The notes under the pieces were generated by a model. It saw nothing but the letters and a program-made list of their open reading frames with translations, was not told where the DNA came from and did no database searches. Both the position numbers and the translations under genes were made by a program. A DNA stretch of 44,820 nucleotides from the sequence record PP627283.1, one strand, 5' to 3'. How positions within the stretch are numbered: the first letter of the stretch is position 1; each line of letters opens with the position of its first letter. This document shows, piece after piece, positions 1 to 44,820 of the stretch. Origin of the DNA: Escherichia phage SM_S22.

Positions 1-552
1 ATGGCAGAAATCAAAGTTAAGGGCCGACGCGCCAAACTGGACGGACGAGTAGCAGTAACCCCGCGCCGTAAACCAGGCGAGCAAACCGAGCATACCAATC
101 TCGGACCTGAAATCGAGTACGGAAAGCGCCGTAAAGGCGGCAAATGTGGACGCCCTACTGACTACCGATCCGTTTACTGCGACCAGCTTCGCCGCTATTT
201 TGCCGATGCCGACGCCTGGCAGGTCAACTACTCCGATAAAGGCGCTGCGCAAGTAATCCCCCGCAACAAAATGCCGACCTTCGGTCGTTTTGCCGCAGAA
301 ATTGGTGTTGGTGTCGCTTGTTTGTACCGCTGGGCGAGAGCACATGAGGAGTTCGCCGAGGCGATGGCTGACGCTATGGAGCTGCAGAAAACCTTCCTGA
401 TGGAAGCTGGCGGCGTGACCATCGCGGCGGGCTTCGCTACGTTCCTGCTTAAAGCAAACCACGGCGTCCGCGACGATGTGCCGCTGGATGACGACGAAGA
501 TGATAACGGCGACGTCGTAGTGGAACCTACCGGCAAAGGCCAGGGTGAATAA
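1..552 (+). CDS. terminase small subunit (putative)
   Basis: 183 aa, basic N-terminus, HTH-like segment (FGRFAAEIGVGVACLYRWAR), acidic C-terminus; stop overlaps ATG of large terminase (TAATG). Confidence 0.55.
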   Translation: MAEIKVKGRRAKLDGRVAVTPRRKPGEQTEHTNLGPEIEYGKRRKGGKCGRPTDYRSVYCDQLRRYFADADAWQVNYSDKGAAQVIPRNKMPTFGRFAAEIGVGVACLYRWARAHEEFAEAMADAMELQKTFLMEAGGVTIAAGFATFLLKANHGVRDDVPLDDDEDDNGDVVVEPTGKGQGE

Positions 553-1937
553 TGCGTAACTATGCGGCAGAACACCGCGCACTGGAACGCGCGATCGCAA
601 AGCGCAACCGACCGCCACGCCCAACACGCGTTGCGCAGGCCGTCCGCCTTTACCAGCCTGATTGCTTGCCGCACCAGGTTGAACTACTGCGCGACACAAA
701 GACTAAAATCCTCGGCCTGTGTTCCGGCTTCGGCGGTGGAAAGTCGTGGGTCGCTGCGCGTAAGGTCATCCAGCTTTTAACCCTGAACCCCGGTCATGAC
801 GGCATCGTTACCGAACCGACTATTCCACTCCTGGTTAAAATCATGTATCCGGAATTGGAAAAGGCTTTCGACGAGGCTGGCTTCCGGTGGAAGTTCAACA
901 AGCAGGACAAGATCTATAGCGTTCTGGTGAAAGGCAAATGGACCCGCGTGATCTGTGAATCAATGGAGAACTATACCCGCCTGATCGGGGTCAACGCCGC
1001 GTGGATTGTTGCCGACGAGTTCGACACCACGAAACAAGACGTCGCGCTGGCGGCATATCACAAATTGCTCGGTCGTCTGCGTGCTGGCTTCGTCCGCCAG
1101 TTTGTCATCGTGTCAACGCCTGAAGGCTACCGGGCGATGTACCAGATTTTCGAGGTGGAGAAAGACAACCAGAAACGCTTGATCCGGGCGAAGACCACGG
1201 ACAACCACCATTTACCGGCGGACTTTATCGACACGCTGCGCAGTCAGTACCCGGCTAACCTGATCGACGCGTACCTGAAAGGCCTGTTTGTCAACCTTAC
1301 ATCGGGCGCGGTATACAAGATGTTTAACCGCGAGGAGAACGCCAGCACCGAAGAAGTGCAACCGGAAGACACGCTGATTATCGGTATGGACTTTAACGTC
1401 ACGAAAATGGCGGCGGTCGTGTACGTCAGACGGCAGCGCATCACCGAAAACAAGGAGTTCCGCGACGAGATTCACGCAGTGGATGAGTTTGTGGACCTGT
1501 TTGATACCCCGGCTATGATTGAGGCGATCGAGGAGCGCTACCCGGAACATTGTGCCGCCGGTAAGGTCGTAGTTTACCCGGATAGCAGTGGTAAGTCTCG
1601 TAAGACTGTTAACGCATCGTCGTCCGATATCGCGCAACTGGAAGACGCGGGCTTCGAGGTGGAATACGACAGCGTTAACCCGCCTGTGAAAGACCGATTA
1701 ATCGCGATGAATACGATGATGTGCAACTCGAAGGGTGTGCGCCAGTATTTTGTCAACCTAGATAAATGCCCTACACTAGCGAAATGTCTGGAACAGCAGG
1801 TTTACGACCTGAAGAAAGGCGAGCCGGATAAAACCGCCGGTGTGGACCACATGAACGATGCCGCGGGCTATCCAATTGCGCACCTGTTCCCAGTGATTCG
1901 CCCAATCGCCGTTGTTCCAACTGTAGACTTCTACTAA
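552..1937 (+). CDS. terminase large subunit
   Basis: 461 aa; P-loop-like GFGGGKS near N-terminus, acidic ADEFD Walker-B-like, C-terminal nuclease-like region; position between small terminase and portal. Confidence 0.8.
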   Translation: MRNYAAEHRALERAIAKRNRPPRPTRVAQAVRLYQPDCLPHQVELLRDTKTKILGLCSGFGGGKSWVAARKVIQLLTLNPGHDGIVTEPTIPLLVKIMYPELEKAFDEAGFRWKFNKQDKIYSVLVKGKWTRVICESMENYTRLIGVNAAWIVADEFDTTKQDVALAAYHKLLGRLRAGFVRQFVIVSTPEGYRAMYQIFEVEKDNQKRLIRAKTTDNHHLPADFIDTLRSQYPANLIDAYLKGLFVNLTSGAVYKMFNREENASTEEVQPEDTLIIGMDFNVTKMAAVVYVRRQRITENKEFRDEIHAVDEFVDLFDTPAMIEAIEERYPEHCAAGKVVVYPDSSGKSRKTVNASSSDIAQLEDAGFEVEYDSVNPPVKDRLIAMNTMMCNSKGVRQYFVNLDKCPTLAKCLEQQVYDLKKGEPDKTAGVDHMNDAAGYPIAHLFPVIRPIAVVPTVDFY

Positions 1938-1948
1938 GGAAAACGACC

Positions 1949-3469
1949 ATGACCGTTAACGTTGACAACCAGCACCCACTATATGCGCGCATCGCGCCAG
2001 AGTGGAAGATGATCCGCGATTGTGTGGCAGGGGAGCGCGCAGTGAAGGCGTGCGGCCCCTTGTACCTGCCTCACCCCGCCAGTGGCGACAATACTGACCC
2101 GAAAGCACGGGCGCGGTATAAGGCGTACAAGCAACGCGCTGTATTCCTGAACGCCACCGCCCGCACACTTAACGCGCTGTTAGGCGTTGCCTTTGCTAAA
2201 CCAGTAAGTCTGGACCTTTCCGGGGCGATGGCTGACCTGATTGACGACGTAGACGGCAGTGGTATGCCGCTGCCGCAACTCCTGCGCGGTGCTATGTCGG
2301 AAGTGCTGCAATCAGGCCGTGCGGGCTTTATGGTGGACTACGATCGCCAGGCGCATTTTGATGAACTGGGTAACGTAGTGCCGCAGACAGCCGCCGAGAT
2401 GGCGTCACACCGCCCGCTCATCCGCCTGTATACGGCAGAACAGATCATCAACTGGCGGCAGACCCACGGCGTAGATACGCTAATTGTGCTGAAGGAAACG
2501 GACGAAATCAGCACCGAAGACCCGGACGACTTCGCAAACCACGAAGTAACAATCTGGACCGAGCTTCGCATGATTGACGGCAAGGCACACGCCCGCCGCT
2601 GGTTTTACAACGCGGACACGTCCGAAGTGCAAATGGACTTACCGCGTGGCTTCACCCGCACCGATCTCGTACCGCTGGTGGATGCGGGCGGTAATGCGCT
2701 TACGCAACTGCCATTTTGCTGGTGTGGTGCGGTGGACAACAACGCGACACCGGACGCCGCACCGCTGGCGGATATTGCGTCCATCAACATTAAGCACTAC
2801 AACGCCGAAGCGGACGTCGCCGAGATTGCGCACATCGTGGGCCAACCTACACTCATTGCGACTGGTCTGACCCAATCATGGGCGGACAAGAACCTGAAAG
2901 GAGGCATCGCGCTCGGGGCAACTAAGGGCGTTATCCTGGGCCAGAACATGGACGCCAAACTGCTTCAGGCGGAGGAGCGCAACTTGTCTGTTGCCCTATG
3001 TGAGCGCCGAGAATTGCAAATGGCTAAACTGGGCGCGGCCCTGGTCGAGAAGGGGACCGCACCTAAGACGGCAACTGAAGCGGCCTACGATGCGCAGACT
3101 GATAACAGTATCCTGTCACTGATTGCCGGTAACGTTGAGAAGGCTTTCAACCGTGCGCTGCAGATCGTCAAGCTGTTCACGGGAGACACCGCAGATCAAC
3201 GTGTAACGCTGAATAAGTTCTACACCGAAATCACGGTTGACGCACAGCTTATGACCGCAATGATGGCGGGTGTGCAGACAGGTACGGTCCGTCTGGCGGA
3301 CTTTATCAAGTGGATGATGGCCCAGGGTGTCATCGACGACTCGCAAACCGTCGAGCAGGTGGAAGACGAATTGCGAAATCAGAATCCATTGCCTCAAATG
3401 TCCCCTGATGCGGTAGAATCAACCGAAGAAGACCCGGACAAGGTAGCGGACAATGGCGAAGACAATTAA
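1949..3469 (+). CDS. portal protein
   Basis: 506 aa directly after terminase; RBS AAGGAAA upstream; acidic C-terminal tail. Confidence 0.75.
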   Translation: MTVNVDNQHPLYARIAPEWKMIRDCVAGERAVKACGPLYLPHPASGDNTDPKARARYKAYKQRAVFLNATARTLNALLGVAFAKPVSLDLSGAMADLIDDVDGSGMPLPQLLRGAMSEVLQSGRAGFMVDYDRQAHFDELGNVVPQTAAEMASHRPLIRLYTAEQIINWRQTHGVDTLIVLKETDEISTEDPDDFANHEVTIWTELRMIDGKAHARRWFYNADTSEVQMDLPRGFTRTDLVPLVDAGGNALTQLPFCWCGAVDNNATPDAAPLADIASINIKHYNAEADVAEIAHIVGQPTLIATGLTQSWADKNLKGGIALGATKGVILGQNMDAKLLQAEERNLSVALCERRELQMAKLGAALVEKGTAPKTATEAAYDAQTDNSILSLIAGNVEKAFNRALQIVKLFTGDTADQRVTLNKFYTEITVDAQLMTAMMAGVQTGTVRLADFIKWMMAQGVIDDSQTVEQVEDELRNQNPLPQMSPDAVESTEEDPDKVADNGEDN

Positions 3470-4556
3470 TCAATATTTGGCGGATCGAATGATTCGCCGT
3501 CACATCTTCACCCAGCGCCTGAGCAATGACCAGGCGCGAAGGGTGCTGGCTATGTGGGAGAAGTTCCGGCCCGCTTTGCTGGGCAAGTTGACCGAGTTAC
3601 TTGATGGCAAAAAGTCCATGAGCAACAAGGCACTTACCACACTATTAACGCAACTCGACAAGACCGTCAAAACGGAACTGCGCGCCGAGTTTAAAGTGCT
3701 GGCGGAGAGTCTTCAGGAGTTCGCCGACACGGAGGCTGATTATCTTTCCGACACATTAACGGCAGCGATCCAGCCAGCGGTCGCCGTACCAGCGGTTGAG
3801 GTGGTTGGTGTGGTGACTGGCGCGCAGATTGCAGCGACGGCGATGAAAAACCCGTTCCTGGGTAATACGATGATGCAGTGGCCTGATTCACTTTCCGAGT
3901 GGACCCGGACGCAGATCGGGAATCAGGTGCGCGCCGGATTCATCCAGGGCAAGCCGACGATGGAAATTATTGCGGACGTGAGGCGCGCGCTAGGCGGTCG
4001 TAGTGCGCAAGCGATCTCAAGCGTTGTTAAGTCCGCGGTCAACCACTATGCGGCGACCGCCCGCGAATTAATGGTAAAAGCTAATGACGATATTCTCGAA
4101 GGACGCCAATGGTTGGCTACATTGGACACGCATACTTCTCCCATGTGCCAGCTACGCGATCGCCTGTTTTATCCAGTTGATGTTACTCCCGACACAAAAG
4201 GGAAGCGCGGCGGGAAAATGGTGGCGGGATCACAATATGGCGCTGGTCCGGGCAAGTTGCATTATTGTTGCCGGTCGACGGAGACGTGGAAGGTTAAAGG
4301 CATGGAAGATTGGCCCAGTGGTAAGCGTCCGGCACTGAAGGCTGACGCGGGTCGATTGCTGAGTGAGCAGGTCGACGCGCAGACCGATTTTTTCTCATGG
4401 GTGCAGCGCCAGCCGCGCCATATCCTGGAAGAATTATACGGAGTGCAACGCGCCGACCAGATTATGCGCGGCGTGAAAGTGCCGAAAATGTTCACCGATT
4501 CAGGCGAACTGATGACTATTGCACAGCTTAAAAACCGGGGGTTATGGCGTGATTAA
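3453..4556 (+). CDS. head morphogenesis / minor head protein (Mu F / SPP1 gp7-like, putative)
   Basis: 367 aa immediately after portal, overlapping its stop; assignment by synteny. Confidence 0.5.
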   Translation: MAKTINQYLADRMIRRHIFTQRLSNDQARRVLAMWEKFRPALLGKLTELLDGKKSMSNKALTTLLTQLDKTVKTELRAEFKVLAESLQEFADTEADYLSDTLTAAIQPAVAVPAVEVVGVVTGAQIAATAMKNPFLGNTMMQWPDSLSEWTRTQIGNQVRAGFIQGKPTMEIIADVRRALGGRSAQAISSVVKSAVNHYAATARELMVKANDDILEGRQWLATLDTHTSPMCQLRDRLFYPVDVTPDTKGKRGGKMVAGSQYGAGPGKLHYCCRSTETWKVKGMEDWPSGKRPALKADAGRLLSEQVDAQTDFFSWVQRQPRHILEELYGVQRADQIMRGVKVPKMFTDSGELMTIAQLKNRGLWRD

Positions 4557-4878
4557 ATACGCAGCGATTGGACTGGTTAGCGGTCTGGCGGTAGGATTCT
4601 GGCTAGGTGACTCCTATCGCGCTGGCGTAGTGGCGGAGGCGGCGCAAGAAGCGCAAGCCCAAGCCCAACGGCAGCAAACTAAAGTTGTTGAGCGCTCCGT
4701 GCAGGCCGAACAGGCCCGCGACGTAGAATACCGGACTATCACAAAAGAGGTTGTTAAATATGTTACGCGCCCTAACCGCCCTGATTGTAGTTTTGACGCT
4801 GAGCGCGTGCGGATCAAGCAGCGTGCCGTTGATGCCGCTAACGGAGTCGGCACTGCGACCGCCGTGCAAGTTCGATAA
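4549..4878 (+). CDS. i-spanin (Rz-like), probable GTG start
   Basis: N-terminal TM segment IKYAAIGLVSGLAVGFWLG followed by A/Q/E-rich coiled-coil region; GGGGG RBS before GTG at 4549. Confidence 0.5.
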   Translation: MIKYAAIGLVSGLAVGFWLGDSYRAGVVAEAAQEAQAQAQRQQTKVVERSVQAEQARDVEYRTITKEVVKYVTRPNRPDCSFDAERVRIKQRAVDAANGVGTATAVQVR

Positions 4879-4990
4879 CCCGTCTGCGGACCCCGACGAA
4901 GATTTGATGATTGACGTGAAAAATATGGAATGCGGGGCGAAGCTGAGGGCGCAGGTGTTGGAGTTGCAGCAAATAATTAAGGGGCCGTAA
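4760..4990 (+). CDS. o-spanin lipoprotein (Rz1-like), embedded in +1 frame of i-spanin
   Basis: Signal peptide with lipobox LTLSAC, proline-rich mature part; RBS AAAGAGG; overlapped-gene architecture typical of Rz/Rz1. Confidence 0.55.
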   Translation: MLRALTALIVVLTLSACGSSSVPLMPLTESALRPPCKFDNPSADPDEDLMIDVKNMECGAKLRAQVLELQQIIKGP

Positions 4991-5003
4991 TGGCCCCTTT
5001 TCC
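4981..5003. terminator. hairpin GGGGCC-n-GGCCCC plus T-run between convergent genes
   Basis: Read from sequence; lies between o-spanin stop and the stop of reverse gene 5005-5769. Confidence 0.5.
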
Positions 5004-5004
5004 G

Positions 5005-5769
5005 TTAGCGAGGAATGCCGCAAATCTCGTTGAGTGTTTTCACATCCAGCGCCACCGCCGTGGATTTTGGCTTGTCCGGGTATGGGATGAATTGCTCAAC
5101 TTCAGGCCATGCCTTAATCAGCTTCTTGTCAGTATTGTGCAGGTCCAGCACACCGGTAACGGTGAGTTTGAACGCATCATACTTCGCGCGCAACTCGCGA
5201 CGGGCCTTGTCGTTACGGTCCAGGCGCTTACAGAAATCATGGTCCGCCGGGTAGTCTATACGACCGCGTGGCTTATATATCGGCAGCGATTTCCCGTCGT
5301 CGTCGACTTCGCACACTGACGCTAACAAAATTTCCTCATACCCAGGCACAATATCGCCGAGATCGGGAGACAGTTTATTCATGTATTTATACTCCCAGTA
5401 TCCGCGATGTACTCGGAATCGGTGTCCGTCTCCGCTCAATGACACGGTACGGACGTTTCCGCCTGCGTTGATCTCGAAAGTGGCGTCGTAAACGCTGCCT
5501 ATACCATATGGGTTGTCGGCGACATGTCTATACGTCGCCTTATTGGTGTACACACAGACGCCGTACATCTGCGACGGGTCATCGCCGATCGCTTCAATGC
5601 GCTCACGTAGCTCGGCGAACGTATGAATTCCTTCCGGCATACAGTCCAGCGTAATGGCGTACGCCAGATTTCGAGAGTCCATCATGATTGATTTGGCTTC
5701 GGTCGCGATTTCGTGGTCGCGCAGGATGTTAGCCAGAATCTGGTTTTTAATGTCTTTCGTCAGTCTCAT
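5005..5769 (-). CDS. hypothetical protein, reverse-oriented moron in head module
   Basis: About 254 aa from ATG at 5769 (RBS GAGGA); the longer ORF to 6216 is rejected because it overlaps the scaffold gene; own promoter TTGCAA-17-TATATT. Confidence 0.5.
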   Translation of the reverse strand: MRLTKDIKNQILANILRDHEIATEAKSIMMDSRNLAYAITLDCMPEGIHTFAELRERIEAIGDDPSQMYGVCVYTNKATYRHVADNPYGIGSVYDATFEINAGGNVRTVSLSGDGHRFRVHRGYWEYKYMNKLSPDLGDIVPGYEEILLASVCEVDDDGKSLPIYKPRGRIDYPADHDFCKRLDRNDKARRELRAKYDAFKLTVTGVLDLHNTDKKLIKAWPEVEQFIPYPDKPKSTAVALDVKTLNEICGIPR

Positions 5770-5798
5770 TAGTGTGTCCTCGTTGTTGGTGTGCAACC

Positions 5799-5862
5799 AA
5801 TATATGCAACCAATACGAGGATTGCAAGCGAATTTTGCGATTATTTTTATCGCTGATAATAT
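5799..5862. promoter_or_regulatory. divergent sigma70-like promoter pair
   Basis: Minus: TTGCAA(5822-5827)-17-TATATT(rc of 5799-5804). Plus: TTGCGA(5835-5840)-16-TGaTAATAT(5854-5862). Two TGCAACCAAT motif copies. Confidence 0.5.
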
Positions 5863-5917
5863 TAGAAGCGTGAAGTCGAGCGGGTGGCCTGCTCTGCCAC
5901 AATCCCAGGGGGATAGC

Positions 5918-6622
5918 ATGAAACTTACTAAAGCAGAATATGACGCGTTGCCGGAAGGTATGAAGGCGCTTTTTGTTGCCGATGGCGACGGGTATAAATC
6001 AACGTTCATGACCGCGGAAGAAGTACAAGCGGAAATCAAGGGTCTGAAAGACAACAACGCGAAGCTGGTGAGCGAGAAGAAAGCAGAAGCCGAACGCCGC
6101 GCCGAAGCGGAGCGCCTTGCGAAAGAGAAAGAGGAAGCCGCCGCGCGCAAAAATGGCGACCTCGAAGCGATCGACAAGTCCTGGAAAGATAAGTTTGCGA
6201 AATACGAAGCAGACACATCGGGAAAAATCGAAGCCTACCGCAAGCAGATCCACGATCTAACCATCGGCAGTGCTGCCAAAGACCTGGCGTCGAAACTGTT
6301 CGGTAAGAATGCGGGAATCATGCAACGTCACGTTATGGACCGCCTCACTCTGGAAGACGGCGAAGACGGCAGCTTGAAAGTGCGTGTCTTGCAGGATGGA
6401 AAACCGTCCGCGCTGACTATGGAAGAGCTTGAAAAAGAGTTCCGTAATAACGCCGATTTTGCATCCGTCCTGGCTGGCACGCCAGCAGGTGGCGCGCCTA
6501 GCAAACCGACGCAGGTTGTCGAAGATGTGAAGTCGAAAATCACTATGGGCCACAGCTTCGGTATCACTGACCTTACGAAACAGGCCGGTGAAATCATCGC
6601 TAAGATGGGCGACGACGAGTAA
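5918..6622 (+). CDS. scaffolding protein (putative)
   Basis: 234 aa from ATG 5918 with RBS AGGGGGA; helical, charged, EAERRAEAERLAKEKEEAAAR region; directly upstream of major capsid gene. Confidence 0.55.
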   Translation: MKLTKAEYDALPEGMKALFVADGDGYKSTFMTAEEVQAEIKGLKDNNAKLVSEKKAEAERRAEAERLAKEKEEAAARKNGDLEAIDKSWKDKFAKYEADTSGKIEAYRKQIHDLTIGSAAKDLASKLFGKNAGIMQRHVMDRLTLEDGEDGSLKVRVLQDGKPSALTMEELEKEFRNNADFASVLAGTPAGGAPSKPTQVVEDVKSKITMGHSFGITDLTKQAGEIIAKMGDDE

Positions 6623-6627
6623 GCAGA

Positions 6628-6652
6628 TTGCCCGCGAAAGCGGGCAATTTTG
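6628..6652 (+). terminator. intrinsic terminator
   Basis: TTGCCCGC-GAAA-GCGGGCAA followed by TTTTG. Confidence 0.5.
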
Positions 6653-6719
6653 CGAGCGCGTAAATCTAAGGTAACATTAACGTCACTGGGCGAATGCTCA
6701 CAACTCAAAGGATTTCGAT

Positions 6720-7820
6720 ATGTCTTTAACAGTGTTCCAGCGTAAACTCGTTACCGCGGTTACGCAAATGATCCCCGACAACCTGAACGTATTCAACGCT
6801 GCCGCCAATGGCGCTGTTGTTCTCGGTACTGGTGAAGTGCTGAAGGATGTTGTAGAAAAAATGTCCGTAGGCTTGATCGCCAACCTTGTTACCGACCGTA
6901 ACGCCTACGCCCCTGTCGGTACTCCGGCAACCGCTAAAGTGCTGGCGCGTATGCTGACCAACTCGGTTAACCTGTCCGCGAAAGTGGGTCCGGTGGCAAT
7001 CACTAAGGCTATGATGGCTAAGATCGAAACCAACGTTAACAGCGTTGCGGCTGAGATTGCGGCACAGGCCACGCAAGCGATTATGCTGCATTACCTAAAA
7101 GCGGGTATCGGTGCGGGTAAAGCGGCGATCGAGAGCAACAACAACGCGGTATACACCCAACCGGCGCGCGTTGATGGCGTTGGCGGTCGTACCTTCCCGA
7201 CCCTGGCTGACTTCCCGCTGGCGGCTTCTAAGTTCGGCGATCAGGCGTCTTTGATTAAGTCCTGGTTTATGGACGGCGTTACCTGGGCAAACTTCATTGC
7301 ATACCAGGCGCTCCCTTCCGCTGAACAGGTATTCGCGATTGGCGATCTTCAGGTAATGGGCGATGGCCTGGGCCGTCGTTTCATTATCTCCGATGCCGCT
7401 GCCGATGCTATGGGCGCGGGTACAATGCTGGGCCTGGTCCCTGGCGCGGTTGCAGTTACCACCAACGGCCTCGATATGCTGGCGCAGGAAAAAGGCGGTA
7501 ACGAGAACATCGAACGCTGGTGGCAGGGCGAGTTCGACTTCAACGTGGCTGTTAAAGGCTACCGTCTGAAGGCGTCCGCTCGCACACCGATCGAAGGTGT
7601 GCGCTCGTTCAAACTGGACGACATCACCACTAAGGACAACTGGGAGCTGGACCAGGGCCAGGTAGACAACGCACCGGCAACCGTTCAGGATGTTGGCGCG
7701 GTGGGTGATGGCGATACTAAAGGCCGTCGTAAGACCCAGGCCGCGCAGGCAGTGCCTACCCGTCACATCAAGGAAACCGCTGGCGTACTGGTTAAGCTGA
7801 CGGCGACCACAGCGTCTTAA
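6720..7820 (+). CDS. major capsid protein (putative)
   Basis: 366 aa after scaffold gene, followed by strong terminator; assignment by synteny and size. Confidence 0.6.
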   Translation: MSLTVFQRKLVTAVTQMIPDNLNVFNAAANGAVVLGTGEVLKDVVEKMSVGLIANLVTDRNAYAPVGTPATAKVLARMLTNSVNLSAKVGPVAITKAMMAKIETNVNSVAAEIAAQATQAIMLHYLKAGIGAGKAAIESNNNAVYTQPARVDGVGGRTFPTLADFPLAASKFGDQASLIKSWFMDGVTWANFIAYQALPSAEQVFAIGDLQVMGDGLGRRFIISDAAADAMGAGTMLGLVPGAVAVTTNGLDMLAQEKGGNENIERWWQGEFDFNVAVKGYRLKASARTPIEGVRSFKLDDITTKDNWELDQGQVDNAPATVQDVGAVGDGDTKGRRKTQAAQAVPTRHIKETAGVLVKLTATTAS

Positions 7821-7838
7821 TCGACGCACATCCCAAAT

Positions 7839-7864
7839 GGGCGGGCTTATGCCCGCCTTTTTTA
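7839..7864 (+). terminator. intrinsic terminator after capsid gene
   Basis: GGGCGGGC-TTAT-GCCCGCC followed by TTTTTT. Confidence 0.6.
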
Positions 7865-7878
7865 TAGGAGTGAATCTA

Positions 7879-8379
7879 ATGTATGGCGACCCGCAAACCT
7901 TTGTCGATTATGCCGCTGCGCGAGGCGTTGAAATTACGCTGGGAGATGCAACGCGACACCTTACCATCGTTAATGACTTCCTTAACGGCATCAACTGGAT
8001 CGGCGAACAAGCGGACCTGACCGGAATCGACGCATGGCCCCGCATCAATTACCCATCGGACGGTAAGCCGGTGCGCGACACGCTAACCGAAGTTGTGGCG
8101 GTAGTACCTGTCGGGCAAATCGTAGACTTTGCATCAATCCCCGTTGCCGTTGAGCAAGCTGTTTACCGGCTGGCGCTGTTGGTGGCAGACGAGATCGATA
8201 TTTCTCCGGTCGGCGATGGTAAAGAGACTATTCGCGAAACGGTCGGCCCGATCACGATGGAATATGACCCGGCGTCGATTGGTAGCGGGGTGTCATTCCC
8301 GTGGTGGGATGGCTTGTTAGGGCACTGGGTTGATTCTGGCGGCAACGCCGCAGGCAATTTCGACGTATTCAGGGGGTAA
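7879..8379 (+). CDS. head completion / head-tail connector protein (putative)
   Basis: 166 aa from ATG 7879 with AGGAG RBS; synteny only. Confidence 0.35.
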   Translation: MYGDPQTFVDYAAARGVEITLGDATRHLTIVNDFLNGINWIGEQADLTGIDAWPRINYPSDGKPVRDTLTEVVAVVPVGQIVDFASIPVAVEQAVYRLALLVADEIDISPVGDGKETIRETVGPITMEYDPASIGSGVSFPWWDGLLGHWVDSGGNAAGNFDVFRG

Positions 8380-8380
8380 T

Positions 8381-8497
8381 ATGAATCCAGCATTACTTGC
8401 AGCGTTGCTTGCAGCGCTGGCGACGAAAGAGAAAGAGGAAGAACCAGTATCGCCAGTACCACCGGCACAGGAGAGCGAAGAAGATGGCGGGCTTTAA
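8381..8497 (+). CDS. small hypothetical protein (38 aa)
   Basis: ATG with AGGGGG RBS; below the 60-aa ORF-track cutoff; Ala/Leu-rich then acidic. Confidence 0.3.
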   Translation: MNPALLAALLAALATKEKEEEPVSPVPPAQESEEDGGL

Positions 8498-8837
8498 TTA
8501 CGCAGGATTAAAGCGGAAAGTGAATCCGCTGATTAAAAAATTCGGCATGACCGTTACGGTTACGCGTCCGGGATCTGTTGACCGTGTAGACGGCGACGAA
8601 GTGGTGATCCCGCCAACGTCGTTTGACGTCATCGGTCTTCGCGAGGAGTACAAGCCGAGCGAGATCGACGGAACGCGTATCGTTGCCGGTGATGTGAAGT
8701 TTTTATGTCGGGCGGTTGAGCAATTGCGGGTGGGCGACCTGGTTAACCTGAACGGCACCGACTACCGGGTCGTCAACCCGAACCCTCTGCAACCAGCAGG
8801 CGCGACCATGCTGTTTCAACTACAGCTAAGGGGCTAA
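8484..8837 (+). CDS. hypothetical structural protein (head-tail joining region)
   Basis: 117 aa from ATG 8484 (RBS GGAGAG); synteny. Confidence 0.35.
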   Translation: MAGFNYAGLKRKVNPLIKKFGMTVTVTRPGSVDRVDGDEVVIPPTSFDVIGLREEYKPSEIDGTRIVAGDVKFLCRAVEQLRVGDLVNLNGTDYRVVNPNPLQPAGATMLFQLQLRG

Positions 8838-8838
8838 C

Positions 8839-9432
8839 GTGGCTGAAGTCTACTCATTCGCCGCCACTATTGCTACGTGGGTGGATAAGACGAAGGAGAA
8901 CAACGATAAGGCGGTGCGGGCGTACGGGATGCAAATACTCGGACGCCTGATCGAGATCTCCCCGGTGGGCGACCCTCGCCGGTGGAAGATTAACAAGGCT
9001 TACGCGCTGGCACGCCAGCACGCGAACAAGGTGAACGCCGCACAGCGTCGCAAGAATGGTGGCAAACTGAAGCGCGGGCAGAAGAAGCACGCCAGCGTGC
9101 TGGTATCATTCAAGACTAAAAACGGCAACGTCACGTTCCGCCAGCGTGGCTGGGCTGCGAAGAATTACACCGGCGGACGCTTCCGGGGAAACTGGCAGGT
9201 TACGTTCGACCGACCGGCGGTTGGCGCTATAGACCGCGTGGACAAGGCCGGAACGGCAACATTAGCCGCGGGGCGTGAAGTGCTGGCGCATTACGATTCC
9301 AGTGAATACGGGTCGATCTGGTTTACTAACAACGTGCCATACGCGCAGCGACTTGAGTATGGCTGGAGTAAACAAGCGCCCGCGGGGATTGTTCGCGTCG
9401 TAGCGGCAGAAATTAATTCGAAGGTGAAATAA
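8839..9432 (+). CDS. hypothetical structural protein, GTG start
   Basis: 197 aa; AAGGGG RBS 6 nt before GTG; synteny. Confidence 0.35.
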   Translation: MAEVYSFAATIATWVDKTKENNDKAVRAYGMQILGRLIEISPVGDPRRWKINKAYALARQHANKVNAAQRRKNGGKLKRGQKKHASVLVSFKTKNGNVTFRQRGWAAKNYTGGRFRGNWQVTFDRPAVGAIDRVDKAGTATLAAGREVLAHYDSSEYGSIWFTNNVPYAQRLEYGWSKQAPAGIVRVVAAEINSKVK

Positions 9433-9854
9433 TGAGCAATACCGCAATCCGCAAAGCGCTTAACAGCGTGGTTGAAGAGTTATCGGCAAGCCTGAGCACA
9501 AGCCAGCGTCCGATTAGGGTTAACTGGGAGAACGTGAGCGGCGACCACGCAAACGGCAGCGGTGTCTACCTGGAGCCGTACCTGCTACCGGCCCCGACCC
9601 AGTTTGTGGGCTTACAGCAGAAGGGTCGGATCTATGCTGGCGTATATCAGGTTGCCGTGGTGTTTCCCGCAGGAACTGGAACACAGTACGCGAGCGAACT
9701 GGCGGACGCCATCGCTACGTCTGATAAGTGGCTGGCGGTGAAGATTTCCGGTGCGTCATTTCAGCTTCAGGACGCTCCATACACCAGTTCAGTGATTGAA
9801 GACGTTGATCGCGCCCGCATCGCGGTTACAGTACCCTACACCTGTTGCGCCTGA
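9432..9854 (+). CDS. hypothetical structural protein (tail completion candidate)
   Basis: 140 aa; start overlaps previous stop (TAATG). Confidence 0.35.
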   Translation: MSNTAIRKALNSVVEELSASLSTSQRPIRVNWENVSGDHANGSGVYLEPYLLPAPTQFVGLQQKGRIYAGVYQVAVVFPAGTGTQYASELADAIATSDKWLAVKISGASFQLQDAPYTSSVIEDVDRARIAVTVPYTCCA

Positions 9855-9915
9855 TTTGGCGCTATTCTGCGCGTGCTGTATCATTAAACCGTATATCTAA
9901 ACAGGAGCGTTCATT

Positions 9916-10641
9916 ATGGGTTATCAACTTCCTAACGGGTCTAGCGTCCAGATTGGGTCCGTACTGGGCAACGGCATCGCTGTTACGGCAGCTACCAACG
10001 CCGCCGCGTCTATCTCTGATCTTACGCAAGGTTGCGTTATCACCTGTGCGGCTTCGCATGGCCTGGTTGTTGGCGACGTTGTTATGTTCACTAAAACCCC
10101 GTGGGTCCGAGCGCTTAACCGCGCATTCATCGTGGGTAAAGTGGACACCAACGACGTTACGCTGGCGCGCTTCGACACCGAAGACGTCACAAAATACCCG
10201 ACCGGCGCTTTCAGCGTAGGCACTCCGGGCGAAGTGGTGAAGGTGTCGGGCTTTATCGACTTCCCTTTTATTACTAACGTTGCCGTGTCTGGTGGCGACC
10301 AGCAGACGACTACCTTCCAGCCGTTGCAGGTGAACACCGCAATCAGTCTGAACACCACGAAAAACCCGTTGGTACAGACTTACACTTTCACCCACGACGA
10401 AGAAGACCCGATCCGCCCAATCCTGGAAGACCAGGACGACACACAGAAAACCACTGTGATTAAGTTCACTAACCCAGCGGCAGCAAGCGGCAAAGGTGAG
10501 ATCCGTATTTACCCGGCTAAGGTATCTTTCCAGAAGATTCCTTCCGCTGAAGTAAACAACGTGGAAACGGTGCAGTCCACTCTGACCATGCAGTCTGATA
10601 TGGTTATCTACCGTAAGGATCTGGTCGAGGCATTGTCTTGA
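9916..10641 (+). CDS. major tail protein (putative)
   Basis: 241 aa; RBS AGGAG; immediately upstream of G/GT chaperone pair and followed by a terminator. Confidence 0.5.
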   Translation: MGYQLPNGSSVQIGSVLGNGIAVTAATNAAASISDLTQGCVITCAASHGLVVGDVVMFTKTPWVRALNRAFIVGKVDTNDVTLARFDTEDVTKYPTGAFSVGTPGEVVKVSGFIDFPFITNVAVSGGDQQTTTFQPLQVNTAISLNTTKNPLVQTYTFTHDEEDPIRPILEDQDDTQKTTVIKFTNPAAASGKGEIRIYPAKVSFQKIPSAEVNNVETVQSTLTMQSDMVIYRKDLVEALS

Positions 10642-10671
10642 TTTGGTCGCTTAAATAGCGAGTGATAATAT

Positions 10672-10695
10672 GGGGCCAGCACGGCCCCTTTTTTA
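10672..10695 (+). terminator. intrinsic terminator after major tail gene
   Basis: GGGGCC-AGCAC-GGCCCC followed by TTTTTT. Confidence 0.55.
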
Positions 10696-10710
10696 TTGGA
10701 GAATACTACA

Positions 10711-11073
10711 ATGGCAAAAGCACCACTCTTCACACTTGACCCTAAGCCGACCTTTAAGCTGCCGATTGAGATCCCGCGCCCCGGCGAAAACGAACCGGGA
10801 AAAATGACGTTTACCGTCCGCCACCGCCCGATCGACGAATTTTCGCAAACCATGCAGGACACCGAACGGAAGCTGTCGGAATATGACGACAATGACCCGG
10901 ACGGCTTTAACGTTATGGTCGAGGCCATCATGCACGTCGCTGAAGGCTGGAATCTTCCGGACGAATTTAACGCGGAGAACGTCCGCCGCCTGGTGGTCAA
11001 CTACCCGCGCGCGTTCGGTGTGTTCCACACGTCGTACTATCTCGAACTGATGGGATTGCGTGAAAAAAACTAA
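10711..11073 (+). CDS. tail assembly chaperone (gpG-like)
   Basis: 120 aa from ATG 10711; ends with slippery A AAA AAC just before the stop; precedes tape measure. Confidence 0.6.
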   Translation: MAKAPLFTLDPKPTFKLPIEIPRPGENEPGKMTFTVRHRPIDEFSQTMQDTERKLSEYDDNDPDGFNVMVEAIMHVAEGWNLPDEFNAENVRRLVVNYPRAFGVFHTSYYLELMGLREKN

Positions 11074-11387
11074 TTGAGGCGGCGCGACGCTTTTATGGCC
11101 CGCCGCCACCCTCCGAAGATTTAGCCGCAAGTTTATGGGGTGCGGCCCCCGAAGATGTTTGTCCGCCTGTTGCGCTATGGCCTGACAACGCGAAGATAGT
11201 CGCCGTCTTCACAGATTGCGCCACGCAATGGCGCACCGGATTTGGTGGCGCATACGGCATCGACTACGGCGTGCTGGAGTGGTTATTTAAGATGCACGGT
11301 ATCGAAAACGAGCAGCGCGCGTTTAAAGATATCAAGCTAATGGAACGCATCGCGCTTGATGAAATGGCGCAGCAGAACCCCGCATAG
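10711..11387 (+). CDS. tail assembly chaperone GT-like fusion via programmed -1 frameshift
   Basis: Heptamer A AAA AAC at 11064-11070 in X XXY YYZ register; the -1 frame stays open for 105 codons to TAG at 11385-11387. Confidence 0.5.
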
Positions 11388-11708
11388 TGAAGCGGGACAG
11401 GCGGGACGTCCCGTTTTGTCCCACCTCTGTAAAACCGCATATCTAATCACTTTTATTGCATAAACTCAAAGCGGGACAGGCGGGACGTCCCGCTTTGTCA
11501 CACCCTGTAAATGTGCATACCTATGCAGATTTCGTGCATAAAACAAACGGGACAAAAAGCGGGACAAACACGAGGCGGGACAAAGCGGGACAGCACCCCG
11601 TCCCCGCCAGTGCTGCCGCGGTTTTCAGCCGATCGGGACAGCGGGACAGCACCCCAGTCTTTCAGACTAGACGGGGGTCAGCGGCCCCCCTCGTCTGAGA
11701 CTGAATAA
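11388..11708 (+). repeat. CGGGACA-repeat element, copy 1
   Basis: Two ~75-bp units each holding palindrome GCGGGACGTCCCGC, then a 112-bp unit (11548-11659) with six CGGGACA copies and a 49-bp hairpin tail (11660-11708) that are identical to 39478-39749. Confidence 0.85.
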
Positions 11709-11771
11709 GGTTTGTTTTGAAATCGCTGATACAATATCCATCGGCAACTGCATAAAAAAGGGGACTGCATA

Positions 11772-14414
11772 ATGGCAGATCAGGCAGCAGGCATCACGCT
11801 AAAGGCTGATGTTGCACAAATCAGAACGGCAAATACTGTGCTGGACTCCTTCGCACAGAAATCCGAGAACACAGAAAACAAGGTTAAGAAATTAAACGAC
11901 ACCCTCGGCAAATCCAAAAAGGTGACGAGTGACGCCGCTGGCGGAATGGAAAAGCTGGCAAACGAATCGCAGCGCGCCGCCGATGGCATGACGAAACAGG
12001 AGCGACTCGCCAACAGGTTAGGCATGTCGACTAAAAACCTGGGCTTTGCCTCGCGTAACGCCGCATTCCAGTTACAGGATATCGCAGTTACGCTTGAGAT
12101 GGGGATGCCGGTACACCGCGTTATGCTTCAGCAGTTACCGCAGCTAACTGGGGCGTTCGGTGGATTGGGTAACACTCTGCGTTATGTTGCTGGCTTCCTC
12201 GGTCCAGTTGGGATCGGCCTTGCTGCGGTAACGGCAACGTTAGGCGTGGGCGTAGCAATTACGTCCCGCGCAGAGAACCAGGTCGCAGCGCTTAACAAGA
12301 CGCTGGCGCTGTCAGGTAACATTTCCGGCCTAACGGCAAACCAGATCCTGGTGCTATCCGAGAACGCCGAGCGCATGGGCGGATCATTCCGCAAGACGCG
12401 TGACACAATCCAGGCGCTGGCGGCGGCGGGTGTGAAAGCGGGTGGTGACTTCGGCGCATTGGCTAAGGTAGTTAATGACTTTGCGAAGGTGTCCAGCCAG
12501 CCGATCGAGGATGTGGTAGCGGCGGTGGCGAAGCTGTCAACCGACCCCGTTGGCGGACTGCGTGCGCTGGCGGATAAGTATCACGTCGTAAACGAAGCGC
12601 AGATCCAGCAGGTACAGTCGCTCGTTGATGCGGGTCGTGAGACAGACGCAGTTGCGCTGGCTAACAAAACAGCCGCCGCGTCGTTTACCACTATGACCAA
12701 TGAGATCAAGTCCAACATGGGTACGCTTGAGCGGTCGATGAACGTCGTTACATCGGCAGCTAAATCTATGTGGGATGCCATCCTGGATGTCGGGCGCGCG
12801 CAGTCCTCGAATGAGTCAGAGATGAAAGCGCGTGAATCATTGCAGCGACTGACCACGGCTTACTATGCCGAGATGAAAGCGGTAAACGCTGCCGGTGGGG
12901 TGATGACCGAAGCGCAGAAAGCGCGTATTAACATGCTTTACAGCGAACTGGTAGCCCAGGAAAAAGTAGTGGCGTCGCTCACCCTGCGCAACCGTGCAGA
13001 GCGAGACAACGCAAGTGCCGCTGACGAAGCAGCAAAGGCGAACGAAGAGGCAAACCGCACCGCCCGCGATCGCGCCGCGTTCGAGAAGGAGTACGCAACC
13101 AACGCGAAGAGGCGCGCCGACGAGATCGCCCGCCTCAATTTGCTTAATAAGCGCGGCGTGATTGACGAGAAAGAGCTTGCCGAGGCGGTGAAGCAGGTAA
13201 ACGAGCGTTACAAAGACCCCGCCCCGAAGAAGGCCGCCGCTGTTCGAGTCGATGCCGGGCTGAAAATGCTGGAAGTCGCGCGAAGCGAATTAGCCCAGCT
13301 TCGTGAGTCTGGAAAGCAGATCGAAGCCAACGCATCGACGCAGACCCGCACGCAACGCGCGCAGGCGGCCCTAAACAAGCTGATCGCGGATAATGAGCAG
13401 TTAATCGCAGCAAGCAAAGAAAGAGCACTAACGGCAGCAGAAAAGCAGCAGATGGTCGAATTCGGACGCGTGAAGGAAGTACGCGAGCAGATCGTCGAAG
13501 AAGCCAAATTGCTGGACGCGAAAGAGAAGCAGGTCAAGGCGCACGCGCAGATCGACGCCTTCGTTAAGAACCAGAACGCCGAGCTAAAAGCCACCGCGGC
13601 GGGATATGCGCTTTCCACTCGCGAAGCGGCTAACCTGCGAGAAGAATTGCAGCTAATTGATCGCCTGAAGCGGGTGGGCGCTAGCGATACCGATATTGAT
13701 CTGGCGGTGTCTAAGCTGCGCGAAGTGCAGGAAGCACAGACCGGTGCTAACGCCTCGCTATGGGATGGCTTCAGCCGCGGGCTTAAGGATAGCGTTGATG
13801 AAATGGGTAACGGCTATACGCAGATGACGTCACTCACAAAATTCACGTTCGGCGCTATGCAGGACACGATGAACGAGTTTTTCGAGACTGGCAAGCTGAA
13901 CGCAAAGGATATGGTTAAGTCCATTCTGAGCGAATTAATCAAGCTGGCTACATCGCAGGCGTTCAAGTCCATCGTTAGCGCTTTCGGTGGCGACGGAGGC
14001 AAAAACGGATTGTTCGGCGCTATCTTCTCCGGCCTCACTAAGAATGCGGACGGCGGAGCGTACGCAGGGGGCAATCTCGCGGCCTATTCGGGGCAGGTGG
14101 TAAGCCAGCCAACCTTTTTCAGTTATGGCGTCCAGGCGTTCGCTAAGGGCGCAGGATTGATGGGCGAGGCTGGTCCCGAGGCCATCATGCCGCTGAAGCG
14201 CGGGCCGGACGGGAAACTGGGCGTTGCCGCGTCTGGCGCAGGCGGAGGGATGATTGTAACGACCAACGTTAACATGGGGACCGGTAAGACGGATACCAGT
14301 GTTAGCGGTCCAGACCCGCGCACCGCGCAGGCGTTCGGAAAGCAAATCACCGAGTCGGTCAAGGCCGAGATCGTGAAGGCGACGAAACCGGGTGGTGTAC
14401 TTTACAAACGATGA
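11772..14414 (+). CDS. tail tape measure protein
   Basis: 880 aa, long helical/Ala-rich region, Gly-rich C-terminus; follows chaperone pair. Confidence 0.8.
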   Translation: MADQAAGITLKADVAQIRTANTVLDSFAQKSENTENKVKKLNDTLGKSKKVTSDAAGGMEKLANESQRAADGMTKQERLANRLGMSTKNLGFASRNAAFQLQDIAVTLEMGMPVHRVMLQQLPQLTGAFGGLGNTLRYVAGFLGPVGIGLAAVTATLGVGVAITSRAENQVAALNKTLALSGNISGLTANQILVLSENAERMGGSFRKTRDTIQALAAAGVKAGGDFGALAKVVNDFAKVSSQPIEDVVAAVAKLSTDPVGGLRALADKYHVVNEAQIQQVQSLVDAGRETDAVALANKTAAASFTTMTNEIKSNMGTLERSMNVVTSAAKSMWDAILDVGRAQSSNESEMKARESLQRLTTAYYAEMKAVNAAGGVMTEAQKARINMLYSELVAQEKVVASLTLRNRAERDNASAADEAAKANEEANRTARDRAAFEKEYATNAKRRADEIARLNLLNKRGVIDEKELAEAVKQVNERYKDPAPKKAAAVRVDAGLKMLEVARSELAQLRESGKQIEANASTQTRTQRAQAALNKLIADNEQLIAASKERALTAAEKQQMVEFGRVKEVREQIVEEAKLLDAKEKQVKAHAQIDAFVKNQNAELKATAAGYALSTREAANLREELQLIDRLKRVGASDTDIDLAVSKLREVQEAQTGANASLWDGFSRGLKDSVDEMGNGYTQMTSLTKFTFGAMQDTMNEFFETGKLNAKDMVKSILSELIKLATSQAFKSIVSAFGGDGGKNGLFGAIFSGLTKNADGGAYAGGNLAAYSGQVVSQPTFFSYGVQAFAKGAGLMGEAGPEAIMPLKRGPDGKLGVAASGAGGGMIVTTNVNMGTGKTDTSVSGPDPRTAQAFGKQITESVKAEIVKATKPGGVLYKR

Positions 14415-14421
14415 TAAAATG

Positions 14422-14449
14422 GCCCTCACTACAACGTGGGGGCTTTTTT
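14422..14449 (+). terminator. weak intrinsic terminator
   Basis: 8-bp stem with one G-U pair followed by TTTTTT. Confidence 0.35.
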
Positions 14450-15049
14450 ATGGCGCAAGGTACAATCACACTAACTAAGGGAAGTAAGACCATCACAGGC
14501 GTGGGAACCGCGTTCCTGAGCGAGATCGGGAAGGTCCGCGTATTTACCCGCATCGACGGCAACGACTACACCGGAAAAATTGCGGCATTCAACTCTAACA
14601 CCGTCATCACCCTGGCGGATAACTGGGCCGGACCGACAAAAGCCGGTGCAGCTTATGAGCTAATCGAAGCGCACGACCCGCGATCAAACGAATGGCCCTA
14701 TTACTGGCACATGCAATTGCAAGGCGGCGGAGACGTGCAGTTGGCTTTCCGGTCCGAGGAATTGCAGTTTGGTAACGGTTACGGTCAGAACATCGCGGAC
14801 GGCCCGAACGCCGAAACGAAACAGTTCCCCGTGCAATTCATCGGACTGACTACTGACAAGTGGTGCAACCCTAAACTGGTTTACAACTTCCTTCGCGGGC
14901 ACTTCGTCAAACCGTTTGTCGTCACCGCGCCGGATGGCGAAACAGGTTTATTCGTGGTCGAGCGTTCGAGCTTGTCGTACACTGACAACGGGCACTACAC
15001 GGCAACGGTATCCGCCACCCTTAAGACTGCTATTGGATTCGTAAGATGA
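14450..15049 (+). CDS. minor tail protein (gpM-like position)
   Basis: About 199 aa from ATG 14450; first gene after tape measure. Confidence 0.45.
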   Translation: MAQGTITLTKGSKTITGVGTAFLSEIGKVRVFTRIDGNDYTGKIAAFNSNTVITLADNWAGPTKAGAAYELIEAHDPRSNEWPYYWHMQLQGGGDVQLAFRSEELQFGNGYGQNIADGPNAETKQFPVQFIGLTTDKWCNPKLVYNFLRGHFVKPFVVTAPDGETGLFVVERSSLSYTDNGHYTATVSATLKTAIGFVR

Positions 15050-15834
15050 ATAAACTATATCGCGAGGCGACGCGCTTTGACCCATCGGGACGCGTTCGCC
15101 TGATTCACATTGACGCGCAGGACGTGGAACCCGGCGACGGCGCGATCGGCGCGGGTCATCACTATTTTCACTATTGCTTTATCCCGCACACTGCCGAGGA
15201 TATTGCCGCCGCAGGCGGTGACGAGGACAAGCTAAAACCTAAATCCATCTTCTTCGGAGGGCAGGAGTTCGAATTTTGGCCCTTCGATTTGTCCGGCCTC
15301 AACTTCTCCACATCAACGGCCGCAGAACCGCAACTAACAATCGTCGATATTGGCGGCATAATAACCCGGCTGTCGCTGAATCACGACCAGCTACTGGGCG
15401 CGAAGGTTGAGATCATTGATACGTTCGCGAAGTTCCTGGACAACGGGACAGATCCAGACCCGACGCAGAAACGAGTTCAGGAGTATTACATTGACTCGCA
15501 GGTCGGGCGCAATCCTGGCAAGCAAATCACCTTCGCACTATCCTCTCCTGCGGATATGGAGGGGCAAGTAGTCCCCCGCCGCCAAATCATGAATATGTGC
15601 GAATGGGCGTTAAATGGGAAGTACGCCAGCGGGGACGGGTGCACTTGGAACCTTGCGAAGCCAGGTATCAAGTATTACGACGAGCGGGGTAATGAAGTCA
15701 TCGCGATGAATATGGACCGATGCGGCGGCTGTTTGTCCGACTGCTATCTTCGTTTTGGTCAAGGTCTTGCGGACCCAAAAGCGGCTGTGCTGGACTTCGG
15801 CGGTTTTCCTGGGTCCAAATTAATTAAGGGGTAG
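15046..15834 (+). CDS. minor tail protein L-like
   Basis: 262 aa; C-terminal Cys cluster (CGGCLSDC) as in gpL-type Fe-S tail tip proteins; synteny. Confidence 0.6.
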   Translation: MNKLYREATRFDPSGRVRLIHIDAQDVEPGDGAIGAGHHYFHYCFIPHTAEDIAAAGGDEDKLKPKSIFFGGQEFEFWPFDLSGLNFSTSTAAEPQLTIVDIGGIITRLSLNHDQLLGAKVEIIDTFAKFLDNGTDPDPTQKRVQEYYIDSQVGRNPGKQITFALSSPADMEGQVVPRRQIMNMCEWALNGKYASGDGCTWNLAKPGIKYYDERGNEVIAMNMDRCGGCLSDCYLRFGQGLADPKAAVLDFGGFPGSKLIKG

Positions 15835-15836
15835 CC

Positions 15837-16577
15837 ATGCTGACGAAAAAGGTTAAAAGCGATATCGCCGCACATGTCGCGGCATGTCTGCCGGAAGAAG
15901 CATGCGGCCTTGTCGTCATGGTGGGCCGTAAGCAAGTATTCGTCCCGTGCCTTAACGTGTTTGAAGACCCGACCGGCGTGCGCTCACGCAAAGACGCTTT
16001 CACGATTAGCGATATGGCCTGGATGGATGCCGAGGATATGGGCGACGTAGTGCGCGTAGTCCACTCGCACCCAGGTCAGCGCGAGTTAACCCCGTCGTTG
16101 GGCGACGTTAACGGATGCAACGGCAGCGGCGTCGTCTGGACCATCACTAACGAATATGGCGACTTTATCGAGATCGACCCGGAAGACCCGCCGCTGGTGG
16201 GTCGCCGATTTGTTCTCGGAATTACGGATTGTTATGGCCTCGTTATGGACTGGCACAAAAAGCAGGGAGTAAATTTGCCAGACTTCCGCGTGCCGTACAA
16301 CTGGTGGGAGACCGGGGAGAACCTGTACATGGATAACTGGTACGGTGCAGGCTTCAGAGAATGCGAGGAGAATACGCCTGGGGCGATGGTCATCATGCAG
16401 ATTAGCGCGCCAGTGCCTAACCATGCCGGAATCTACCTTCCGGGCAACCAACTACTACACCATATCTACGGCAGCCTGTCGAGCGTGATACCCTTCCGGG
16501 CAGGATTTTTCCGCGACAATGTGGTTAAATGGGTACGTCATAAAGACCTACCGGGGAATATCACAGAATGGCAATGA
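15837..16577 (+). CDS. tail tip assembly protein K-like (MPN/JAMM plus NlpC/P60)
   Basis: JAMM motif HSHPG...SLGD; Cys (DCYGL) and His (NHAGIY) typical of NlpC/P60. Confidence 0.65.
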   Translation: MLTKKVKSDIAAHVAACLPEEACGLVVMVGRKQVFVPCLNVFEDPTGVRSRKDAFTISDMAWMDAEDMGDVVRVVHSHPGQRELTPSLGDVNGCNGSGVVWTITNEYGDFIEIDPEDPPLVGRRFVLGITDCYGLVMDWHKKQGVNLPDFRVPYNWWETGENLYMDNWYGAGFRECEENTPGAMVIMQISAPVPNHAGIYLPGNQLLHHIYGSLSSVIPFRAGFFRDNVVKWVRHKDLPGNITEWQ

Positions 16578-17185
16578 CCACATTTAAATTGTACGGCGTC
16601 TTAGGACGTCGTTTTGGTAAAGTGCATAAGCTGGACTGCTTCACTCCGGGCGAGGGTATTACCGGCCTGTGCGTGAAGTTACCCGGCTTACAGGACTTTC
16701 TAATGTCAGCCCACCTGGACAATATGATGTTCAAGGTGCGCAAAGGCGACCACACTATGACCGGCTATGATGAGCTGGGTGAGTTCCACGGCGACCGCGT
16801 AGTGACCATCGCGCCGGTTATGACGGGCGCAAAAAGCGGACTGGGCCAATTGCTGGCGGGTGTAGCAATCGTGGTGGCGTCGTTCTATACCGGCGGGCTT
16901 GCGACTGCCGCTTTCGGAGCTTCAGCGGCGACCGCGGCCTCTATCGGTGCAGCGACGTTTTCGTTCGGGATGTCGATGGCGCTGGGTGGCGTTATGCAAT
17001 TGCTGTCCCCACAGCCGAAAGGATTGCAGACCCGGCAGGACGTGGATAACAAAGCGTCGTATGCGTTCGGCGGCCCTGTAAACACGACCGCGCAAGGTAC
17101 GGCGCTTGGTGTATTATGGGGCGAGCGTGAGATCGGCGGCGCTATTATTTCAGCCGGAATCGTAACCGAGGATTTGAACGAATGA
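16568..17185 (+). CDS. tail assembly protein I-like
   Basis: 205 aa; N-terminal soluble part then Gly/Ala-rich hydrophobic region; between K-like and J-like genes. Confidence 0.5.
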   Translation: MAMTTFKLYGVLGRRFGKVHKLDCFTPGEGITGLCVKLPGLQDFLMSAHLDNMMFKVRKGDHTMTGYDELGEFHGDRVVTIAPVMTGAKSGLGQLLAGVAIVVASFYTGGLATAAFGASAATAASIGAATFSFGMSMALGGVMQLLSPQPKGLQTRQDVDNKASYAFGGPVNTTAQGTALGVLWGEREIGGAIISAGIVTEDLNE

Positions 17186-20100
17186 CGATTGTCTATGATG
17201 TCACAGGCCATAAAGGCGGCGGTGGCAAACAGCACACCCCACAGGAGACACCCGATAGCCTGCATTCGCTGGCTAAAATCCGCATCTTGCTTGCGCTGGG
17301 AGAAGGTGAGTTCGAAGGTATTCCAGACCCTAACGAATTACGGCGGCGCGTATATCTGGACGGAACACCGATCCAGAATGCAGACCTGTCTGAAAACTTC
17401 CCAGGCGCGCGTGTGGAGTTCCGCCCAGGAACACAGCACCAGGATGTGATCCACGGATTTTCAGCGGTGGAAAGTGAGCAATCTGTCGGCGTAAAACTGG
17501 AAAACGGCACGCCGTGGGTGCGCCAGATTAACGACACCAGTTTGGACGCCGTGCGCATTCGCATCGGCATTCCGGCCCTGTACACTAACGAAGATAATGG
17601 CGACCTGGTGGGCGGGCGCATCGACTATAAGATCGTTGTGTATACGGATAACGCCGACCCGCGTGAGTTCAGATTCGCCGCCGTTGGTAAAACAATGTCG
17701 CTATATGAGCGCGACCACCGCATCGAATTACCGCCGAACGTGAATACAGGCTGGCGAGTGGAGGTGCACCGCATAACGGCAGACTCCACATCGGCGAAAG
17801 TGGTTAATGATATCCAGGTGCAATCCATCACTGAGATTATCGACGCCCGCCTGCGTTACCCGCTAACCGCGCTGTTGTTTGTGGAGTTCGACGCCAAAGC
17901 GTTCCAGAACATCCCGCGCGTGTCCATCAAGTGCAAAGGCCGCAAAGTTCTAATACCGAACAACTACGACCCGATTAATCATACCTATTCTGGTGACTGG
18001 GATGGCACGTTTAAACGCGCATGGACGGATAACCCTGCGTGGCACTGGTATGATATTTGTATTACTGAGCGCTTTGGCCTCGGTCGTCGTATCAAACCGC
18101 AAATGCTAAACCGATACGCGCTTTACCAGATTGCGCAGCGCTGCGATCAGCTGGTCAGTGACGGCAACGGCGGGCGGGAAATCCGATTTAAGAATGATAT
18201 GTACATTCAGTCGCAGACCGACGCCTGGACCGTGCTTAAGGATTTAGCCGCTATCTTTGCCGGTATGACCTGGTGGGGCAATCAGATGTTAAATATCGTC
18301 AGTGACCAGCCGGTCGCCGCGGTGTCGCACACTATCACCAACGCCTCGGTCATTGATGGGCGATTCGACTACGCATCCGGTAGCCAGAAAACACGGTATT
18401 CCACATTCGCGGTAGCATACGGCAACCCGAAGAACCACTACGAAGACGCCATCGCAACGGGCCAGCGCGTCGAACTGGTGCGCCGCCATAAGATTAACCG
18501 CCTTGATATTACGGCGATCGGCTGTACGCGTGAATCAGAAGCGCAACGCCGCGGGCACTGGGCGCTAATCTCCAACCAGCTTGACCAGCAAGTTAGCTTT
18601 AAGGTTGGCATGGAAGGACTATTCTTTATTCCGGGTAGCGTAGTAGCGATCGCCGATACAAACATTTCTGGCGGCTTTGAGACACGCGGCGGTCGTCTGT
18701 TGTCAGATCCAGGCACGCGGACGGTGCTGAACACAGACAGCGAAATCACGTTCCGCCCTGGCGATAAATTCCTGGTACGCACCGATAGCGGTAATGTGGA
18801 GACTCGCGAGATCGCCAGCGTCAATGGCAACAAGGTTACGCTAAAAACCGCACTGGACGCCGACCCGATTCCTGATCAGCCGTTTTGCGTCGATGGCAAT
18901 GATATCCAGTTGCAGAAGTTCCGCATCACCGACCTGGAATATGACGACTCTACCAGCACTTTTTCAGTGCGCGGGATCGAGTACAACGATAGTAAATATG
19001 ATGCCGTCGATAATGGCGCTCGCCTTGACCCAGGCATCTTTACGCAAGTTCCTGACGGCGTAATGAAGGGGCCGGAGTCCGTGACCATCACCCCGTCGCA
19101 GATTTCATCGCAAGGCCAGCTAATCACCAACGTGGATATTGTCTTCCCTCCGGTGAAGGATGCCGTGGTGTATGAAATCCAGTGGCGACGTACCAGCTTA
19201 CAGAATATGGAAATCCAGTGGGGTAACGACTGGGTGAATATCCCGCGCACGGCGTCGAATGGGGCGCACATACCTAACGTGTTTTCCGGCAACTACCAGG
19301 CACGCGTCCGCGCGATCGGCATGGGTGAGATTTCATCCCCGTGGGTGTCGTCTGCCATCACGCCGATCGAAGGTCGTCTCGGGGGGCTTAACGCGCCTAT
19401 AATCACCAACGCGATTTCAGGCCTTCACCAAATTTTGTGGAAGTGGAATCACAACAACGCCGCGACCGATATTTCATACACGGAATTGCAGGTACGCAAG
19501 CCAGGTACGGAGGAATGGCACTTCCTCACTAACGTTCCGTATCCAGGTGCGGAATACGCGCAAACGTCGCTGGAGTTCGGCATTTACCAGCAGTTGCGCG
19601 CCCGTGTAGCGGATAAAATCGGCAACCTGTCGGACTGGTCCGCCCCGTTTGAAGGCCAGGTGAGTGACAAAGTTGACGAGTACATGAAGGGGCTTGATGA
19701 CGAGTTCTTGACTTCCGAGGATGGTAAACGCTTCCAGGAAGCGATCGACACCATGCCGCAAGGCATTTATGAAGCCATGCTCACGGACGCGCAGCAATTG
19801 TTCAACGCCCGCACCGAGTACAAGGGTATTTATGCGGAAATCTCGGTCGCGTATAACGTGGCGGCGGACGCGCATAAAGCCGTAGCGCAACTGGAAACGC
19901 TGATCGGCACTCGTCTTGACGATGCTGAAGCGGCGATCCATACGTTGCAGACCGCGCAAAGCACTCATGAACAAGCGTTCGCCCAGTACCAACAAACTGT
20001 TGCCGCTAAGTTCGGGGAACAGGAAGCCGCCATCCAGCAGGTACAAACGGCAACGGCAGACGTAGCGGGCGCACTGGCGGAGTATAAGACCCAGGTCGCG

Positions 20101-20601
20101 GCGCAGTTCGGTCAGCAGTCCGCAGCTATCGAGCAGAAGATGACGTCTTCGTTTAACCACGCGGGCGGTAGTGCCACATACAGCCTTAAGGCTGGCGTGA
20201 CGTATAACGGGACTTACTACGATGCCGGTATGCAGCTTTCGGTCGTGGCGGAAGGTGGCGCGGTTAAATCGCGTATTGCGTTCAAGGCGGACCAGTTCTA
20301 CATCATGCATCCGTCCAATGGGACGCTGTCGTCTGCGTTTATTGTGGACGGTGGCGCGGTGTATATCGACACGGCACGCATCAAGAACGCGTCCATCAAC
20401 TTCGCGCAGATAACAGACACGCTGCAATCGAATAACTACGCCGGCAGCACGCGCGGCTGGCGCTTAGGGAAAGATGGAACGTTTATCAACCTGGGCACCG
20501 GTAGCGGCGGCGGGATGAAACAGACGAACACAAGAATCAGCGTGAAGGACGGAAACGGCGTTCTCCGCGTGCAGATTGGTGAGCTTACTGGTAGCTGGTA
20601 G
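17182..20601 (+). CDS. central tail fibre / host specificity protein J-like
   Basis: 1139 aa, largest ORF, follows M/L/K/I-like genes; terminator after stop. Confidence 0.75.
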   Translation: MTIVYDVTGHKGGGGKQHTPQETPDSLHSLAKIRILLALGEGEFEGIPDPNELRRRVYLDGTPIQNADLSENFPGARVEFRPGTQHQDVIHGFSAVESEQSVGVKLENGTPWVRQINDTSLDAVRIRIGIPALYTNEDNGDLVGGRIDYKIVVYTDNADPREFRFAAVGKTMSLYERDHRIELPPNVNTGWRVEVHRITADSTSAKVVNDIQVQSITEIIDARLRYPLTALLFVEFDAKAFQNIPRVSIKCKGRKVLIPNNYDPINHTYSGDWDGTFKRAWTDNPAWHWYDICITERFGLGRRIKPQMLNRYALYQIAQRCDQLVSDGNGGREIRFKNDMYIQSQTDAWTVLKDLAAIFAGMTWWGNQMLNIVSDQPVAAVSHTITNASVIDGRFDYASGSQKTRYSTFAVAYGNPKNHYEDAIATGQRVELVRRHKINRLDITAIGCTRESEAQRRGHWALISNQLDQQVSFKVGMEGLFFIPGSVVAIADTNISGGFETRGGRLLSDPGTRTVLNTDSEITFRPGDKFLVRTDSGNVETREIASVNGNKVTLKTALDADPIPDQPFCVDGNDIQLQKFRITDLEYDDSTSTFSVRGIEYNDSKYDAVDNGARLDPGIFTQVPDGVMKGPESVTITPSQISSQGQLITNVDIVFPPVKDAVVYEIQWRRTSLQNMEIQWGNDWVNIPRTASNGAHIPNVFSGNYQARVRAIGMGEISSPWVSSAITPIEGRLGGLNAPIITNAISGLHQILWKWNHNNAATDISYTELQVRKPGTEEWHFLTNVPYPGAEYAQTSLEFGIYQQLRARVADKIGNLSDWSAPFEGQVSDKVDEYMKGLDDEFLTSEDGKRFQEAIDTMPQGIYEAMLTDAQQLFNARTEYKGIYAEISVAYNVAADAHKAVAQLETLIGTRLDDAEAAIHTLQTAQSTHEQAFAQYQQTVAAKFGEQEAAIQQVQTATADVAGALAEYKTQVAAQFGQQSAAIEQKMTSSFNHAGGSATYSLKAGVTYNGTYYDAGMQLSVVAEGGAVKSRIAFKADQFYIMHPSNGTLSSAFIVDGGAVYIDTARIKNASINFAQITDTLQSNNYAGSTRGWRLGKDGTFINLGTGSGGGMKQTNTRISVKDGNGVLRVQIGELTGSW

Positions 20602-20605
20602 TATA

Positions 20606-20624
20606 GGGGCTTCGGCCCCTTTTT
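20606..20624 (+). terminator. intrinsic terminator
   Basis: GGGGC-TTCG-GCCCC followed by TTTTT. Confidence 0.55.
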
Positions 20625-20637
20625 AACGAGGTTATTT

Positions 20638-20940
20638 ATGGCATTCGGTATCGCAACGTGGGACGCTCAAGGACGCCCAAACAACTACGGCATTAAACCG
20701 GTAAGCGTGATCGGAAGGATTCATCTTGCGGAAGGACAAAAATCAGGCGCATGGTCGTTTCCTGTACCGGCGGGGATGAAGGTCGGATACGTGGTCGCAC
20801 TGGATAAAGGCGCGGTAGGACCAGGGCGCAGAATATCCGCTAGCGGGAACACTATCACGGTTTCCGCGGCAAGTGCGGTAGGTGGCGGGGTTTACTCCGC
20901 ATCTGAATGTGACGTTATTGTTTTTGTGGAGCGAGCATAA
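20638..20940 (+). CDS. hypothetical protein
   Basis: 100 aa; RBS GAGG; downstream of J-like gene. Confidence 0.4.
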   Translation: MAFGIATWDAQGRPNNYGIKPVSVIGRIHLAEGQKSGAWSFPVPAGMKVGYVVALDKGAVGPGRRISASGNTITVSAASAVGGGVYSASECDVIVFVERA

Positions 20941-21614
20941 TGGCTAATTACGGCGCGTTGATTGACTTACCAAACGGCAACCCGTTTATCACACCAGAAT
21001 CGACGCCGTTTTGTCTATTCCGCCGTGTGGTTGTTGGGTCTTCGGCTAACGGCACTGCGCAGTCGGCGGCTGCCGATATTAATTTGGGTGGTGACTACCC
21101 TGCAATAGCGTTTGTGAAAACTACGCACACCGCCCAGCCGACCGTCGTAGGGTCTTCTCGCGTTGGTAATGTGGTGAAGGTGAGCGCCAGCAATCCATTC
21201 GGGCAAGGCTTCACGATGACGGCTTACATCTTTGCCATATTCCCACAGACCCTTCCGCGGTGGGGCTTCGCTATTTGGGATAAGACGGGGAAGCTAGTGC
21301 TTACTAATGAGAGTCGCGTACTAAGCGATTTAGTTACCGTCGGATCGCCAGGCGCTAACGGGGGGATTAACATTGACCAAACGCTAAACGGCAGCTACGC
21401 CGTCGCTCCGGGCATATTGGGGTCTACGCTGATCCGGTTTTTTGTGCAGGGCCAGCCGCAGGTAATATCGGTAACGGCGTACACGGGGGCCAGATTCGAT
21501 GGGTCGCGAACGCGTATATCGGCAGCGTCGTCGGGGAACGCCACGGGGGATGTGGTGGGGTATACTAACAACGGCAACGCGATTATGGCGATTAACACTG
21601 CAAATTATGATTGA
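20940..21614 (+). CDS. hypothetical tail-associated protein
   Basis: 224 aa, Gly/Ser/Thr/Asn-rich, translationally coupled to previous gene (TAATG). Confidence 0.4.
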   Translation: MANYGALIDLPNGNPFITPESTPFCLFRRVVVGSSANGTAQSAAADINLGGDYPAIAFVKTTHTAQPTVVGSSRVGNVVKVSASNPFGQGFTMTAYIFAIFPQTLPRWGFAIWDKTGKLVLTNESRVLSDLVTVGSPGANGGINIDQTLNGSYAVAPGILGSTLIRFFVQGQPQVISVTAYTGARFDGSRTRISAASSGNATGDVVGYTNNGNAIMAINTANYD

Positions 21615-21617
21615 AGA

Positions 21618-21640
21618 AAGCCCCGAAAGGGGCTTATTTG
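21618..21640. terminator. hairpin between convergent genes
   Basis: AAGCCCC-GAAA-GGGGCTT. Confidence 0.45.
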
Positions 21641-21852
21641 CAGGTTGTGCTTTTGAAATGGTCTACAGACACGTACTGGAAGCTAAACGGATATCCCGCC
21701 CTTAGCATTTTATGCCCGGAGAAGTCTGCAACACCATACACAGGGACCGCATAATCCATACCGCCAGTGTGGTATGTCGCGTCGCAGATCTTGCCAGGAA
21801 TAGTGGAGCAACCAGACAAAAGAACCGCACAAATCATAATTAAGGTTTTCAT
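21634..21852 (-). CDS. small lipoprotein (superinfection-exclusion candidate)
   Basis: 72 aa from ATG 21852 (RBS AGGGGA); signal peptide MKTLIMICAVLLSGC with lipobox; promoter TTGCAA-16-TAATAC upstream; divergent from tail fibre gene. Confidence 0.55.
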   Translation of the reverse strand: MKTLIMICAVLLSGCSTIPGKICDATYHTGGMDYAVPVYGVADFSGHKMLRAGYPFSFQYVSVDHFKSTTCK

Positions 21853-21932
21853 GGTATCATCCCCTATATTTGGTTGAGTTTTAGTATTACACCGCTCAGC
21901 CAGGATTGCAACCAATTTAAGAGGATTCAGCT

Positions 21933-23549
21933 ATGGCAGCGGGTACGCTATCCGTAACGAACAATAGCAAGGCGGTAGTAGGGGTCGGCACAACGTTTAC
22001 CGCGTTTAAAGCTGGCGACTTCCTAACGCTGGTGGTAGGGCAAGTCCCCTACACCGTGGCAATCGCATCAATCGAAAGTAACACGGCGCTTACGCTGGTG
22101 TTGCCGTTCGACGGCCCAACGGCAACCGGCCTCGCGTGGGATGGCGTTAAGCGCGATACCATGTCGCTGGCAACGATGGGCGTTACCGTACAGGCGCAAA
22201 AAGCATTGCGCTTGATGATCGCAGATGAAAACAACTGGCGTGCAATCTTCGGCGACGCTGAAGAAATCACAGTGACGTTACCTAACGGGCAGGTTATGCA
22301 GGGCATGTCATGGGGCTATCTGTCGCAGCTAATGAAGCAGATCGACCCTGTGGAGATGCGCAACCTGCAACAACAAGCCGCCGCATCGGAAGCAGCCGCG
22401 CAAGGATTTCGCAATGAGGCCGAAGGCTTCAAGACCGAGACGGCGGGTATTCGCGACGCCACCAATGCCATCAAGACGCAGACCAACCAGATTAAGGCTG
22501 ATACGCAGGCCATCAAGGACCAGACGAACCAGATCAAGACGGATACGCAGGCCATCAAGGACCAGACGAACCAGATCAAGACTGATACTGGCGTTATTCG
22601 AGATCAGGCCAATACCGCGAAGACGGACGCGCAAGCCGCCCGCGATGCCGCGCAGGGGTATCGGGATGAAGCCGAAGACTTCAAAAACGCGATCGACCCT
22701 ACGCAATTCATGAAGAAGTCGCAGAACCTGGCAGACGTCGCCGATAAATCGGCGGCACGCGCTAATCTTGGTTTGGGGTCGGCAGCTACGGAGAACACCG
22801 TTCCGATCGAGAAAGGAGGAACCGCCGCGACGACTGTAGCCGCTGCGCGCACTAATTTCGGGTTGGGCGATAACAATAACGTAAAACTTGGCACGTTGCG
22901 CCTAAACGGGGGTGAATCGCTAGTCTTCAATGATGTCGAAAGAAACGGCTTAGCACTATCCAACGTGTCGTACGGCATTGACAGTTGGGTAGGCTTCACC
23001 ATGCATAAATGGTACGCCGACTGGACACGCGCAGGAATTGTGCGTGCGGGTGACACCCACGTGTCAGACTACCGCATCCACGTGTGGAGAGATGGTATTA
23101 CTGAAGCGCTGTTCCGCTTCCTGCCGGACGGCAGGCTTATTCAGGGTAACAGCAACAACCTTTCCGTAAATGAGTTTCAGAAAGCAGCGCTGTCGGACCG
23201 CGACCTTAAAAAAGAAATCCAATACACTGACGGCGAGGAAAGCTACAACCGCGTTCGTCAATGGCTTCCGGCAATGTTCAAGTATAAGGAGTCTGACGTA
23301 CAGCGATACGGCCTTATCGCGCAGGACCTGGCAAGGATTGACCCGGAATACGTGCATTTGCTGCCGGGTTATGCCATTTATGAGGATATCAAGGGGGTTG
23401 ACGAGGAAGGGAACGAGGTTGTAGTCGACCGCAAGGAGATCGGGTATACCGACGATGTGCTGTGTCTGGACAGTAACGTGCTGTTGATGGACCTGTGTGC
23501 CGCCTTCGTCCACCTGTTGCATAAAGTTGAGAAGCTAGAAGGTAAATAA
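21933..23549 (+). CDS. tail fibre with C-terminal self-cleaving intramolecular chaperone domain
   Basis: 538 aa; tandem repeats IKxQTNQIKxDTQA; C-terminal SDRDLKKEI...YGLIAQDLARIDPEYV resembles Peptidase_S74 chaperone domains of T5 L-shaped fibre and endosialidases. Confidence 0.7.
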   Translation: MAAGTLSVTNNSKAVVGVGTTFTAFKAGDFLTLVVGQVPYTVAIASIESNTALTLVLPFDGPTATGLAWDGVKRDTMSLATMGVTVQAQKALRLMIADENNWRAIFGDAEEITVTLPNGQVMQGMSWGYLSQLMKQIDPVEMRNLQQQAAASEAAAQGFRNEAEGFKTETAGIRDATNAIKTQTNQIKADTQAIKDQTNQIKTDTQAIKDQTNQIKTDTGVIRDQANTAKTDAQAARDAAQGYRDEAEDFKNAIDPTQFMKKSQNLADVADKSAARANLGLGSAATENTVPIEKGGTAATTVAAARTNFGLGDNNNVKLGTLRLNGGESLVFNDVERNGLALSNVSYGIDSWVGFTMHKWYADWTRAGIVRAGDTHVSDYRIHVWRDGITEALFRFLPDGRLIQGNSNNLSVNEFQKAALSDRDLKKEIQYTDGEESYNRVRQWLPAMFKYKESDVQRYGLIAQDLARIDPEYVHLLPGYAIYEDIKGVDEEGNEVVVDRKEIGYTDDVLCLDSNVLLMDLCAAFVHLLHKVEKLEGK

Positions 23550-23556
23550 GGAGAAG

Positions 23557-23580
23557 GGGCCGTGCGGCCCTTTTTTTTTT
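23557..23580 (+). terminator. intrinsic terminator
   Basis: GC hairpin followed by ten T residues. Confidence 0.6.
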
Positions 23581-24154
23581 AGTTTGAGTTCTCCCAGTCC
23601 ATTTTGCGCCGCACCAGCGGGCTTTCGTAGTATTCCTTACCATCCACTTCCACCAGGGGCCAGTCGTTCACTATCACGTATGGCTCCGCAATATCCTCAA
23701 TCACGCCATGCGCGCTATGTTGTCCGAAATCTACGCCCACCAGGATAACCCCGGCAACGCGACGAGTGAGGTACTCGCGAGCGCAACGTGCCTCGACCAG
23801 TCCTCGACGTATGCCGCTGGTGGCCTTAACCTCGTAGGTCCAGACGGCATCGATCACATGCTCGCGGAAGTCGGGACCGGATTTTACCTTGCGCTTGCCG
23901 ACCATGATAATATCGCCTCGGTCGATAGTGTTAGCGCTAAACAGGCCGGTACGCATGAGTAATCCTTGCGGGATACAGCTACGCCCGCCCGCCTGCCCTT
24001 CGAGGTACATACCCGCAAACATCTCACCAAGTACCCCGACAAGACGGCTTTGCTTGCAAGCGTCGGACTTATACCGCCACTGGTCAAACTCGATGCTTGC
24101 TATCATTGCCGCCAGGTGGAATTGTTTACCAGATATTTCATATTCGCCGTACAT
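23579..24154 (-). CDS. hypothetical protein, possible PD-(D/E)XK-type nuclease
   Basis: 191 aa; weak GDIIMVGK...PDF...YEVK pattern; last gene of minus-strand block. Confidence 0.3.
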   Translation of the reverse strand: MYGEYEISGKQFHLAAMIASIEFDQWRYKSDACKQSRLVGVLGEMFAGMYLEGQAGGRSCIPQGLLMRTGLFSANTIDRGDIIMVGKRKVKSGPDFREHVIDAVWTYEVKATSGIRRGLVEARCAREYLTRRVAGVILVGVDFGQHSAHGVIEDIAEPYVIVNDWPLVEVDGKEYYESPLVRRKMDWENSN

Positions 24155-24196
24155 CGTGTGGTCCTCATTGATGCGGGCCGAAGCCCGCGATTAGAA

Positions 24197-24718
24197 TTAT
24201 TTAAGTGCGCCAGTCACCAGTGTTTTTTCCATGTTACGGAAGTCTTCCGGCGTCATAAGGATTTTGGATCCGTCTTCGCCAGTGAGCACGACCATAGGCT
24301 GAACGTCCTGGTCTACGACGCCGAAATTGGCGGCATTAACAGTCTTGCCTGCCGATGACGAAGGATGCCACGTCCCCGCGGTGGCGATGGGCCAACCTTT
24401 AAGGCTGTCGAATTGTGCTGCCGTTGTATCGACCTGAATCTCGTCGTGCACGGTCATGTACGACTCGCCCAGCAGGGCGGAATACGCTACCATGTCGACG
24501 ATATTGTCCTCCTGGTGCTTACGGTGCTGACGAACCAGCTTGAGGCAGATCAGGAAGGTCCAGGCTTCCTGCTCGGTAAGGTCGCGACCGGTAAGCGCGT
24601 TAAACACGGCCGCGATCTGTTTAGCGCTGCGTTCTTCTTTCGCGTTGTCATAGCCGTTTTCTTTTCCGCGCTGTTCCATAGTGGTGGCGGCGTTTTTGCA
24701 GTATTCGTATGCTTTCAC
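24197..24718 (-). CDS. hypothetical protein, possibly MazG-like all-alpha NTP pyrophosphohydrolase; GTG start
   Basis: 173 aa; acidic helix pattern EQEAW...EDNIVDMVAYSALLGE; weak. Confidence 0.3.
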   Translation of the reverse strand: MKAYEYCKNAATTMEQRGKENGYDNAKEERSAKQIAAVFNALTGRDLTEQEAWTFLICLKLVRQHRKHQEDNIVDMVAYSALLGESYMTVHDEIQVDTTAAQFDSLKGWPIATAGTWHPSSSAGKTVNAANFGVVDQDVQPMVVLTGEDGSKILMTPEDFRNMEKTLVTGALK

Positions 24719-24779
24719 GATGTTTTCCTTTTTAGTGGGAGGCGTATTGCCCCGACGCGTTAACTATAGTGCAACCAAC

Positions 24780-25250
24780 CTATTGGTTGCAAGTGAATTT
24801 TGCAACGTTTATCGCGTAAATTTTCGGGACCAAATCACCACACGCCCGACGAATTGCCGCGATGTTCTTCTCGCAATCTTCAATGATGACCAGTTCCGAC
24901 ACGTCCGCATAGCAGACCATTTTGAACACGGCGCACGCCTTAAACTCAGGCGGCGGGGTGTCGTCCTGCATGTGGCGCATAAACAACCGGCCTACCGGGA
25001 AGACCTCCAATTGCCTGGCGGTGGTGTCCCAGCATTCTCGCTGCCGGTTGGTCAGATACGCGATCTCGAAGCCTTGCTCTTTATACATGCTCAACAGCGG
25101 CAGCATATCCATGTTAAGGTCTTCGCGTACGTGCGCTTTGTGCCACTTCGCCCAAAATGTTGATTTGGTTTTTATCCCCGGCACCAGGTCGGCACGCGCA
25201 TCACTTGACCCGTTAATAACGCCATCCAAATCGCAAATCAGTAATTTCAT
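24780..25250 (-). CDS. HAD-superfamily phosphatase (nucleotidase / PNK-phosphatase-like)
   Basis: 156 aa; HAD motif I LICDLDGVI at N-terminus. Confidence 0.5.
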   Translation of the reverse strand: MKLLICDLDGVINGSSDARADLVPGIKTKSTFWAKWHKAHVREDLNMDMLPLLSMYKEQGFEIAYLTNRQRECWDTTARQLEVFPVGRLFMRHMQDDTPPPEFKACAVFKMVCYADVSELVIIEDCEKNIAAIRRACGDLVPKIYAINVAKFTCNQ

Positions 25251-25471
25251 TTCAATTCCTCAATCAGATTTTCACGAACAATACGGGCGGAAAACGTGCC
25301 ACACACAAGATGGCAGCGGGCAGTCATTACAAGCCAGCCGGTAAGGTCCAGGCCGAGCAATTGCTCCGGGCGGCTGACCCGCCGCACTTTGTTCTCCCTC
25401 GGGTTAATTTGGTAGCGTTTAACAATTTCGTCCACGACGCGCGGACTGCGATCAACGACTAAGATATTCAA
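25247..25471 (-). CDS. hypothetical protein
   Basis: 74 aa, overlaps neighbours. Confidence 0.3.
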   Translation of the reverse strand: MNILVVDRSPRVVDEIVKRYQINPRENKVRRVSRPEQLLGLDLTGWLVMTARCHLVCGTFSARIVRENLIEELK

Positions 25472-25937
25472 GGAGTTCTCCTTCGCTCATTATTTCAATT
25501 CGTGCGCTGCCGCTGGGCGGCGCTTCGTCAAAGATTATCAATTGCTGGCATTTGTTATTGCTCGGCCCGACTTCACCGGTGACAGCGTGAATGAATCTAA
25601 TCCGCCAGTCCAGAAGAATTATCAGGTTTGCAGTCTTCCGGGCCAGCTTCGCCCACTTCGTCGACGTGTCCTGATTCAGTAGCATGACCGTCCGGCGTCC
25701 GTGCGCTGCGCACTCCACCCACGGCAGCGGATCGGAATACGGCGGATTGCACCACTTCCACCCTTTCAACTCCGCCCAGTCCGCATCAAGCGCGCTATGT
25801 TCTGCCGTGAAGTAACGCGGTAGCAGATGGTTGGCGTCGCTTGCCGCCATATCGTAACGGAATCGGAACTTACGGCGCAGCGGTTTAAATAAAGCTGGCG
25901 GCGTGCGCCAGCTATCTTTTTGCTCACTCTTCTGCAT
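25452..25937 (-). CDS. DNA N6-adenine methyltransferase (phage Dam family)
   Basis: 161 aa; WRTPP near N-terminus and NPPY motif (WCNPPYS). Confidence 0.65.
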   Translation of the reverse strand: MQKSEQKDSWRTPPALFKPLRRKFRFRYDMAASDANHLLPRYFTAEHSALDADWAELKGWKWCNPPYSDPLPWVECAAHGRRTVMLLNQDTSTKWAKLARKTANLIILLDWRIRFIHAVTGEVGPSNNKCQQLIIFDEAPPSGSARIEIMSEGELLEYLSR

Positions 25938-26388
25938 GGTCGGTGTCTATCGCATAAAGTGGAGTCTTACCACCTTTATTGATGACGCGTGCAACGCGCT
26001 TTGATTCCTCAGCACTAAGCGGGCGCTCGTCTGGGTAGAAGCTGCCGTTTGTAGGGTTGCGCCACGCCATAAGCACAAGGTCTTTCCGGGCGATCGAAGA
26101 CTGGCGGCCCTTCGGACGCACGTACTCCTCGGCCCGTTTGCAATGCTCACGCAGCCCGTCGGCAGTGATGCGGTTTAGCGCGACGGTGGTTGTGTACCCG
26201 GTGCGCTGCATAATACCCATCAACTCATACAGCAGATCGAAGCGCTCCTCTAATTCCTTGCGCGCCTTCTCCTCGCCTTCATAGCTCGCCAGGTAGGTGT
26301 CTGCCAGCGCGCTAACACGTTCGGCATGTTCGCGGGCTTCGAGGCATTGTGCGGCCCAGTAATCTTTTTCTTCTTGTAAAATTTTCAT
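25924..26388 (-). CDS. hypothetical protein
   Basis: 154 aa, helical/charged. Confidence 0.35.
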   Translation of the reverse strand: MKILQEEKDYWAAQCLEAREHAERVSALADTYLASYEGEEKARKELEERFDLLYELMGIMQRTGYTTTVALNRITADGLREHCKRAEEYVRPKGRQSSIARKDLVLMAWRNPTNGSFYPDERPLSAEESKRVARVINKGGKTPLYAIDTDHAEE

Positions 26389-26443
26389 CGTGTTGTCTCC
26401 GGGGTATTAAAAAGGGCGTCCAAACCGGACACCCTCAATATAA

Positions 26444-26470
26444 TGCAACCAATATGATTGTGCAACCAAT
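26444..26470 (-). promoter_or_regulatory. internal sigma70-like promoter with TGCAACCAAT pair
   Basis: Minus-strand read TTGCAC-17-TATATT; two TGCAACCAAT copies (26444-26453, 26461-26470). Confidence 0.4.
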
Positions 26471-26794
26471 TTACGCATAAAAGTTAGGGTTGCGTGCAAC
26501 GTCTACCAGGTAAAGGTTGCTCATGCGGTTGCCGTAGTGCCCTGGAGTGCGCTGGCGGCACACAACGGCGAAGCCTGGTGGAATTGTATTGCCCGTCTCA
26601 ATAATCCACGCCACGCGTGCTCCTGACAGCGTTTTGCCGTTGTATTCGATGCGTGTTCCGCCATCGGCAGTGTTAAGGTTACCAATCTTGCAGCCTGTGG
26701 ACTTCAGGCGGATGACGCCGGTCTTACTGTCGTAGGAAAAAAGCTGATTGGTCATTGCCACTGAAAAGTCGATGGCGTCGAATGTAGTATTCAT
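26471..26794 (-). CDS. HNH_3/AP2-like domain protein (possibly degenerate HNH)
   Basis: 107 aa; YDSKTGVIR...GGTRIEYNGKTLSGARVAWIIETG...SNL pattern. Confidence 0.35.
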   Translation of the reverse strand: MNTTFDAIDFSVAMTNQLFSYDSKTGVIRLKSTGCKIGNLNTADGGTRIEYNGKTLSGARVAWIIETGNTIPPGFAVVCRQRTPGHYGNRMSNLYLVDVARNPNFYA

Positions 26795-27486
26795 TTTAAA
26801 TTTTCCTCGTTAACCGCTATCGCGAAGCCGCGCGGGGTGAGTGAGCGGATTAATTTTGTACGAGCGGATTTACCACCGAGGCGACTATACTGTTTCGAGT
26901 ACCCTTTTTCAACGAAAACAGGTTTCTTCCCGGGCATACGGAAGCCGTTGCCGGTCCATAAGCAGGTCAGCTTCGGGTATGAATCGCGGGCGTTGATGTA
27001 TTCCGGGAAGAGTGGGTGTACGTCATCCTCCGGCAGATATCCCCCATACTCCCACGGGTCAAACGAGTGGTCCGGCTTACGCCATTGAGTGGCGAGCACG
27101 CTGCGCGGATTCTCAATCATATATGGCACTTCGAAGAAGTCACCCAGGTAAGCTGCGATCTTCGCGGTGCGCACCGCCTTAAGCTGGAAGGCCGGGTCGC
27201 GGGCGCGTTTGCGCGGGAAAGCTGGCGCACCGCTCACCGCCAGATCAGTACACGGCGGGAATGCGTAGATTATGTCCGGCGTACCGAAATCGCCATTCAT
27301 CGCGCGGTCTACAAAGTCCAGATCAATAAACTCATTGCGATATCGGATCCCGCGCCCATAAATCCGGTAATCAAGGTATGACCCGTGATCGGCTTCGGAG
27401 TAGTTGAAGCAATAACACTTATGCCCCATCTCGGCAGCACGCTCAATCATCAAGCCGCTGCCGTCAAATAATGACCAGATAATCAT
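26791..27486 (-). CDS. short C5-cytosine methyltransferase-like protein (catalytic core only)
   Basis: 231 aa; motif I FDGSG, motif IV FPPCTDLAVSG, motif VI ENP, motif VIII-like QWRK; no room for a target-recognition domain. Confidence 0.5.
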   Translation of the reverse strand: MIIWSLFDGSGLMIERAAEMGHKCYCFNYSEADHGSYLDYRIYGRGIRYRNEFIDLDFVDRAMNGDFGTPDIIYAFPPCTDLAVSGAPAFPRKRARDPAFQLKAVRTAKIAAYLGDFFEVPYMIENPRSVLATQWRKPDHSFDPWEYGGYLPEDDVHPLFPEYINARDSYPKLTCLWTGNGFRMPGKKPVFVEKGYSKQYSRLGGKSARTKLIRSLTPRGFAIAVNEENLK

Positions 27487-28907
27487 TTGCGCGCCTTTTT
27501 AGCTTTCATGTATTCCATCAAGTCGTCCTGAATATCCCGCTTGCTGTCGCGACGTTCGGCGACCAGTTCATCCAGTGTGCCGCGCGCCTGGATAATGTAG
27601 ACGAATACTGGACGAGGGTGCCCAGCTTGCATCTGGCGGACAGGCCCGATACGCTCCACGATCTGCGCAAAGTGCTCATAGTTCCAGGTATCGGAGAAGA
27701 TTGCCAGGTGATGTCCGCCGTCCTGCAAGTTAAGGCCGTGACCCGCCGATGCCGGGTGCGCAAACATGATGGGTATCTCGCCTCTGTTCCACGCCTCCAT
27801 ATCCTTATTCCCTTGCTTACCTTTACCCAACGCAACGCCGTGCGGAAATTTCTTCTTAAGACGTGCCAGGTCATGCTTATACTGATACGCAACGAGCAAC
27901 GGCGCGCCGTTCAACTCCTCCACGATACTTTCCAGCGCGTCCAGCTTCGCGTCGTGAATCTTCACCCACTCGTCGGTCCGTTCGCCGTCTTCGTCCACCT
28001 TATACACGGCCCCGGACGCAAGCTGAAGGCACTTAATTGTCTTCGATGCCGCGTTCGCCGCCTCCACTGTTCCGCTTTCCAGTTCGGCAAATAGCTCACT
28101 TTCAAACTGGTCGTAAATCTTGCGGGCTTTTTTCGGCAGGTCCACAACAACCGGCGTATAGATTGGCTTGTCACACCCGAAGTATTCAGCCGCATCAACG
28201 GTGAGCGACACGTCGGACAGGCGTTGTTGTATTTCTTTCTCGGAGTTCTTAAGCGGGGCGTGCTGCATCGTGAAGCTGCCAGGCTTAACAGGCTTGCTAA
28301 TAAACCAGCGGTCCGTGAACGCCTTATAGCTACTGCCGAGACGTTCGCCGCCGTCGACAAACCACGTCTGTCCCCACAGGTCTTTCAGCCCGTTTGGTGC
28401 GGGTGTGCCGGTAAGGTTAATCCAGCGCTTGACGTGCTTATGTGCAATCGCTGCCAGTGCGCGGGCGCGCTTGCTCCCCTGCTTGCTACGATATCCTTTC
28501 AGCTTAGTCGATTCATCGGCAACAACGACCGTAAAGGGCCACGCATCGCCGTAATAGTCGACCAGCCACTCAACAACATCGTAGTTAACACAAACCACGT
28601 TAGCGTCGCTCTCCAGCGCCGCAATACGGTCCTTCTCCGGCCCGGTGCCGTCTACGACCAGCAGGGATGAGAACCGCCATTTCTCCTGTTCCGGGGGCCA
28701 GGTGCCGGATGCAACGCGCAGCGGGGCCAGCACCAGTACGCGGTCCTCCTGGTTCGACAGGATGCCAGTCTGGAACATTTTATTCAGCGCCCACATTGTC
28801 GCGCCGGTTTTACCGGATCCCATTGTCGCCCATATATTACATCGCTTATGCTTGAGGATGAACGCGGTTATCAACTTCTGATATTCGCGGCGTCGGAATC
28901 TTTCCAT
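27483..28907 (-). CDS. SNF2/DEAD-like superfamily II helicase
   Basis: About 474 aa from ATG 28907; motif I GSGKTG, motif II VVADESTKL, C-terminal helicase motifs. Confidence 0.7.
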   Translation of the reverse strand: MERFRRREYQKLITAFILKHKRCNIWATMGSGKTGATMWALNKMFQTGILSNQEDRVLVLAPLRVASGTWPPEQEKWRFSSLLVVDGTGPEKDRIAALESDANVVCVNYDVVEWLVDYYGDAWPFTVVVADESTKLKGYRSKQGSKRARALAAIAHKHVKRWINLTGTPAPNGLKDLWGQTWFVDGGERLGSSYKAFTDRWFISKPVKPGSFTMQHAPLKNSEKEIQQRLSDVSLTVDAAEYFGCDKPIYTPVVVDLPKKARKIYDQFESELFAELESGTVEAANAASKTIKCLQLASGAVYKVDEDGERTDEWVKIHDAKLDALESIVEELNGAPLLVAYQYKHDLARLKKKFPHGVALGKGKQGNKDMEAWNRGEIPIMFAHPASAGHGLNLQDGGHHLAIFSDTWNYEHFAQIVERIGPVRQMQAGHPRPVFVYIIQARGTLDELVAERRDSKRDIQDDLMEYMKAKKARK

Positions 28908-28911
28908 GTCT

Positions 28912-29130
28912 TTATTCCGCCTTTTTCCAGACTTCGGTTTCACTGTTCCAGTTCCTTTTTGTAGCGTCGTAGTTGGTGGCGTGTCCGATGTGCACACCGG
29001 TAGCCCGGAAGCTCTTAAATTTTTGCCAGCACACCGTCAACGGCAGCGGATCATTCATGCCCGCGATAAACCATACGCGATCTCCCGGTTTACATTCGCC
29101 CAGCTTGGTGAGTCGGTAATGTTCTTTCAT
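28912..29130 (-). CDS. hypothetical protein
   Basis: About 72 aa; GGGAGA RBS; preceded by terminator-like hairpin 29150-29166. Confidence 0.3.
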   Translation of the reverse strand: MKEHYRLTKLGECKPGDRVWFIAGMNDPLPLTVCWQKFKSFRATGVHIGHATNYDATKRNWNSETEVWKKAE

Positions 29131-29173
29131 CGTCATGTCTCCCAAAAATGGCGGGACAAGCCCGCCGTATTAA

Positions 29174-29347
29174 TTATTTTTGTTCTGCACGGTAGCGGCG
29201 CTGCCGTTCGCGCTCTTTCTTATTGCGGCACGATTTGCACTCTGCCCGATACCCGTCTGGACTGCGCGCAGTCTTACCGGTGTATTTGTGGAACTGGGAT
29301 AGCGGCTTTACACAGCCGCAATTACTACAACGTTTTTCTTCAATCAT
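29174..29347 (-). CDS. small zinc-ribbon protein
   Basis: About 58 aa from internal ATG (RBS GAGGA); CSNCGC...CKSC. Confidence 0.3.
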   Translation of the reverse strand: MIEEKRCSNCGCVKPLSQFHKYTGKTARSPDGYRAECKSCRNKKERERQRRYRAEQK

Positions 29348-29387
29348 CTCTAAAATCCTCGATATGGCTAACCGGCACACTATACCG

Positions 29388-29666
29388 CTATGCGACCAAT
29401 TCAGCAACCAATAAATCGCAGTCGGATATGTTGTCGATAACGCGAACGTCAGCACCGCGGCGGGCCATTCGCTCATGTTCACGTACCTGGTGCGGCTTCG
29501 GTTTTCCTCCGGGGCGCTTCACTTCGACGAACACTATTTTGCCGTTGATGATAATAATCAGGTCGGGCGCACCCGCGCGCCCCTCCCATGCCAGTTTTCG
29601 GCAGAATCCTCCGACCTCTTTCACCCGTTTCATCAGGTGACGCTGCACCTTGCCTTCTGGTGTCAT
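29388..29666 (-). CDS. VRR-NUC domain nuclease
   Basis: About 92 aa; APDLIIIINGKIVFVEVKRPGGKPKPHQ. Confidence 0.55.
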   Translation of the reverse strand: MTPEGKVQRHLMKRVKEVGGFCRKLAWEGRAGAPDLIIIINGKIVFVEVKRPGGKPKPHQVREHERMARRGADVRVIDNISDCDLLVAELVA

Positions 29667-30265
29667 TGTCGGCTTTTCCTTACGGCAGCGATGGCCGGTC
29701 CGATAAACTTCTTCATTTCGTCCGGGGTAAACCGGTCCCCGCGGGCTATGTTGCACTCTACGCAGCACGGCACGCAGTTATCTTTCGTATGACCTACCGT
29801 GTTGTCGAGTCGGTCCGCGCCATTGTCCCCGGAGAACCCGCAGTATGCGCACGGCTGAGAAGTAAGGCGCAGCACGTCCTCTGTAGTAAGGTCGGTGTTT
29901 ATCCCCTTCCTTTCGTCTGCCTTACGGTACTGAAAGAGTTTATAGTAAGCGCGGATCTCTGGTGTCCGGTGGTTGTACTCACGGCGTGACTTATTAGCGC
30001 ACGATCGGCATTCTTTACGGATATGTGACCCGTTTGCCTGGCTTCCGGGCCGGAAGTTTTCCGGCGTGAGCGGCTTGCGCTCTCCGCACGTACGACATGT
30101 TACGATCTCCCCGGTGTACTCTCGCCATACTTCTCTCGGCGGCGCGCCTCTTTCCTTATCACGTCTCTCTTTCTTATATGCCGCCATGCATTTGGCGCAC
30201 CACGACTGGCCCTTGTTGAAAGCGGACTCATCTTTACCCGTATTACAACGCCCACAATGTTTCAT
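29663..30265 (-). CDS. HNH endonuclease with N-terminal zinc fingers
   Basis: Several CxxC pairs; C-terminal HNH core CAYCGF...DNTVGHTKDNCVPCCVECN. Confidence 0.6.
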   Translation of the reverse strand: MKHCGRCNTGKDESAFNKGQSWCAKCMAAYKKERRDKERGAPPREVWREYTGEIVTCRTCGERKPLTPENFRPGSQANGSHIRKECRSCANKSRREYNHRTPEIRAYYKLFQYRKADERKGINTDLTTEDVLRLTSQPCAYCGFSGDNGADRLDNTVGHTKDNCVPCCVECNIARGDRFTPDEMKKFIGPAIAAVRKSRQ

Positions 30266-30331
30266 ATACACCTCGAAAAAGAAAACGCCAGACAATAATG
30301 CCCAGCGTTTCCGCTAAAAGCAACATTTCCG

Positions 30332-32623
30332 CTACTTGCGGTAGCGATACATGCAATCGCCCTCTGCGGCAAGTGGGAAGCCTTTCGCCCAAACAGGCAG
30401 GTCGCACATCAGCGCGCAAAGCTCCTCGGTCGTGTAGTCGTCGGTGTCCGGCACTTCTGTGATCAATTCGTCGTGTACGGACAGGACGATTTCATACCCA
30501 GCGGCTTCAACGCCGGGCATGGACCATGCGAGAATATCGCGGCACAACGCCTGTACGATGTTCTCCGTCAGTTTGCCGCCGTAGGTATACTGGAATCCCC
30601 ACTGGCGCGTCGTCTGATTCTCGCCCTGATATTTAATGCGTGTGCTGGTGCGCTTCTTGCCGGTGTCTTCGTCAATCTCGGTAGTGACAGACAGCGCGAT
30701 GCCGGGGTAGCTCATGATGCGCCCCGACGGCAACTCAATTTTCAACCACCACCCAGCGGCGTTCGGGTCGTCGCGCTCCTCGTCAAAGGTTGGGTCGTGC
30801 TTCGCCTTCGTACGGACAATCTTGAGCGCTTTTCTACCGTCCGGGCGAACGTTCGCACCAGCCCAGTATGCTTTGCCCGGATTGCGGATTGCACACAACA
30901 CCGCGTCCTCAAGCTCGGCCCAAAAGGCTACCGTCTTCGGGTGAGCCTCACGCCACATACGTTTGATCGCGTCGCACGTCAGCCATACGTTTTTCGGCAG
31001 TATGTAAGTCGGGCGCTCGTCCTTCTTGCCCGGCTTCGGTGGGCGTTTCGCTTCGTTAATGCGGGCGTACTCATAACCGCGTTTCGCCGCGGCCCAAATG
31101 TGGTCCGGGAACGTGCCTTTCATCACGTCCGCCATAGTGTAAAGGTCGAGGCCCAGGTTTTTAGCGAACTGCAAGAACGCCGCGACGCCGCCTCCATAGC
31201 CCAGTCCCAATTCGCACGCCTTACCGATCTGGCGCAAGTCTTTGCGGTTGGCTTTAATGTAGTCCGGGTCCAGGCCGAACATCTTACCGGCAGTCTCGCA
31301 ATAAATATCGCGACCAGCCCTAAATACCATTAGCGCGGTTTTCTCGCCCGCGATCCAGGCGAGGCCGCGCCCTTCCACGTTGGAGTAGTCAGCGACGACA
31401 AACTTCTTACCCTTCGCCGGAATAATGCACCCGCGAACAGTCGAGGCGGTCAGCTTCGATATGTCATACGCCCAGTGTGCGGTCCCGCGTAACAGGGAGT
31501 TGATGCCGTTGGTGAGCATGTGCGACCGGACCCAAAACGCGACGTCGCTCTCGCCTTCGCGGCGCTTAATCTTCCCTTCGTGGTCGTCGCTATACTCGCC
31601 GCGTGCCAGGTTTTGCGGCTGGAAGCCCTTACCGGCCCAGCGTAGCGTGCGCTTTGCCCCACCATACTGAAGACAACCACGGCGGCGACCATCGGCAGAC
31701 AGCCCATTTACGAGCGGATTGTATTTAGTCGATGCCGTTGATGACGCGCCGAGGCGCATTTCGATAAGCGCTTTGCCTTCGTCGGGGAAGTCCGGGTCTT
31801 CAAGCAGGTCGTTAAGTGTGGATTTCTGCGCGTTGTGGATCGTGAACGCTGGGGCGATATCACGCAGGATTGGCAGGAAGTCATTGCCGGTCAGCTTACC
31901 GCCAAATCGCTCCCAGGCTTCTTCCTTCAATTCCTCTTTATGCGCCTGCACCGCTTTGATCGCGGCGTTCGCCAGGTCAACGTCCACATAGAAGCCGCGG
32001 TCGTTAATCAACTGGTCGATAAGCAGGATTTCATCTTCCTTCGGAGTATTACCCCAGTCCGGTATGCGCCAGTAGACTTCACGCATTGCGATAATATCCA
32101 GCGCGGCATAGCGCAAAAATTTGGCCCATTCTTCAGGGTGAGTCTCGCGAGTGTAGCGGCGTATTTTGTAGGTCTTAGGGGTAGGCTTACAGAATCGTTT
32201 GATCAGCGCCTTGCCTGCCTTATCCTTCGCGTGCTCTGCGTCAACGCCCAGCACCTGGCACTGCATATCGAGGCTACCGGGCAGCGCGTGGCGAAAGGCC
32301 ATAATCATGGTGTCTTCGATCTGGCTTACCGGCAGGTCAATATCCCACTTCTCACGGATAACCAGGCGGTCAAACAGGAGGCCGTTAGCCATCACTATTT
32401 TTGCTTTCTTGCGGGATACCCGGCGGAGCGCCTTGCGCAGTTCACGCGGCATTGTGGGGGATTCAGTGCAATCCCATGTCTGCACGCGGCCCTCGTCGAT
32501 GGCGTATGTGCAAATCATAATCTCGGTGGTTGGGTGCTCTGCGTAGGCGTACGCCCCAACTTTCTTCAGGTCCACCCCGCTAAATGTCTCGGTGTCGAGA
32601 AACAGGCGTTCGAAGTCTTTCAT
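30332..32623 (-). CDS. DNA polymerase, family A, with 3'-5' exonuclease domain
   Basis: 763 aa; exo motifs LFLDTETF and YAALDI; pol motif A VVADYSNVEGR, motif B RQIGKACELGLGYGGG, motif C SVHDEL. Confidence 0.85.
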   Translation of the reverse strand: MKDFERLFLDTETFSGVDLKKVGAYAYAEHPTTEIMICTYAIDEGRVQTWDCTESPTMPRELRKALRRVSRKKAKIVMANGLLFDRLVIREKWDIDLPVSQIEDTMIMAFRHALPGSLDMQCQVLGVDAEHAKDKAGKALIKRFCKPTPKTYKIRRYTRETHPEEWAKFLRYAALDIIAMREVYWRIPDWGNTPKEDEILLIDQLINDRGFYVDVDLANAAIKAVQAHKEELKEEAWERFGGKLTGNDFLPILRDIAPAFTIHNAQKSTLNDLLEDPDFPDEGKALIEMRLGASSTASTKYNPLVNGLSADGRRRGCLQYGGAKRTLRWAGKGFQPQNLARGEYSDDHEGKIKRREGESDVAFWVRSHMLTNGINSLLRGTAHWAYDISKLTASTVRGCIIPAKGKKFVVADYSNVEGRGLAWIAGEKTALMVFRAGRDIYCETAGKMFGLDPDYIKANRKDLRQIGKACELGLGYGGGVAAFLQFAKNLGLDLYTMADVMKGTFPDHIWAAAKRGYEYARINEAKRPPKPGKKDERPTYILPKNVWLTCDAIKRMWREAHPKTVAFWAELEDAVLCAIRNPGKAYWAGANVRPDGRKALKIVRTKAKHDPTFDEERDDPNAAGWWLKIELPSGRIMSYPGIALSVTTEIDEDTGKKRTSTRIKYQGENQTTRQWGFQYTYGGKLTENIVQALCRDILAWSMPGVEAAGYEIVLSVHDELITEVPDTDDYTTEELCALMCDLPVWAKGFPLAAEGDCMYRYRK

Positions 32624-32790
32624 TGCTTTATCCTCACTACGGCGTCAGCGCTGCCGATCATGGAGAAGATACCGTCGGAAAGGGCGATTTCTTCGCCGTT
32701 GTTGCGAATCTCGGCAACTGTGAAATATTCTCCCAGTAGCTTGGACCATACTTGCATTCCGACTTTTACTTCGCTGGCTTTAATACGCAT
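32620..32790 (-). CDS. small hypothetical protein (56 aa)
   Basis: Stop overlaps polymerase ATG (ATGA); below ORF-track cutoff. Confidence 0.25.
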   Translation of the reverse strand: MRIKASEVKVGMQVWSKLLGEYFTVAEIRNNGEEIALSDGIFSMIGSADAVVRIKQ

Positions 32791-32805
32791 TTTTCATTGT
32801 CCTAT

Positions 32806-32829
32806 TAAAAAGCCCGCATTAAGCGGGCT
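32806..32829 (-). terminator. intrinsic terminator (minus strand)
   Basis: AAGCCCGC-loop-GCGGGCTT with T-run on the minus strand. Confidence 0.45.
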
Positions 32830-32848
32830 TGAATAATGGGCTTTGCCC

Positions 32849-33628
32849 TTAACGGCGGCGACGTTTGCGCGGTGCTTCGTCTTCGTCGTCTTCGTCCTCA
32901 TCTTCGTCATCGCGGGACTTGCGACGTTTGCGAGGTTTTTCATCTTCCTCATCGTCGTCGTCATCGCGGCGCTTGGATTTCTTGGACTTGCGCGGCTTGT
33001 CATCCTCGTCATCATCACGACGTTTTGACTTCTTAGCCTTACGCGGGCTTTCGTCTTCGTCGTCGTTGTCCAGGTCTTCGTCGGAACAAGAAGACCCGCC
33101 ACCTCCGAAGGCTTCGCCGTCTTCACGGAAGCGTAAACCCAGCAAGCCAGCACCGAGTCCCTTGCCGTTGGTGTTGTTCCACGCCCAAATATCCAGTGAC
33201 ACGTTGCAATAACAACCGGAATAGATTTCCTGGCCTTCGATCTCGTCGCCGTCGATAGTCAGACCCTGCTCGGTCTGCTTCTCGCCCAGTGACGTTTGAA
33301 TGTTTGGCTGCTTGAACGATTTGGCGTTGATGTACAACATGCCTTCGAATTCTTCGGTTACTTCGTCGCGCTCGTCACCGTCGCGAACTGCGCATTCCTT
33401 AGAATCCTGGGCGTAGTGGCGGTCCATCCACTTATCGGCATTCTTCTCGGATTTCAGCTTATCGGTGAGCACTGCGCGCGCTGCCGCTTCCACTTTGTCC
33501 ACCTGCGGATCTTCTTTATCCAGAAGAATCACGGCACGGTATGCCGGTTTTTGTCCATCCTGTTTAGGGGTATCACGTTCCCAAATTTTCAGGAAACATA
33601 CGCGCACATTTTTCAGGTTGACTTTAGC
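32849..33628 (-). CDS. ssDNA-binding protein (DUF2815-like) with charged repetitive C-terminal tail
   Basis: About 259 aa from MAKVNLKNVRV (RBS GAGGAA); C-terminus has three tandem ~17-aa D/E-block plus K/R-block repeats. Confidence 0.45.
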   Translation of the reverse strand, partial: AKVNLKNVRVCFLKIWERDTPKQDGQKPAYRAVILLDKEDPQVDKVEAAARAVLTDKLKSEKNADKWMDRHYAQDSKECAVRDGDERDEVTEEFEGMLYINAKSFKQPNIQTSLGEKQTEQGLTIDGDEIEGQEIYSGCYCNVSLDIWAWNNTNGKGLGAGLLGLRFREDGEAFGGGGSSCSDEDLDNDDEDESPRKAKKSKRRDDDEDDKPRKSKKSKRRDDDDDEEDEKPRKRRKSRDDEDEDEDDEDEAPRKRRRR

Positions 33629-33721
33629 CATTTTCCAATTCCTCATTTTCACATGTATCGGGGTTATTGGAAGCCACCCCGTTCGGCTTGGTTGCTAATC
33701 TACTTGGTTGCGCTTAAGCGG

Positions 33722-33964
33722 TCAAGCATTTTCATTAAAAAGATTTCTGGTCACGTAGTTGGTGGCGTTCTCGATCCAGCTTAGCGGCGGTCGGTCGATG
33801 TTCTTCTCCACCCACCCGACGGCAGCGTCACTATACCCGTCATCCAGCCAGCGAGTCGGGTGGCGAAACATCCACGCCACCATTAACACGCCTTGCACGC
33901 AATGCAGGATAAAGCCCAGCGCGCCGAGCAAAAACATCAATAAGATTGCAAATACTTTATTCAT
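33722..33964 (-). CDS. small membrane protein
   Basis: 80 aa; hydrophobic N-terminal segments. Confidence 0.35.
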   Translation of the reverse strand: MNKVFAILLMFLLGALGFILHCVQGVLMVAWMFRHPTRWLDDGYSDAAVGWVEKNIDRPPLSWIENATNYVTRNLFNENA

Positions 33965-35387
33965 TGCTTAAGTCCTCGTCAGTGGCCTCTGACCACGCAG
34001 GGCGCGGGTCGTCGATTGGTGCTAATACCGGCTTTGCCGGTGCGCGCGTGATTTTATCACACAGCTTCGCCCATACTTTCGGTTTTTCGTCCTTCAGTAC
34101 CTTCTCGGCATCCGTAGGGCTGAGCAATGTTTCTTTGTACATCACATCGCGCTTGATCCGGGCCTTCGTGAAGATTTCAATAACTTCGCTCTCGTCCGCC
34201 CACTTACGGATCCCTTCCTTACCGGCAACCATCTTGAGGCCCAGCGATTCGCCATCGCCCGCCATTACCGCTTTGAATACCGCGGACTCGATAGCCTTGA
34301 TGTGCTGGCGCATTGCGTCAAGACCTTCATATGCCTTGCGCAGTTCCGCGGCGGTCATAGCGCCTGGGGCCGCTTCTTTCTTGCCACGCTTCGCACGTCG
34401 TGCCGCTTTGCGGGCTTCGCGGGCCATATTGCGGTCGTGATTGGCGCATTCTTCCTCTGTCGCAATACTTACGTCGTCGCCCAGGTCTTCGTCTGTTGCC
34501 GTTGGTGGGGTCATCGTGTCGATTGCAGCCTTAGCGCGGGCGCTACACTGATCCGCAAATCTGCACCACTGACACGCATCAACGCTCGGTCGGAAGTCGG
34601 CACGGGTGAGTCCCTTTTTGCCGCGGTCGTACGCTTCCAGGGCGGCGATAGCACGCTTGGACGCAAACTTCGCGAATATCTCCAGGGCTTCTACCGAAAT
34701 ATCCCACTCCGACGCCCCGCCGCAATACGGCTGGAAGATAACCAGGCGCACGGTCGTGATGTCGTACATGGATTGCAGCTTGCGCAGCAGGCCGAGCGCA
34801 TACAGCATAAGCTGTTTGTTTTCTTTCGCTTCTACCTTATGCCGCCCCGTCTTCAGGTCGCCAACAATCAGCATGTACGTGCCGTCGGTCTTCTTCATGA
34901 CCATGACCATATCCGCAGTGCCGAACGTCTTAACCCGGTTGCCGTCGATCTCGAAGCCAGAGTGTAGGACGCGGGTGAGATCGGCGCGCATCTCAAGCTG
35001 AACAAACTCCGCCACTTCGAGGAGCGGTCGCCAGTGGTCTATGTATGCGTCGCACTGTTTCACCATGTCGTCGTTTACCAGTACGCCGCCTTTCGGCGCT
35101 TTCGGGTGTGCCTTTACCGGTCCCTTGCCTTCGTTCTCGACGTAACACCCTTTATACGTCTTTGCGGTTATCAGCTTTTCACCGGCGATAATGCGGTTTA
35201 GCACGACTTCAGATACGGTGTGCATACTCGTACCGTTAATCGCGGCTTGCCCGGATTCGTTTGGGATGTCTTTTTCCACCACCAGGGCGGCAGGGCAACC
35301 CATCCATTTTTTAGCACCGGATGGCCCGAGTAATGAGTGTTCCGTATTGCTACCGGATTGCGTTTTACGTTTTGGTTTAATCGCCAT
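33957..35387 (-). CDS. PD-(D/E)XK nuclease, Cas4-like (DUF2800-like)
   Basis: 476 aa; Cys cluster CQWCRFADQC near C-terminal third; adjacent to DUF2815-like and PolA genes. Confidence 0.5.
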   Translation of the reverse strand: MAIKPKRKTQSGSNTEHSLLGPSGAKKWMGCPAALVVEKDIPNESGQAAINGTSMHTVSEVVLNRIIAGEKLITAKTYKGCYVENEGKGPVKAHPKAPKGGVLVNDDMVKQCDAYIDHWRPLLEVAEFVQLEMRADLTRVLHSGFEIDGNRVKTFGTADMVMVMKKTDGTYMLIVGDLKTGRHKVEAKENKQLMLYALGLLRKLQSMYDITTVRLVIFQPYCGGASEWDISVEALEIFAKFASKRAIAALEAYDRGKKGLTRADFRPSVDACQWCRFADQCSARAKAAIDTMTPPTATDEDLGDDVSIATEEECANHDRNMAREARKAARRAKRGKKEAAPGAMTAAELRKAYEGLDAMRQHIKAIESAVFKAVMAGDGESLGLKMVAGKEGIRKWADESEVIEIFTKARIKRDVMYKETLLSPTDAEKVLKDEKPKVWAKLCDKITRAPAKPVLAPIDDPRPAWSEATDEDLSNE

Positions 35388-35566
35388 TATTCCACCCGTG
35401 TAAACTGGACAATTACATATTTCACATTTGCCAGGCCCGCTTTTTCGACTCGGCGCTTAACTTCATTTTGCGCGTCCACAAAGCAATTGCTTGCGTTGGT
35501 GTTTTCAACAATAAAAGAAGTGTGATCGTTTAATTCGTGGCATGTTGCCAGCACGAAGAATTTCAT
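35387..35566 (-). CDS. small hypothetical protein (59 aa)
   Basis: TAATG coupling at both ends; below ORF-track cutoff. Confidence 0.3.
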   Translation of the reverse strand: MKFFVLATCHELNDHTSFIVENTNASNCFVDAQNEVKRRVEKAGLANVKYVIVQFTRVE

Positions 35567-35817
35567 TATTTTGTCTCCCAGCGGTCAATCGTTCTTGCTT
35601 CGGATGCAACTGCAAAGCGAACATATTCCAGATTGGAATCCGCCCAAATATAAAAGTCGGGGTTAGTAAAGGTGGTGCGCTTAATTTGCGCGGGGGTATT
35701 GCGGCGTTTGTCTATTACGGCAACGCGTGACTGAAAATTGCCGATGCGTTCGAATAGCCAATAATAAGGGCGCTGGTCGCGGGAGTCCACCGCCTCGATT
35801 AGCGTGAAGCGTGCCAT
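35566..35817 (-). CDS. hypothetical protein
   Basis: 83 aa. Confidence 0.35.
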   Translation of the reverse strand: MARFTLIEAVDSRDQRPYYWLFERIGNFQSRVAVIDKRRNTPAQIKRTTFTNPDFYIWADSNLEYVRFAVASEARTIDRWETK

Positions 35818-35865
35818 TGTCTCGTCCTCTAAAAAGAGGCCCGCAGATTAGCGGGCCGGAATATA

Positions 35866-36309
35866 TTAATCTTCCAGTTCGAAATAGGTTTCGACGATTT
35901 CTTTTAAATCTTTGTGGAAGTCTTCGACGTCGTCATCTTCCAGCTTGGCGATTGATTTGATCTCGAACGCTTCCAGCAGGTCGTCGAATTCGTCGTTGGC
36001 GTCGTCGTCATCACCACCGGCGATAATCGCGGCATACTGTTTGATTTCGTCGCGCATCTCTGCCAGCGGATCGGCATCTTTCTTACCTTTGCCTTTCGCC
36101 GTGGCTTTTTTGCCTTTCGCCGGTGCTTTTTTGGTTTTCGCCGGTGCTTCGTCTTCAGCGTCGTCATCTTCTACGACTTCTTTTTTCGCCTTAGATGGCT
36201 TTTTATCTTCCTGCTTACCAACGGCAGCGCCAACGGTTTCATAATGCTTAGCGATGGTTTCCAGTGCTACTACGCCGCGAGTAATCAGGTTTACGATTTG
36301 TTCAAACAT
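35866..36309 (-). CDS. highly charged early protein (Lys-rich block between acidic blocks)
   Basis: 147 aa; RBS GGAGAT; first gene of minus-strand early operon. Confidence 0.5.
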   Translation of the reverse strand: MFEQIVNLITRGVVALETIAKHYETVGAAVGKQEDKKPSKAKKEVVEDDDAEDEAPAKTKKAPAKGKKATAKGKGKKDADPLAEMRDEIKQYAAIIAGGDDDDANDEFDDLLEAFEIKSIAKLEDDDVEDFHKDLKEIVETYFELED

Positions 36310-36509
36310 GTTTTATATCTCCGATTGGTTAAGTTTAGGTGTCGACCATTAACTTCGTCGGTGGCCTTAACATATTGCCAGGTTACGCGTTCTCCCGTTC
36401 GGGTAGTGGACCTGGTTATATAATCACGGTTGGGAATCCTGACACTTCGATCCGGCCCCTGCGTTGCCCCTCTCCAGTTTGCGTCCTGCATCCTGTCGAC
36501 GAGGTGAAT

Positions 36510-36545
36510 ATTAGATTGGTTGCATGAGGGAGTCAACAACTAATT
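36510..36545 (-). promoter_or_regulatory. early sigma70-like promoter
   Basis: Minus-strand read TTGACT-17-TAATAT with TGCAACCAAT in the spacer. Confidence 0.5.
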
Positions 36546-36547
36546 TC

Positions 36548-36640
36548 AAAAAAAAAGCGCCGAAGCAAAATGCGACGGCGCTAACCAATAAGAGACAATG
36601 AGACGGGAGTATTATTACACGCGTGCGCGCCCGTTTCAAT
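36548..36640 (-). ncRNA. promoter-proximal terminated transcript (candidate sRNA or attenuator leader, ~55 nt)
   Basis: Minus-strand TTGAAA(rc of 36634-36639)-16-TAATAA(rc of 36612-36617), then hairpin 36556-36582 with nine-T run. Confidence 0.3.
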
Positions 36641-36711
36641 ATCCAAAGGATTTGACACCTTGTGGTTTTAGGTGTAGTTTCGTTGGTCATTAACCAACTG
36701 AGGGCAGAGCA

Positions 36712-37041
36712 ATGAATGTAAACGACGCAATCGAAATGTTAACGACGACTGTTAGCAGTGAAACAAGCCGGTCATGGGCTTATACCGATGCCGTTGGGGC
36801 GGTGCTATTTGAGGTCGAGCGCCTGCGCAGTGTAGAAAAAGAATTACGCGCCAGGCTGGAATTGCTCAACGGTACGGCGGCGAGCAAGCTACAAAAACAC
36901 AATGAAGAAATGGAAGAATACAAAAAGCAGGTTATCCGTTTGCGCGCCGAGGGCAAATCCTGGGCGATGATTGCCGAGTTGACCGGAATTAATCAGAGCA
37001 CAGTGCGCTCTTGGGTACGCAATAACAAAACTTCTAAGTAA
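36712..37041 (+). CDS. HTH DNA-binding protein (putative regulator)
   Basis: 109 aa; C-terminal HTH-like SWAMIAELTGINQSTVRSWV. Confidence 0.5.
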   Translation: MNVNDAIEMLTTTVSSETSRSWAYTDAVGAVLFEVERLRSVEKELRARLELLNGTAASKLQKHNEEMEEYKKQVIRLRAEGKSWAMIAELTGINQSTVRSWVRNNKTSK

Positions 37042-37051
37042 GGCCACGGCA

Positions 37052-39316
37052 ATGAGCTTAATTAAATTCGCTGTAACAAGACCCGCTAAAAAAGGCGAAA
37101 AAGCCAGGGCGGAAAACTTCCAGATGACGACCGATGAGTTTTTCGAATTTATCAAAGATGCGAAAGAAATCTCCTCGGTGCATATCAACAAGACGGAAGA
37201 TAAAGCCGAGTATGCGCGCCGCAAGCGTAAGGCCGACGGCATCGTGGCGTATACCAGTGACGGATTGCGTCGTAAGACCAGTGCGGTGGACCGCTCGATC
37301 CTGTTCTTTGATATCGACCGCACCGACACTCGCACCTTGCGCCGCTGCCGTAAGGCTTTCATCGATGCGGGTCTGGAACACGTATTCCACACCACAACCG
37401 GCGACCGCCACCCGCTGAAAGGAGGCACGCGTTGCGCTCGTTTCCTGGTGCTCACCGATAAGCCTGTACCTGCTGAAGACCTGGGCCGCGTCCAGTATGC
37501 ACTATTACACCAACTGGGTCTGTCAGATGTGGACTTCGACGATTGCACGAAAGACACAAACCGCCTGATGTACCTGCCACACCAGCAGTCTGTTATTAAG
37601 TGCCACTACGGAAAACGTGCCCGAGTCCGTCGTCTGCTTCGCCTGGCGGATAAGTTGGGCGTGGAGAAGGAGGAAGTACGCCGCGAACTAACCCAGGGCG
37701 ATGACGCAGTGGCAGACGGCATTCTGGACTGGTGCTTCCAGGCAGGATTCGAGGAGTTATCTTCCGGTCGCGGTTATGAAGTGCCGTGCCCGAACGAACA
37801 TCTGCACAGCGGCGAAGGGTCGACGGCTATCATGGTCAAGGATGGCGAGATCCGTTTCAAGTGTATGCACACCGGCAACGAGTGTTGCTCGGAACTGAAT
37901 AGACACCAGCACCTGGCGCTGCGTCTTATCGGGATCCCTGACCACCTGAACGTCGAGCCACACAACATGTCCCGTAAGCAAATCGCCGCCATCCTTCCGG
38001 GGCTGGACGACGAGGAAGTCGAATCCTTATATGAACATATTGTTGATGCGGTTGGCGACGGCGAAGAATACGGCGTGTGCACCGATGCGGATCTGGATAA
38101 CGAGCCGGTTGCGCTGTTCAGCAAGCACGACCCGATCATCGAGGGGTTGATTAACTTCAAATCGACCTGGTACATGGCGGGTGAGTCGAATATTGGTAAG
38201 TCTTTCTACGTGCTGGGTCAAATGGGCGCTGTTGCCGCCGGTATTCCGTTCGGCGGTGCGAAGGTCGTCCAGTCTCATTGCTTCTATTTCGATGCGGAAG
38301 GTGGTGAAGCCTCCAACCAGCGTAAAGAAGCATTGCAGATTAAATACGAGCACGACCTGGACAAGCTGCACATTATCGATCTGCAGTCACGCGGCTGGGA
38401 TATCACCAGCAAATCCGGCTTGCGCGAAGTTATCAGCTTTATCAACCGCACCGCTAACGGCGAACCGGTTGGCCTGGTGGCGTTCGACTCACTCAACCAG
38501 ACTGTTGCGCTGCGGTCCGCCGATGCTAAACCGTTCGACGAGAACAACGCCAGCGATATGGGTGAAGTGGTCAAAGCGCTGAAAGCCATTGCGGAAAATA
38601 CAGGTGGCAGTGCGGGCGTCATCCACCACCCGGCGAAGGGTGCCAACGGCAGCAGAACCCCACGCGGATCCGGCGCGCTGCATGGTGCTGTCGATTCTGC
38701 GTTCTTCCTGGAGCAACCAGACGACAACCAGCCCGGACAATTGAACCTGTATCATGAGAAGGCACGTAACGGCATCAAGCAAGCGCCGCGCGGATTCGTC
38801 CTGCTCAAGTGCAAGGTGAAGGTGGATCTCCGCAAGTCAGAAGCGTTCGAGGCGCACCAGTCCACCAGCACCGGGCCAGACTTCGGTGACGTGGTTGCCG
38901 GTTGGGACGTCAAGCCGATTGCATCCACGCCTCGCGACGAGACTCTGTACCTCGTACCGGTCGCCCTGGCACCGTTCGCCATCGAACAGGCGAAGGCAGC
39001 GGGCAAGGCCGCAGTTAAGGAGGAGAACGCCGCAGGCCCGCGCAATGAAAAAGAGAAAGTGCTTTATGCAGCGCTGGAAAAACTGATGGAAGATAACCCG
39101 GACCATACCGGATTCAGCAAATCGGCAATTGTCCGCCAGGCTGGACTTGCGAAAGGTGGCACGTCGACAAAGGCAATCGACGATATGGTCGAGCGCGGCG
39201 TACTAGGTTTTTACACAGATCCACACACCGGGGCCATCTATGGGTCGTCGAATATCGTCATTAAAACGAATATACCCATCACGCTTTCGGCGACCGATGA
39301 GGATTTAAAAGATTAA
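37052..39316 (+). CDS. bifunctional primase-helicase (AEP/PrimPol-like N-terminus, P-loop helicase C-terminus)
   Basis: 754 aa; AEP-like LFFDIDRTD; Cys/His zinc module; Walker A GESNIGKS and Walker-B-like LVAFDSLNQ. Confidence 0.6.
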   Translation: MSLIKFAVTRPAKKGEKARAENFQMTTDEFFEFIKDAKEISSVHINKTEDKAEYARRKRKADGIVAYTSDGLRRKTSAVDRSILFFDIDRTDTRTLRRCRKAFIDAGLEHVFHTTTGDRHPLKGGTRCARFLVLTDKPVPAEDLGRVQYALLHQLGLSDVDFDDCTKDTNRLMYLPHQQSVIKCHYGKRARVRRLLRLADKLGVEKEEVRRELTQGDDAVADGILDWCFQAGFEELSSGRGYEVPCPNEHLHSGEGSTAIMVKDGEIRFKCMHTGNECCSELNRHQHLALRLIGIPDHLNVEPHNMSRKQIAAILPGLDDEEVESLYEHIVDAVGDGEEYGVCTDADLDNEPVALFSKHDPIIEGLINFKSTWYMAGESNIGKSFYVLGQMGAVAAGIPFGGAKVVQSHCFYFDAEGGEASNQRKEALQIKYEHDLDKLHIIDLQSRGWDITSKSGLREVISFINRTANGEPVGLVAFDSLNQTVALRSADAKPFDENNASDMGEVVKALKAIAENTGGSAGVIHHPAKGANGSRTPRGSGALHGAVDSAFFLEQPDDNQPGQLNLYHEKARNGIKQAPRGFVLLKCKVKVDLRKSEAFEAHQSTSTGPDFGDVVAGWDVKPIASTPRDETLYLVPVALAPFAIEQAKAAGKAAVKEENAAGPRNEKEKVLYAALEKLMEDNPDHTGFSKSAIVRQAGLAKGGTSTKAIDDMVERGVLGFYTDPHTGAIYGSSNIVIKTNIPITLSATDEDLKD

Positions 39317-39326
39317 ATTTTGCGCG

Positions 39327-39427
39327 CATTGGTTGCCGATATGGGAATTCACATATCGCTAAACGATTAATTTGTGCGCGTATTGGTTGCCATTCTACGT
39401 GTTTTTATCTGGTCGCATTGGTTGCCG
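39327..39427 (+). repeat. three direct copies of 13-bp GCGCATTGGTTGCC-like box
   Basis: Copies near 39329, 39376, 39412; variant of the ATTGGTTGCA motif. Confidence 0.7.
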
Positions 39428-39477
39428 TGTAGTGTAAATATAATGAATAGTTATGCAATAAAACTGCATAAAGTAAG

Positions 39478-39749
39478 CGGGACAAAAAGCGGGACAAACA
39501 CGAGGCGGGACAAAGCGGGACAGCACCCCGTCCCCGCCAGTGCTGCCGCGGTTTTCAGCCGATCGGGACAGCGGGACAGCACCCCAGTCGGGACAAAAAG
39601 CGGGACAAACACGAGGCGGGACAAAGCGGGACAGCACCCCGTCCCCGCCAGTGCTGCCGCGGTTTTCAGCCGATCGGGACAGCGGGACAGCACCCCAGTC
39701 TTTCAGACTAGACGGGGGTCAGCGGCCCCCCTCGTCTGAGACTGAATAA
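39478..39749 (+). repeat. CGGGACA-repeat element, copy 2 (tandemly duplicated 111-bp unit plus hairpin tail)
   Basis: Units 39478-39589 and 39589-39700, each with six CGGGACA copies and inverted GTCCC; tail 39701-39749 identical to 11660-11708. Confidence 0.85.
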
Positions 39750-39917
39750 AATCCGGGGATTGCAAAATACACGGCAGCATGACGCGAAGTGCGGTCATCG
39801 ATGAACTAGGCAACCAATGCGAGTTGCATTATGCGGAGTGAAAAACGCAGTTTGCAGTTGCAGCAGATAGCGATCAACTTTTTCATGCGCGTGATTAATA
39901 TTGGTTGCATCCGCCCT

Positions 39918-39946
39918 GGCACCCTGCTATATTGGTTGCACACCAA
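39918..39946 (+). promoter_or_regulatory. sigma70-like promoter with conserved leader
   Basis: TTGCAT-17-TATATT then GGTTGCACACCAACA-GGAGGG-ATG; the same leader occurs (rc) before gene 5005-5769. Confidence 0.45.
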
Positions 39947-39960
39947 CAGGAGGGCGGAAC

Positions 39961-40140
39961 ATGAAAACCGAAATGGTTAATAAGCGCGAAATCAAGATCG
40001 GCGATACGGTAGTCCACAACGGGGAGCTTCGCACTGTGTGCAAGCGAGCGTTTAGCGTCGATGCATTTATGGGCCTGCTACTTTGGGGCGACAGCTATCG
40101 TTTAGGGCATAAACTGGTTGAGAGGGTTACGGAACTATGA
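39961..40140 (+). CDS. small hypothetical protein
   Basis: 59 aa from ATG 39961 with RBS AGGAGGG. Confidence 0.35.
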   Translation: MKTEMVNKREIKIGDTVVHNGELRTVCKRAFSVDAFMGLLLWGDSYRLGHKLVERVTEL

Positions 40141-40463
40141 AAGCGATTATCTGGAATTACGCAATGGCGATGGCGAAGGCACAAGAGGCGGCGGAGTTCG
40201 CCGGTGAAGGAGCGGAAGCGGTCGAAAGACTATCGGCAGCGTGGTCCGTTGTTCGCGTCACGCAGCAGGCCATCGCCTGTATGCTGGAACGCCGCTTCAG
40301 CACGATGGCAGAGATCCAGCCACTGGCTAACGCAATCCAGGACTACGCGCTTGCATTTGCCCGTGAGCGCCTGGCGTATCGCTTCGGGATCGGCGAGACG
40401 GCTGTGACAAACGTCGCCCGGATTAAAGCCCAGCGTGAACTATTCGCCCAGCTTGCAATATAA
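40137..40463 (+). CDS. hypothetical protein
   Basis: 108 aa; ATGA coupling. Confidence 0.4.
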   Translation: MKAIIWNYAMAMAKAQEAAEFAGEGAEAVERLSAAWSVVRVTQQAIACMLERRFSTMAEIQPLANAIQDYALAFARERLAYRFGIGETAVTNVARIKAQRELFAQLAI

Positions 40464-40472
40464 GGGGCCAAA

Positions 40473-40742
40473 ATGGGCCGTAGGCGAGCAAAACAGCTTT
40501 CGTGGCATATCCCCCTGCATTGCATACGAATATGGGCTAAGAATGCGACTGAGGGCGATTCTGTGTACTGGAGCTATCGCGATGACGTGAAGCCGTTGAC
40601 GCAGACTCGTTACTTGCACCAGTTCGCAGCACAACACGATTTCAGGGTGCGGACTTCCTTGCAACCAATGGGGATCCGTATTATATTACGCCGGAAGCCC
40701 GCCGTTGAGCGGGTAGGCAAACACTGGAGACTGAGCAAATGA
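40473..40742 (+). CDS. hypothetical protein
   Basis: 89 aa, basic. Confidence 0.3.
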   Translation: MGRRRAKQLSWHIPLHCIRIWAKNATEGDSVYWSYRDDVKPLTQTRYLHQFAAQHDFRVRTSLQPMGIRIILRRKPAVERVGKHWRLSK

Positions 40743-40891
40743 CACCAATGCAAAGGGCACTAATGGCGGGATTCTCGCAGAAGTTTATTTCAGTAGACGC
40801 CTGCATAGCTGATTATGAGATGGACGGCATCGCTACGGTATGCGATGGCGACTATAAGACTGTTGACGAGATTGAGGAGACTGAGCAATGA
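40739..40891 (+). CDS. small hypothetical protein (50 aa)
   Basis: ATGA coupling at both ends. Confidence 0.25.
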   Translation: MTPMQRALMAGFSQKFISVDACIADYEMDGIATVCDGDYKTVDEIEETEQ

Positions 40892-41442
40892 GATTACTAT
40901 TCCGCCGCAAATCAGACGGGCGCATACTGAAGCCGATCCAGACCCTGGATTCCTACGTCCGCCTGCACCACGCGGCAAGCGATCGGGTATTCCGCGCATC
41001 GAAGGGCACATTGCCGCAGTTCTTCGAAGTCCTCACACACGATATTGAGCGCGGCGATGTGCTGCGTGATATTCGCGACGGGCAATTGTGGGTCGTGGAG
41101 CACACCTCCCAGCACGGCTTGCGGTTTAAGTCCGGCATCTTGTTGAAGGGTATGACGTACTTCGGGCTAATCCACTACGAGCGCGTGGGGCGCAATTACA
41201 GACTCCGCAACCGCCAGCCGCATGAGCGCGTGGAGTTCCGCAAGTCACAGCCAGCCTATGCGACCTACGACGCGAGCAAAGCGCAGGATTTGGTCCGCGA
41301 TGCGACGCATGAGATTATTAATCGTTTCGATGCCGTGACGAACGCACAGCGCCAGGCTAAGGAGTACGGTGTGGGATTTATCCGTGTCGAACCCGACGGC
41401 GGCATGACCACTATAGACCCGCGCTCGGTGATTCTGAAATGA
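40888..41442 (+). CDS. hypothetical protein
   Basis: 184 aa. Confidence 0.4.
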   Translation: MRLLFRRKSDGRILKPIQTLDSYVRLHHAASDRVFRASKGTLPQFFEVLTHDIERGDVLRDIRDGQLWVVEHTSQHGLRFKSGILLKGMTYFGLIHYERVGRNYRLRNRQPHERVEFRKSQPAYATYDASKAQDLVRDATHEIINRFDAVTNAQRQAKEYGVGFIRVEPDGGMTTIDPRSVILK

Positions 41443-41585
41443 GTGCGACGATCCGTGATATGCTGATGCACAACCGCTTTGAGGTCGGCGGTCGGGTATT
41501 TCGCAATTACTTCGTGGCGCGTGCCTGGGCGCGCCATATTGGCAAACCGGAAGGGGCAATTCGATGCTATACGTCTTCGCGGTAG
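41439..41585 (+). CDS. small hypothetical protein (48 aa)
   Basis: ATGA coupling. Confidence 0.25.
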   Translation: MSATIRDMLMHNRFEVGGRVFRNYFVARAWARHIGKPEGAIRCYTSSR

Positions 41586-41661
41586 TATGTGGCGGTAGTC
41601 TGGCGGCCCTGGTGCTGTTGGCGTCGGTTATTAGTCTGGTTAAATACCTATGGGGCCGATT

Positions 41662-41949
41662 ATGATTCATGATGTGATTTATTGGTTTGGTTTGATCTGC
41701 GGGCTGTGCCTACTTACCGCGGTGCTGTTGGGCGTCCTGATGTTCGTAGTATGGCCCGCCGTGGAAGCCGCCAGCATTACCCGCATGACGTTCGAGATAT
41801 ACAAGCGCCGTGGAATCACGGAGCACCCGACCAGGTTGCGCATGTGGTGGCTGTGGTATCGGGATATGATAGGCGGGCGAACATTCGAAGCCGTCCGCTC
41901 ATCCGGGTGGGAGTGGAAAGGCGTCGGCAAGTGGTCCGTTTTCGATTAA
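41662..41949 (+). CDS. membrane protein
   Basis: About 95 aa; N-terminal TM helices. Confidence 0.35.
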   Translation: MIHDVIYWFGLICGLCLLTAVLLGVLMFVVWPAVEAASITRMTFEIYKRRGITEHPTRLRMWWLWYRDMIGGRTFEAVRSSGWEWKGVGKWSVFD

Positions 41950-41966
41950 TTATGCAAGCGTGATAT

Positions 41967-42001
41967 AGTCCCAGTGAGATAAAACTTACTGGGACTTTTT
42001 T
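41967..42001 (+). terminator. intrinsic terminator immediately upstream of lysis cassette
   Basis: 12-bp stem (one G-U) AGTCCCAGTGAG / CTTACTGGGACT, then TTTTTT; holin ATG follows at 42002. Confidence 0.5.
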
Positions 42002-42292
42002 ATGGATAAGCTAAACGAGTGGTTATTCGCCCTTGCGTGTCTTGCTGGTGGCTTCGTAGGCGCACGCATTCATGGCGAGGCAACGAAAGGGCCGTTGAAC
42101 TTCGTTTTATATGTCGTAGTTGGCTTCCTGTGTGCCATATTTGGTGCGCCAGCTATCGCCGAGTGGGCGGGCTTATCGGGCGAGCGCACTGTCGCCGGTT
42201 TGGGCTTCGTAACTGCCATCTTCTGGATGCCAATAGCTGACCGGATCCGGGAGACAATTGCGACGCTACACCTTCCGGGGGGCGCAAAATGA
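42002..42292 (+). CDS. holin (putative)
   Basis: 96 aa with three predicted TM segments; precedes lysozyme. Confidence 0.5.
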   Translation: MDKLNEWLFALACLAGGFVGARIHGEATKGPLNFVLYVVVGFLCAIFGAPAIAEWAGLSGERTVAGLGFVTAIFWMPIADRIRETIATLHLPGGAK

Positions 42293-42534
42293 TTATCTCC
42301 GTCCTGTTGTTTGTTATCATTGGGGCTTCGTCCCTGTTTAACGTGTATGCGCCGTCCGTCAAGGATGGCATTTTAGGCCGGGTGTTATATCTGCTAACGG
42401 CGATGGTCTGCATTATCGGACTGTTGCAAACAGGAGACGTATCTGACACCACCTGGGCCGCGTTAATCTGGCTGTTTGCATTGCGCACGCTGCGTAATGC
42501 TGTTTTAAATGGGGTAAAACATGCGATTCAGTGA
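42289..42534 (+). CDS. membrane protein (second holin or antiholin candidate)
   Basis: 81 aa with hydrophobic segments; coupled to neighbours. Confidence 0.4.
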   Translation: MIISVLLFVIIGASSLFNVYAPSVKDGILGRVLYLLTAMVCIIGLLQTGDVSDTTWAALIWLFALRTLRNAVLNGVKHAIQ

Positions 42535-43012
42535 CAACGGTCTACGATTTACGGCAGCATGGGAGCAATTCAGCCCAGTGCCGTATTTTGCGACTAAGAA
42601 AGAGCAGGCACGCGGCCTGTACACCTGGGGTTATGGGCATACTGGCACGAACCCGCCGCGGAGCATTACCCGTGCGGAAGCACTGGAGCTACTCAAGCGA
42701 GATGTGGCATATGCCGAGAACTGGGTGAACAAGTACGCACACCCGAGCATTAATCAGGCGCAATTCGACGCGCTGGTGGACCTGGTTATCAATGCTGGCC
42801 CGGGTCCGATCATGCCGGACGACGTCGCCGGTGACTTCGACGATGCTGTCCGCCTGGGTGACTGGGCAAAGGTGCGGGCTATACTGCCACAATTCCGCAA
42901 GCAAGGCGGGGAAGTGCTGAAGGGGTTAGTCCGTCGAGCAATCGGCAGGCAGGCGCTATTCGATGGTAAGCAGTGGGACGTTGCCGAGAAAATCGGTCGT
43001 AACGCAGCATAA
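42521..43012 (+). CDS. endolysin, phage lysozyme (GH24-like)
   Basis: 163 aa; WEQF...GLYTWGYGHTG and later QAQFDALVDLVINAG match phage lysozyme pattern. Confidence 0.7.
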   Translation: MRFSDNGLRFTAAWEQFSPVPYFATKKEQARGLYTWGYGHTGTNPPRSITRAEALELLKRDVAYAENWVNKYAHPSINQAQFDALVDLVINAGPGPIMPDDVAGDFDDAVRLGDWAKVRAILPQFRKQGGEVLKGLVRRAIGRQALFDGKQWDVAEKIGRNAA

Positions 43013-43021
43013 GGGGATGAT

Positions 43022-43429
43022 ATGTTAAAAAGTATTCTTGATCATAATGCGGACGCGCTCGACGCGTTGGCTAAAACGGACGACGCGGAAGCGCGTCGTA
43101 TCATTGCGGACACCATCAGCCATGCTGGGGTGTTTGGCGCAAGCCTTCCGGGTCCGAAACCAGAGGTAAAAGTGACAAGCGCCACGGTAACTGTAGCTCC
43201 CGAGGCGGTTACAATCGGCACCCCGGCGAAGGCTACTGCGGCGGTACAACCGGCAGGGGCGACCAATAAATCCGGCGTGTGGATTAGCGGGTCGCCGTCA
43301 ATCGCAACCGTGGATGCCTCCGGCAATATCGAAGGTAAAGCCGCCGGATCTGTCGATATTATTTGGGTGGCTAAGGATGGAAGCGGGGTATCGGGCCGCA
43401 AAACGGTAACTGTGGCAAACGTAGAGTAA
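43022..43429 (+). CDS. Ig-like (Big_2-type) domain protein
   Basis: 135 aa; C-terminal beta-rich segment typical of Ig-like domains. Confidence 0.45.
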   Translation: MLKSILDHNADALDALAKTDDAEARRIIADTISHAGVFGASLPGPKPEVKVTSATVTVAPEAVTIGTPAKATAAVQPAGATNKSGVWISGSPSIATVDASGNIEGKAAGSVDIIWVAKDGSGVSGRKTVTVANVE

Positions 43430-43444
43430 TGAGCAAGCCCGCCG

Positions 43445-43472
43445 TATTGGCGGGCTTTTTATTGTTTGACCT
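43445..43472 (+). terminator. intrinsic terminator
   Basis: AGCCCGCC-GTATT-GGCGGGCT followed by T-run. Confidence 0.55.
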
Positions 43473-43547
43473 GCAACCAATTAATAGCCCATACTGCGGT
43501 CGCCGTGGTATATTGACCGCGGACAATCTGAATCAGGAAGATATACA

Positions 43548-44690
43548 ATGCACCCGCAAACTAAAATCACCGACGAGCAATTGATCGCCGAGTTGCAATC
43601 CGGCACTACCGCGAAAGAGATTGCGAAGAAGTACGGCCTTTCCCTACGAAACGTCTACATGCGCAAAGCCCGCCTGTCGAAGAAAGGTATTGGTCACGGT
43701 AATGATGCCGTAATCCGTAAGCGCGTTGCCGATGGCTTCGGCGTGAAGCGTGTCTCCGCCCTGGTGCGTGGCAATGGCGAAGAGGTCATGTCGTGGGTTA
43801 TCACAGAGCAGGACAAGGAGCGCCAGCTTGAAGCAATGCGAGCCGTTGTCGAGGGTATGAACAGCGAAATCACACCGGCAGCACCAGTAAGCGCCCCGCC
43901 TGTCCCGGTCCAGGCACTTGACCTACTCAACCTGTACACCGTGTCCGACTTCCACCTGGGCATGTTGGCATGGGGTGAGGAGACTGGCGAGGACTGGGAT
44001 ATGGCAATCGCTGAAGACCTGTTTTACCGCTGGTTTGTCGAAGCCTTCGCCCGCGCACCAGACGCAGGAACTGCCGTAATCAATATCCTCGGTGATATGG
44101 CGCATTTTGATAGCCTCGATGCCGTCACCCCAGCCAGTGGTCACATCCTGGACGCAGATACCCGATACCAGAAACTGGTCCGCTACATGATTCGCATGGT
44201 GCGTAACGTGGTAGACCTGGCGCTGCAAAAACACCACAAAGTCAAACTTCTAATCGTCCAGGGGAATCATGACGAGTCGGGTATGATTTGGCTTGCGGAG
44301 ATGTTCAATACCCTGTATGAGAGCGAGCCGCGCGTCGATGTGGACACGTCCCCGGACGTATACAAGATGGTGCAGCACGGCAAGACCACGCTGTTTTTCC
44401 ACCACGGGCACAAAGCACGCTTTGACGCAATCGAGACGGTTATGATTGCTAAGTTCAGGAAAGCATTTGGCGAAAGCGAGTACAGCTACGCGCATGTCGG
44501 TCACTTGCACCACCAGAAGATTGTAGAATCCCGCAACATGATAGTTGAACAGCACCGGACACTCGCAGCGAAAGACGCCTACGCCAGTCGTGGCGGTTGG
44601 ATGTCCGGTCGCAGCGCCAACGTCATTACCTACAGCGCCAACTACGGCGAAGTAGCGCGCTTAACCATTAGCCCGGAAATGTTGAAGTAA
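43548..44690 (+). CDS. HTH domain fused to calcineurin-like metallophosphoesterase
   Basis: 380 aa; N-terminal HTH-like TAKEIAKKYGLSLRNVY; phosphoesterase motifs DFH, GDMAHFD, GNHDE, HHGH, GHLHH in canonical order. Confidence 0.55.
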   Translation: MHPQTKITDEQLIAELQSGTTAKEIAKKYGLSLRNVYMRKARLSKKGIGHGNDAVIRKRVADGFGVKRVSALVRGNGEEVMSWVITEQDKERQLEAMRAVVEGMNSEITPAAPVSAPPVPVQALDLLNLYTVSDFHLGMLAWGEETGEDWDMAIAEDLFYRWFVEAFARAPDAGTAVINILGDMAHFDSLDAVTPASGHILDADTRYQKLVRYMIRMVRNVVDLALQKHHKVKLLIVQGNHDESGMIWLAEMFNTLYESEPRVDVDTSPDVYKMVQHGKTTLFFHHGHKARFDAIETVMIAKFRKAFGESEYSYAHVGHLHHQKIVESRNMIVEQHRTLAAKDAYASRGGWMSGRSANVITYSANYGEVARLTISPEMLK

Positions 44691-44710
44691 CGGCAACCCA
44701 TAAGCCTCCC

Positions 44711-44736
44711 AGCCCGCCGATTTGGTGGGCTTTTTT
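44711..44736 (+). terminator. intrinsic terminator
   Basis: AGCCCGCC-GATTT-GGTGGGCT followed by TTTTTT. Confidence 0.55.
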
Positions 44737-44741
44737 GTGCC

Positions 44742-44750
44742 TGTTATAAT
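44742..44750 (+). promoter_or_regulatory. extended -10 promoter element (TGtTATAAT) reading toward window end
   Basis: Would drive the terminase small subunit at position 1 if the molecule is circular or permuted. Confidence 0.4.
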
Positions 44751-44820
44751 CCACCTTAGATGGCAGGGCCGTCTCCTATGTTGCCGATGGTCGGCGCATA
44801 TGAACAAAAGGGCTTATATC

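Follow-up and report, generated by a model that had tools for sequence, protein, structure and literature searches.

Overlapped spanins of the Jersey family

The closest described relatives of the gene pair considered here are the overlapped 'Jersey' i-spanin and o-spanin families of Kongari et al. 2018 (PMC6139136), to which HK578, JL1, SSL-2009a and EK99P-1 contribute members, together with gp09/gp10 of Salmonella phage Jersey and ORF5/ORF6 of K1ind1. In Jersey and K1ind1, the spanin pair is located between the head-morphogenesis and scaffold genes, and in the Jerseyvirus SeF1, whose spanins fall in the same PHROGs, a comparable split is found, with the spanins as Gp_009/010, the holins as Gp_063/064 and the endolysin as Gp_065 (PMC9409062). 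The GenBank records of Gluttony and GeorgBuechner carry an i-spanin and an o-spanin at the coordinates discussed below; many Dhillonvirus and Jerseyvirus records still call one or both genes 'hypothetical protein'. The literature search retrieved no experiment on any member of the 'Jersey' family and, regarding spanin position or transcriptomes in Dhillonvirus and Jerseyvirus, it returned gene lists only and no transcript maps.

The spanin pair of SM_S22

The window analysed here is the whole 44,820-nucleotide record of Escherichia phage SM_S22 (PP627283.1), which, judged by its sequence, is the complete genome of a Dhillonvirus, a virulent HK578/SO-1-like siphophage of E. coli; the 158 phage records that align to positions 3400-6700 (80-99% nucleotide identity) are nearly all Escherichia phages or members of Dhillonvirus. 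The first-pass annotation had recognized at 4549-4990 an Rz-like transmembrane protein with an Rz1-like lipoprotein embedded in its +1 frame, lying beside head genes and far from a holin and a lysozyme at 42.0-43.0 kb. The features of this locus are the following:

3453-4556, plus strand: head-morphogenesis protein (SPP1 gp7 / Mu F-like), the upstream neighbour; phrog_241, E = 1.3e-115
4537-4556, plus strand: junction of the head-morphogenesis and i-spanin genes, with a Shine-Dalgarno-like GGGGG at 4537-4541, 7 nt before the GTG at 4549
4549-4878, plus strand: predicted i-spanin (Rz-like), 109 aa, GTG start; phrog_2536 'Rz-like spanin', E = 1.4e-35
4745-4750, plus strand: Shine-Dalgarno-like site AAGAGG of the o-spanin, 9 nt before its ATG and within the i-spanin coding sequence
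4760-4878, plus strand: dual-coding overlap of 119 bp, read for the o-spanin in frame +1 relative to the i-spanin
4760-4990, plus strand: predicted o-spanin (Rz1-like outer-membrane lipoprotein), 76 aa, ATG start; phrog_5672 'Rz-like spanin', E = 2.5e-26

The proximity to head genes is confirmed by the phrog_241 neighbour, and the Rz-like transmembrane protein is upheld by both hydropathy and the phrog_2536 match. This small protein has a single N-terminal hydrophobic segment (residues 5-19, AAIGLVSGLAVGFWL; Kyte-Doolittle mean of 1.97 over 15 residues), corresponding to a predicted transmembrane domain of residues ~3-20, and its remaining 87 residues, 30% of them charged, constitute a predicted periplasmic domain with one conserved cysteine, Cys80; these properties agree with the i-spanin class, which is defined by a small size, one N-terminal transmembrane domain and a periplasmic, largely helical C-terminal domain. 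The GTG at 4549 overlaps the head-morphogenesis stop codon (TAA, 4554-4556) by 8 nt, an arrangement in which the translation of the i-spanin would be coupled to that of the head-morphogenesis gene. In GeorgBuechner (MZ501070), 'i-spanin' is annotated from the identical start, and the N-terminus reads V-I-K-Y in all 15 Dhillonvirus sequences; an alternative TTG start at 4519 was dropped, as the GTG has both the Shine-Dalgarno-like site and the GenBank usage. In the zone coding only for Rz, the variable columns among these 15 sequences amount to 13/70, 7/69 and 35/69 at codon positions 1, 2 and 3, respectively. A single-sequence AF2 model of low confidence (pLDDT 57.5) places helices at residues 15-72 and 84-97 with a break in between, a helix-break-helix layout that can be taken as a weak hint.

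The lipoprotein in the +1 frame is also sustained, by its lipobox, by the phrog_5672 match, which is accompanied by a second one to phrog_1267 (E = 2.4e-11), and by the pattern of variation over codon positions; the gene is, however, not embedded but overlapped, since only 119 bp are shared and 112 bp extend past the i-spanin stop (4878 vs 4990). The predicted lipoprotein signal, MLRALTALIVVLTLSAC, contains the lipobox LSAC, with Cys17 and a Gly at +2, and its stretch ALIVVLTLSAC satisfies a PROSITE-like lipoprotein rule, with Arg3 in the n-region and without the Asp at +2 that would signal inner-membrane retention. The predicted mature protein, of 60 aa, contains 7 Pro and two more cysteines (mature Cys20 and Cys42, precursor Cys36 and Cys58), which, as well as Cys80 of the i-spanin, are kept in Jersey, K1ind1, Aeromonas phage pIS4-A and Klebsiella phage Kp4886-1; in distant homologues, the i-spanin motif reads NRPDC, GRTVC, NRNVC or NRIVC, and the o-spanin contexts are PPCK... 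and ...EC. The o-spanin, annotated as such at 4760-4990 in GeorgBuechner and present in 646 phage records (tblastn), has an ATG that arises from the Tyr-Val codons of a conserved i-spanin motif, VVKYV. The protein has no C-terminal hydrophobic segment and hence does not correspond to a unimolecular spanin of the T1 gp11 type.

Two other explanations of these open reading frames have to be considered. Short ORFs are abundant, with 33 of at least 25 aa overlapping positions 3500-6000, and the lipoprotein frame might be one more chance ORF in and after a real gene; this is effectively refuted by the conservation of the frame, which is intact in 15/15 Dhillonvirus sequences with the lipobox SAC (position -3 being Met in L001 and L017 and Leu in the other 13) and both other cysteines, and is intact as well in four distant homologues with the lipobox Cys and the same two cysteines. 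The phrog_5672 match also speaks against chance, as does the lipoprotein rule: of the 562 ORFs in the window that start with ATG and reach 40 aa, only 4 pass it. In the zone coding only for Rz1, the 15 Dhillonvirus sequences have 9, 2 and 21 variable columns at codon positions 1, 2 and 3, and variation in the overlap is lowest at codon position 2 of Rz, that is, position 1 of Rz1; variation sits on the third codon position of each gene itself, and both frames are therefore coding. The other explanation, that both ORFs are membrane proteins of a different role, such as superinfection exclusion or an accessory to head assembly, and that disruption of the outer membrane is otherwise done or unneeded, would agree with their place among the head genes and with the Pfam searches (E <= 0.1), in which the o-spanin had no match, lambda Rz1 included, and the i-spanin no match to lambda Rz, only a sub-threshold one to DUF7904 (E = 0.08), which scores 13.2 bits where the cut-off is 30 bits. 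It nevertheless appears very improbable, since homologues of both proteins occur directly after the holin/endolysin genes in complete cassettes of unrelated phages, since the pair fits the definition of a spanin (a type II transmembrane protein, an outer-membrane lipoprotein overlapped in its +1 frame and conserved periplasmic cysteines), and since the window holds no alternative spanin candidate, the one further credible lipoprotein ORF, at 21634-21852 on the minus strand, having neither a C-terminal transmembrane domain nor an adjoining transmembrane/coiled-coil gene.

By its adjacency, of the overlapped type among the two-component spanins of Summer et al. 2007 and Kongari et al. 2018, and by homology, 4549-4990 is a two-component spanin of overlapped architecture, with predicted topology, complex formation and lytic role; the putative function is read from this architecture and from homologues whose own role is known by annotation only. 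Both proteins belong to the 'Jersey' family and to PHROGs 2536 and 5672 (HMM; tblastn to Jersey and K1ind1), and not to the sequence families of lambda Rz (Pfam Phage_lysis) and Rz1; a sequence search of the PDB with both proteins gave chance-level matches only (E >= 0.04) and no solved relative. The pair and its position on the side of the head genes are already known: they are annotated, and hundreds of relatives share them. Together with the two holins and the endolysin, the spanin makes the lysis set of SM_S22 complete, which has little significance beyond correct annotation.

The SM_S22 pair has in common with the 'Jersey' family the two PHROGs, the +1-frame overlap, the conserved cysteines and the location downstream of a head-morphogenesis gene and apart from the holin-endolysin genes, and the Dhillonvirus members of the family are near-identical to it, the o-spanins at 75-100% and the i-spanins at 73-98%. 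The SM_S22 pair differs from those of Jersey and K1ind1, however, in that the i-spanin is shorter (109 vs 128 aa), the overlap is smaller (119 vs 155 bp), the o-spanin starts 4 codons further downstream, and the pair abuts the head-morphogenesis gene, without a Hoc-like gene in between, and is followed by a convergent minus-strand Nmad5 gene. Lambda Rz/Rz1 likewise combines an inner-membrane type II protein with an outer-membrane lipoprotein in the +1 frame, acting after holin and endolysin (PMC6139136), but has no detectable sequence homology to the SM_S22 pair (Pfam, E <= 0.1); in lambda, Rz1 is fully embedded and both genes directly follow S and R, whereas the SM_S22 genes are overlapped and separated from the endolysin by ~6.4 kb and six genes. 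The T4 proteins pseT.3 and pseT.2 are similar in size (117 and 83 aa, vs 109 and 76 aa in SM_S22), although they represent the 'separated' architecture and another sequence family; in T4, no two of the three lysis functions are linked, whereas in SM_S22 the holins and the endolysin are still together.

Gene order across the circular junction

The holin and lysozyme reported at 42.0-43.0 kb are indeed found there, the holin being represented by two genes:

42002-42292, plus strand: holin-like protein 1, 96 aa; phrog_2359 'holin', E = 6.3e-31
42289-42534, plus strand: holin-like protein 2, 81 aa; phrog_2508 'holin', E = 2.8e-26
42521-43012, plus strand: endolysin of T4-lysozyme type, without an N-terminal hydrophobic segment; phrog_7, E = 1.2e-36; PF00959, E = 4.8e-20 (above the curated cut-off)

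Two nearby ORFs were examined as a possible second spanin and discarded, as neither the transmembrane protein at 41650-41949 (phrog_2531) nor the Ig-domain ORF at 43022-43429 has a lipoprotein partner.

The separation of these genes from the spanins, with six genes in between, stands; the distance of 37 kb does not. The record is a circularly represented genome cut open at the ATG of TerS, and the end and the start of the window are contiguous in L003, L008 and L010, in single BLAST alignments across the junction. In Gluttony, the order holin-holin-endolysin-hypothetical-exonuclease-TerS-TerL-portal-head morphogenesis-Rz-Rz1 runs unbroken over ~7.5 kb. The interval from the endolysin stop to the Rz start across the junction is 6356 nt, not ~37 kb; the genes in this interval are all on the same strand, and the plus strand carries every gene from ~36.7 kb through the junction to 4990. 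The apparent 37-kb separation is therefore mostly an artefact of the linearization of a circular genome at the small terminase gene, and distances measured on linearized records of circularly assembled genomes may mislead. Regarding the mode of packaging, headful has been reported for Opt-212 (PMC9022532), in conflict with the 5' cos reported for EE09 (PMC10673088). The EE09 cos sequence, ATCTTAAGGG, has in the window only a chance-level match with one mismatch, at 15018, which is therefore uninformative on the termini of SM_S22.

Transcription of the spanin genes

The features that may delimit transcription in and around the two gene groups are the following:

43435-43457, plus strand: terminator-like hairpin with a T-run, downstream of the Ig-domain ORF that comes after the endolysin; -18.4 kcal/mol, z = -3.7
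44711-44750, plus strand: terminator-like hairpin at 44711-44731 after the exonuclease gene, -15.2 kcal/mol, and promoter-like motif TGtTATAAT at 44742-44750
4979-4999, no strand assigned: GC-rich hairpin of 8 bp that overlaps the o-spanin stop, between the convergent o-spanin and Nmad5 genes

A further hairpin, at 41967-41996, stops 5 nt short of the ATG of the first holin, and altogether three stable sites of hairpin plus T-run lie around or after the holin-endolysin block, identical or nearly so in the alignable Dhillonviruses. The motif TGtTATAAT, which precedes the TerS ATG by ~70 nt across the junction, and the stem of hairpin 44711-44731 are the same in L003, L008 and L010 except for one stem base, which turns a G-C into a G-U pair in all three; no -35 accompanies the motif (TTGGTG, 3/6 positions), and this region is a candidate start, with a putative promoter, of a transcription unit from TerS to Rz1. 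The hairpin at 4979-4999, called by the scan on the minus strand, folds with -15.4 kcal/mol on the plus and -15.9 kcal/mol on the minus strand (z about -3.5), has one stem pair changed on both arms (A-U to G-C) in L003, L011, L014 and L016, and is a probable bidirectional terminator. These promoter and terminator calls are consensus matches whose counts in both scanned regions are within ~2.5 SD of the shuffled expectation, and their conservation, assessed within one genus at ~90% identity, is weak evidence for function.

A transcription of the spanins separate from that of the holin-endolysin genes, as implied by the first-pass annotation, is plausible on the basis of the conserved hairpins, the promoter-like motif before TerS, the overlap of the Rz GTG with the head-morphogenesis stop and the hairpin after Rz1. 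The alternative is that the spanins have no control of their own and that one long late transcript, from the two holins and the endolysin through TerS to Rz and Rz1 on the circular or concatemeric genome, continues past the hairpins at 43435-43457 and 44711-44731, in parallel with lambda, where transcription from pR' runs through S-R-Rz and across cos into Nu1-A. The location of all genes from ~36.7 kb through the junction to 4990 on the plus strand is in agreement with such a transcript, and so is the hairpin at 41967-41996, which leaves no space for a promoter before the first holin ATG, so that holin expression would already need read-through of a terminator-like structure; the lack of a -35 for TGtTATAAT points in the same direction. 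On the other hand, this transcript would have three stable hairpins with T-runs in its path, and behind the last one there is an extended -10 that includes a perfect TATAAT, both being essentially unchanged in three aligned relatives; overall, a single transcript appears rather unlikely. The spanin pair is probably co-transcribed with, and translationally coupled to, the packaging and head genes, and would form the final cistrons of a block TerS-TerL-portal-head morphogenesis-Rz-Rz1 closed by the hairpin.

Proposed mode of action and origin of the split

In the proposed mechanism, the N-terminal transmembrane domain of the i-spanin would anchor the protein in the inner membrane, with its mostly helical domain of ~87 residues reaching into the periplasm, while the o-spanin, translated from the internal Shine-Dalgarno site and ATG in the +1 frame, would be processed as a lipoprotein and directed to the inner leaflet of the outer membrane. 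Binding between the C-terminal regions of both proteins would create a bridge across the periplasm, and the conserved periplasmic cysteines may permit covalent homodimers. After the holins (42002-42534) have freed the lysozyme (42521-43012) and the peptidoglycan has been destroyed, the spanin complexes would be able to act, disrupting the outer membrane probably via its fusion with the inner one, a mode put forward for lambda Rz-Rz1. The placement of the spanins by the head genes would be tolerable, since lysis is timed by the holin and the spanins need only accumulate by then. The locus also illustrates that spanin genes can be unlinked from holin and endolysin genes, lysis timing being a matter of holin triggering and not of spanin synthesis.

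The split between spanins and holin-endolysin genes is common to Dhillonvirus, Jerseyvirus and Kagunavirus (Guernseyvirinae and Dhillonvirus) and is not unusual for this clade. In the Roufvirus pIS4-A of Aeromonas, by comparison, an endolysin-holin-Rz-Rz1 cassette (Rz matching phrog_2536, E = 6e-36) comes after the head-morphogenesis gene, and in Klebsiella phage Kp4886-1 the cassette holin-endolysin-Rz-Rz1 is just upstream of HNH-TerS-TerL. The i- and o-spanins of both phages are homologous to those of SM_S22 (34% identity, E = 8e-15; 27% identity, E = 3e-8) and have the same +1 register, with the o-spanin ATG inside the K-Y-V codons, but, unlike in SM_S22, they are contiguous with endolysin and holin. 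Since distant homologues stand in complete lysis cassettes of Aeromonas and Klebsiella phages, the split looks like, and most likely arose by, module shuffling of a once-contiguous cassette. The explanation strongly favoured overall is that of an overlapped Dhillonvirus spanin at the end of the packaging and head block, split from the other lysis genes most likely by module shuffling. More tentatively, and with somewhat less than even confidence, the spanins may mark the site of an ancestral full cassette, as in pIS4-A, a different holin-holin-endolysin set having been acquired or retained upstream of the terminase; if so, the spanins would be the coupled last cistrons of a packaging/portal operon, and their dosage would track that of the head genes and not that of the holin.

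Identity and architecture of the spanin genes

Two overlapping reading frames form the spanin pair of Escherichia phage SM_S22:

4549-4878 (+), ORF A, i-spanin (Rz): GTG start, 109 aa, beginning MIKYAAIGLVSGLAVGFWLGDSYRAG
4760-4990 (+), ORF B, o-spanin (Rz1): ATG start, 76 aa, +1 frame relative to ORF A

ORF A, whose GTG follows GGGGG at a distance of 7 nt, has a single N-terminal hydrophobic segment (residues 5-19, Kyte-Doolittle 1.97), and its remaining 87 residues are charged and Ala/Gln-rich, with a sole Cys at position 80. ORF B, whose ATG follows AAGAGG at a distance of 9 nt, opens with a lipoprotein signal (MLRALTALIVVLTLSAC/GSSS; lipobox L-S-A-C, Gly at +2), a rule passed by only 4 of the window's 562 ORFs that start with ATG and are 40 aa or longer, and continues into a mature part of 60 residues with 7 Pro and 2 more Cys. 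PHROG profiles identify both as Rz-like spanins (ORF A, phrog_2536, E=1.4e-35; ORF B, phrog_5672, E=2.5e-26, and phrog_1267, E=2.4e-11). The hydrophobic segment, the lipobox and these matches bear out the first-pass annotation, which placed an Rz-like transmembrane protein and an Rz1-like lipoprotein at 4.5 kb; its description of the lipoprotein gene as embedded has to be revised, since 119 bp are common to the two ORFs and the ORF B stop lies 112 bp past that of ORF A, so the pair is overlapped in spanin nomenclature.

Both ORFs are intact in all 15 aligned Dhillonvirus sequences (the window, 2 GenBank loci and 12 IMG/VR contigs), and the lipobox residues SAC are invariant, with Leu (13) or Met (2) at position -3. 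Variable columns at codon positions 1/2/3 number 13/7/35 in the part exclusive to ORF A and 9/2/21 in the part exclusive to ORF B, in its own frame; in the overlap, variation is lowest where position 2 of ORF A coincides with position 1 of ORF B. This pattern, as expected for two coding frames, indicates that both are translated and excludes ORF B as a chance ORF. A Pfam scan found no homology of either ORF to lambda Rz or Rz1, a PDB sequence search with both proteins found no solved structure of any relative, and a low-confidence AF2 model of the i-spanin suggests a TMD followed by two helices, the first of them long, with a break at TRPNRPDCSFD between them. The spanin identity of the pair is well supported.

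The i-spanin C-terminus (window 4840-4878; related Dhillonvirus sequences L001, L002 and L017) occurs as two alleles, of 109 aa (ending ANGVGTATAVQVR) and 102 aa (ending ANRVGL), consistent with the remark of Kongari et al. (PMC6139136) that the extreme i-spanin C-terminus within the overlap is free to vary.

The pair was already known: GeorgBuechner (MZ501070) carries an 'i-spanin' (4549-4857) and an 'o-spanin' (4760-4990), RefSeq Gluttony labels both genes 'Rz-like spanin', Kongari et al. 2018 (PMC6139136) catalogued the i-spanins and o-spanins of the Dhillonviruses HK578, JL1, SSL-2009a and EK99P-1 in the overlapped 'Jersey' family, and in Dhillonvirus P78 the holins are genes 31 and 32, the endolysin 33 and the Rz-like spanin 40 (PMC12677095), a spacing equal to that of the window. 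The placement is likewise annotated, and conserved across hundreds of phages. Among phage records, 158 match window positions 3400-6700 (80-99% nucleotide identity); almost all are from Escherichia phages of the genus Dhillonvirus, the best being Opt212 (95%).

Distance from the holin and endolysin genes

Profile matches confirm holin and lysozyme genes at 42.0-43.0 kb:

42002-42292, holin (phrog_2359)
42289-42534, holin (phrog_2508)
42521-43012, T4-type lysozyme (phrog_7 and PF00959), lacking a signal-anchor segment

The spanins do lie beside the head genes and apart from this block, but the 37 kb separation is, judging from genome alignments, mostly an artefact, because the window was opened exactly at the TerS ATG (ending 130 nt past the exonuclease stop), its end-to-start junction is bridged by single BLAST alignments in the differently linearised relatives L003, L008 and L010, and the order in Gluttony is contiguous (holin-holin-endolysin-hypothetical-exonuclease-TerS-TerL-portal-head morphogenesis-Rz-Rz1). 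Between the endolysin stop and the Rz start there are in fact 6356 nt (~6.4 kb), occupied by six plus-strand genes (Ig-domain ORF, exonuclease, TerS, TerL, portal and head morphogenesis).

Dhillonvirus assemblies circularise, and reports on packaging conflict: headful by PhageTerm in Opt-212, where TerS was the authors' arbitrary first gene (PMC9022532), versus 10-nt 5' cos ends, ATCTTAAGGG, in EE09 (PMC10673088), a sequence without an exact match in the window. Under either mode the DNA replicates as circles or concatemers. The ORF immediately 3' of the endolysin (43022-43429, +) encodes a protein with a Big_2 Ig-like domain (PF02368, E=2.5e-11). Relatives differ in the C-terminal part of this protein: BLAST alignments are interrupted at ~43156-43503, and the Gluttony counterpart is an ORF of only 53 aa.

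Candidate transcription signals

The candidate signals are as follows:

4979-4999, stable hairpin, ~-15.5 kcal/mol on either strand, spanning the Rz1 stop codon
41967-41996, hairpin and T-run, -21.5 kcal/mol, z=-7.3
43435-43457, hairpin and T-run
44711-44731, hairpin and T-run
44742-44750 (+), extended -10 motif TGtTATAAT, directly after the preceding hairpin and ~70 nt before TerS across the circular junction

The Rz start codon GTG and the stop of the head-morphogenesis gene overlap by 8 nt (GTGATTAA), which, together with the terminal hairpin at 4979-4999, points to TerS-TerL-portal-head morphogenesis-Rz-Rz1 as one unit. Alignment with relatives covered three of the hairpins (4979-4999, 41967-41996 and 44711-44731) and the TGtTATAAT motif. 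One stem pair of the terminal hairpin is altered on both arms in 4 relatives; the 41967-41996 stems are identical in 8 relatives, the loop alone varying, and in 3 relatives the 44711-44731 hairpin differs by one stem base (G-C to G-U) and the TGtTATAAT motif is unchanged, although site counts are not far above shuffled expectation and sequence conservation is high throughout the genus. Separate transcriptional control of the spanins, as the first-pass annotation proposed, is plausible from these consensus-level signals. A real alternative is that the hairpins are read through, as in lambda late transcription, and that the spanins are no separate unit; the hairpin at 41967-41996 ends 5 nt before the first holin ATG, too close for a promoter to fit in between, so read-through is probably needed for the holin genes themselves. 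The same hairpin may be either a terminator requiring read-through for holin expression or an occluder of holin translation initiation. A literature search found no transcript data for these phages.

At 41967-42004 (+), a 12-bp stem is followed by a T6 run ending in the first holin ATG, and the 3' arm holds the only SD-like sequence, GGGA. The TGtTATAAT motif is a candidate promoter of a late or packaging operon, with no good -35 element. The 4979-4999 hairpin lies between Rz1 and a minus-strand gene (5005-5769) for a nucleotide modification associated domain 5 protein (Nmad5; PF18757, E=4.5e-56), which breaks the otherwise plus-strand head module and converges on the o-spanin gene, sharing the hairpin with it; Salmonella phage Jersey and K1ind1 lack Nmad5 at the corresponding position.

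Distribution and possible origin of the split arrangement

By tblastn, 666 phage records contain the i-spanin and 646 the o-spanin, most of them from Salmonella and Escherichia phages. In Jersey (Jerseyvirus) and K1ind1 (Kagunavirus, whose ORF6 is noted as 'putative spanin; overlapping gene') the pair is flanked by the head-morphogenesis gene on one side and the genes for scaffold and major capsid protein on the other, and Jerseyvirus SeF1 (spanins Gp_009/010, holins/endolysin Gp_063-065; PMC9409062) has the same four PHROGs and an identical split. The split has been conserved across a large clade and is not peculiar to this genome.

The pair also has more distant homologues, which belong to complete lysis cassettes. 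Aeromonas phage pIS4-A (Roufvirus) has portal and head-morphogenesis genes, three minus-strand genes and then an endolysin-holin-i-spanin-lipoprotein cassette (phrog_7; phrog_13249; phrog_2536, E=6e-36, its i-spanin and that of the window being 34% identical), and Klebsiella phage Kp4886-1 has, directly upstream of HNH-TerS-TerL, a holin, an endolysin whose N-terminus is hydrophobic, an Rz homologue and, overlapping it, an Rz1 homologue (27% identity to the o-spanin of the window, E=3e-8). In the window and both these phages, the o-spanin ATG is built from the Tyr-Val codons of the conserved i-spanin motif VVKYV in an identical +1 register, so the overlapped architecture goes back to the ancestor of the family. 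The simplest account of the split is module shuffling, in one direction or the other, of a formerly contiguous cassette.

Overlapped o-spanin ORFs are unannotated in pIS4-A (JF974294; L018 6092-6337, lipobox ISGC), where every gene of the cassette is labelled 'hypothetical protein', and in Kp4886-1 (OK490469; L020 5077-5319, lipobox LCSC).

Proposed function

Two translated frames, the TMD, the lipobox, conserved cysteines, family membership and synteny are shown by the sequence data. By analogy with the established lambda Rz-Rz1 model (PMC6139136), the i-spanin would reside in the inner membrane and the lipid-anchored o-spanin in the outer membrane, their C-termini binding to bridge the periplasm; holin triggering and peptidoglycan degradation would then free the complexes, which would disrupt the outer membrane, probably via membrane fusion. 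As the holin sets the timing, any late operon can house the spanin genes; in T4, a well-known case, they lie away from both the holin and the endolysin gene.

A further small ORF (21634-21852, -), whose product has a lipoprotein signal (MKTLIMICAVLLSGC), adjoins the tail-tip and receptor-binding genes. This product has no C-terminal TMD and no Pfam match, and is probably a Cor/Llp-type superinfection-exclusion lipoprotein and not a spanin.

Follow-up and report, generated by a model that had tools for sequence, protein, structure and literature searches.

The window, by which we mean the whole 44,820-nucleotide stretch of Escherichia phage SM_S22 DNA analyzed here (PP627283.1), is a Dhillonvirus-type E. 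coli siphophage genome. Its first 25 kb match 164 phage records, and the 1.8 kb around the gene under study match 157, with Escherichia phage SM_A8 as the best match at 95.9% identity. Gene order is the same as in the annotated close relative GeorgBuechner: terminase, portal, minor capsid protein, Rz/Rz1 spanins, nmad5, scaffold, and major capsid. The nmad5 locus contains the following features:

4519 to 4990, plus strand: Rz and Rz1 spanin genes (4519-4878 and the embedded 4751-4990), Rz-like by PHROGs, the left neighbors of nmad5
4979 to 4999, no strand assigned: GC-rich hairpin of 8 bp, common to the converging spanin and nmad5 units, with the Rz1 stop codon in its loop
5005 to 5769, minus strand: nmad5 coding sequence, 254 aa plus stop, Pfam PF18757 (Nmad5)
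5122 to 5124, minus strand: codon K216, the Tmn-escape residue in SM_A8, within the signature T213-x-x-K216-L217-x3-W221-P222-E223
5777 to 5781, minus strand: ribosome-binding site GAGGA, 7 nt 5′ of the nmad5 ATG
5783 to 5789, minus strand: junction of an accessory-gene slot between the promoter and nmad5, empty in the window
5792 to 5800, minus strand: copy 2 of the 9-mer TTGGTTGCA, right after the -10 element and within the 20-mer TATATTGGTTGCACACCAAC
5799 to 5827, minus strand: predicted sigma-70-type promoter, with -35 TTGCAA at 5822-5827, a 17-nt spacer, and -10 TATATT at 5799-5804
5805 to 5813, minus strand: copy 1 of TTGGTTGCA, in the promoter spacer and abutting the -10 element
5919 to 6622, plus strand: head scaffolding gene, the divergent right neighbor of nmad5

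Translation of the window at 5005-5769 on the minus strand gave 254 aa and a stop codon. The first-pass annotation of this DNA had proposed a reverse-strand gene of ~254 aa within the late structural block and had made its coding status depend on conservation in relatives. All 13 orthologues taken from public phage genomes and IMG/VR contigs were intact, each at 254 aa, and their pairwise dN/dS had a median of 0.12 (range 0.05–0.20) at a median dS of 0.53. Taken together, the dN/dS and the intact orthologues indicate that 5005-5769 codes on the minus strand, in a frame under strong purifying selection, and the gene as proposed is real. Truncated or frameshifted copies were seen in a few metagenomic relatives, and these could be assembly errors or a sign of dispensability. 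The same annotation had named a head-morphogenesis gene as the direct left neighbor, a position that is occupied instead by the spanin genes.

We then considered where the protein begins. The nmad5 frame is open upstream to 6216, giving a 403-aa ORF, and an ATG lies 80 codons 5′ of the nmad5 start, which implies a 334-aa form. Since this distance equals the offset between the published K296 (SM_S22) and K216 numbering, the published SM_S22 annotation probably begins at the upstream ATG. The extension lies antisense to the scaffold gene and spans the promoter. The 403-aa and 334-aa forms were rejected as real proteins because a 1-bp indel closes the extension after 24 codons in four relatives and a different gene occupies the stretch in other relatives. 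Judged by these alignments, the 254-aa form is the real Nmad5 protein, and the upstream extension is predicted to be non-coding.

Full-length nmad5 was found by tblastn in at least 145 phage records, and its position and orientation are shared by a relative whose Nmad5 is only 44% identical. nmad5 has a GC content of 0.522 (window, 0.548) and a GC3 of 0.624; both values are inside the core-gene range. These observations bear on the earlier description of the gene as a moron. An independent promoter and a hairpin, as that description supposed, are present; sporadic acquisition is contradicted by the number of genomes, the distant relative, and the normal GC content. A comparison of presence and absence in related phages, which had been suggested as a check, placed nmad5 in nearly all relatives, and hence its distribution is not sporadic. 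Lambdoid morons, for example cor, likewise have their own promoter and terminator hairpin within a late operon; nmad5 does so on the opposite strand and shares its TTGGTTGCA promoter motif with the cor gene of the window phage. Unlike sporadic morons, nmad5 is fixed across the genus and in distant relatives, with a base composition in the normal range and strong purifying selection.

The nmad5 promoter and a recurrent 9-mer

The promoter TTGCAA-17-TATATT was located at 5827-5799 on the minus strand, exactly as the first-pass annotation described it. In a consensus scan, this pattern alone was not above chance (2 sites found against 1.4 expected). All 14 aligned relatives, including the phage with the 44%-identical Nmad5, retain the -10 element together with TTGC from the -35 element, and the promoter was also kept in relatives where another gene follows it.

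The promoter holds two direct copies of TTGGTTGCA. This 9-mer occurs 12 times in the window, where 0.5 copies are expected, and none of 100 shuffles reached 12. Every one of the 12 copies lies between large ORFs, and 11 are found at similar positions in GeorgBuechner. A composite pattern, TTGCA-N8-9-TTGGTTGCA-N0-1-TATA, occurs three times in the window and in none of 100 shuffles; all three sites (5801-5827, 24765-24792, and 26439-26465) are on the minus strand. Features of this kind away from the nmad5 locus, together with the cor gene, are:

21634 to 21852, minus strand: cor-type superinfection-exclusion lipoprotein gene, 72 aa (PHROGs Cor), inside the late (tail) block
24765 to 24792, minus strand: second composite promoter, TTGCAA-N8-TTGGTTGCA-C-TATAGT, overlapping a palindrome, TGCAACCAA-TAGG-TTGGTTGCA, at 24770-24791
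26439 to 26465, minus strand: third composite promoter, upstream of a leftward, Dam-containing gene block

A copy of TTGGTTGCA at 21907-21915 precedes the reverse-oriented cor gene, and the 20-mer TATATTGGTTGCACACCAAC recurs at 39928-39947 on the plus strand, ahead of a ribosome-binding site and an ATG. In the literature, TTGGTTGCA returned primer sequences only. Conservation across the relatives, the enrichment of TTGGTTGCA, and the composite pattern together make the nmad5 promoter credible. It is predicted to be a conserved, sigma-70 host-type promoter, one of three in the genome with an embedded TTGGTTGCA, and the 9-mer resembles the half-site of a putative operator set into promoters of this class.

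At the other end of the gene, a convergent terminator had been called at 4981-5003. A hairpin is indeed kept in relatives, at 4979-4999, and includes one compensatory change from A-T to G-C. The plus strand, on which the hairpin ends the spanin genes, has the better T-run of the two; that of the nmad5 strand is poorer (AATTATTT). No RNA features came out of Rfam and tRNA scans over the full window.

Roughly half of the aligned relatives carry a small gene between the conserved promoter and nmad5. Across relatives, at least five unrelated genes were seen in this slot: a 53-aa ORF; a 104-aa protein (phrog_24635), which is in SM_A8 too; a protein of 135–140 aa; a 170-aa protein (phrog_3007) with a weak DnaN-like segment (Pfam DNA_pol3_beta_2, E=7e-4, below threshold); and a 105-aa protein (phrog_2510). 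A hypervariable slot under a shared promoter resembles, by analogy, accessory or counter-defense hotspots.

The Nmad5 family and its genomic contexts

No family had been assignable in the first pass. We assigned the protein to a Pfam family on a score above the curated gathering threshold with the whole model covered, and it is a full-length PF18757 (Nmad5) member: E=4.5e-56, 190.6 bits against a cutoff of 27, with residues 1–253 aligned to model positions 1–206 of 206. In PHROGs, it belongs to phrog_1965, a family without an assigned function, and searches of NCBIfam and PADLOC gave no match for Nmad5. A HMMER search of 1.84 billion cluster representatives yielded 544 family clusters at E≤0.001, with proteins mostly of ~190–230 aa. 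Our literature search found no biochemical assay of any Nmad5.

To describe conservation, we used a family alignment of 55 representatives from clusters at 50% identity. Residues R2, G104, T213, L217, W221, P222, P229, L246, N247, and G251 are near-invariant (frequency 0.93–1.00 among the 55), and all are present in the window protein, which carries the N-terminal RLT, the central GG, the TxxKLxxxWPE motif, and the C-terminal LNxxxG-hydrophobic-P motif. Among the same representatives, K216 is conserved in 62% and E223 in 82%. The Tmn-escape lysine K216 falls inside the family signature TxxKLxxxWPE, an observation that is new here. Compared with PF18757, the Dhillonvirus proteins have insertions at ~72–90 and 120–160 that are specific to this lineage, with a column occupancy of 0.13–0.5. 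That the near-invariant residues are few, and mostly of a non-catalytic type, suggests a binder over a classical enzyme.

Structure prediction with a structural search had been proposed as a route to the function of this protein. The AF2 model of Nmad5 was confident (pLDDT 90.4), and the Foldseek search with it gave no PDB match; the BFVD matches were other Nmad5 proteins only.

We next surveyed the neighbors of Nmad5 in 29 non-redundant loci (70% identity clusters) from IMG/VR, comparing 142 neighbor ORFs against Pfam. The survey used a crude ORF caller, the IMG/VR loci were retrieved by two sequence patterns only, and the pattern for one locus scan was built from a 13-sequence sub-alignment. 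Most of the neighbors have immunity, recombination, or replication functions. The commonest families were the repressor- or Cro-type HTH_3 (8), HTH_31 (7), HTH_19 (6), Peptidase_S24 (5), DUF2800 (5), PD-(D/E)XK (5), Enc34 SSB (3), AAA_24 (3), PolA (3), and N peptide (2), and the hypermodification-type HMUDK_hel was found twice. On single contigs, Nmad5 lies three genes upstream of a DUF2800/Enc34 SSB/PolA module, after Dam and adjoining lysis genes, or beside YAcAr and a dGTP diphosphohydrolase. The family is typically represented by an early-region gene of siphophages or prophages, and a hypermodification neighborhood is exceptional.

Lambdoid phages provide one such context. The mEp235 protein gp37 is a canonical Nmad5 (Pfam E=3.7e-72) and is separated from N by one Nun-like gene, while the HK244 homologue HK24401 directly follows the antiterminator gene N. 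C-terminal tblastn matches to Nmad5 were found in many Stx phages (Stx1/Stx2), and a genome-contig scan with the lambdoid homologue returned four enterobacterial loci only. The mEp235 gene gp37 is an accessory gene expressed from a host-type promoter, as is predicted for the window gene; the mEp235 and HK244 members differ in lying in the pL operon shortly after N, in being 207 aa long, and in having none of the Dhillonvirus insertions. In lambda, the post-N region holds ral.

Yuavirus provides the other. The Nmad5 proteins of SN1 and vB_Pa-PAC9, relatives of Pseudomonas phage M6, are ~38–41% identical to the window protein over the C-terminal 80 residues. Yuavirus Nmad5 sits in an operon for thymidine hypermodification and nucleotide metabolism (PMC9476957) and is co-directional with it, whereas nmad5 of the window stands alone, on the opposite strand, in a structural block. 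The association with base-modification genes that lies behind the name of PF18757 is absent from this genome type.

Tmn escape and the possible role of Nmad5

Both nmad5 and its connection with Tmn escape have been described before, so the locus does not represent a new type of system. Yamashita et al. (2025, Commun Biol 8:290; PMC11846954) treat nmad5 of Escherichia phages SM_A8 and SM_S22, both Dhillonvirus, in relation to Tmn, a membrane NTPase defense to which SM_A8, with wild-type nmad5, is sensitive. In that study, Tmn-escape mutants of the two phages carry nmad5 K216E (K296E in SM_S22 numbering); K216E alone confers escape, and its reversion brings sensitivity back (PMC11846954). The Nmad5 of the window is 97% identical to that of SM_A8 over 254 residues and keeps K216. 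The two phages share the gene, its position between the spanin and scaffold genes, and its orientation; SM_A8 has in addition, between promoter and nmad5, the 104-aa gene that is absent from the window. A link to host defense, which the first-pass annotation had put forward in general terms, is therefore borne out by the K216E escape of this SM_A8 orthologue. Two experiments that it had proposed also exist in print. For expression toxicity in the host, attempts to clone nmad5 failed, apparently owing to toxicity in E. coli; for the knock-out on defense-carrying hosts, the deletion phage is viable, keeps plaque formation, and does not escape Tmn (PMC11846954).

Several simple roles for nmad5 were considered and rejected. 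Wild-type nmad5 is not the published anti-Tmn gene, which is ORF35, a separate gene elsewhere in the SM_S22 genome, and phages with wild-type nmad5 are Tmn-sensitive (PMC11846954). Nor is it the direct and sole trigger of Tmn, as its deletion leaves Tmn sensitivity (PMC11846954). It is also distinct from Ksap1, the Dhillonvirus protein sensed by KpAvs2, which has 74 aa and is encoded elsewhere.

The reading that we favor, at a probability of roughly 0.55, is that nmad5 is a dispensable Dhillonvirus gene in its own transcription unit, encoding an accessory binder whose interaction with Tmn is altered by K216E. Nmad5 would be made from its host-type promoter independently of the late structural operon and, going by the promoter type, probably in early or mid infection. 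In this phage, it may be an accessory factor connected with the early, recombination, and replication functions. Its conserved surface, formed by R2-L3-T4, TxxKLxxxWPE, and the C-terminal LNxxxG-hydrophobic-P, probably serves to bind a partner, either a protein or a nucleic acid; Nmad5 is probably not a DNA-base hypermodifier here. K216E would alter this conserved surface, an interaction would be gained or changed, and activation of Tmn would be prevented. There is a precedent for such interplay in another Tmn variant, which is activated by direct binding of the early T2 protein RIIB, with point mutations that part binding from activation (PMC13001434, preprint). By analogy with this RIIB-activated Tmn allele, protein-level interplay between Nmad5 and Tmn is plausible. 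That the escape residue is conserved would be expected equally if K216E abolished or altered a core activity and if it changed a binding surface.

A core activity of that kind is what an enzymatic reading would predict: Nmad5 as a true nucleotide- or DNA-modifying enzyme that leaves a low-level or site-specific mark, with Tmn sensing the consequence and K216E changing the product. We consider this rather unlikely, although several observations are in its favor. The name Nmad5 comes from a predicted association with base modification (Iyer et al. 2013, as cited in PMC11846954), and the Yuavirus gene is inside a thymidine-hypermodification operon. Some homologues adjoin genes for dATP/dGTP pyrophosphohydrolase, YAcAr, or Dam. 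The most conserved motif of the family includes K216, which is what one would expect of an active-site residue, and the orphan fold is compatible with catalysis, in which R2, T213, K216, E223, and N247 could form an active site. The paper reconstituting the M6 pathway shows no test of Nmad5 (PMC8989533); however, it gives the steps to 5-NedU to gp51–gp54, none of which is listed as Nmad5, and the close M6 relative SN1 has an annotated Nmad5 within its thymidine-hypermodification cassette.

The gene content of a close relative argues further against such an enzyme. GeorgBuechner, with 94% DNA identity over the nmad5 region, annotates Dam- and Dcm-like methyltransferases only, ~20 kb away; a pyrimidine hydroxymethylase, a 5-hmdU kinase, and an aGPT-Pplase are all absent from its annotation. 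Restriction-modification systems are comparatively effective against Dhillonviruses, in contrast to the deazaguanine-modified Queuovirinae (BASEL, PMC8594841). Canonical Nmad5 proteins are found in lambdoid pL operons, hypermodification-type neighbors at only 2 of the 29 non-redundant loci, and the model resembles no known enzyme fold. Finally, deletion of nmad5 leaves Tmn sensitivity unchanged (PMC11846954), which makes it hard to reconcile Tmn sensing with a modification made by Nmad5. The label “DNA modification enzyme,” on which the published reading that Tmn senses modified DNA is based, is unsupported by genome content, family-wide gene neighborhoods, and fold, and the position of K216 in the family signature points toward interaction mapping and away from DNA chemistry.

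A second alternative is that wild-type Nmad5 is an anti-defense protein directed against a system other than the tested Tmn allele, and that K216E retargets it. The genetics look like a gain of function, in that escape follows from the point mutation and not from the deletion (PMC11846954). The hypervariable slot directly upstream, under the same promoter, is typical of counter-defense loci, and the TTGGTTGCA promoter motif is common to nmad5 and the cor exclusion gene. The lambdoid Nmad5 genes, moreover, occupy the post-N region, the site of ral in lambda. Anti-defense genes are usually patchy and fast-evolving, however, and nmad5 is near-universal in the genus with a dN/dS of 0.12. The family spans very different phage groups in conserved replication or immunity contexts, and K216 belongs to the conserved core and not to the variable positions of the surface. 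The lack of a PADLOC match counts weakly here, as that library holds defense rather than anti-defense proteins. Overall, we regard a wild-type anti-defense role as decidedly unlikely.

A role in head assembly or lysis, suggested by the position between spanin and scaffold genes only, is very improbable, given the opposite strand, the gene's own host-type promoter, the homologues that lie elsewhere in immunity, replication, or nucleotide-metabolism regions, and the viable deletion phage (PMC11846954). An ADP-ribosyltransferase-like toxin of the R-S-E type, for which the first pass had noted a faint R/S-x-S/E-E arrangement, made of strings that do occur in the sequence, and with which the apparent toxicity on cloning (PMC11846954) would agree, is scarcely credible and was rejected, since the E145/E146 pair falls in an insert confined to this lineage and missing from most of the family (occupancy 0.17), S110 and S112 are conserved in <60%, sequence searches of Pfam, NCBIfam, and the PDB gave no match to such an enzyme, and Foldseek gave no such fold.

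Returning to Nmad5 as an accessory binder, a more specific version can be put forward only tentatively, as possible but on balance improbable in all its parts together. Nmad5 would be misnamed, being a protein whose fold has no solved relative and whose gene sits in the early region of many temperate and virulent siphophages, either next to repressor, Cro, or N genes or heading a DUF2800 nuclease/Enc34 SSB/PolA module; it would bind a host or phage partner through the conserved N-terminal tip and the surface of TxxKLxxxWPE and the C-terminal LNxxxG-hydrophobic-P; K216E, on that surface, would act as a blocker of Tmn activation; and the set of TTGGTTGCA promoters would also control cor and the slot. 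The TTGGTTGCA promoter motif and the variable slot may help in the engineering of Dhillonviruses, which are treated as phage-therapy candidates (PMC11846954).

Reading frame and damaged copies of nmad5

The frame of nmad5, the reverse-strand gene at 5005-5769 (-), remains open for 149 codons 5' of the true start (5770-6216 (-)), antisense to the scaffold gene and across the sigma-70-type nmad5 promoter (TTGCAA-17-TATATT, 5827-5799 (-)). An ATG lies 80 codons upstream of the nmad5 start, which matches the offset between K296 and K216 in the numbering reported for SM_S22 (PMC11846954). As stop codons close this upstream extension in four relatives, we rejected the longer form as an annotation artefact. 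Truncated, split, or frameshifted copies of nmad5 were also observed in a minority of related contigs, none of them from the window (proteins P0036-P0038, P0041, P0042, P0196, and P0197). These damaged copies fit with the gene being dispensable, but they may be assembly errors.

Surroundings of nmad5

Between the conserved promoter and nmad5 is a hypervariable accessory-gene slot (5783-5789 (-)), which is empty in the window. In relatives it is occupied by a small gene, drawn from a set of at least five that are unrelated to each other (53, 104, 105, ~135-140, and 170 aa); one of these has a weak DnaN-like segment.

Accessory-gene slot in loci of relatives
L004, 5825-5986
L005, 5550-5957
L006, 5596-5961
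L007, 5353-5919
L014, 5681-5998
L032, 1611-1925

The intergenic region that holds the nmad5 promoter also contains a weak divergent promoter-like site, TTGCGA-16-TAATAT (5830-5870 (+)), directed at the scaffold and capsid genes; it has 8/12 matches, which is under the scan threshold, and was identified by eye. On the other side of nmad5, the Rz/Rz1 spanin genes (4519-4990 (+)) are placed within the head-gene block, ~37 kb away from the endolysin ORF (42521-3012), the position of which was assigned by synteny with the related phage GeorgBuechner. The hairpin common to the spanin and nmad5 side holds the Rz1 stop codon in its loop.

A repeated 9-mer between large ORFs

The 9-mer TTGGTTGCA of the nmad5 promoter occurs 12 times in the window, against 0.5 expected, and every copy falls between large ORFs.

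Copies of TTGGTTGCA in the window
5792, 5805, 21907
24770, 24783, 26444
26461, 36516, 39901
39932, 40660, 43472

Three copies are contained in the composite promoter architecture TTGCA-N8-9-TTGGTTGCA-N0-1-TATA, the perfect palindrome at 24770-24791 is made up of two copies, and copies are found at similar positions in GeorgBuechner. TTGGTTGCA looks like a putative motif, of operator or promoter type, shared by a set of phage genes; we found no mention of it in the literature searched.

Two further genes neighbor such sites. One TTGGTTGCA promoter lies directly downstream of ORF 26471-26794 (-), which is syntenic with a GeorgBuechner gene annotated as “putative homing endonuclease” and located there between a Dcm-like methyltransferase and a Dam-containing gene block. 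The other (21634-21852 (-)) is a second reverse-oriented gene within the late (tail) block, with a TTGGTTGCA site and promoter-like TTGCAA-16-TAATAC upstream. Its product is a lipoprotein of 72 aa with a match to the Cor superinfection-exclusion family in PHROGs (E=1.8e-26).

Follow-up and report, generated by a model that had tools for sequence, protein, structure and literature searches.

The 9- to 10-bp sequence (A/G)TTGGTTGC(A) is found over nearly every predicted promoter of the window, the 44,820-nucleotide stretch of DNA analyzed here, which is a complete Dhillonvirus genome (HK578/SO-1-like). We propose that this motif is probably the recognition site of one sequence-specific DNA-binding protein, laid over ≈10 sigma-70 promoters; the ≈10 predicted promoters that bear it lie ahead of nearly all transcription units of this virulent siphophage, the long structural operon excepted. 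It is quite likely that some protein binds the motif, and repression may or may not be the main effect, with the two possibilities evenly balanced. That the binder would be the small helix-turn-helix (HTH) protein encoded at 36712-37041 is a tentative assignment that we hold slightly less firmly still.

On both strands together, there are 11 exact copies of ATTGGTTGCA where shuffles predict 0.10, and copies with at most one mismatch number 18 against 2.99 expected (largest shuffle, 9); the sequence ranks top among the 10-mers of the window by over-representation. These counts bear out the original prediction of at least 15 copies, the coordinates of which are correct within ≈5 bp, but two one-mismatch sites on the minus strand (29391 and 29403) had been missed. 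The copies are also mostly intergenic, as had been claimed: on our gene map, non-coding DNA makes up 7.0% of the window yet wholly contains 14 of the 18 sites (binomial P = 1.5e-13). When only the non-coding segments are counted, exact copies number 9 (0.017 expected) and copies with at most one mismatch 14 (0.35 expected). The sites at 24782, 29391, and 29403 fall in the final codons of a gene, a short way ahead of the gene that follows, and the only site well inside a coding sequence, at 40660, coincides with a predicted internal promoter. In a boundary profile that comes out alike for the 18 window sites and for 110 distinct site contexts from 10 genomes, nine positions carry ≈2 bits, position 10 carries 0.8 to 0.9 bits (A being commoner than C), and the flanks carry ≈0 bits. 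A literature search for the motif string in either orientation returned unrelated primers only.

The site set considered below (n = 20) comprises the 18 copies with at most one mismatch and two 2-mismatch variants, 33687 and 33703, both on the plus strand. The promoter-linked sites and the predicted promoters are the following:

5792-5801, minus strand: motif ATTGGTTGCA at -9 to +1 of promoter 5827-5799, followed by CACCAACA, giving TTGGT-N5-ACCAA
5805-5814, minus strand: motif in the spacer (-22 to -13) of promoter 5827-5799
5799-5827, minus strand: predicted sigma-70 promoter TTGCAA-17-TATATT for the Nmad5 gene 5005-5769 (Pfam Nmad5)
21907-21916, minus strand: motif, its TTGCA(A) forming the -35 (-40 to -31) of the promoter for the cor-like gene 21634-21852, a label that rests on annotation in relatives; conserved in 8 genomes
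21883-21911, minus strand: predicted promoter TTGCAA-17-AATACT (or 16-TAATAC)
24770-24779, minus strand: motif variant GTTGGTTGCA in the spacer (-23 to -14) of promoter 24792-24763
24782-24791, plus strand: motif in opposite orientation, its complement TTGCAA forming the -35 of promoter 24792-24763; pairs with 24770-24779
24763-24792, minus strand: predicted promoter TTGCAA-18-TATAGT for genes 24197-24718 and 23579-24154; invariant in 8 genomes
26444-26453, minus strand: motif in the spacer (-23 to -14) of promoter 26465-26437
26461-26470, minus strand: motif, its TTGCA(C) forming the -35 (-40 to -31)
26437-26465, minus strand: predicted promoter TTGCAC-17-TATATT for genes 25924-26388 and downstream, by manual reading
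29391-29400, minus strand: motif variant ATTGGTCGCA with 1 mismatch, at -28 to -19 of promoter 29407-29379
29403-29412, minus strand: motif variant ATTGGTTGCT with 1 mismatch, -35 TTGCTG (-40 to -31), in the last codons of gene 29388-29666
29379-29407, minus strand: predicted promoter TTGCTG-17-TATAGT for gene 29174-29347 and downstream, by manual reading; conserved
33687-33696, plus strand: 2-mismatch variant CTTGGTTGCT in opposite orientation, at -6 to +4 of promoter 33725-33697; conserved
33703-33712, plus strand: 2-mismatch variant CTTGGTTGCG in opposite orientation, in the spacer (-22 to -13) of promoter 33725-33697
33697-33725, minus strand: predicted promoter TTGACC-17-TAGATT for the ssDNA-binding protein (Pfam Enc34_ssDNA-bd) and DNA polymerase genes
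36515-36524, plus strand: motif in opposite orientation, in the spacer (-23 to -14) of the main leftward promoter P_L
36508-36536, minus strand: P_L, predicted TTGACT-17-TAATAT for leftward replication and recombination genes; TTGACA in most relatives
36652-36680, plus strand: P_R, predicted TTGACA-17-TAGTTT for the HTH gene and the primase-helicase gene; conserved
36683-36697, plus strand: palindrome TTGGT-CATTA-ACCAA just downstream of the P_R -10, a candidate autoregulatory operator
39900-39909, plus strand: motif, its TTGCA(T) forming the -35 (-40 to -31) of promoter 39905-39933
39931-39940, plus strand: motif at -9 to +1 of promoter 39905-39933, followed by CACCAACA (TTGGT-N5-ACCAA)
39905-39933, plus strand: predicted promoter TTGCAT-17-TATATT for gene 39961-40140 and downstream, by manual reading; TAGATT in some relatives
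40660-40669, minus strand: motif inside coding sequence 40473-40742, its complement TTGCAA forming the -35 of internal promoter 40659-40687
40659-40687, plus strand: predicted promoter TTGCAA-17-TATATT; TACATT in relatives
43472-43481, minus strand: motif in opposite orientation, directly after the -35 (-30 to -21) of promoter 43466-43495 and just downstream of terminator 43435-43457
43466-43495, plus strand: predicted promoter TTGACC-18-CATACT ahead of gene 43548-44690 and the terminase and structural genes

Sixteen of the 20 sites overlap 10 predicted sigma-70 promoters, and the copies at 39328, 39382, 39417, and 39809 are without any convincing promoter. The promoters have -35-like and -10-like hexamers 16 to 18 bp apart, the -10 with A2 and T6, and are kept across genomes; all are consensus predictions, the scan giving 25 such matches against 14 expected in 20 kb. 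A TTGCA(A/T/C) or TTGAC(A/T/C) -35 with a TAnnnT -10 accompanies the motif at these predicted promoters, in line with the original proposal of a link to promoters, and at 21907, 26461, 29403, and 39900 the TTGCA of the motif is at the same time the -35. Scan and manual reading together place the motif in ≈six registers with respect to the predicted -10 (-40 to -31, -35 to -25, -30 to -19, -23 to -13, -9 to +1, and -6 to +4). Promoter-linked sites share the orientation of their promoter in 10 cases and oppose it in 6, and the site at 39809 also opposes the local genes. The motif thus has neither the constant distance nor the constant orientation to the -10 that a fixed promoter element would show; it is a short, sharply bounded element over the core promoter, kept while its flanks diverge, as is expected of an operator. 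Because it takes ≈six registers and both orientations between uninformative flanks, the motif behaves as an operator laid over promoters. The idea of a family of phage promoters and operators accordingly needs qualification: the copies are intergenic, conserved, and tied to promoters, and a phage-specific regulon fits, but they yield no single promoter consensus. No transcription start site or promoter study of a Dhillonvirus was found in the literature searched, and likewise no binding data. At 26437-26465, the promoter scan lists the neighboring register TGCACA-16-TATATT, and a terminator hairpin begins directly after the -10 of this promoter.

Several sites form larger symmetric arrangements. 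The inverted repeat at 24770-24791, previously described as a perfect palindrome, has perfect 9-bp arms (TGCAACCAA and TTGGTTGCA), but its center is the 4-bp CCTA. The arrangement TTGGT-N5-ACCAA has 3 matches against 0.01 expected, at the 5792 site, the 39931 site, and P_R. A shared leader noted earlier is present as TATATTGGTTGCACACCAACA ahead of both gene 5005-5769 (minus strand) and gene 39961-40140 (plus strand). We rejected a leader RNA hairpin built from TTGGT and ACCAA because the predicted start coincides with the motif end, so that the 5' arm would not be transcribed.

Comparison with related phages, which the original prediction had suggested, shows the motif at orthologous places in 7 other Dhillonvirus genomes, with 16 to 19 sites each, and also in two relatives of ≈70% identity, and it persists even at places with exchanged flanks or downstream genes. 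In L128 and L129, equivalent site positions are kept, the primase-helicase protein is 66 to 68% identical, and small genes are replaced. The motif at 5792 is invariant in 8 genomes although the downstream gene is swapped, the 5805 copy is kept while the remainder of the spacer varies, and the promoter cassette 5799-5827 is conserved before different cargo genes in SO-1, SSL-2009a, EK99P-1, jat, and CHD5UKE2. Both the 39900 and the 39931 copies are likewise invariant between genomes with a variable spacer between them, and the 40660 site is kept in SECphi18 despite replaced upstream sequence. At P_L, the 36515 motif is kept in 8 genomes and is represented by two overlapping copies in L128 and L129; the place of the P_R palindrome (36683-36697) is taken in L128 by a perfect 10-mer in reversed orientation and in L129 by a copy with 2 mismatches. 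In Teewinot, a 17-bp deletion has fused the 26444 and 26461 copies into one, and in the 43472 region, five of the relatives compared have a pair of reversed motif-like copies, in some cases with 2 mismatches; the second member of the pair comes just after the -10. Neither the motif nor an HTH of the 36712-37041 type is present in a Guernseyvirinae relative. The motif is absent from Salmonella phage vB_SenS_SE1, which is only distantly related and has a different host. In a paired-motif scan of IMG/VR, the non-Dhillonvirus matches inspected were tandem coding repeats with periods of 9, 21, or 27 bp, with the exception of L010, in which 7 copies form an intergenic array upstream of a product that looks HTH-like by eye. 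We judged this a probable coincidence among millions of contigs; the L010 product has no similarity to the window HTH and no Pfam match. The genus Dhillonvirus is virulent, and the annotations of 7 relatives list no integrase or CI-type repressor. Searches for RNA genes in the window gave no Rfam family at gathering thresholds and no tRNA with ARAGORN.

The candidate for the motif-binding protein, a reasonable one on circumstantial grounds and the one originally put forward, is encoded downstream of P_R:

36712-37041, plus strand: candidate regulator of 109 amino acids, with a long helix and a C-terminal helix-turn-helix

Among 30 proteins scanned, it is the only one with a Pfam-detectable HTH (HTH_23, 30.8 bits, cut-off 24.6; HTH_28, 28.5, cut-off 25; Sigma70_r4_2, 27.8, cut-off 25.7). 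Its AF2 model (pLDDT 84) has helices at residues 21-79, 84-91, and 95-107, so that profiles above curated cut-offs are joined by a three-helix HTH fold. A fold search against the PDB gave LuxR/GerE, IS21 transposase, and resolvase HTHs as its best matches; these are generic, with E ≥ 0.2, and no finer family can therefore be assigned. The protein family is restricted to Dhillonvirus-like phages and occurs only where the motif occurs. Its C-terminal end is nearly invariant and its N-terminal end variable: the HTH segment is identical at 24 of 26 positions in relatives whose neighboring enzyme is 67% identical, and the N-terminal 40 residues are swapped. CHD5UKE2 combines an HTH variant of 47% identity with the same motif. 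Motif and HTH are both invariant across the clade, and the presence/absence pattern of the HTH is one that many other clade-specific genes share. As for distant HTH homologs, the protein database returned only Dhillonvirus-like variants with the same recognition helix, and scans of genome_contigs and viral_contigs returned only generic HTHs in unrelated contigs. The small genes between the primase-helicase and holin genes are poor binder candidates because their counterparts in L128 and L129 are partial or missing. Against the HTH protein as binder, ten near-invariant asymmetric base pairs are much for one HTH to read.

The four copies without a promoter are of the ATTGGTTGCC (TTGCC) type, a GCC variant, and look like iterons:

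39328-39337, plus strand: ATTGGTTGCC variant downstream of the stop codon of the primase-helicase gene, where it opens a series of three direct copies
39382-39391, plus strand: ATTGGTTGCC variant, second direct copy
39417-39426, plus strand: ATTGGTTGCC variant, third direct copy, followed by an AT-rich stretch and a GGGACA repeat block
39809-39818, minus strand: ATTGGTTGCC variant ≈90 bp upstream of promoter 39905-39933, with no convincing promoter of its own

The copies at 39328, 39382, and 39417 are direct repeats that come right after the primase-helicase gene and precede an AT-rich stretch; they may or may not belong to a replication origin. In Teewinot, a 53-bp unit carrying the 39328-type copy is present 5 times, for 6 GCC copies in all, and the SO-1 record marks the block after the primase-helicase gene as a repeat region.

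These observations can be assembled into a provisional scheme. The first gene of the rightward early operon (36712-37041), transcribed from P_R, would make a small and probably multimeric protein. As it accumulates, the protein would fill its sites, and those in a spacer or at +1 (36515 in P_L, 5792 and 5805, 24770, 26444, 33687 and 33703, and 39931) would block RNA polymerase and shut the promoters. Where the TTGCA of the motif serves as a weak -35 (21907, 26461, 29403, and 39900), the protein might either repress or help to recruit polymerase. The weaker palindromic site directly after the P_R -10 could provide autoregulation, and the GCC-variant cluster beside the primase-helicase gene may serve as iterons or hold binding sites in reserve. 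One protein repressing nearly all promoters gives no account of late gene expression, which speaks against this reading.

An unlikely alternative to an operator is that the motif itself is a core promoter element, either an extended -35 or a phage-specific consensus for host RNA polymerase (possibly modified by a phage factor), with no separate regulator. TTGCA does resemble a -35, and in the four promoters in which the motif supplies it, TTGCA(A/C/T) stands 17 bp upstream of a TAnnnT -10. Approximately half of the sites are preceded by TA, so that TAnATT is readable as a -10, and 10 of the 16 promoter-linked sites are oriented with transcription. Such an element is hard to reconcile with ≈six registers from -40 to +4, with six sites inverted relative to the promoter, with four copies that have no promoter, and with the strongest promoters (TTGAC-type, at 36536, 33725, and 43466), which carry the motif reversed inside the spacer. 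By manual reading, a suitably spaced -35 accompanies only 3 of the 9 'TAnATT-motif' sites, and since the flanks are uninformative, the motif has no fixed partner hexamer. The four promoters with the motif as -35 nevertheless weigh against a pure operator reading, in that part of the conservation could be promoter function. Passive descent is highly improbable; on this view, the 10-mer itself would be functionless, and its copies would be left over from a single promoter cassette that had spread through duplication and recombination. Module 5792-5827 does head different cargo genes in different phages, and the 5792 and 39931 leaders are nearly identical, but similarity between sites stops abruptly at the 9- to 10-bp core, and copies are kept through ≈30% sequence divergence while their surroundings change.

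A primary role in replication is about as unlikely as a core promoter element. The sites would then be iterons for an origin-binding protein (the HTH or the primase-helicase), and their overlap with promoters a secondary coupling of the kind seen for DnaA boxes or for plasmid Rep iterons in rep promoters. The three to six direct ATTGGTTGCC copies right after the primase-helicase gene, the AT-rich stretch that follows, the variable copy number of the 53-bp unit, the repeat region of the SO-1 record, and the position of the HTH gene immediately upstream of the primase-helicase gene all favor it, but 16 of 20 sites sit on promoters across 38 kb rather than at one locus, and the clustered copies are a distinct variant. 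This possibility overlaps with an operator function rather than excluding it. Binding by a host protein, such as the pyruvate sensor PdhR or a CytR-like protein, is very unlikely. The motif pattern tracks the phage-encoded HTH. CytR-like proteins recognize GTTGCA-type repeats. The E. coli PdhR box (AATTGGTnnnACCAATT) shares ATTGGT, a PdhR half-site (PMC7660256), with the phage motif, and TTGGT-N5-ACCAA forms an inverted pair at three phage promoters. These pairs have a 5-bp spacer, unlike the 3 bp of ATTGGT-N3-ACCAAT, and were rejected as PdhR boxes on that spacing; most phage sites have just one half-site, to which an invariant TGC foreign to the PdhR box is appended. The absence of the motif from vB_SenS_SE1 also argues against a host protein, although that phage is distant and has a different host. 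By inspection, the consensus sequences of sigma-54, DnaA, IHF, and marbox sites do not fit the motif.

Dispersed operators have been described in other phages, and they offer partial parallels for an operator read by one protein. The C1 protein of phage P1 uses dispersed asymmetric 17-bp operators, single or in inverted pairs, over promoters of unrelated operons; P1 is a temperate plasmid-prophage, and its operator sequence and protein family differ from those here. In plasmid and phage iteron control, Rep or initiator sites occur in both origin and promoter. The window resembles such systems in having a tandem array by replication genes and single or inverted copies over promoters, including that of the candidate binder, but most copies here belong to promoters with no relation to replication, and those in tandem are of the distinct GCC variant. 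In the mycobacterial siphophage L5 (cluster A), gp71, a small HTH protein, reads 13-bp asymmetric 'stoperators' present in ≈20 to 30 copies, almost always in short intergenic gaps, with one of them over the early promoter (PMC9283540; Brown et al. 1997, via PMC4319613). The motif of the window is similarly asymmetric, intergenic, and present in many copies. L5 is temperate, gp71 is its immunity repressor, and stoperators are oriented one way relative to transcription and stop elongation; here, in contrast, sites occur in both orientations and on core promoter elements instead of in intergenic gaps at large, and the annotations of relatives list no lysogeny genes. Coliphage T1 and Citrobacter phage Stevie, virulent enterobacterial siphophages, carry 16 to 20 copies of an asymmetric, mostly intergenic 22-bp repeat (PMC4319613). 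That repeat, VWATAGCAYKWWTTGYTAAAAV, is unrelated to ATTGGTTGCA by inspection, is longer, and is reported to be oriented one way (PMC4319613), and has not been described in connection with core promoter registers or any candidate protein. On the most far-reaching interpretation, which we regard as speculative and rather doubtful, a single invariant, asymmetric operator of 9 to 10 bp would govern almost all transcription in a strictly virulent coliphage genus. It would be present at essentially every promoter, the regulator's own included, and would also make up the iteron array next to the replication genes. Its reader would be a small HTH protein with a frozen DNA-binding end and an N-terminal domain, swapped between strains, that would be a sensor or partner domain subject to diversifying selection; a master switch of the stoperator type would thus couple replication to transcription in a lytic phage.

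Dhillonviruses, among them SECphi18 and BASEL and therapy isolates, are widely used in phage-defense and phage-therapy work. For these phages, the motif, marking ≈10 promoters, and its candidate regulator amount to a putative wiring diagram, in which the divergent early promoters P_L and P_R are joined by internal promoters with operators, placed ahead of the modules for replication, nucleotide modification, superinfection exclusion, and small genes. The cassette at 5792-5827 is a compact, portable promoter-operator that is naturally used for swapped-in cargo genes. If the regulator is confirmed, it would also help to explain the dispersed repeats of T1-like virulent phages.

The 44,820-bp window is a complete genome of Dhillonvirus, the HK578-like, virulent siphophages of E. 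coli, with its first base at the terS ATG. Sodalis phage SO-1 (NC_013600) is collinear with it at ≈92% identity, and a 7-kb test segment is at least 80% covered in ≈155 phage records. We built our own gene map from an ORF list, guided by the annotations of SO-1, SECphi18, SSL-2009a, EK99P-1, Teewinot, jat, and CHD5UKE2; the detailed comparison took in ten genomes. The rightward (+) arm starts with a helix-turn-helix (HTH) gene (36712-37041), continues with the primase-helicase, the small, lysis, and terminase genes, and the full set of structural genes, and ends at 23549. The leftward (−) arm, from 36309 down to 23579, consists of replication, recombination, and DNA-modification genes, and two lone leftward genes, Nmad5 (5005-5769) and a cor-like gene (21634-21852), lie within the structural region. 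The slippery run GAAAAAAAC (11062-11070) at the 3′ end of the tail-chaperone gene (10711-11073), past which an open frame continues to ≈11387, marks the −1 (G/GT) frameshift typical of tail assembly chaperones in siphophages.

The recurrence described in the original prediction holds up against shuffled sequence. ATTGGTTGCA is the commonest 10-mer in the window, with 11 exact copies against 0.10 expected from shuffles of the window and 18 with ≤1 mismatch against 2.99 (shuffle maximum, 9); the commonest 9-mer is ATTGGTTGC, with 16 copies. Placement is mostly intergenic, as claimed: 14 of the 18 sites fall entirely within the 7.0% of the window that is noncoding on our gene map (P = 1.5e-13), three more occupy the final codons of a gene directly 5′ of the next gene, and one, 40660, is within a coding sequence. 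Because shuffles of the noncoding segments alone give so few copies (0.017 exact against 9 observed; 0.35 with ≤1 mismatch against 14), the enrichment is not due to AT-rich, promoter-like composition. The coordinates originally listed were accurate to within ≈5 bp, although the list omitted the pair 29391/29403; the variants at 33687/33703 are real, each with two mismatches, and the leader TATATTGGTTGCACACCAACA does stand ahead of both 5005-5769 and 39961-40140.

We made two alignments, one of the 18 sites in the window and one of 110 distinct site contexts drawn from ten genomes. In both, nine positions, (A/g)TTGGTTGC, carry ≈2 bits each, the tenth carries 0.8–0.9 bits with A more frequent than C, and the eight bases on each side carry practically none. 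As the information is confined to 9–10 positions, the motif is a discrete, asymmetric 9–10 bp site outside any longer consensus.

Promoters were placed by a consensus scan, a looser scan, and direct reading of the sequence. Sixteen of 20 sites lie on ten predicted sigma-70-type promoters, every one ahead of genes.

Predicted promoters carrying the motif (coordinates, strand, −35-spacer-−10, and motif copies by start coordinate and register; P_L, predicted leftward early promoter)
5827-5799, (−), TTGCAA-17-TATATT; 5805 at −22..−13, 5792 at −9..+1
21911-21883, (−), TTGCAA-17-AATACT; 21907 at −40..−31
24792-24763, (−), TTGCAA-18-TATAGT; 24782 reversed at −35..−26, 24770 at −23..−14
26465-26437, (−), TTGCAC-17-TATATT; 26461 at −40..−31, 26444 at −23..−14
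29407-29379, (−), TTGCTG-17-TATAGT; 29403 at −40..−31, 29391 at −28..−19
33725-33697, (−), TTGACC-17-TAGATT; 33703 reversed at −22..−13, 33687 reversed at −6..+4
36536-36508, P_L, (−), TTGACT-17-TAATAT; 36515 reversed at −23..−14
39905-39933, (+), TTGCAT-17-TATATT; 39900 at −40..−31, 39931 at −9..+1
40659-40687, (+), TTGCAA-17-TATATT; 40660 reversed at −34..−25
43466-43495, (+), TTGACC-18-CATACT; 43472 reversed at −30..−21

The motif takes about six registers and both orientations, with 10 sites along the promoter and six opposed to it. Promoters with a consensus-like TTGAC −35 carry it reversed, in the spacer or over +1; at those with a weak TTGCA-type −35, the hexamer is supplied by TTGCA within the motif or by the palindromic TTGCAA that arises where A follows the motif. 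At 43466-43495, five of the relatives compared have two reversed motif-like copies, the second directly 3′ of the −10. Because registers, orientations, and −35 usage vary, this geometry is the pattern to be expected of putative operators laid over promoters, as opposed to a fixed-geometry promoter element. Singly, the promoters are consensus matches, of which the consensus scan found 25 against 14 expected in 20 kb; they gain weight from standing ahead of genes and from their conservation, which extends to the metagenomic viral contigs L128 and L129.

Several further elements accompany these promoters. A terminator hairpin at 26408-26436 (−) (10-bp stem, −17.6 kcal/mol, z = −3.6, then UUUUU) begins immediately 3′ of the −10 of 26465-26437 and would terminate upstream read-through; transcripts begun at that promoter would escape because they lack part of the 5′ arm. 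Just 3′ of 24792-24763, the pairing of a short GC hairpin (24735-24760, −) is kept while its sequence changes among genomes (GGGGC..GCCCC, GGGGCA..TGCCCC, GGGGGC..GCCCC), which suggests a conserved 5′-UTR structure. Between P_L and the predicted rightward early promoter, P_R, lies a possible small transcription unit (36538-36639, −), with a predicted TG-extended promoter, TTGAAA-17-AATAAT, at 36639-36611 (−) and, after it, a strong terminator hairpin at ≈36583-36540 (−) (U9 tail, −16.2 kcal/mol, z = −2.25); its RNA, of ≈60 nt, would stop a short way 5′ of the P_L −35. In the long leader 5′ of the leftward operon, 52 bp (36424-36475) match unannotated sequence of the T1-like phage vB_EcoS_XY3 (92% identity) and of Klebsiella phage KMI8 (86%), genomes elsewhere unrelated to the window in DNA.

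The predicted P_R (36652-36680, +; TTGACA-17-TAGTTT) precedes the HTH gene and is conserved. It contains no motif 10-mer; directly 3′ of its −10 is the palindrome GTTGGT-CATTA-ACCAAC (36683-36697). The window has three occurrences of TTGGT-N5-ACCAA (0.01 expected), the other two being the +1 copies at 5792 and 39931. The equivalent position is occupied by a perfect reversed 10-mer in L128 and by a copy with two mismatches in L129. A candidate site there, covering the start of the transcript for the candidate regulator itself, would have the look of autoregulation.

The motif is kept in related phages, as the original prediction had proposed to check: seven other Dhillonvirus genomes each have 8–11 exact copies and 16–19 with ≤1 mismatch, at orthologous positions. 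Given an overall identity of ≈90% for these genomes, it is the places with differing surroundings that are informative. In the 5792/5805 module, both copies and CACCAACA are constant despite changes in the rest of the spacer (atcctcgt, attgcgta, attggtgg, gctgctgga) and in the gene behind it, which is Nmad5, a "moron" in SO-1, or unrelated small ORFs elsewhere. The 17-bp spacer of the 39900/39931 module varies at many positions between invariant motif copies, and SECphi18 retains TTGCAACCAAT and the −10 at 40660 next to unrelated upstream sequence. L128 and L129, whose primase-helicase protein is just 66–68% identical to that of the window and whose small genes from there to the holin have no or partial counterparts in it, nevertheless have the motif at the early leftward promoter, as promoter pairs, and as GCC-ending copies past the primase-helicase gene. 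A Guernseyvirinae phage with homologous replication genes in a matching divergent layout showed no enrichment of the motif (two matches with ≤1 mismatch) or of any other 10-mer. The predicted promoter-operator cassette at 5792-5827 stands ahead of different cargo genes in different Dhillonviruses, and its locus (5005-5827) appears to be a gene-exchange hot spot. The window, SECphi18, and Teewinot have Nmad5 there, SO-1 has a moron that is RusA-like or "DNA pol III beta-like," and SSL-2009a, EK99P-1, jat, and CHD5UKE2 have small ORFs unrelated to these.

The four sites that lie on no predicted promoter, 39328, 39382, and 39417 (direct) and 39809 (inverted), end in GCC in all genomes examined. 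The first three lie 3′ of the primase-helicase stop codon and 5′ of an AT-rich stretch, in a block annotated as a repeat region in the SO-1 record; in Teewinot, a 53-bp motif-bearing unit occurs five times, with six GCC copies in total. This cluster looks iteron-like and may serve as an origin, act as a decoy array, or form a loop with the 39905 promoter. A motif that serves replication in the first place is plausible at the GCC cluster; at the 16 sites on promoters it is not. For those, the link to promoters in the original prediction stands, but variation in register (about six) and orientation and flanks devoid of information contradict a fixed promoter consensus. The reading of the copies as passive remnants of a duplicated cassette is contradicted by likeness that stops abruptly at the core. 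As a possible host factor, PdhR shares an ATTGGT half-site with the motif (PMC7660256); the spacing (N5 here, N3 for PdhR), the single half-sites, and the invariant TGC of the motif argue against it.

A second repeat system, unrelated to the motif, consists of (A/G)GCGGGACA arrays in two noncoding blocks (11388-11771 and 39470-39750), which are repeat regions A and B of the SO-1 record and hold 22 of 31 matches with ≤1 mismatch (10.6 expected). A ≈110-bp segment is single in the former and a tandem pair in the latter, and one and the same long hairpin (cagactagacggggg...cccctcgtctgagactg) closes each of the blocks, which may be an origin, an ncRNA, or a recombination site. An unrelated 19-kb viral contig (IMGVR_UViG_3300038463_000167, 2700-3260) has seven exact ATTGGTTGCA copies, as CCTAATTGGTTGCATC iterons accompanied by the variants GGTTGCAT and AGCAACCAG, in a single intergenic array of 550 bp directly 5′ of a gene whose product has, by eye, an HTH-like start; no similarity of that product to the window's HTH protein and no Pfam match were detected. 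The array is probably a coincidence, although it may represent a related system.

Among thirty window proteins searched against Pfam, a DNA-binding domain was found only in the 109-aa product of 36712-37041 (HTH_23, HTH_28, and Sigma70_r4_2, each above cut-off). Its AlphaFold2 model (pLDDT 84) has a long helix (21-79) followed by a compact HTH (84-91, 95-107), and because Foldseek matches in the PDB are generic LuxR/GerE, IS21-transposase, and resolvase HTHs, all with E ≥0.2, it is not assignable to a finer family. The family, found in 154 phage records and 24 protein clusters, is limited to phages of the Dhillonvirus type. The last ≈60 residues are nearly invariant, including EGKSWAMIAE(L/I)TGIN(Q/V)STVRSWVRN, and the first ≈40 are divergent or wholly replaced among strains; in close relatives, the N-terminal 40 codons (36712-36840) exist in at least six unrelated versions beside an almost invariant C-terminal two-thirds, which suggests an exchangeable sensor or partner domain in the N-terminal third. 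The C-terminal 58 residues of L128 and L129 share 83–84% identity with those of the window, versus 66–68% for the adjacent primase-helicase. A DNA-binding surface held by some twenty genomic sites would behave as this frozen C terminus does, and the small genes replaced in these contigs are poor binder candidates. Motif and HTH are both constant across the genomes compared, so there is no co-variation to read; in CHD5UKE2, the HTH protein is 47% identical, with NRSTIRQW for NQSTVRSW, and the motif is the same. The case for this candidate binder is circumstantial, and the primase-helicase or an unrecognized protein could bind instead.

We consider it probable that the motif is a protein-binding operator; that the HTH protein is its binder is a tentative proposal, held at slightly under even odds, and whether binding mainly represses is an evenly balanced question. 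In the proposed mechanism, a phage protein, most likely the 36712-37041 product, would be made early from P_R and bind (A/G)TTGGTTGC(A). At copies in spacers or over +1, the bound protein would keep RNA polymerase off; its build-up would shut down P_L and the internal promoters, and P_R itself would be limited through its weaker site. Where the motif serves as a weak −35, the bound protein might help polymerase instead, making a dual role possible.

The nearest analogues of the Dhillonvirus motif are dispersed asymmetric operators. The C1 operators of P1 are asymmetric and dispersed and overlap the promoters of unrelated operons. The temperate phage L5 has uni-directional stoperators that affect elongation (PMC9283540; Brown et al. 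1997 via PMC4319613); the Dhillonvirus motif departs from them in both orientation and lifestyle. T1 and Stevie have unexplained, uni-directional 22-bp intergenic repeats without a described promoter register (PMC4319613), unrelated in sequence to the motif. Neither this motif nor any Dhillonvirus promoter was described in the literature searched. We rate the Dhillonvirus motif as the likely mark of a phage regulon that would be defined by a dispersed operator.

What the first reader, a model, noticed from the sequence alone, without database searches (positions are those of the whole stretch)
11388..11708. Second copy of the CGGGACA element inserted between tail chaperone GT and tape measure gene
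About 160 bp (11548-11708) is identical to 39589-39749, preceded by two ~75-bp units each carrying the perfect 14-bp palindrome GCGGGACGTCCCGC. A 320-bp non-coding insert inside a tail operon is unusual. Two identical cis elements 28 kb apart in the same orientation, each followed by plus-strand genes, recall paired elements such as nut/put antitermination sites, dual origins, or duplicated protein-binding sites; they could also mediate recombination.
Basis: seen in the sequence. Interest (0 to 1): 0.7.

Follow-up and report, generated by a model that had tools for sequence, protein, structure and literature searches.

The report
Paired replication-origin-like repeat elements in phage
The two CGGGACA elements are most likely paired docking sites (replication-origin iterons) for the phage's own primase-helicase, one beside its gene and one in the tail operon, and related phages change the repeat word at both places together.

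Summary
The window is a complete Dhillonvirus (HK578/SO-1-like) genome. In detail: 11548-11708 equals 39589-39749 (161/161), and CGGGACA is clustered at these two loci (20 of 24 copies, all + strand). Two corrections: the upstream units are 79 bp, and only the second has the perfect 14-bp palindrome.

The 100% identity is lineage-specific. Other Dhillonviruses keep distinct A-type and B-type middle segments, so this phage's B copy was overwritten by A and then tandemly duplicated.

The element is not coding and matches no Rfam family. Element B lies directly downstream of the primase-helicase gene. In IMG/VR, at least 74 of 116 other CGGGACA arrays lie at the 3' end of homologous AAA_25 primase-helicase genes, next to a third ~800-aa protein family, or inside lambda-O-like initiator genes.

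Relatives of the helicase carry the same architecture with a different repeat word (GTGTGGCA, GTGTGCCA, GGTGCCA, GGGGGAGA, TTGCGAGT, GGGAT). The word tracks the helicase's C-terminal winged-helix tail rather than overall phylogeny. Where both loci could be read, the tail-operon copy uses the same word or core as the helicase-side copy.

Best reading: iteron-type origin sites read by a self-loading primase-helicase, like SaPI Rep/ori, with a second cluster recalling P4 crr. Binding and origin activity are inferred, not shown.

The parts
11388..11771 (+). Element A: whole non-coding gap between the tail-chaperone T-frame stop and the tape measure start
   Evidence: Conserved in all 158 Dhillonvirus records and present, using the same word or core as that lineage's helicase-side element, in lineages L150, L151 and L152.
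11390..11468 (+). A unit 1 (79 bp): two direct plus two inverted GGGAC sites (near-palindrome GCGGGACGTCCCGT at 11401-11414), then an AT-rich stretch ending in TGCATAA
   Evidence: (family D8)
11469..11547 (+). A unit 2 (79 bp): GGGAC sites in direct and inverted orientation, including the perfect palindrome GCGGGACGTCCCGC (11480-11493), then the AT-rich leader (11506-11547, 67% AT)
11548..11648 (+). A core site array: four direct CGGGACA (11548, 11560, 11576, 11586), one inverted GTCCCCG (11600-11606), a 27-nt A-type middle segment, then two direct CGGGACA (11634, 11642)
   Evidence: Sites are nearly invariant across 26 distinct copies (mean column identity 0.946 against 0.820 for spacers and middle).
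11655..11703 (+). Long GC-rich imperfect hairpin (CAGTCT..AGACGGGGG-loop-CCCCCCTCGTCT..AGACTG); no adjacent T-run
   Evidence: 16 consensus pairs, 3 with double changes; inner-stem compensatory variants in L148 and L149; not called as a terminator
11727..11735 (+). TGATACAAT, a candidate extended -10 promoter for the tape measure operon, just downstream of element A
   Evidence: Read from the sequence. Conserved in the A copies of the Dhillonviruses examined and in L150, absent in L151. Function not tested.
39436..39477 (+). Element B AT-rich leader (79% AT) containing TATAAT and the hairpin TTATGCA-ATAAAAC-TGCATAA; preceded by three ATTGGTTGC motifs (39328, 39382, 39417)
   Evidence: The leader core GAATAGTTATGCA is conserved as far as Salmonella phage SenTO17. 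The loop is inverted in some phages.
39478..39588 (+). Element B, tandem partial copy (111 nt): six direct CGGGACA sites plus one inverted
   Evidence: 111/111 identical to 39589-39699. Present in none of the 13 other distinct B copies aligned.
39589..39749 (+). Element B core: site array, A-type middle segment and hairpin (39696-39744), identical to 11548-11708
   Evidence: Other phages have a B-type middle here.
37052..39316 (+). Primase-helicase gene (754 aa; AAA_25 core at aa 357-531), ending 120 nt before the B leader
   Evidence: PHROG replicative helicase-primase. Homologs end at CGGGACA arrays in 42-45 other contigs.
39047..39271 (+). C-terminal winged-helix tail of the primase-helicase (aa ~666-740: H1 666-681, H2 690-697 SKSAIVRQ, H3 703-715 TSTKAIDDMVERG, two strands); proposed reader of the repeats
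   Evidence: AlphaFold2 model, pLDDT 84-90 in this stretch. Foldseek hits are all winged-helix DNA-binding domains. Tail sequence co-varies with the repeat word.

Best explanation
Elements A and B are two clusters of short DNA binding sites (iterons). They are read by the C-terminal winged-helix tail of the phage's own primase-helicase and serve as loading sites for that enzyme, that is, replication origins or origin-plus-auxiliary sites. Proposed sequence of events: the early operon makes the primase-helicase; its winged-helix tails dock on the CGGGACA sites (4 + 2 direct, plus inverted copies) just downstream of its own gene; the adjacent AT-rich leader opens, and the conserved GC hairpin may extrude as a loading or priming signal; the enzyme loads itself and primes synthesis for the Pol I-type polymerase. 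Element A offers the same sites in the tail operon, either as a second origin or as a P4-crr-like partner that cooperates with B. SHOWN: the anatomy; the non-coding status; the position beside the helicase gene; the recurrence of the same array type in initiator contexts in other phages; the winged-helix fold prediction; covariation of tail and repeat word; the same word or core at A and B in the three lineages readable at both loci; and gene conversion between A and B. INFERRED: physical binding, origin firing, the roles of the leader and hairpin, and what element A adds.
For: (1) Context. Element B starts 120 nt after the primase-helicase stop.

(2) Recurrence. An IMG/VR scan for three spaced CGGGACA found more than 120 stretches. 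Of 116 non-Dhillon loci, 42-45 have a homologous AAA_25 primase-helicase gene ending at the array, 19-23 have the array inside a lambda-O-like/DnaD-like initiator gene, and 6 lie next to a third ~800-aa family. The primase-helicase is the only window protein family that recurs near the arrays.

(3) Covariation. Orthologous regions downstream of related helicase genes keep the architecture (ATTGGTTGC motifs, AT-rich leader, about 4 sites, an inverted site, a middle segment, 2 sites, a hairpin) but change the word: GCGGGACA (window, L146, L154), GTGTGGCA (L147, L148), GTGTGCCA (L149), GGTGCCA (L155, L156), GGGGGAGA (SenTO17; 5 of 5 genome copies there, 0.69 expected), TTGCGAGT (37P2), and a GGGAT core (L153). 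Three predictions were made from the tail sequence before reading the DNA: P0008 would be GTGGCA-type, P0009 would be different, and P0013 would be CGGGACA. All three held.

(4) Phylogeny control. L146's residues 1-620 are closer to the GTGTGGCA phages (77-78%) than to the window (71%), yet its tail is closer to the window/LM40P1 (61-62%) than to them (48-54%).

(5) Rival reader excluded. The upstream HTH protein's helix-turn-helix is almost invariant across phages with different words.

(6) Fold. The tail is predicted as a winged helix (pLDDT 84-90), and Foldseek returns only winged-helix DNA binders.

(7) Element A shares the alphabet. The GTGTGGCA phage has GTGTGGCA sites upstream of its tape measure gene (L150), the 60%-diverged CGGGACA lineage has CGGGAC sites there (L151), and the GGGAT lineage has GGGAT sites there (L152).

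(8) Site-level selection. Sites and hairpin stems are nearly invariant while spacers, the middle segment and the loop vary.
Against: No binding or replication data exist for any Dhillonvirus, and I found no publication on this element. The Dhillonvirus tail shows no significant sequence or profile similarity to the tails or N-domains of the other CGGGACA-associated initiators, so three apparently unrelated reader modules would share one word. That is expected to some degree, because the scan was conditioned on the word. Foldseek E-values for the tail are weak (0.05-0.6). In Dhillonvirus proper the segment between the two site groups is GC-rich rather than AT-rich, unlike SaPI or plasmid origins. 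The cumulative GC-skew minimum is near 35-36 kb rather than 39.5 kb, and it is confounded with transcription direction. Covariation is drawn from about 8 lineages that are not fully independent. The GGGAT case is loose: a 5-mer core in irregular arrays. The hairpin tolerates G·T/G-C alternation, which would also fit an RNA role.
Confidence: 0.66

Rival explanations
1. RNA-level cis element. Transcripts through A and B fold into structures (site hairpins plus the long 3' hairpin) that act in antitermination (put/nut-like), RNase III processing and mRNA stabilisation, or as a small RNA or protein sponge.
For: Both copies lie in the sense orientation of the flanking operons, and B is preceded by promoter-like sequence (TATAAT, three ATTGGTTGC motifs). 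The 3' hairpin is conserved with some compensatory changes and G·U-compatible alternations. The RNA fold z-score is -2.9.
Against: No Rfam family matches, even at permissive thresholds. The repeat is conserved as a DNA word in both orientations, and inverted copies would read differently in RNA. The word co-varies with a DNA-binding winged-helix tail. Identical arrays sit inside O-like initiator genes elsewhere. The middle segments show no conserved pairing between A-type and B-type. There is no T-run directly after the hairpin, and neither copy is called as a terminator.
Confidence: 0.12
2. Operator arrays for a transcription factor, for example the 109-aa HTH protein encoded at 36712-37041, controlling the early-late switch or tail-gene dosage.
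For: An HTH protein is encoded at the head of the same operon. Element A is followed by a candidate extended -10 promoter (11727-11735). Short repeated sites in both orientations are typical operators.
Against: The HTH protein's DNA-reading helix is nearly identical in phages that use CGGGACA, GTGTGGCA or GTGTGCCA, so it cannot be the word-specific reader. It fits better with the ATTGGTTGC motif, which all of them conserve. No other window protein recurs near such arrays.
Confidence: 0.1
3. Packaging or other DNA-transaction sites (pac-like terminase sites, partition-like or recombination sites) that happen to be duplicated.
For: The 4 + 2 short repeats flanking a central segment recall the P1 pac layout (own knowledge). 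Several assemblies break in or next to the element. Gene conversion between A and B is evident.
Against: Assembly breaks are what a 100-160-nt two-copy repeat causes. Linkage to the helicase gene, not to the terminase genes (1-1937), is what is conserved across families. The word tracks the helicase tail. Terminase covariation was not tested.
Confidence: 0.05
4. A small protein-coding gene (ORF 11456-11698 or 11511-11708, and its counterpart in B).
For: An open frame ending at the same TAA/TAG is present in most copies, several GenBank records call hypothetical proteins here, and indels are often length-compensated.
Against: The + strand is T-poor, so all frames stay open: jat-A and Herzl-B are frameshifted yet still open for 75 codons. 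Three B copies are cut 12 codons before the stop. Compensated +/-1 indels rewrite about 17 residues (SO-1 A, L013). Eleven of 27 copies have an in-frame TAA just before the first site, so the frame is open for only 53 codons, and the sequence read after that stop shows no ATG/GTG/TTG next to a Shine-Dalgarno-like sequence. The repeats are conserved as nucleotide words irrespective of frame. In the EE09 proteome table as seen, CDS17 (tape measure) and CDS21 (chaperone) are listed but none of CDS18-20, the ORFs between them.
Confidence: 0.02

Closest known systems
SaPI (Staphylococcus aureus pathogenicity island) Pri-Rep / ori system, especially the fused PriRep5
   Same: A primase-helicase whose C-terminal winged-helix domain reads short (5-6 nt) iterons placed immediately downstream of its own ORF; 6-12 sites in two groups; self-loading without a separate loader (PMC9371898, read). 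Here: a fused primase-helicase, a predicted winged-helix tail, 6 (or 12) heptamer sites in 4 + 2 groups starting 162 nt after the stop codon. In close relatives the segment between the groups is AT-rich (TGATTTATAAGGAG).
   Different: The helicase core here is RecA-type AAA_25, not the AAA+ SF3/MCM-like Rep. Sites are mostly direct rather than opposed. In Dhillonvirus proper the central segment is GC-rich and the AT-rich stretch lies upstream. A long conserved GC hairpin follows the sites. There is a second complete cluster 28 kb away. No sequence homology was detected.
Satellite phage P4: alpha primase-helicase with ori and crr (own knowledge: Flensburg & Calendar 1987; Ziegelin et al. 1993, 1995; Yeo et al. 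2002)
   Same: One multifunctional primase-helicase-origin-binding protein with a C-terminal winged-helix origin-binding domain. Octamer iterons at two separate loci. The second locus (crr) is built of direct repeats that carry iterons, comparable to the two 79-bp site-bearing units of element A.
   Different: P4 alpha is a Toprim primase plus SF3 helicase, with no detectable homology here. The P4 iteron is TGTTCACC. ori and crr are 4.5 kb apart in an 11.6-kb replicon, against 28/17 kb here. Whether A is required for B to function, as crr is for ori, is unknown.
Lambda O / ori-lambda and iteron plasmids (for example P1 incC/incA)
   Same: Arrays of direct repeats bound by the replicon's own initiator, with an AT-rich region and a palindrome nearby. 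The class-2 CGGGACA arrays found here sit inside O-like genes exactly as ori-lambda sits in O. Two iteron clusters flanking or near the initiator gene occur in P1 (own knowledge).
   Different: The window encodes no O-like or DnaD-like initiator.
Sodalis phage SO-1 GenBank annotation 'region A' / 'region B'
   Same: The same two loci in a congeneric phage, already described as repeat regions with mutual similarity.
   Different: It is an annotation only.

Membership tests
Iteron-type origin with self-loading primase-helicase (SaPI Rep/ori type) | Short repeated sites immediately downstream of the helicase/rep ORF | tested here: met
   First CGGGACA at 39478, 162 nt after the stop at 39316. The same layout occurs in 42-45 other contigs and in 9 related lineages.
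Iteron-type origin with self-loading primase-helicase (SaPI Rep/ori type) | C-terminal winged-helix domain on the helicase | tested here: met
   The AF2 model has an H-H-H-strand-strand topology at aa 666-740 with pLDDT 84-90. Foldseek top hits are all winged-helix domains, though with weak E-values.
Iteron-type origin with self-loading primase-helicase (SaPI Rep/ori type) | That domain binds the iterons specifically | not testable with these tools
   Indirect only: the tail sequence co-varies with the repeat word, three blind predictions held, and a phylogeny control supports it.
Iteron-type origin with self-loading primase-helicase (SaPI Rep/ori type) | AT-rich centre flanked by oppositely oriented iterons | tested here: not met
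   In the window the centre is GC-rich and 6 of 7 sites are direct; the AT-rich stretch (79% AT) lies upstream. Relatives L148, L149, L155 and L156 do have an AT-rich centre.
Iteron-type origin with self-loading primase-helicase (SaPI Rep/ori type) | AAA+ (SF3/MCM-like) Rep helicase homologous to SaPI Reps | tested here: not met
   Pfam gives only AAA_25 (RecA-type). No PDB sequence match.
Iteron-type origin with self-loading primase-helicase (SaPI Rep/ori type) | The element supports initiator-dependent replication | not testable with these tools
   Needs a plasmid ori assay or marker-frequency analysis.
P4 alpha / ori + crr | Homology of the initiator to P4 alpha (Toprim primase, SF3 helicase, origin-binding domain) | tested here: not met
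   No Toprim, D5_N or P4-family hits in Pfam or PHROGs for the window protein; no PDB sequence hit.
P4 alpha / ori + crr | The same iteron at two separated loci, the second built of direct repeats carrying iterons | tested here: met
   A and B share the word or core in three lineage alphabets. A has two 79-bp direct units carrying sites.
P4 alpha / ori + crr | The second locus is required in cis for origin function | not testable with these tools
   Requires deletion genetics.
Lambda nut / HK022 put antitermination RNA sites | Recognisable boxA/boxB or put two-stem-loop RNA downstream of early promoters | tested here: not met
   No Rfam hit at gathering threshold or at E <= 10 other than chance microRNA-like matches. 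Element A lies in the late tail operon.
Intrinsic (rho-independent) terminator | GC hairpin immediately followed by a T-run | tested here: not met
   The scanner finds none at 11655-11703 or 39696-39744. B is followed by AATAAAATCC; in A the T-rich stretch starts 7 nt after the stem.
Protein-coding gene | Conserved reading frame with a start signal and codon-like substitution pattern | tested here: not met
   Frameshifted copies, truncated copies, compensated indels that rewrite 17 residues, and 11 of 27 copies with an in-frame stop just before the first site and no evident start signal after it.

The most novel reading that the evidence does not exclude
Dhillonviruses and their relatives run a two-site replication system. 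A self-loading RecA-type primase-helicase reads private heptamer or octamer words through a rapidly re-specifying winged-helix tail. The helicase-side origin and a second site in the tail operon must carry the same word and are kept matched by gene conversion. This would be a natural, repeatedly re-coded initiator-iteron lock-and-key, perhaps giving replication incompatibility or exclusivity between co-infecting relatives. The second site would be needed in cis (crr-like) or would fire as a late origin feeding packaging.
Probability: 0.3. Interest if true: 0.75.

Novelty: new variant of a known kind. Interest (0 to 1): 0.6.

Why it matters
Dhillonviruses are common coliphages used in the BASEL collection, in defence-system screens and in therapy candidates, yet I found no description of their origin of replication in the literature searched. 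If this reading is right, it locates the origin(s) and names the initiator domain. It also explains a conserved 384-bp 'hole' in the tail operon, along with the spurious ORFs and 'terminator' annotations placed there. Finally, it provides a ready-made series of natural specificity swaps (at least six repeat words with matched tails) for studying how initiators and iterons co-evolve. Practically, it warns that the two copies break assemblies and recombine, and it tells engineers which sequences not to delete.

Tried and rejected
1. Rfam at gathering and permissive thresholds: nothing credible.

2. Simple promoter/terminator scans: no canonical terminator at the hairpins. HK578's annotated 'terminator' is merely the first palindrome.

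3. Coding hypothesis: rejected.

4. Literature searches for Dhillonvirus repeats, SO-1, transcriptomes and a GGGACA iteron: no relevant paper. The hits for GGGACA/TGTCCC were coincidental primer sequences. A P4 cosmid paper was uninformative about crr.

5. HMMs of the class-1 tails and class-2 N-domains against all window ORFs, and hhalign between the three putative reader modules: no significant relationship, so no homology claim is made.

6. GC skew: it follows transcription direction, with its minimum near 35-36 kb. Not decisive.

7. TGCATAA as a phage promoter motif: enriched only marginally (14 against 5.7 expected, 1 of 100 shuffles as high). Not pursued.

8. CRISPR-repeat, REP or MITE resemblance of the middle segments: considered by eye and dropped, since the loci are fixed across the genus, there are no target-site duplications and no Rfam CRISPR-DR hit.

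9. A homolog search with the tail alone returned only a fragment; the full-length query was needed.

10. Bas74 (35% helicase identity) shows no obvious array downstream of its helicase gene, so the layout is not universal in the wider family.
Full report
WHAT THE WINDOW IS. The 44,820-bp window is a complete Dhillonvirus genome (HK578/JL1/SO-1-like siphovirus of E. coli) opened at the small terminase gene. It matches 158 phage records at 80-98% identity, and its gene order matches the BASEL phage TheodorHerzl. Genes run on the + strand from about 36.7 kb through the end and on from 1 to 23.5 kb, and on the - strand from 23.6 to 36.7 kb.

THE OBSERVATION. Window 11548-11708 is identical to 39589-39749 (161/161). 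CGGGACA occurs 24 times against 6.6 expected, and 20 of those copies lie in the two regions, all on the + strand. Element A fills the whole 384-bp gap between the tail-chaperone T-frame stop (11385-11387) and the tape measure start (11772). It has two 79-bp direct units, each with GGGAC sites in direct and inverted orientation. Only the second holds the perfect palindrome GCGGGACGTCCCGC (11480-11493); the first has one mismatch. Then comes the shared core: four direct CGGGACA, one inverted copy, a 27-nt middle segment, two direct CGGGACA, and a 49-nt GC-rich imperfect hairpin (11655-11703). Element B lies after the primase-helicase gene (37052-39316). It has three ATTGGTTGC motifs, a 79%-AT leader with TATAAT and a small AT hairpin, a perfect 111-nt tandem duplicate of the first part of the core (39478-39588), and then the core itself. 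The SO-1 GenBank record already marks these loci as 'region A' and 'region B'. HK578's annotators labelled the first palindrome a terminator.

WHY THE TWO COPIES ARE IDENTICAL HERE. In 13 other distinct B copies, A and B share the site arrays and the hairpin but have different middle segments. The A-type is GCCAGTGCTGCCGCGGTTTTCAGCCGAT and the B-type is GCCCCGGATG(A/G)CGCGGC...AGAGGAG. The window's B carries the A-type middle plus a tandem duplication seen in none of those other copies, so it was recently overwritten from A. More generally, hairpin-loop variants (TCAGCGG, TCAACGG, TCAATGG, TCAGTGG, TCTGGCA) and the variable spacer between sites 2 and 3 are shuffled between A and B across genomes. 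The divergent LM40P1 shows derived states shared by its own A and B: ACGGGACA sites, 11-nt spacing and a CTCCGTCT stem. Gene conversion between the loci is therefore recurrent.

NOT CODING, NOT A KNOWN RNA. An open frame ends at the TAA after the hairpin in most copies, but the + strand is T-poor, so frames stay open regardless. Two copies are frameshifted yet still open for 75 codons. Three B copies are cut 12 codons before the stop. Compensated +/-1 indels rewrite about 17 residues in two copies. Eleven of 27 copies have an in-frame TAA just before the first site, so the frame is open for only 53 codons, and the sequence read after that stop shows no start codon next to a Shine-Dalgarno-like sequence. 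The repeats are conserved as nucleotide words in all three frames. The EE09 proteome table, as far as one search showed it, lists the tape measure (CDS17) and the chaperone (CDS21) but none of CDS18-20 between them. Rfam gives nothing. Neither hairpin is followed directly by a T-run, and neither is called as a terminator. Across 26 distinct copies, site columns are 94.6% identical and hairpin columns 95.8%, against 82.0% for spacers and the middle segment.

THE WIDER PATTERN. They share a grammar: 3-8 direct sites at 9-13-nt spacing, then a pair of sites, a GC palindrome and an inverted pair. Of 116 non-Dhillon loci, 42-45 have a 370-920-aa gene ending at the array that is homologous to the window's primase-helicase (22-31% identity over the AAA_25 core). 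All 29 aligned proteins hit AAA_25, while their N-terminal primase modules differ (Prim-Pol, DnaB-N, Toprim_3, PriCT_2), and they share a C-terminal tail W(R/K)xxFY...(K/R)KAFxRA...L...G...VW. Another 19-23 loci have the array inside a 230-290-aa gene that PHROGs calls replication initiation O-like or DnaD-like helicase loader, the lambda O/ori-lambda arrangement. Six more sit next to a third ~800-aa family. At least 74 of 116 arrays are therefore in or beside a replication-initiator gene. The primase-helicase is the only window protein family that recurs near them. A caveat: the scan was conditioned on the word, so it shows that such arrays mark initiator loci, not that CGGGACA is universal. 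The reader modules of the three classes and of Dhillonvirus show no significant similarity to each other.

COVARIATION WITH THE HELICASE TAIL. Relatives of the window's helicase were examined at the orthologous spot.

Repeat word by lineage:
- Klebsiella phage 37P2 (50% identity): TTGCGAGT, clustered after the helicase gene and at a second locus 9.3 kb away.
- Salmonella phage SenTO17 (46-48%): GGGGGAGA. All five genome copies lie within 90 nt after the gene (0.69 expected), behind the same GAATAGTTATGCA leader as in Dhillonvirus.
- Intermediate relatives (67-73%): L146 and L154 use GCGGGACA, L147 and L148 use GTGTGGCA, L149 uses GTGTGCCA, and L155 and L156 use GGTGCCA. All have the same architecture and a recognisably homologous hairpin.
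- The P0018 lineage (47%): a GGGAT core.

Tail helices by word:
- SKSAIVRQ / TSTKAIDDM and SKSAILKQ / TNTTAINALIERG go with CGGGACA.
- SRRAIL / SSTKPINDLI goes with GTGTGGCA.
- SARQIML / STSKPVYDLL goes with GTGTGCCA.
- SK(S/A)AIM / ST(S/T)TAINALLDRG goes with GGTGCCA.

Three predictions made from the tail before reading the DNA held. As a phylogeny control, L146's first 620 residues are closer to the GTGTGGCA phages (77-78%) than to the window (71%), but its tail is closer to the window/LM40P1 (61-62%) than to them (48-54%). The small HTH protein encoded just upstream has an almost invariant helix-turn-helix in all these phages. It is therefore not the word-specific reader, and it fits better with the ATTGGTTGC motif that all of them keep. 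An AlphaFold2 model built on a 32-sequence alignment gives aa ~666-740 as three helices and two strands at pLDDT 84-90. Foldseek against the PDB returns only winged-helix DNA-binding domains (MarR family including a MepR-DNA complex, histone H1 globular domain, Rio2 wHTH, IclR, ScpB, an 'initiator' entry), with weak E-values of 0.05-0.6 but a consistent fold class.

ELEMENT A FOLLOWS ELEMENT B. The contig of the GTGTGGCA phage begins 215 nt upstream of its tape measure gene and ends 110 nt after its helicase gene, with the same 27 nt at both ends. The assembler broke at the A/B repeat. The 215 nt hold GTGTGGCA sites followed by the hairpin. The 60%-diverged CGGGACA lineage has CGGGAC sites and the hairpin upstream of its tape measure gene. 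The GGGAT lineage has AGGGAT(AA)/ATCCCT sites in a ~235-nt gap there. 37P2 and SenTO17 have no element at that position, and 37P2's second cluster lies elsewhere. The helicase-side element is therefore ancestral. A second cluster arose at least twice, and where present it keeps the same word or core. This argues that A is a working target of the same reader, not debris.

THE HAIRPIN. RNAalifold on 15 diverse copies predicts 16 pairs, 3 of them with double changes. By eye, the inner stem reads GGGGG/CCCCC (window), GGGTG/CACCC (L148) and GGGAG/CTCCC (L149). Loops vary freely. The small AT hairpin in the B leader, and the loop between inverted sites, occur in flipped orientation in some phages. 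This supports a selected hairpin but cannot tell DNA from RNA.

MECHANISM PROPOSED. By analogy with SaPI Reps, the primase-helicase would bind the sites through its tail, open the neighbouring AT-rich DNA, load itself and prime. SaPI Reps have a C-terminal winged helix that reads 5-6-nt iterons placed immediately downstream of the rep ORF, they are self-loading, and PriRep5 is a primase fusion (PMC9371898). P4 alpha is a further analog: one primase-helicase with a winged-helix origin-binding domain and octamer iterons at ori and at crr (own knowledge). Six direct sites per core would match a hexamer, which is speculation. Element A is either a second origin or a crr-like partner. Binding, firing and the role of A are all inferred.

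MEMBERSHIP AND NOVELTY. The system works like SaPI Rep/ori and P4 alpha/ori-crr but is not a member of either. The helicase is RecA-type AAA_25, there is no sequence homology, the sites are mostly direct, and the centre is GC-rich in Dhillonvirus proper. I found no published analysis in the library searched; the only prior notice is the SO-1 GenBank annotation. I rate it a new variant of a known kind, of moderate to good interest, chiefly for the matched re-coding of both loci and the ready natural series of specificity swaps.

Noticed in passing
window 5793, 5806, 21908, 24782, 26445, 26462, 29404, 36515, 39328, 39382, 39417, 39810, 39900, 39931, 40661, 43473: A second dispersed motif, ATTGGTTGC. 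There are 16 exact copies (29 with up to one mismatch against 12 expected), several in gaps between ORFs and often paired, some overlapping sigma-70-like -35/-10 elements (for example TTGCAT-17-TATATT at 39904-39932). It is conserved in all relatives down to 37P2 (TGTTGGTTGCAATAT). It is likely the operator or promoter motif of the invariant HTH protein encoded at 36712-37041.
   Followed up: partly
IMG/VR loci L029-L145: CGGGACA direct-repeat arrays followed by inverted pairs around a GC palindrome are widespread in unrelated phage contigs (31-70% GC). They lie mostly at the 3' end of AAA_25 primase-helicase genes with a conserved W(R/K)xxFY..KKAFxRA tail, or inside O-like initiator genes. 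This looks like a large, apparently undescribed family of origins sharing one iteron word.
   Followed up: partly
window 39451-39471; L005, L011, L012, L016, L017, L025, L028 equivalents: The loop of the AT-rich hairpin TTATGCA-ATAAAAC-TGCATAA is exactly inverted (GTTTTAT) in some phages. Similarly, the GCACCCC spacer between inverted sites appears as GGGGTGC in HK578 unit 2. These are 'flip-flop' loop inversions typical of palindrome-mediated template switching.
   Followed up: no
records NC_073059.1, OX460974.1, MK138527.1, PQ295796.1; contig ERR11172925_9173 (L147/L150): Several public assemblies start, end or break inside or next to element A or B (one at the hairpin apex; one contig spans exactly from A to B). 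The two-copy repeat probably breaks assemblies; real physical ends were not excluded.
   Followed up: partly
L022 (Klebsiella phage 37P2) 1739-1837 and 11080-11178: 37P2 has its own two-locus repeat (99 nt, 77% identical) carrying TTGCGAGT sites, one copy after the helicase gene and one between the spanin and head-morphogenesis genes. This is an independent origin of a second site cluster.
   Followed up: partly
window 11727-11735: TGATACAAT (an extended -10-like sequence) lies between element A and the tape measure start. It is conserved in the A copies of the Dhillonviruses examined and in the GTGTGGCA lineage (L150) but not in L151. It is a possible internal promoter for the distal tail genes.
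   Followed up: no
window 10672-10688: A canonical intrinsic terminator (GGGGCC-loop-GGCCCC followed by TTTTTT) lies right after the major tail protein gene, upstream of the chaperone genes. It is a likely attenuator setting tail-protein stoichiometry.
   Followed up: no
L148, L149, L153, L155, L156 (and 37P2) between the two site groups: A conserved AT-rich box, TGATTTATAAGGAG, sits between the iteron groups in relatives. In Dhillonvirus proper it is replaced by GC-rich A-type or B-type middle segments. It may be the unwinding element or a host-factor site.
   Followed up: no
window 22467-22592 and 32858-33076, 35920-36171: There are three tandem 42-nt repeats inside the lateral tail fibre gene, and GTCTTCGTC-type (acidic Asp/Glu-coding) repeats in two minus-strand early genes. 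These look like ordinary coding repeats.
   Followed up: no
L151 453-1201: In one CGGGACA-lineage relative, two minus-strand ORFs (126 and 123 aa) are inserted between the chaperone T gene and element A, so this gap also accepts gene insertions.
   Followed up: no

Follow-up and report, generated by a model that had tools for sequence, protein, structure and literature searches.

A Cor-family lipoprotein of the Dhillonvirus phage SM_S22, a probable periplasmic lock on FhuA that is encoded beside a host-recognition cassette

What does a single inverted gene among the tail genes of a phage encode, and with which of its neighbours does it work? The question is raised by Escherichia phage SM_S22, of which we analysed a stretch of 44,820 nucleotides (record PP627283.1; hereafter the window). 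The whole stretch is a near-complete Dhillonvirus genome with ~93% nucleotide identity to vB_EcoS-UDS3lw, Envy/Sloth and JLBYU37. The genes across positions 1 to 23549 (terminase, head and tail) lie on the plus strand, and the only minus-strand gene among them is the one considered here, which we call cor. Our answer is that the gene belongs to the Cor family and is a routine, previously catalogued example of it in a Dhillonvirus phage. In all probability its product is a lipoprotein that locks FhuA from the periplasm in a phage of a virulent group, serving superinfection exclusion and the protection of progeny, and its gene travels as part of a cassette. The features of this region are as follows.

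17182..20601, plus strand: J-like central tail tip protein (1139 aa), whose gene opens the host-recognition cassette (Pfam FNIII-A_GpJ, Phage-tail_3 and Phage_Tail_Tip; PHROG 31)
20638..20940, plus strand: 100-aa protein of the same candidate receptor-binding locus (PHROG 557, E=4.8e-32)
20940..21614, plus strand: 224-aa protein of the candidate receptor-binding locus, convergent with cor (PHROG 425, E=4.6e-70)
21618..21635, either strand: GC-rich hairpin AAGCCCC-GAAA-GGGGCTT, found by folding where the 224-aa gene and cor converge; it overlaps the cor stop codon
21634..21852, minus strand, stop codon included: cor gene for the 72-aa precursor of a Cor-family exclusion lipoprotein (from the ORF, its translation and family models)
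21811..21852, minus strand: signal peptide, Cor residues 1-14, MKTLIMICAVLLSG (from the lipobox and a PS51257-type rule)
21860..21865, minus strand: Shine-Dalgarno sequence AGGGGA, 7 nt before the cor ATG, read from the sequence
21883..21911, minus strand: candidate sigma-70 promoter of cor, TTGCAA, a 17-nt spacer and TG-t-AATACT (extended -10), found by eye
21933..23549, plus strand: lateral tail fibre, 538 aa, divergent neighbour of cor (PHROG 1980, E=2e-128; C-terminal Peptidase_S74 chaperone domain)

The cor ORF comprises 219 nt on the minus strand, from an ATG at 21852 to a TAA stop codon at 21636-21634, and its 72-aa translation (MKTLIMICAVLLSGCSTIPGKICDATYHTGGMDYAVPVYGVADFSGHKMLRAGYPFSFQYVSVDHFKSTTCK) begins with MKTLIMICAVLLSGCSTIPGK and ends with TTCK. 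An alternative TTG start at 21915 gives a longer ORF of 93 aa (21634..21915); the ATG start agrees with the N-termini of the Cor proteins of T1, phi80 and N15 in our alignment, and its Shine-Dalgarno sequence is kept as AGGRGA in five relatives. In Escherichia phage ZCEC10 (NC_073075, 1438-1719) the cor homologue is annotated from the upstream start as a 93-aa protein that overlaps the neighbouring fibre gene; compared with the 72-aa ATG start in other records, this looks like an annotation inconsistency. A sequence-only reading of the window had described a 72-aa protein with a lipoprotein signal (LLSGC), encoded on the opposite strand directly upstream of the tail fibre gene. The position is as it described, since the fibre ATG (21933, plus strand) lies 80 bp from cor in divergent orientation, and the interval 21634-21930 that it assigned to the gene consists of cor together with the cor-fibre intergenic spacer.

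The lipoprotein signal was likewise borne out. Lys2 is followed by a hydrophobic core (residues 3-14, mean Kyte-Doolittle 2.4), and the lipobox LLSG/C (residues 11-15), with L-S-G-C ending in Cys15, satisfies a PROSITE PS51257-type rule; the codon of the lipidation-site Cys15 (21808-21810) stands directly after the signal peptide. G14 and C15 are invariant across the Cor proteins of T1, phi80 and N15, and a signal peptidase II site is annotated at the equivalent position in the phi80 record. The residue at +2 of the mature protein is Ser, so that the protein is without an Asp inner-membrane retention signal. Since Asp at +2 keeps a lipoprotein in the inner membrane, Cor is expected by this established rule to be sorted to the outer membrane, where we infer it to reside. 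C23, C71 and the stretch R51-F56 (RAGYPF) are invariant both in the four-phage Cor alignment and in the Dhillonvirus copies, and a Cys23-Cys71 disulfide probably holds the mature domain.

The reading of this protein as a receptor-blocking lipoprotein of the Cor/Llp type was supported by family models, by identity to the Cor proteins of T1, phi80 and N15 and by the annotation of relatives. The NCBIfam equivalog model NF047972, 'phage exclusion lipoprotein Cor', matches residues 2-71 with 60.1 bits, the curated cut-off being 31 bits, and PHROG 1119, 'Cor superinfection exclusion protein', matches residues 1-72, i.e. the full length, with E=1.8e-26. A Pfam search of the 72-aa protein returned no family, and its coverage comes from NCBIfam and PHROGs instead. 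Over the full alignment, Cor is 50% identical to its counterpart in T1, 43% to that in phi80 and 40% to that in N15. A tblastn search with Cor found matches in 244 phage records, with identities of 79-93% in Dhillonviruses, ~49% in T1 and T1-like phages, and ~42% in phi80, N15 and the HK/mEp lambdoid phages; the Dhillonvirus homologues are widely annotated as 'Cor' or 'super-infection exclusion protein', and those of Envy, JLBYU37 and UDS3lw already bear the label 'Cor superinfection exclusion protein'. Across six copies of cor from Dhillonviruses, dN/dS ranges from 0.03 to 0.21 and dS reaches 1.3, and the protein is clearly under purifying selection. The two family models, the 244 records and the dN/dS values together put cor far beyond chance.

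Two readings of the gene as something other than cor can be weighed on this evidence. A chance antisense ORF in the structural operon, from which no protein is made, would be in keeping with its shortness, its place as the only minus-strand gene in a 23.5-kb plus-strand block and the failure to detect a strong promoter. However, full-length matches to curated family models, many synonymous changes at a low dN/dS, a good Shine-Dalgarno sequence and conservation across so many phage records leave this reading with practically no probability, and it was rejected on the family-model match and dN/dS. The protein might instead be an outer-membrane spanin subunit, an Rz1-like lysis lipoprotein, as it is a small phage-encoded lipoprotein of about the right size, but a genuine Rz/Rz1 pair lies elsewhere in the genome:

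4519..4878, plus strand: i-spanin, Rz (PHROG 'Rz-like spanin', E=1.6e-35)
4760..4990, plus strand: o-spanin, Rz1, with the lipobox LSAC (PHROG 'Rz-like spanin', E=2.5e-26)

No gene for an i-spanin overlaps cor or lies next to it, mature Cor has 3 Pro among its 58 residues and is not proline-rich, and the protein matches Cor models and none of the spanin models. An o-spanin identity, which we rejected because the true pair is found elsewhere, is thus scarcely credible.

The arrangement of the lysis genes deserves a remark of its own. The overlapping Rz/Rz1 pair is located among head genes, and two holin genes and an endolysin gene are found at 42002..43012 on the plus strand, so that the lysis genes are split between two locations. 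Directly after the endolysin gene, where a spanin might be expected, a plus-strand gene (43022-43429) encodes a 135-aa protein with an Ig-like domain, whose PHROG hits are families of Ig-domain structural proteins and of major tail proteins.

The gene had also been credited with its own promoter, a claim that held up only weakly. A site found by eye (TTGCAA at 21911-21906 and TG-t-AATACT at 21891-21883) matches the consensus at 8/12 positions and has the extended -10 TG, but a consensus promoter scan of the cor-fibre spacer found no site at a threshold of at least 9/12. The motif is kept in five relatives; with a spacer identity of 95%, which is no higher than background, its conservation says little, since the surrounding DNA is equally conserved. 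For cor of phi80, both a promoter of the extended -10 type and a transcription start site are entered in the record (FN582354), and in T1 we read by eye the motif TTGCAA-17-TACAAT upstream of cor. As a lone antisense gene in a plus-strand block needs a promoter, it is plausible from the sequence that cor has its own. At the other end of the gene, the hairpin at 21618-21635 has a folding energy of -14.4 kcal/mol (z = -3.45 against shuffled sequences). A terminator scanner made no call at this hairpin, whose T-tail is weak. In the T1 record, the corresponding position carries a terminator annotation, and the hairpin is likely a bidirectional terminator.

A promoter-like site is also seen on the plus strand, CAGACA-16-CATAAT (9/12, 21813-21840), which lies within the codons of the cor signal peptide and points toward the lateral fibre gene. 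One may speculate that the inversion of cor is regulatory as well, with overlapping head-to-head transcripts that set cor expression and late read-through into the fibre gene against each other. If this were true, the shut-off of the receptor would be coupled to the timing of fibre synthesis; both promoters are weak matches to the consensus, and we regard the idea as conjecture and a long shot.

The sequence-only reading had drawn attention to the fibre gene as the neighbour of interest, an arrangement it compared with those of Llp in T5 and Cor in T1 and phi80-like phages. Although cor does adjoin the fibre gene, its meaningful linkage is to the upstream cassette of the J-like, 100-aa and 224-aa genes. 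The 224-aa protein has 57% identity to gp23 of phi80 and 53% to orf31 of T1, and the 100-aa protein has 54% identity to orf32 of T1; the gene order J, ~100 aa, ~224 aa and cor is common to T1, phi80 and N15. In small siphoviruses, candidate receptor-binding loci have been described downstream of gpJ, with alleles that match the receptor without exception, and earlier work had suggested that the receptor-binding loci of siphoviruses sit together with cognate exclusion proteins (PMC8594841). From the role described in that study, the 224-aa protein is a candidate component of the receptor-binding locus. Since the same order of the J, 100-aa, 224-aa and cor genes is found in the FhuA-dependent phages T1, phi80 and N15, the functional partner of cor is the upstream cassette, and the lateral fibre is a neighbour and not the cognate receptor-binding partner.

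As for the fibre itself, its homologue in the BASEL phage KarlBarth is annotated as 'lateral tail fiber protein', and lateral fibres of the Peptidase_S74 type have been proposed to recognise surface glycans (BASEL paper, PMC8594841). When we looked for the receptor of KarlBarth (Bas17) in the main text of the BASEL paper, we found no mention of this phage. The fibre gene is a mosaic. In most relatives the match is confined to the first ~750 nt (to about 22700), and only a few phages, e.g. UDS3lw and SSL-2009a, match the C-terminal part with its Peptidase_S74 domain. Near-tandem repeats of the form QIKxDTQAIKDQTN occur in the middle of the protein. Past the fibre, the block of minus-strand genes opens with one (23579-24154) that encodes 191 aa and belongs to PHROG 10558, of unknown function; a 'restriction endonuclease' annotation is present among the UDS3lw features under the match, and its correspondence to the 191-aa gene is putative.

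Which receptor Cor might act on is suggested by close relatives. JLBYU60, JLBYU37, Envy, bob and Teewinot have been demonstrated experimentally to depend on FhuA (PMC10373560), and the Cor protein of JLBYU60 is 93% identical to that of SM_S22. Moreover, within Drexlerviridae and Dhillonvirus the three-gene Cor cassette reportedly goes together with the use of FhuA (PMC13164509, PMC8594841). FhuA is accordingly the predicted receptor of SM_S22, and from homology and the FhuA dependence of the close relatives, Cor would most likely exclude FhuA-dependent phages and inactivate the functions of FhuA.

For the way in which this might be achieved, a precedent is Llp of T5, which binds the periplasmic face of FhuA, whereupon the loops EL7/EL8 fold inward and block the receptor-binding protein; the authors of that work put the identity between Llp and Cor at ~20%, with the disulfide in common, and considered that Cor likely acts alike (PMC9586334). 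We compared Cor with known structures by means of an AlphaFold2 model of the mature protein, built from a seven-sequence alignment that is shallow because the homologue search gave only six near-identical proteins; four of the five models were poor. The best model (pLDDT 81 and pTM 0.59, with the other four near 60) is a small beta-rich domain. Its top match by Foldseek among 350,542 PDB chains is 8a60_B, that is, T5 Llp complexed with FhuA (TM 0.60/0.57, rmsd 3.3 A, 25% identity over 59 columns, which is the full length), a weak match with E=0.033, and Tudor and chromo barrels score nearly as high. When PDB sequences were searched with a Cor sequence profile, 8a60_B again came first, with E=0.035 and an alignment that covers mainly the signal peptide and the first Cys, while a single-sequence search with Cor gave chance-level matches only, 8a60_B not being among them. 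In BFVD, a Dhillonvirus homologue came first (TM 0.96), followed by lipoproteins of T5-like phages. Each of the Foldseek, profile and BFVD results is weak alone, and taken together they agree with the published Llp-like view. The single-sequence and profile searches of the PDB with Cor found no Cor-FhuA structure; an AlphaFold3 model of a T1-like Cor with FhuA has been published (PMC13164509).

On these grounds we propose the following course of events. As its canonical lipobox suggests, the precursor would be exported, acquire its lipid at Cys15 and be processed by signal peptidase II; it would come to lie in the inner leaflet of the outer membrane. There, by analogy with the FhuA-Llp complex and with the genetics of Cor, the beta-rich domain would bind the periplasmic face of the TonB-dependent transporter FhuA and, by the same analogy, lock its surface loops, so that phage receptor-binding proteins could no longer engage. 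An infected cell would then stop adsorbing further FhuA-dependent phages, which is superinfection exclusion, and after lysis the progeny would not be wasted on FhuA in cell debris, a protection that has been proposed for both Cor and Llp in virulent phages (PMC11990801). As the gene is inverted and the phage comes from a virulent group, cor is expected to be expressed during lytic infection. Finally, cor would travel as one cassette with its cognate recognition genes, in the order J-like tip, 100-aa, 224-aa and cor.

Two departures from this scheme leave the family assignment intact and change either the route or the target. Cor might inactivate FhuA by a route other than that of Llp, for instance via other outer-membrane proteins or from the outer face. 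In the published AlphaFold3 work, the initial docking placed Cor on FhuA's outer face, and periplasmic docking was obtained only once FhuA residues 1-70 had been removed (PMC13164509); the mechanism of Cor is also described as not elucidated in a 2026 preprint (10.64898/2026.03.26.714494). However, the best structural match in the PDB is Llp, with a common Cys pattern, and a lipoprotein with Ser at +2 should lie in the inner leaflet and face the periplasm, so we consider such a route unlikely. Alternatively, this Cor-family lipoprotein might block an outer-membrane receptor other than FhuA, e.g. BtuB or another TonB-dependent transporter, given that Cor-like proteins have been reported in phages that use BtuB (PMC13164509) and that receptor-binding loci pass horizontally between small siphoviruses (PMC8594841). 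Against this, the 100-aa and 224-aa neighbours have 53-57% identity to their counterparts in T1 and phi80, both of them FhuA phages, the region 20600-22687 has 93.5% nucleotide identity to the FhuA-dependent JLBYU60 (PMC10373560), and the full three-gene cassette has been reported only with FhuA use (PMC13164509), all of which makes a different receptor very unlikely. A periplasmic lock on FhuA is therefore the reading that we prefer.

The Cor family, its position in the genome and its association with receptor-binding loci that target FhuA have already been described, and close relatives are already annotated accordingly. As a marker, the cor cassette predicts FhuA as the terminal receptor of SM_S22, and it further predicts that infected cells exclude other FhuA-dependent phages, T1, T5 and phi80 among them, which is relevant to the design of phage cocktails.

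Several known systems may be set beside cor of SM_S22. Rtp45 of phage Rtp is also an exclusion lipoprotein encoded in a receptor-binding locus downstream of J in a small siphovirus (PMC12685063), but it acts on LptDE, its target being LptD (PDB 9RPS); a comparison of the Cor profile with the Rtp45 structure (9rps_D) gave no meaningful match, with E=2.8 and an alignment restricted to the signal peptide. Llp of T5 resembles Cor as a small outer-membrane lipoprotein whose gene adjoins receptor-binding genes in an FhuA-dependent virulent siphovirus, and it has an equivalent three-Cys pattern. However, its sequence similarity to Cor is marginal (E about 0.03 in the structure and profile searches), and T5 uses the dedicated receptor-binding protein pb5, whereas SM_S22 has the cassette of J, 100-aa and 224-aa proteins. 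We regard Llp as a mechanistic analogue and a probable distant homologue of Cor, and cor itself falls outside the Llp sequence family.

The Cor proteins of phi80 and N15, which are lysogenic conversion lipoproteins, are closer to ours, at 43% and 40% identity, respectively, and their genes too are preceded by a cassette of J, gp22 and gp23. The phi80 record annotates the blocking of FhuA by phi80 Cor, and it lists cor as a moron gene under a promoter of its own. These two phages are temperate and their cor genes are co-oriented with the tail genes, whereas in SM_S22 cor is inverted and the phage belongs to a virulent group. Closer still is Cor of T1 (orf30, AAP49969) and of the T1-like Drexlerviridae, which has 50% identity over its full length and shares the lipobox, the Cys pair and the RAGYPF motif. 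As in SM_S22, cor of the virulent phage T1 is inverted and converges on the genes for the 100-aa and ~225-aa proteins that follow a J-like gene, with a hairpin terminator between them. The two phages differ in classification, T1 belonging to the family Drexlerviridae and SM_S22 to the genus Dhillonvirus, and in the divergent neighbours of cor, which in T1 are a small hypothetical ORF followed by recombination genes and in SM_S22 the lateral tail fibre gene. The closest counterparts are the genes for the 'Cor superinfection exclusion protein' of other Dhillonviruses (JLBYU60, Gluttony, Envy, Teewinot, SSL-2009a and others), whose products are 79-93% identical to that of SM_S22 and which occupy the identical locus between the same flanking genes. 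The Dhillonvirus copies differ only allelically, and the differences are concentrated in the stretch just after the lipidated Cys (STIPG versus ANMPS or AGMPS) and at residues 28-30.

Follow-up and report, generated by a model that had tools for sequence, protein, structure and literature searches.

A predicted compact Dcm-like cytosine-5 DNA methyltransferase in a Dhillonvirus is one of a very large family of phage enzymes with existing annotation

Cytosine-5 DNA methyltransferases (C5-MTases) of the M.AquI type consist of two subunits, in which a short polypeptide bears the N-terminal catalytic motifs. A small Dcm has been studied experimentally in phage K42, whose genome is 95% identical to that of KarlJaspers (bioRxiv 10.1101/2023.08.16.553469). 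Expression of the 711-bp K42 dcm gene alone from pBAD raised the level of 5-methylcytosine (5mC) on the msDNA of retron Ec86, as determined by LC-MS against a standard, and K42 Dcm expressed alone triggered the Ec86 defence. A C82A/E128A/K175A/K176A mutant produced no rise in msDNA 5mC, and phages that escape Ec86 have lost dcm (bioRxiv 10.1101/2023.08.16.553469). The recognition site given for K42 Dcm, CCWGG, was assumed from the host Dcm, with mutation of a CCTGG site in the msDNA as its sole support (bioRxiv 10.1101/2023.08.16.553469). In BASEL, no simple link was seen between methylase genes and resistance to restriction.

We examined a locus of Escherichia phage SM_S22 (PP627283.1) that is predicted to encode an enzyme of this compact kind. 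The window, meaning the whole 44,820-nt stretch of DNA that was analysed, is a complete Dhillonvirus genome with approximately 91% nucleotide identity to known Escherichia phages. A sequence-only reading had described a cluster of eight minus-strand ORFs at 23579-27486, and an ORF check found all eight where that reading had placed them. The methylase gene (26791-27486, minus strand, 231 aa) overlaps by 4 nt the stop of the upstream gene for a SNF2-family helicase (27483-28997, minus strand; PF00176, 9e-11) and, again by 4 nt, the start of a 107-aa gene (26471-26794, minus strand). A scan for promoters and terminators gave weak consensus matches only. Taken as a whole, the evidence makes it very probable that 26791-27486 encodes a stand-alone, AdoMet-dependent, compact Dcm-like DNA cytosine-5 methyltransferase and that the neighbouring genes do not encode subunits of it.

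Judged by its motifs and predicted fold, the 231-aa protein is a C5-MTase in which hardly any recognition domain is left. We place motif I at F7-D-G-S-G11, motif IV at P78-C79 within FPPC79, and motif VI at E125-N-P, which agrees with the motifs named in the sequence-only reading. FDGSG, FPPC79 and E125-N-P are invariant in an alignment with 32 relatives, and among 116 representatives with a median identity of 40%, C79 is conserved in 108 and E125 of the ENP motif in 113. F7-D-G-S-G11 lines up with motif I of HaeIII and HhaI, and P78-C79 with the PC of the same two enzymes. Downstream of motif VI lies a motif VIII-like W135-R136-K137 (R in 102/116), a candidate counterpart of the motif VIII (Q-x-R-x-R) arginines, and the C-terminal R214-S-L-T-P-R-G-F-A-x-A-V, which the catalytic chain itself carries, resembles motifs IX/X. 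The roughly 70 residues from W135-R136 to R214-S-L-T-P are strongly conserved rather than variable, and the large variable target-recognition domain (TRD) that canonical type II C5-MTases carry between motifs VIII and IX is missing. It had been argued that the protein has no space for a canonical TRD, and this was right, as the whole family measures 210-260 aa. The predicted structure is a class I AdoMet-MTase Rossmann fold with C5-MTase topology, for which the catalytic domains of DNMT3A/3B are the best structural matches (e.g. PDB 6u8p and 6f57); DNMT3 and bacterial DNA methylases outscore Dnmt2 in this comparison.

Scans of the protein against Pfam, NCBIfam and PADLOC yielded no matches, and the PF00145 DNA_methylase HMM did not match it even at E-values up to 10; a precomputed PF00145 match exists for only 3 of the 120 relatives listed. 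PDB sequence and profile searches returned only an insignificant match to HaeIII (E 0.53), and hhalign of the family profile against M.HhaI aligned motifs I-IV only, and weakly (pairwise E 0.005, probability 6.7%), a result that we take as no more than a lead. The family is captured by phrog_757, which matches residues 1-229 with an E-value of 5.9e-81. It ranks among the commonest methyltransferase families of phages, is found in 1,510 of 50,697 phage records with uniform length, and its members diverge to 30-55% identity while retaining the catalytic Cys and Glu. Ten longer members (294-453 aa) were scanned with Pfam for informative fusions and none was found. Many Dhillonvirus records, as well as BASEL KarlJaspers, already carry the label of C5 or Dcm-like methylase.

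Along its whole length the 231-aa protein shares 53% identity with bas06_0055 of KarlJaspers (Bas06; QXV82308.1; E 8e-86), the orthologue of K42 dcm. The four residues mutated in K42 Dcm (C82, E128, K175 and K176) correspond to C79, E125, K172 and L173 here, so that three are identical and the fourth is Leu, at a position occupied by Lys or Arg in 70 of 116 relatives. The suggestion that a catalytic-core C5-MTase is atypical or uncharacterised does not hold: this one is a member of a very large, already annotated phage family. The finding is correct but ordinary, because formation of 5mC by a single polypeptide has been demonstrated for a relative with 53% identity.

Among the neighbouring genes, the earlier Dam assignment was confirmed and the HAD assignment supported, so that the neighbours of the C5-MTase-fold protein with its minimal recognition region include a Dam-family methylase and a probable HAD phosphatase. 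The 161-aa product of 25452-25937 (minus strand) matches PF05869 with an E-value of 6.6e-36 (124 bits vs. a cut-off of 28.1) and contains CNPPYS, an NPPY motif. It also matches phrog_111 (2.6e-55) and the PADLOC orphan MTase model (1.4e-10), and reaches 87 bits with TIGR01712, under the equivalog cut-off of 97. A HAD-superfamily phosphatase is supported for the 156-aa product of 24780-25250 (minus strand) by DLDGV at residues 7-11 and by phrog_415 (3.8e-35). Its matches to Pfam Acid_phosphat_B (1.1e-4) and HAD_PNKP (0.07), like those to NCBIfam HAD models, fall under the cut-offs, and it resembles the phosphatase domain of polynucleotide kinase-phosphatases and 5'-nucleotidases.

The remaining ORFs are less readily named. 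A MazG-like pyrophosphohydrolase had been proposed for the 173-aa product of 24197-24718 (minus strand), but no MazG HMM matches it; what was found is an N-terminal DUF6378 (PF19905, 2e-9) followed by a variable C-terminal half, with hits to phrog_9871 and phrog_474. NCBIfam gave no match to this protein, and a PDB profile search and a literature search on DUF6378 were both empty. In a poor AF2 model (pLDDT 50.7), residues 3-90 form four helices. The 191-aa product of 23579-24154 (minus strand) is compatible with a PD-(D/E)XK nuclease on motif grounds: E44, D81 and E108-x-K110 are invariant in six sequences and fit that pattern, which upholds the motif part of the earlier call, but Pfam, PDB and PADLOC returned no match to back the assignment. 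This gene is restricted to Dhillonvirus and forms only 7 clusters in 5.8 billion proteins. The 154-aa protein (25924-26388, minus strand) belongs to phrog_10530 (1.1e-92) and had no match in Pfam, NCBIfam or PADLOC; no domain match lies behind the 'DNA ligase' label that it bears in PHROGs and GenBank. For the 74-aa protein (25247-25471, minus strand), searches of Pfam, PHROGs and NCBIfam gave nothing beyond phrog_10685 (4.7e-46).

The 4-nt overlap with the 107-aa gene, together with the near absence of a TRD, had led to the proposal of a split enzyme, in which the 231-aa catalytic core would need the 107-aa protein as a DNA-recognition subunit in the manner of M.AquI. The 107-aa protein is indeed akin to the DNA-binding HNH_3 homing endonucleases, although the HNH_3/AP2-like call is upheld only in part: phrog_99 ('HNH endonuclease') matches at 2.4e-16 over profile positions 108-201 of 383 only, and Pfam HNH_3 gives no better than E 0.27. 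Judging from these partial matches, it is probably a degenerate or truncated homing-endonuclease remnant. We surveyed 14 Dhillonvirus-like and 66 other methylase loci, and the 107-aa gene is no more than 8 kb away from the methylase in all 14 of the former but in only one of the latter; in KarlJaspers and tiwna, unrelated small genes adjoin the methylase. The 107-aa protein is thus not a conserved partner of the methylase. Moreover, the motif IX/X-like sequence is already on the 231-aa chain, the catalytic motifs are not divided between 26791-27486 and 26471-26794 as two co-conserved adjacent genes, and the K42 orthologue works alone. The split-enzyme proposal is already largely refuted, and we consider it extremely unlikely.

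The cluster had also been viewed as a coordinated modification and nucleotide-metabolism module. On this view, the methylase would add a non-methyl group (e.g. carboxymethyl from Cx-SAM) or have nucleotides as its substrates, and precursors would be processed by the HAD and DUF6378 proteins. Outside Dhillonvirus, however, the HAD, 154-aa, 74-aa and 191-aa genes are found near the methylase in 0-1 of 66 loci (the 154-aa gene is missing from all 66), and only Dam (36/66) and DUF6378 (12/66) recur; in prophage-like loci (L065, L078-L087) the DUF6378 gene has both Dam and the compact methylase as neighbours. A helicase homologue adjoins the methylase, in either gene order, in all 14 Dhillonvirus loci and in 12 of the 66 others. 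[quoted passage not shown] The module finds no support in this comparison, and since the orthologue's product was identified as 5mC and DUF6378 is matched by no MazG or other nucleotide-enzyme HMM, a role in hypermodification or the nucleotide pool is very unlikely. Another reading is that in vivo the protein does not methylate DNA at all and is instead a Dnmt2-like C5 methylase of RNA or tRNA, or a binding protein that has lost catalysis. However, conservation of the catalytic Cys, Glu and Arg is strong, the orthologue methylates msDNA in vivo while its active-site mutant is inert, and Dnmt2 ranks below the DNA methylases in fold comparison; we give this reading next to no weight.

The preferred reading, a stand-alone compact methylase, would follow the standard C5-MTase mechanism. 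Cys79 of the Pro-Cys motif would attack C6 of a flipped-out cytosine, Glu125 of ENP would protonate N3, and the methyl group would be transferred to C5. A short, highly conserved segment (approximately residues 136-207) appears to replace the large TRD, as in DNMT3A/3B. Since the enzyme has only this segment in place of a TRD, its recognition site is probably short and contacted by catalytic-domain loops, and the enzyme may act as a dimer. The gene would be expressed early, alongside the replication genes and the Dam-type adenine methylase, and its product would methylate phage DNA, with host DNA and retron msDNA as incidental substrates. Protection against cytosine-sensitive restriction is the likely gain, and the proposed target is CCWGG. 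Methylation would also be a liability as the signal sensed by retron Ec86/Eco1. The HNH-like, HAD, DUF6378 and remaining ORFs would then be lineage-specific early genes. Counts of CCWGG and other sites across the genome gave no clue to the target, as none was conspicuously avoided or enriched; CCWGG occurs 152 times against 162 expected, so that the site bears no independent mark of selection. Literature searches on phage 5mC methylomes and on TRD-less C5 enzymes returned nothing specific. It is conceivable, though we rate it as rather unlikely, that the compact family recognises DNA in a way undescribed for prokaryotic C5-MTases, with catalytic-domain loops and a DNMT3-like dimer interface replacing the TRD. 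Specificity might then be shorter than or other than CCWGG and might include hairpin or single-stranded substrates such as msDNA, and the adjacency of Dam, DUF6378 and the methylase would hint at an accessory role for DUF6378.

The chief benefit is tidier annotation, in that a gene missed by Pfam and NCBIfam can be confidently named as a Dcm-like C5-cytosine methyltransferase. The assignment also predicts detection of this Dhillonvirus by retron Ec86/Eco1, a point that matters when therapeutic phages and production strains are chosen; BL21 carries Ec86. The TRD-poor family is very abundant, and its sequence specificity and the restriction systems it defeats represent a modest scientific gap.

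Compared with described enzymes, the phage protein is approximately 100 residues shorter than M.HhaI (327 aa) and some 240 shorter than E. coli Dcm (472 aa). Unlike these two and M.HaeIII, it has no large TRD separating motifs VIII and IX, falls outside PF00145 and has no cognate endonuclease. It differs from the M.AquI type in carrying motifs I to IX/X-like on one chain, with no co-conserved second subunit. It shares a very small TRD with the catalytic domains of DNMT3A and DNMT3B, but sequence identity to them is only 13-16%; DNMT3L-containing tetramers, N-terminal chromatin-reading domains and CpG recognition are traits of the DNMT3 enzymes themselves. The K42 and KarlJaspers enzymes stand much closer. 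KarlJaspers is of a different lineage (Drexlerviridae/Hanrivervirus), and its methylase has different flanking genes without the HNH-like gene. The K42 enzyme has K176 where Leu stands here, and its activity has been shown, whereas the 231-aa protein is known from sequence. The sizes are nonetheless similar (231 vs. 236 aa), the catalytic Cys, ENP Glu and conserved Lys are identically spaced, and the 231-aa protein shares with that of KarlJaspers a DNMT3A-like predicted fold and a gene position in the early/replication region near a helicase gene.

The 231-aa product of 26791-27486 (minus strand), called here the window methylase, is most likely an early-expressed orphan C5-cytosine methyltransferase. 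The window opens with a small terminase gene and its length of ~44.8 kb is that of a Dhillonvirus; it is therefore a complete Dhillonvirus genome. Many Dhillonvirus genomes, such as those of Escherichia phages Pandora71, HK1, YD-2008.s and mckay and Sodalis phage SO-1, are ~91% nucleotide-identical to the 3.9-kb region that holds the gene, and 143 records gave a single match spanning at least 80% of this region. All eight minus-strand ORFs that the sequence-only reading had placed at 23579-27486 were recovered. They make up the distal part of a long minus-strand gene block, in which DNA polymerase, a primase/helicase, a VRR-NUC protein and an SNF2 helicase are also encoded; scanning the cluster for promoter-like or terminator-like sites gave weak matches only. 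The methylase gene overlaps by 4 nt both the stop of the upstream SNF2-type helicase gene (27483-28997, minus strand) and the start of the gene for a 107-aa HNH-like protein. A homolog of this helicase directly adjoins a compact methylase in several lineages, and the order found in the window (helicase, then methylase) is reversed in others (IMG/VR loci L026-L052). Upstream of the helicase lies the VRR-NUC domain gene (29388-29768, minus strand; PF08774, 1.2e-5); small ORFs near it are annotated as Lar-like restriction-alleviation proteins in related records, an annotation without Pfam support in the window. The tail-fibre gene (21933-23549), convergent with the end of the block, carries a run of near-identical short repeats at 22400-22700 on the plus strand (…IKTQTNQIKADTQAIKDQTNQIKTDTQAIKDQTNQIKTDTGVIRDQ…).

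The window methylase belongs to a very large and uniform family of compact enzymes. Pfam returned nothing for the protein even at E-values up to 10, NCBIfam and PADLOC scans gave no match, and a PDB sequence search gave nothing significant; in PHROGs it matched phrog_757 (“DNA methyltransferase”) at 5.9e-81. A homolog search gathered 2,816 clusters at 90% identity and 1,952 representatives at 50% identity, almost without exception 210-260 aa long. Family members were found in 1,510 of 50,697 phage records, including those of Escherichia (575), Klebsiella (521) and Salmonella (107), with further records from Shigella, Campylobacter, Vibrio and Arthrobacter phages and from cyanophage; the carriers include Drexlerviridae, Salmonella phage 9NA and myovirus-sized genomes of 137-168 kb (Escherichia, Salmonella, Klebsiella). 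Aligning 32 relatives showed no variation in the stretches FDGSG, FPPC, ENP, WR and LGGKSxxTKxIRSLTPRG. A set of 116 family representatives, whose identity to the window methylase has a median of 40%, conserves Cys79 in 108 members, Glu125 in 113, Arg136 in 102 and Lys172 in 108. At residue 28, which follows strand beta-2 in the motif II region, members of the Dhillonvirus/Drexlerviridae clade have Asn, among them the K42 type whose activity was shown by experiment; Asp occupies this position in 103/116 of the more distant representatives.

This family is abundant, annotated and already known. In GenBank the gene goes under the name “DNA cytosine methyltransferase C5” in close relatives, and phage KarlJaspers (Bas06 of the BASEL collection, Drexlerviridae) has a 711-bp homolog annotated as a “Dcm-like C5 cytosine methyltransferase”; aligned from end to end, its product and the window methylase share 53% identity (E 8e-86). 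Strain K42, with a genome 95% identical to that of KarlJaspers, carries the same 711-bp gene, which was the subject of work by Wang et al. (bioRxiv 10.1101/2023.08.16.553469). The gene was lost or silenced in phages escaping retron Ec86, and its expression from pBAD, by itself, proved toxic to cells only if they carried Ec86. By LC-MS, msDNA had high 5mC when the wild-type enzyme was expressed, an effect that a C82A/E128A/K175A/K176A mutant did not produce. Defence was abolished once the CCTGG site of the msDNA stem had been changed, and 34 of 35 Ec86-sensitive phages carried such a Dcm gene. K42 residues C82, E128, K175 and K176 align to C79, E125, K172 and L173 of the window methylase with identical spacing. 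Given the K42 data and these aligned residues, we regard the compact family, by orthology, as an experimentally supported stand-alone 5mC methyltransferase.

Among the neighboring minus-strand genes, the Dam-family methyltransferase at 25452-25937 is solid, with a PF05869 match of 6.6e-36 and an NPPY motif, as had been proposed. In the HAD protein (24780-25250) the nucleophile motif reads DLDGV and phrog_415 is matched at 3.8e-35; its scores fall under the thresholds of the Pfam and NCBIfam HAD models. The 173-aa protein (24197-24718) matches DUF6378 (2e-9) over its first ~90 residues; its C-terminal half is variable, and its structural model was poor (pLDDT 51), with four helices predicted. 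PDB and literature searches found no link between this protein and MazG. A nin-type region in another locus (L079:6635-9699) encodes, in order, Dam (183 aa), a DUF6378-only protein (112 aa), a 167-aa membrane protein, a compact C5 methylase (254 aa), and NinG-like and RusA-like proteins; the same order occurs in L065, L078 and L080-L087. In these lambdoid prophage-like contigs DUF6378 thus sits beside Dam and the compact methylase in a second, unrelated lineage. The 191-aa protein (23579-24154) is a Dhillonvirus-restricted ORFan (7 clusters in 5.8 billion proteins) whose invariant residues (E44, D81, D102 and E108-x-K110) form a pattern compatible with PD-(D/E)XK, making it a possible nuclease. 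A study of retron-Eco7 reports escape mutations in a Dhillonvirus gene that it leaves unnamed and whose function is unknown, perhaps the 191-aa gene (PMC12640716). The 154-aa protein (25924-26388) is labeled “DNA ligase” by phrog_10530 and several GenBank records (SO-1, NHEP3, BMA1); domain searches gave no ligase or other domain, so this label probably reflects an annotation error carried over from record to record. The 107-aa protein (26471-26794) aligns to the middle part only of the phrog_99 HNH endonuclease profile and reaches Pfam HNH_3 at no better than a marginal E of 0.27, and its catalytic histidines, read by eye, appear substituted; it may be a decayed, HNH_3-related homing endonuclease. 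Some relatives have an extra 240-650 bp insertion at this spot.

Two broader proposals concern how these genes work together. To assess co-occurrence, 80 IMG/VR loci bearing a family member (14 Dhillonvirus-like, 66 other), each taken with at most 8 kb of sequence per side, were searched with all cluster proteins. The 107-aa and 191-aa proteins were each present in 14/14 Dhillonvirus-like loci and 1/66 others (for the former, a more distant Dhillonvirus-like contig), the HAD and 74-aa proteins each in 13/14 and 1/66, and the 154-aa protein in 13/14 and 0/66. Dam homologs occurred in 14/14 and 36/66, in the latter frequently at a distance of ~7 kb and on the opposite strand, and DUF6378 and the SNF2-like helicase each in 14/14 and 12/66, the helicase in both gene orders. 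The 107-aa protein was thus rejected as an obligate methylase partner. The suggestion that it supplies the second part of a split enzyme is further argued against by the activity of the K42 orthologue alone and by the motif IX/X-like sequence held on the same 231-aa chain. Nor did we find evidence that the cluster, which the sequence-only reading had put forward as a possible modification or anti-restriction module, is a coordinated hypermodification pathway: its genes are not co-inherited beyond the genus, the characterized orthologue yields plain 5mC, and Dhillonvirus was restriction-modification-sensitive compared with the hypermodified Queuovirinae in the BASEL study. In that study methylase genes and resistance to restriction were not linked in any simple way, and CCWGG sites in the window genome are at expectation (152 observed vs. 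162 expected).

The window methylase is thus most likely an orphan C5 methylase that, with the orphan Dam, would methylate replicating phage DNA and presumably blunt both cytosine-sensitive and adenine-sensitive restriction. The methylation chemistry and stand-alone activity have been established for the K42 orthologue; its target site in the window methylase and anti-restriction benefit we infer, and the CCWGG specificity of K42 Dcm was itself assumed by analogy with host Dcm (bioRxiv 10.1101/2023.08.16.553469). Methylase activity would also leave the phage open to retron Ec86/Eco1. The present analysis established the fold and the catalytic residues. A confident AlphaFold2 model built from the 32-relative alignment (pLDDT 91.1, pTM 0.90) matched DNMT3A/3B catalytic domains best in a Foldseek search of the PDB (E ~1e-6, probability 1.0), with the prophage C5 methylase 3g7u next. 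The conserved motifs and these matches bear out the original description of a C5-methyltransferase core with space for a vestigial recognition region only; that observation was accurate and its interpretation partly right, the enzyme family being abundant, annotated and experimentally supported. Wang et al. also modeled the K42 protein on DNMT3A, and the DNMT3 enzymes, the closest structures to the window methylase, are likewise poor in target-recognition domain.
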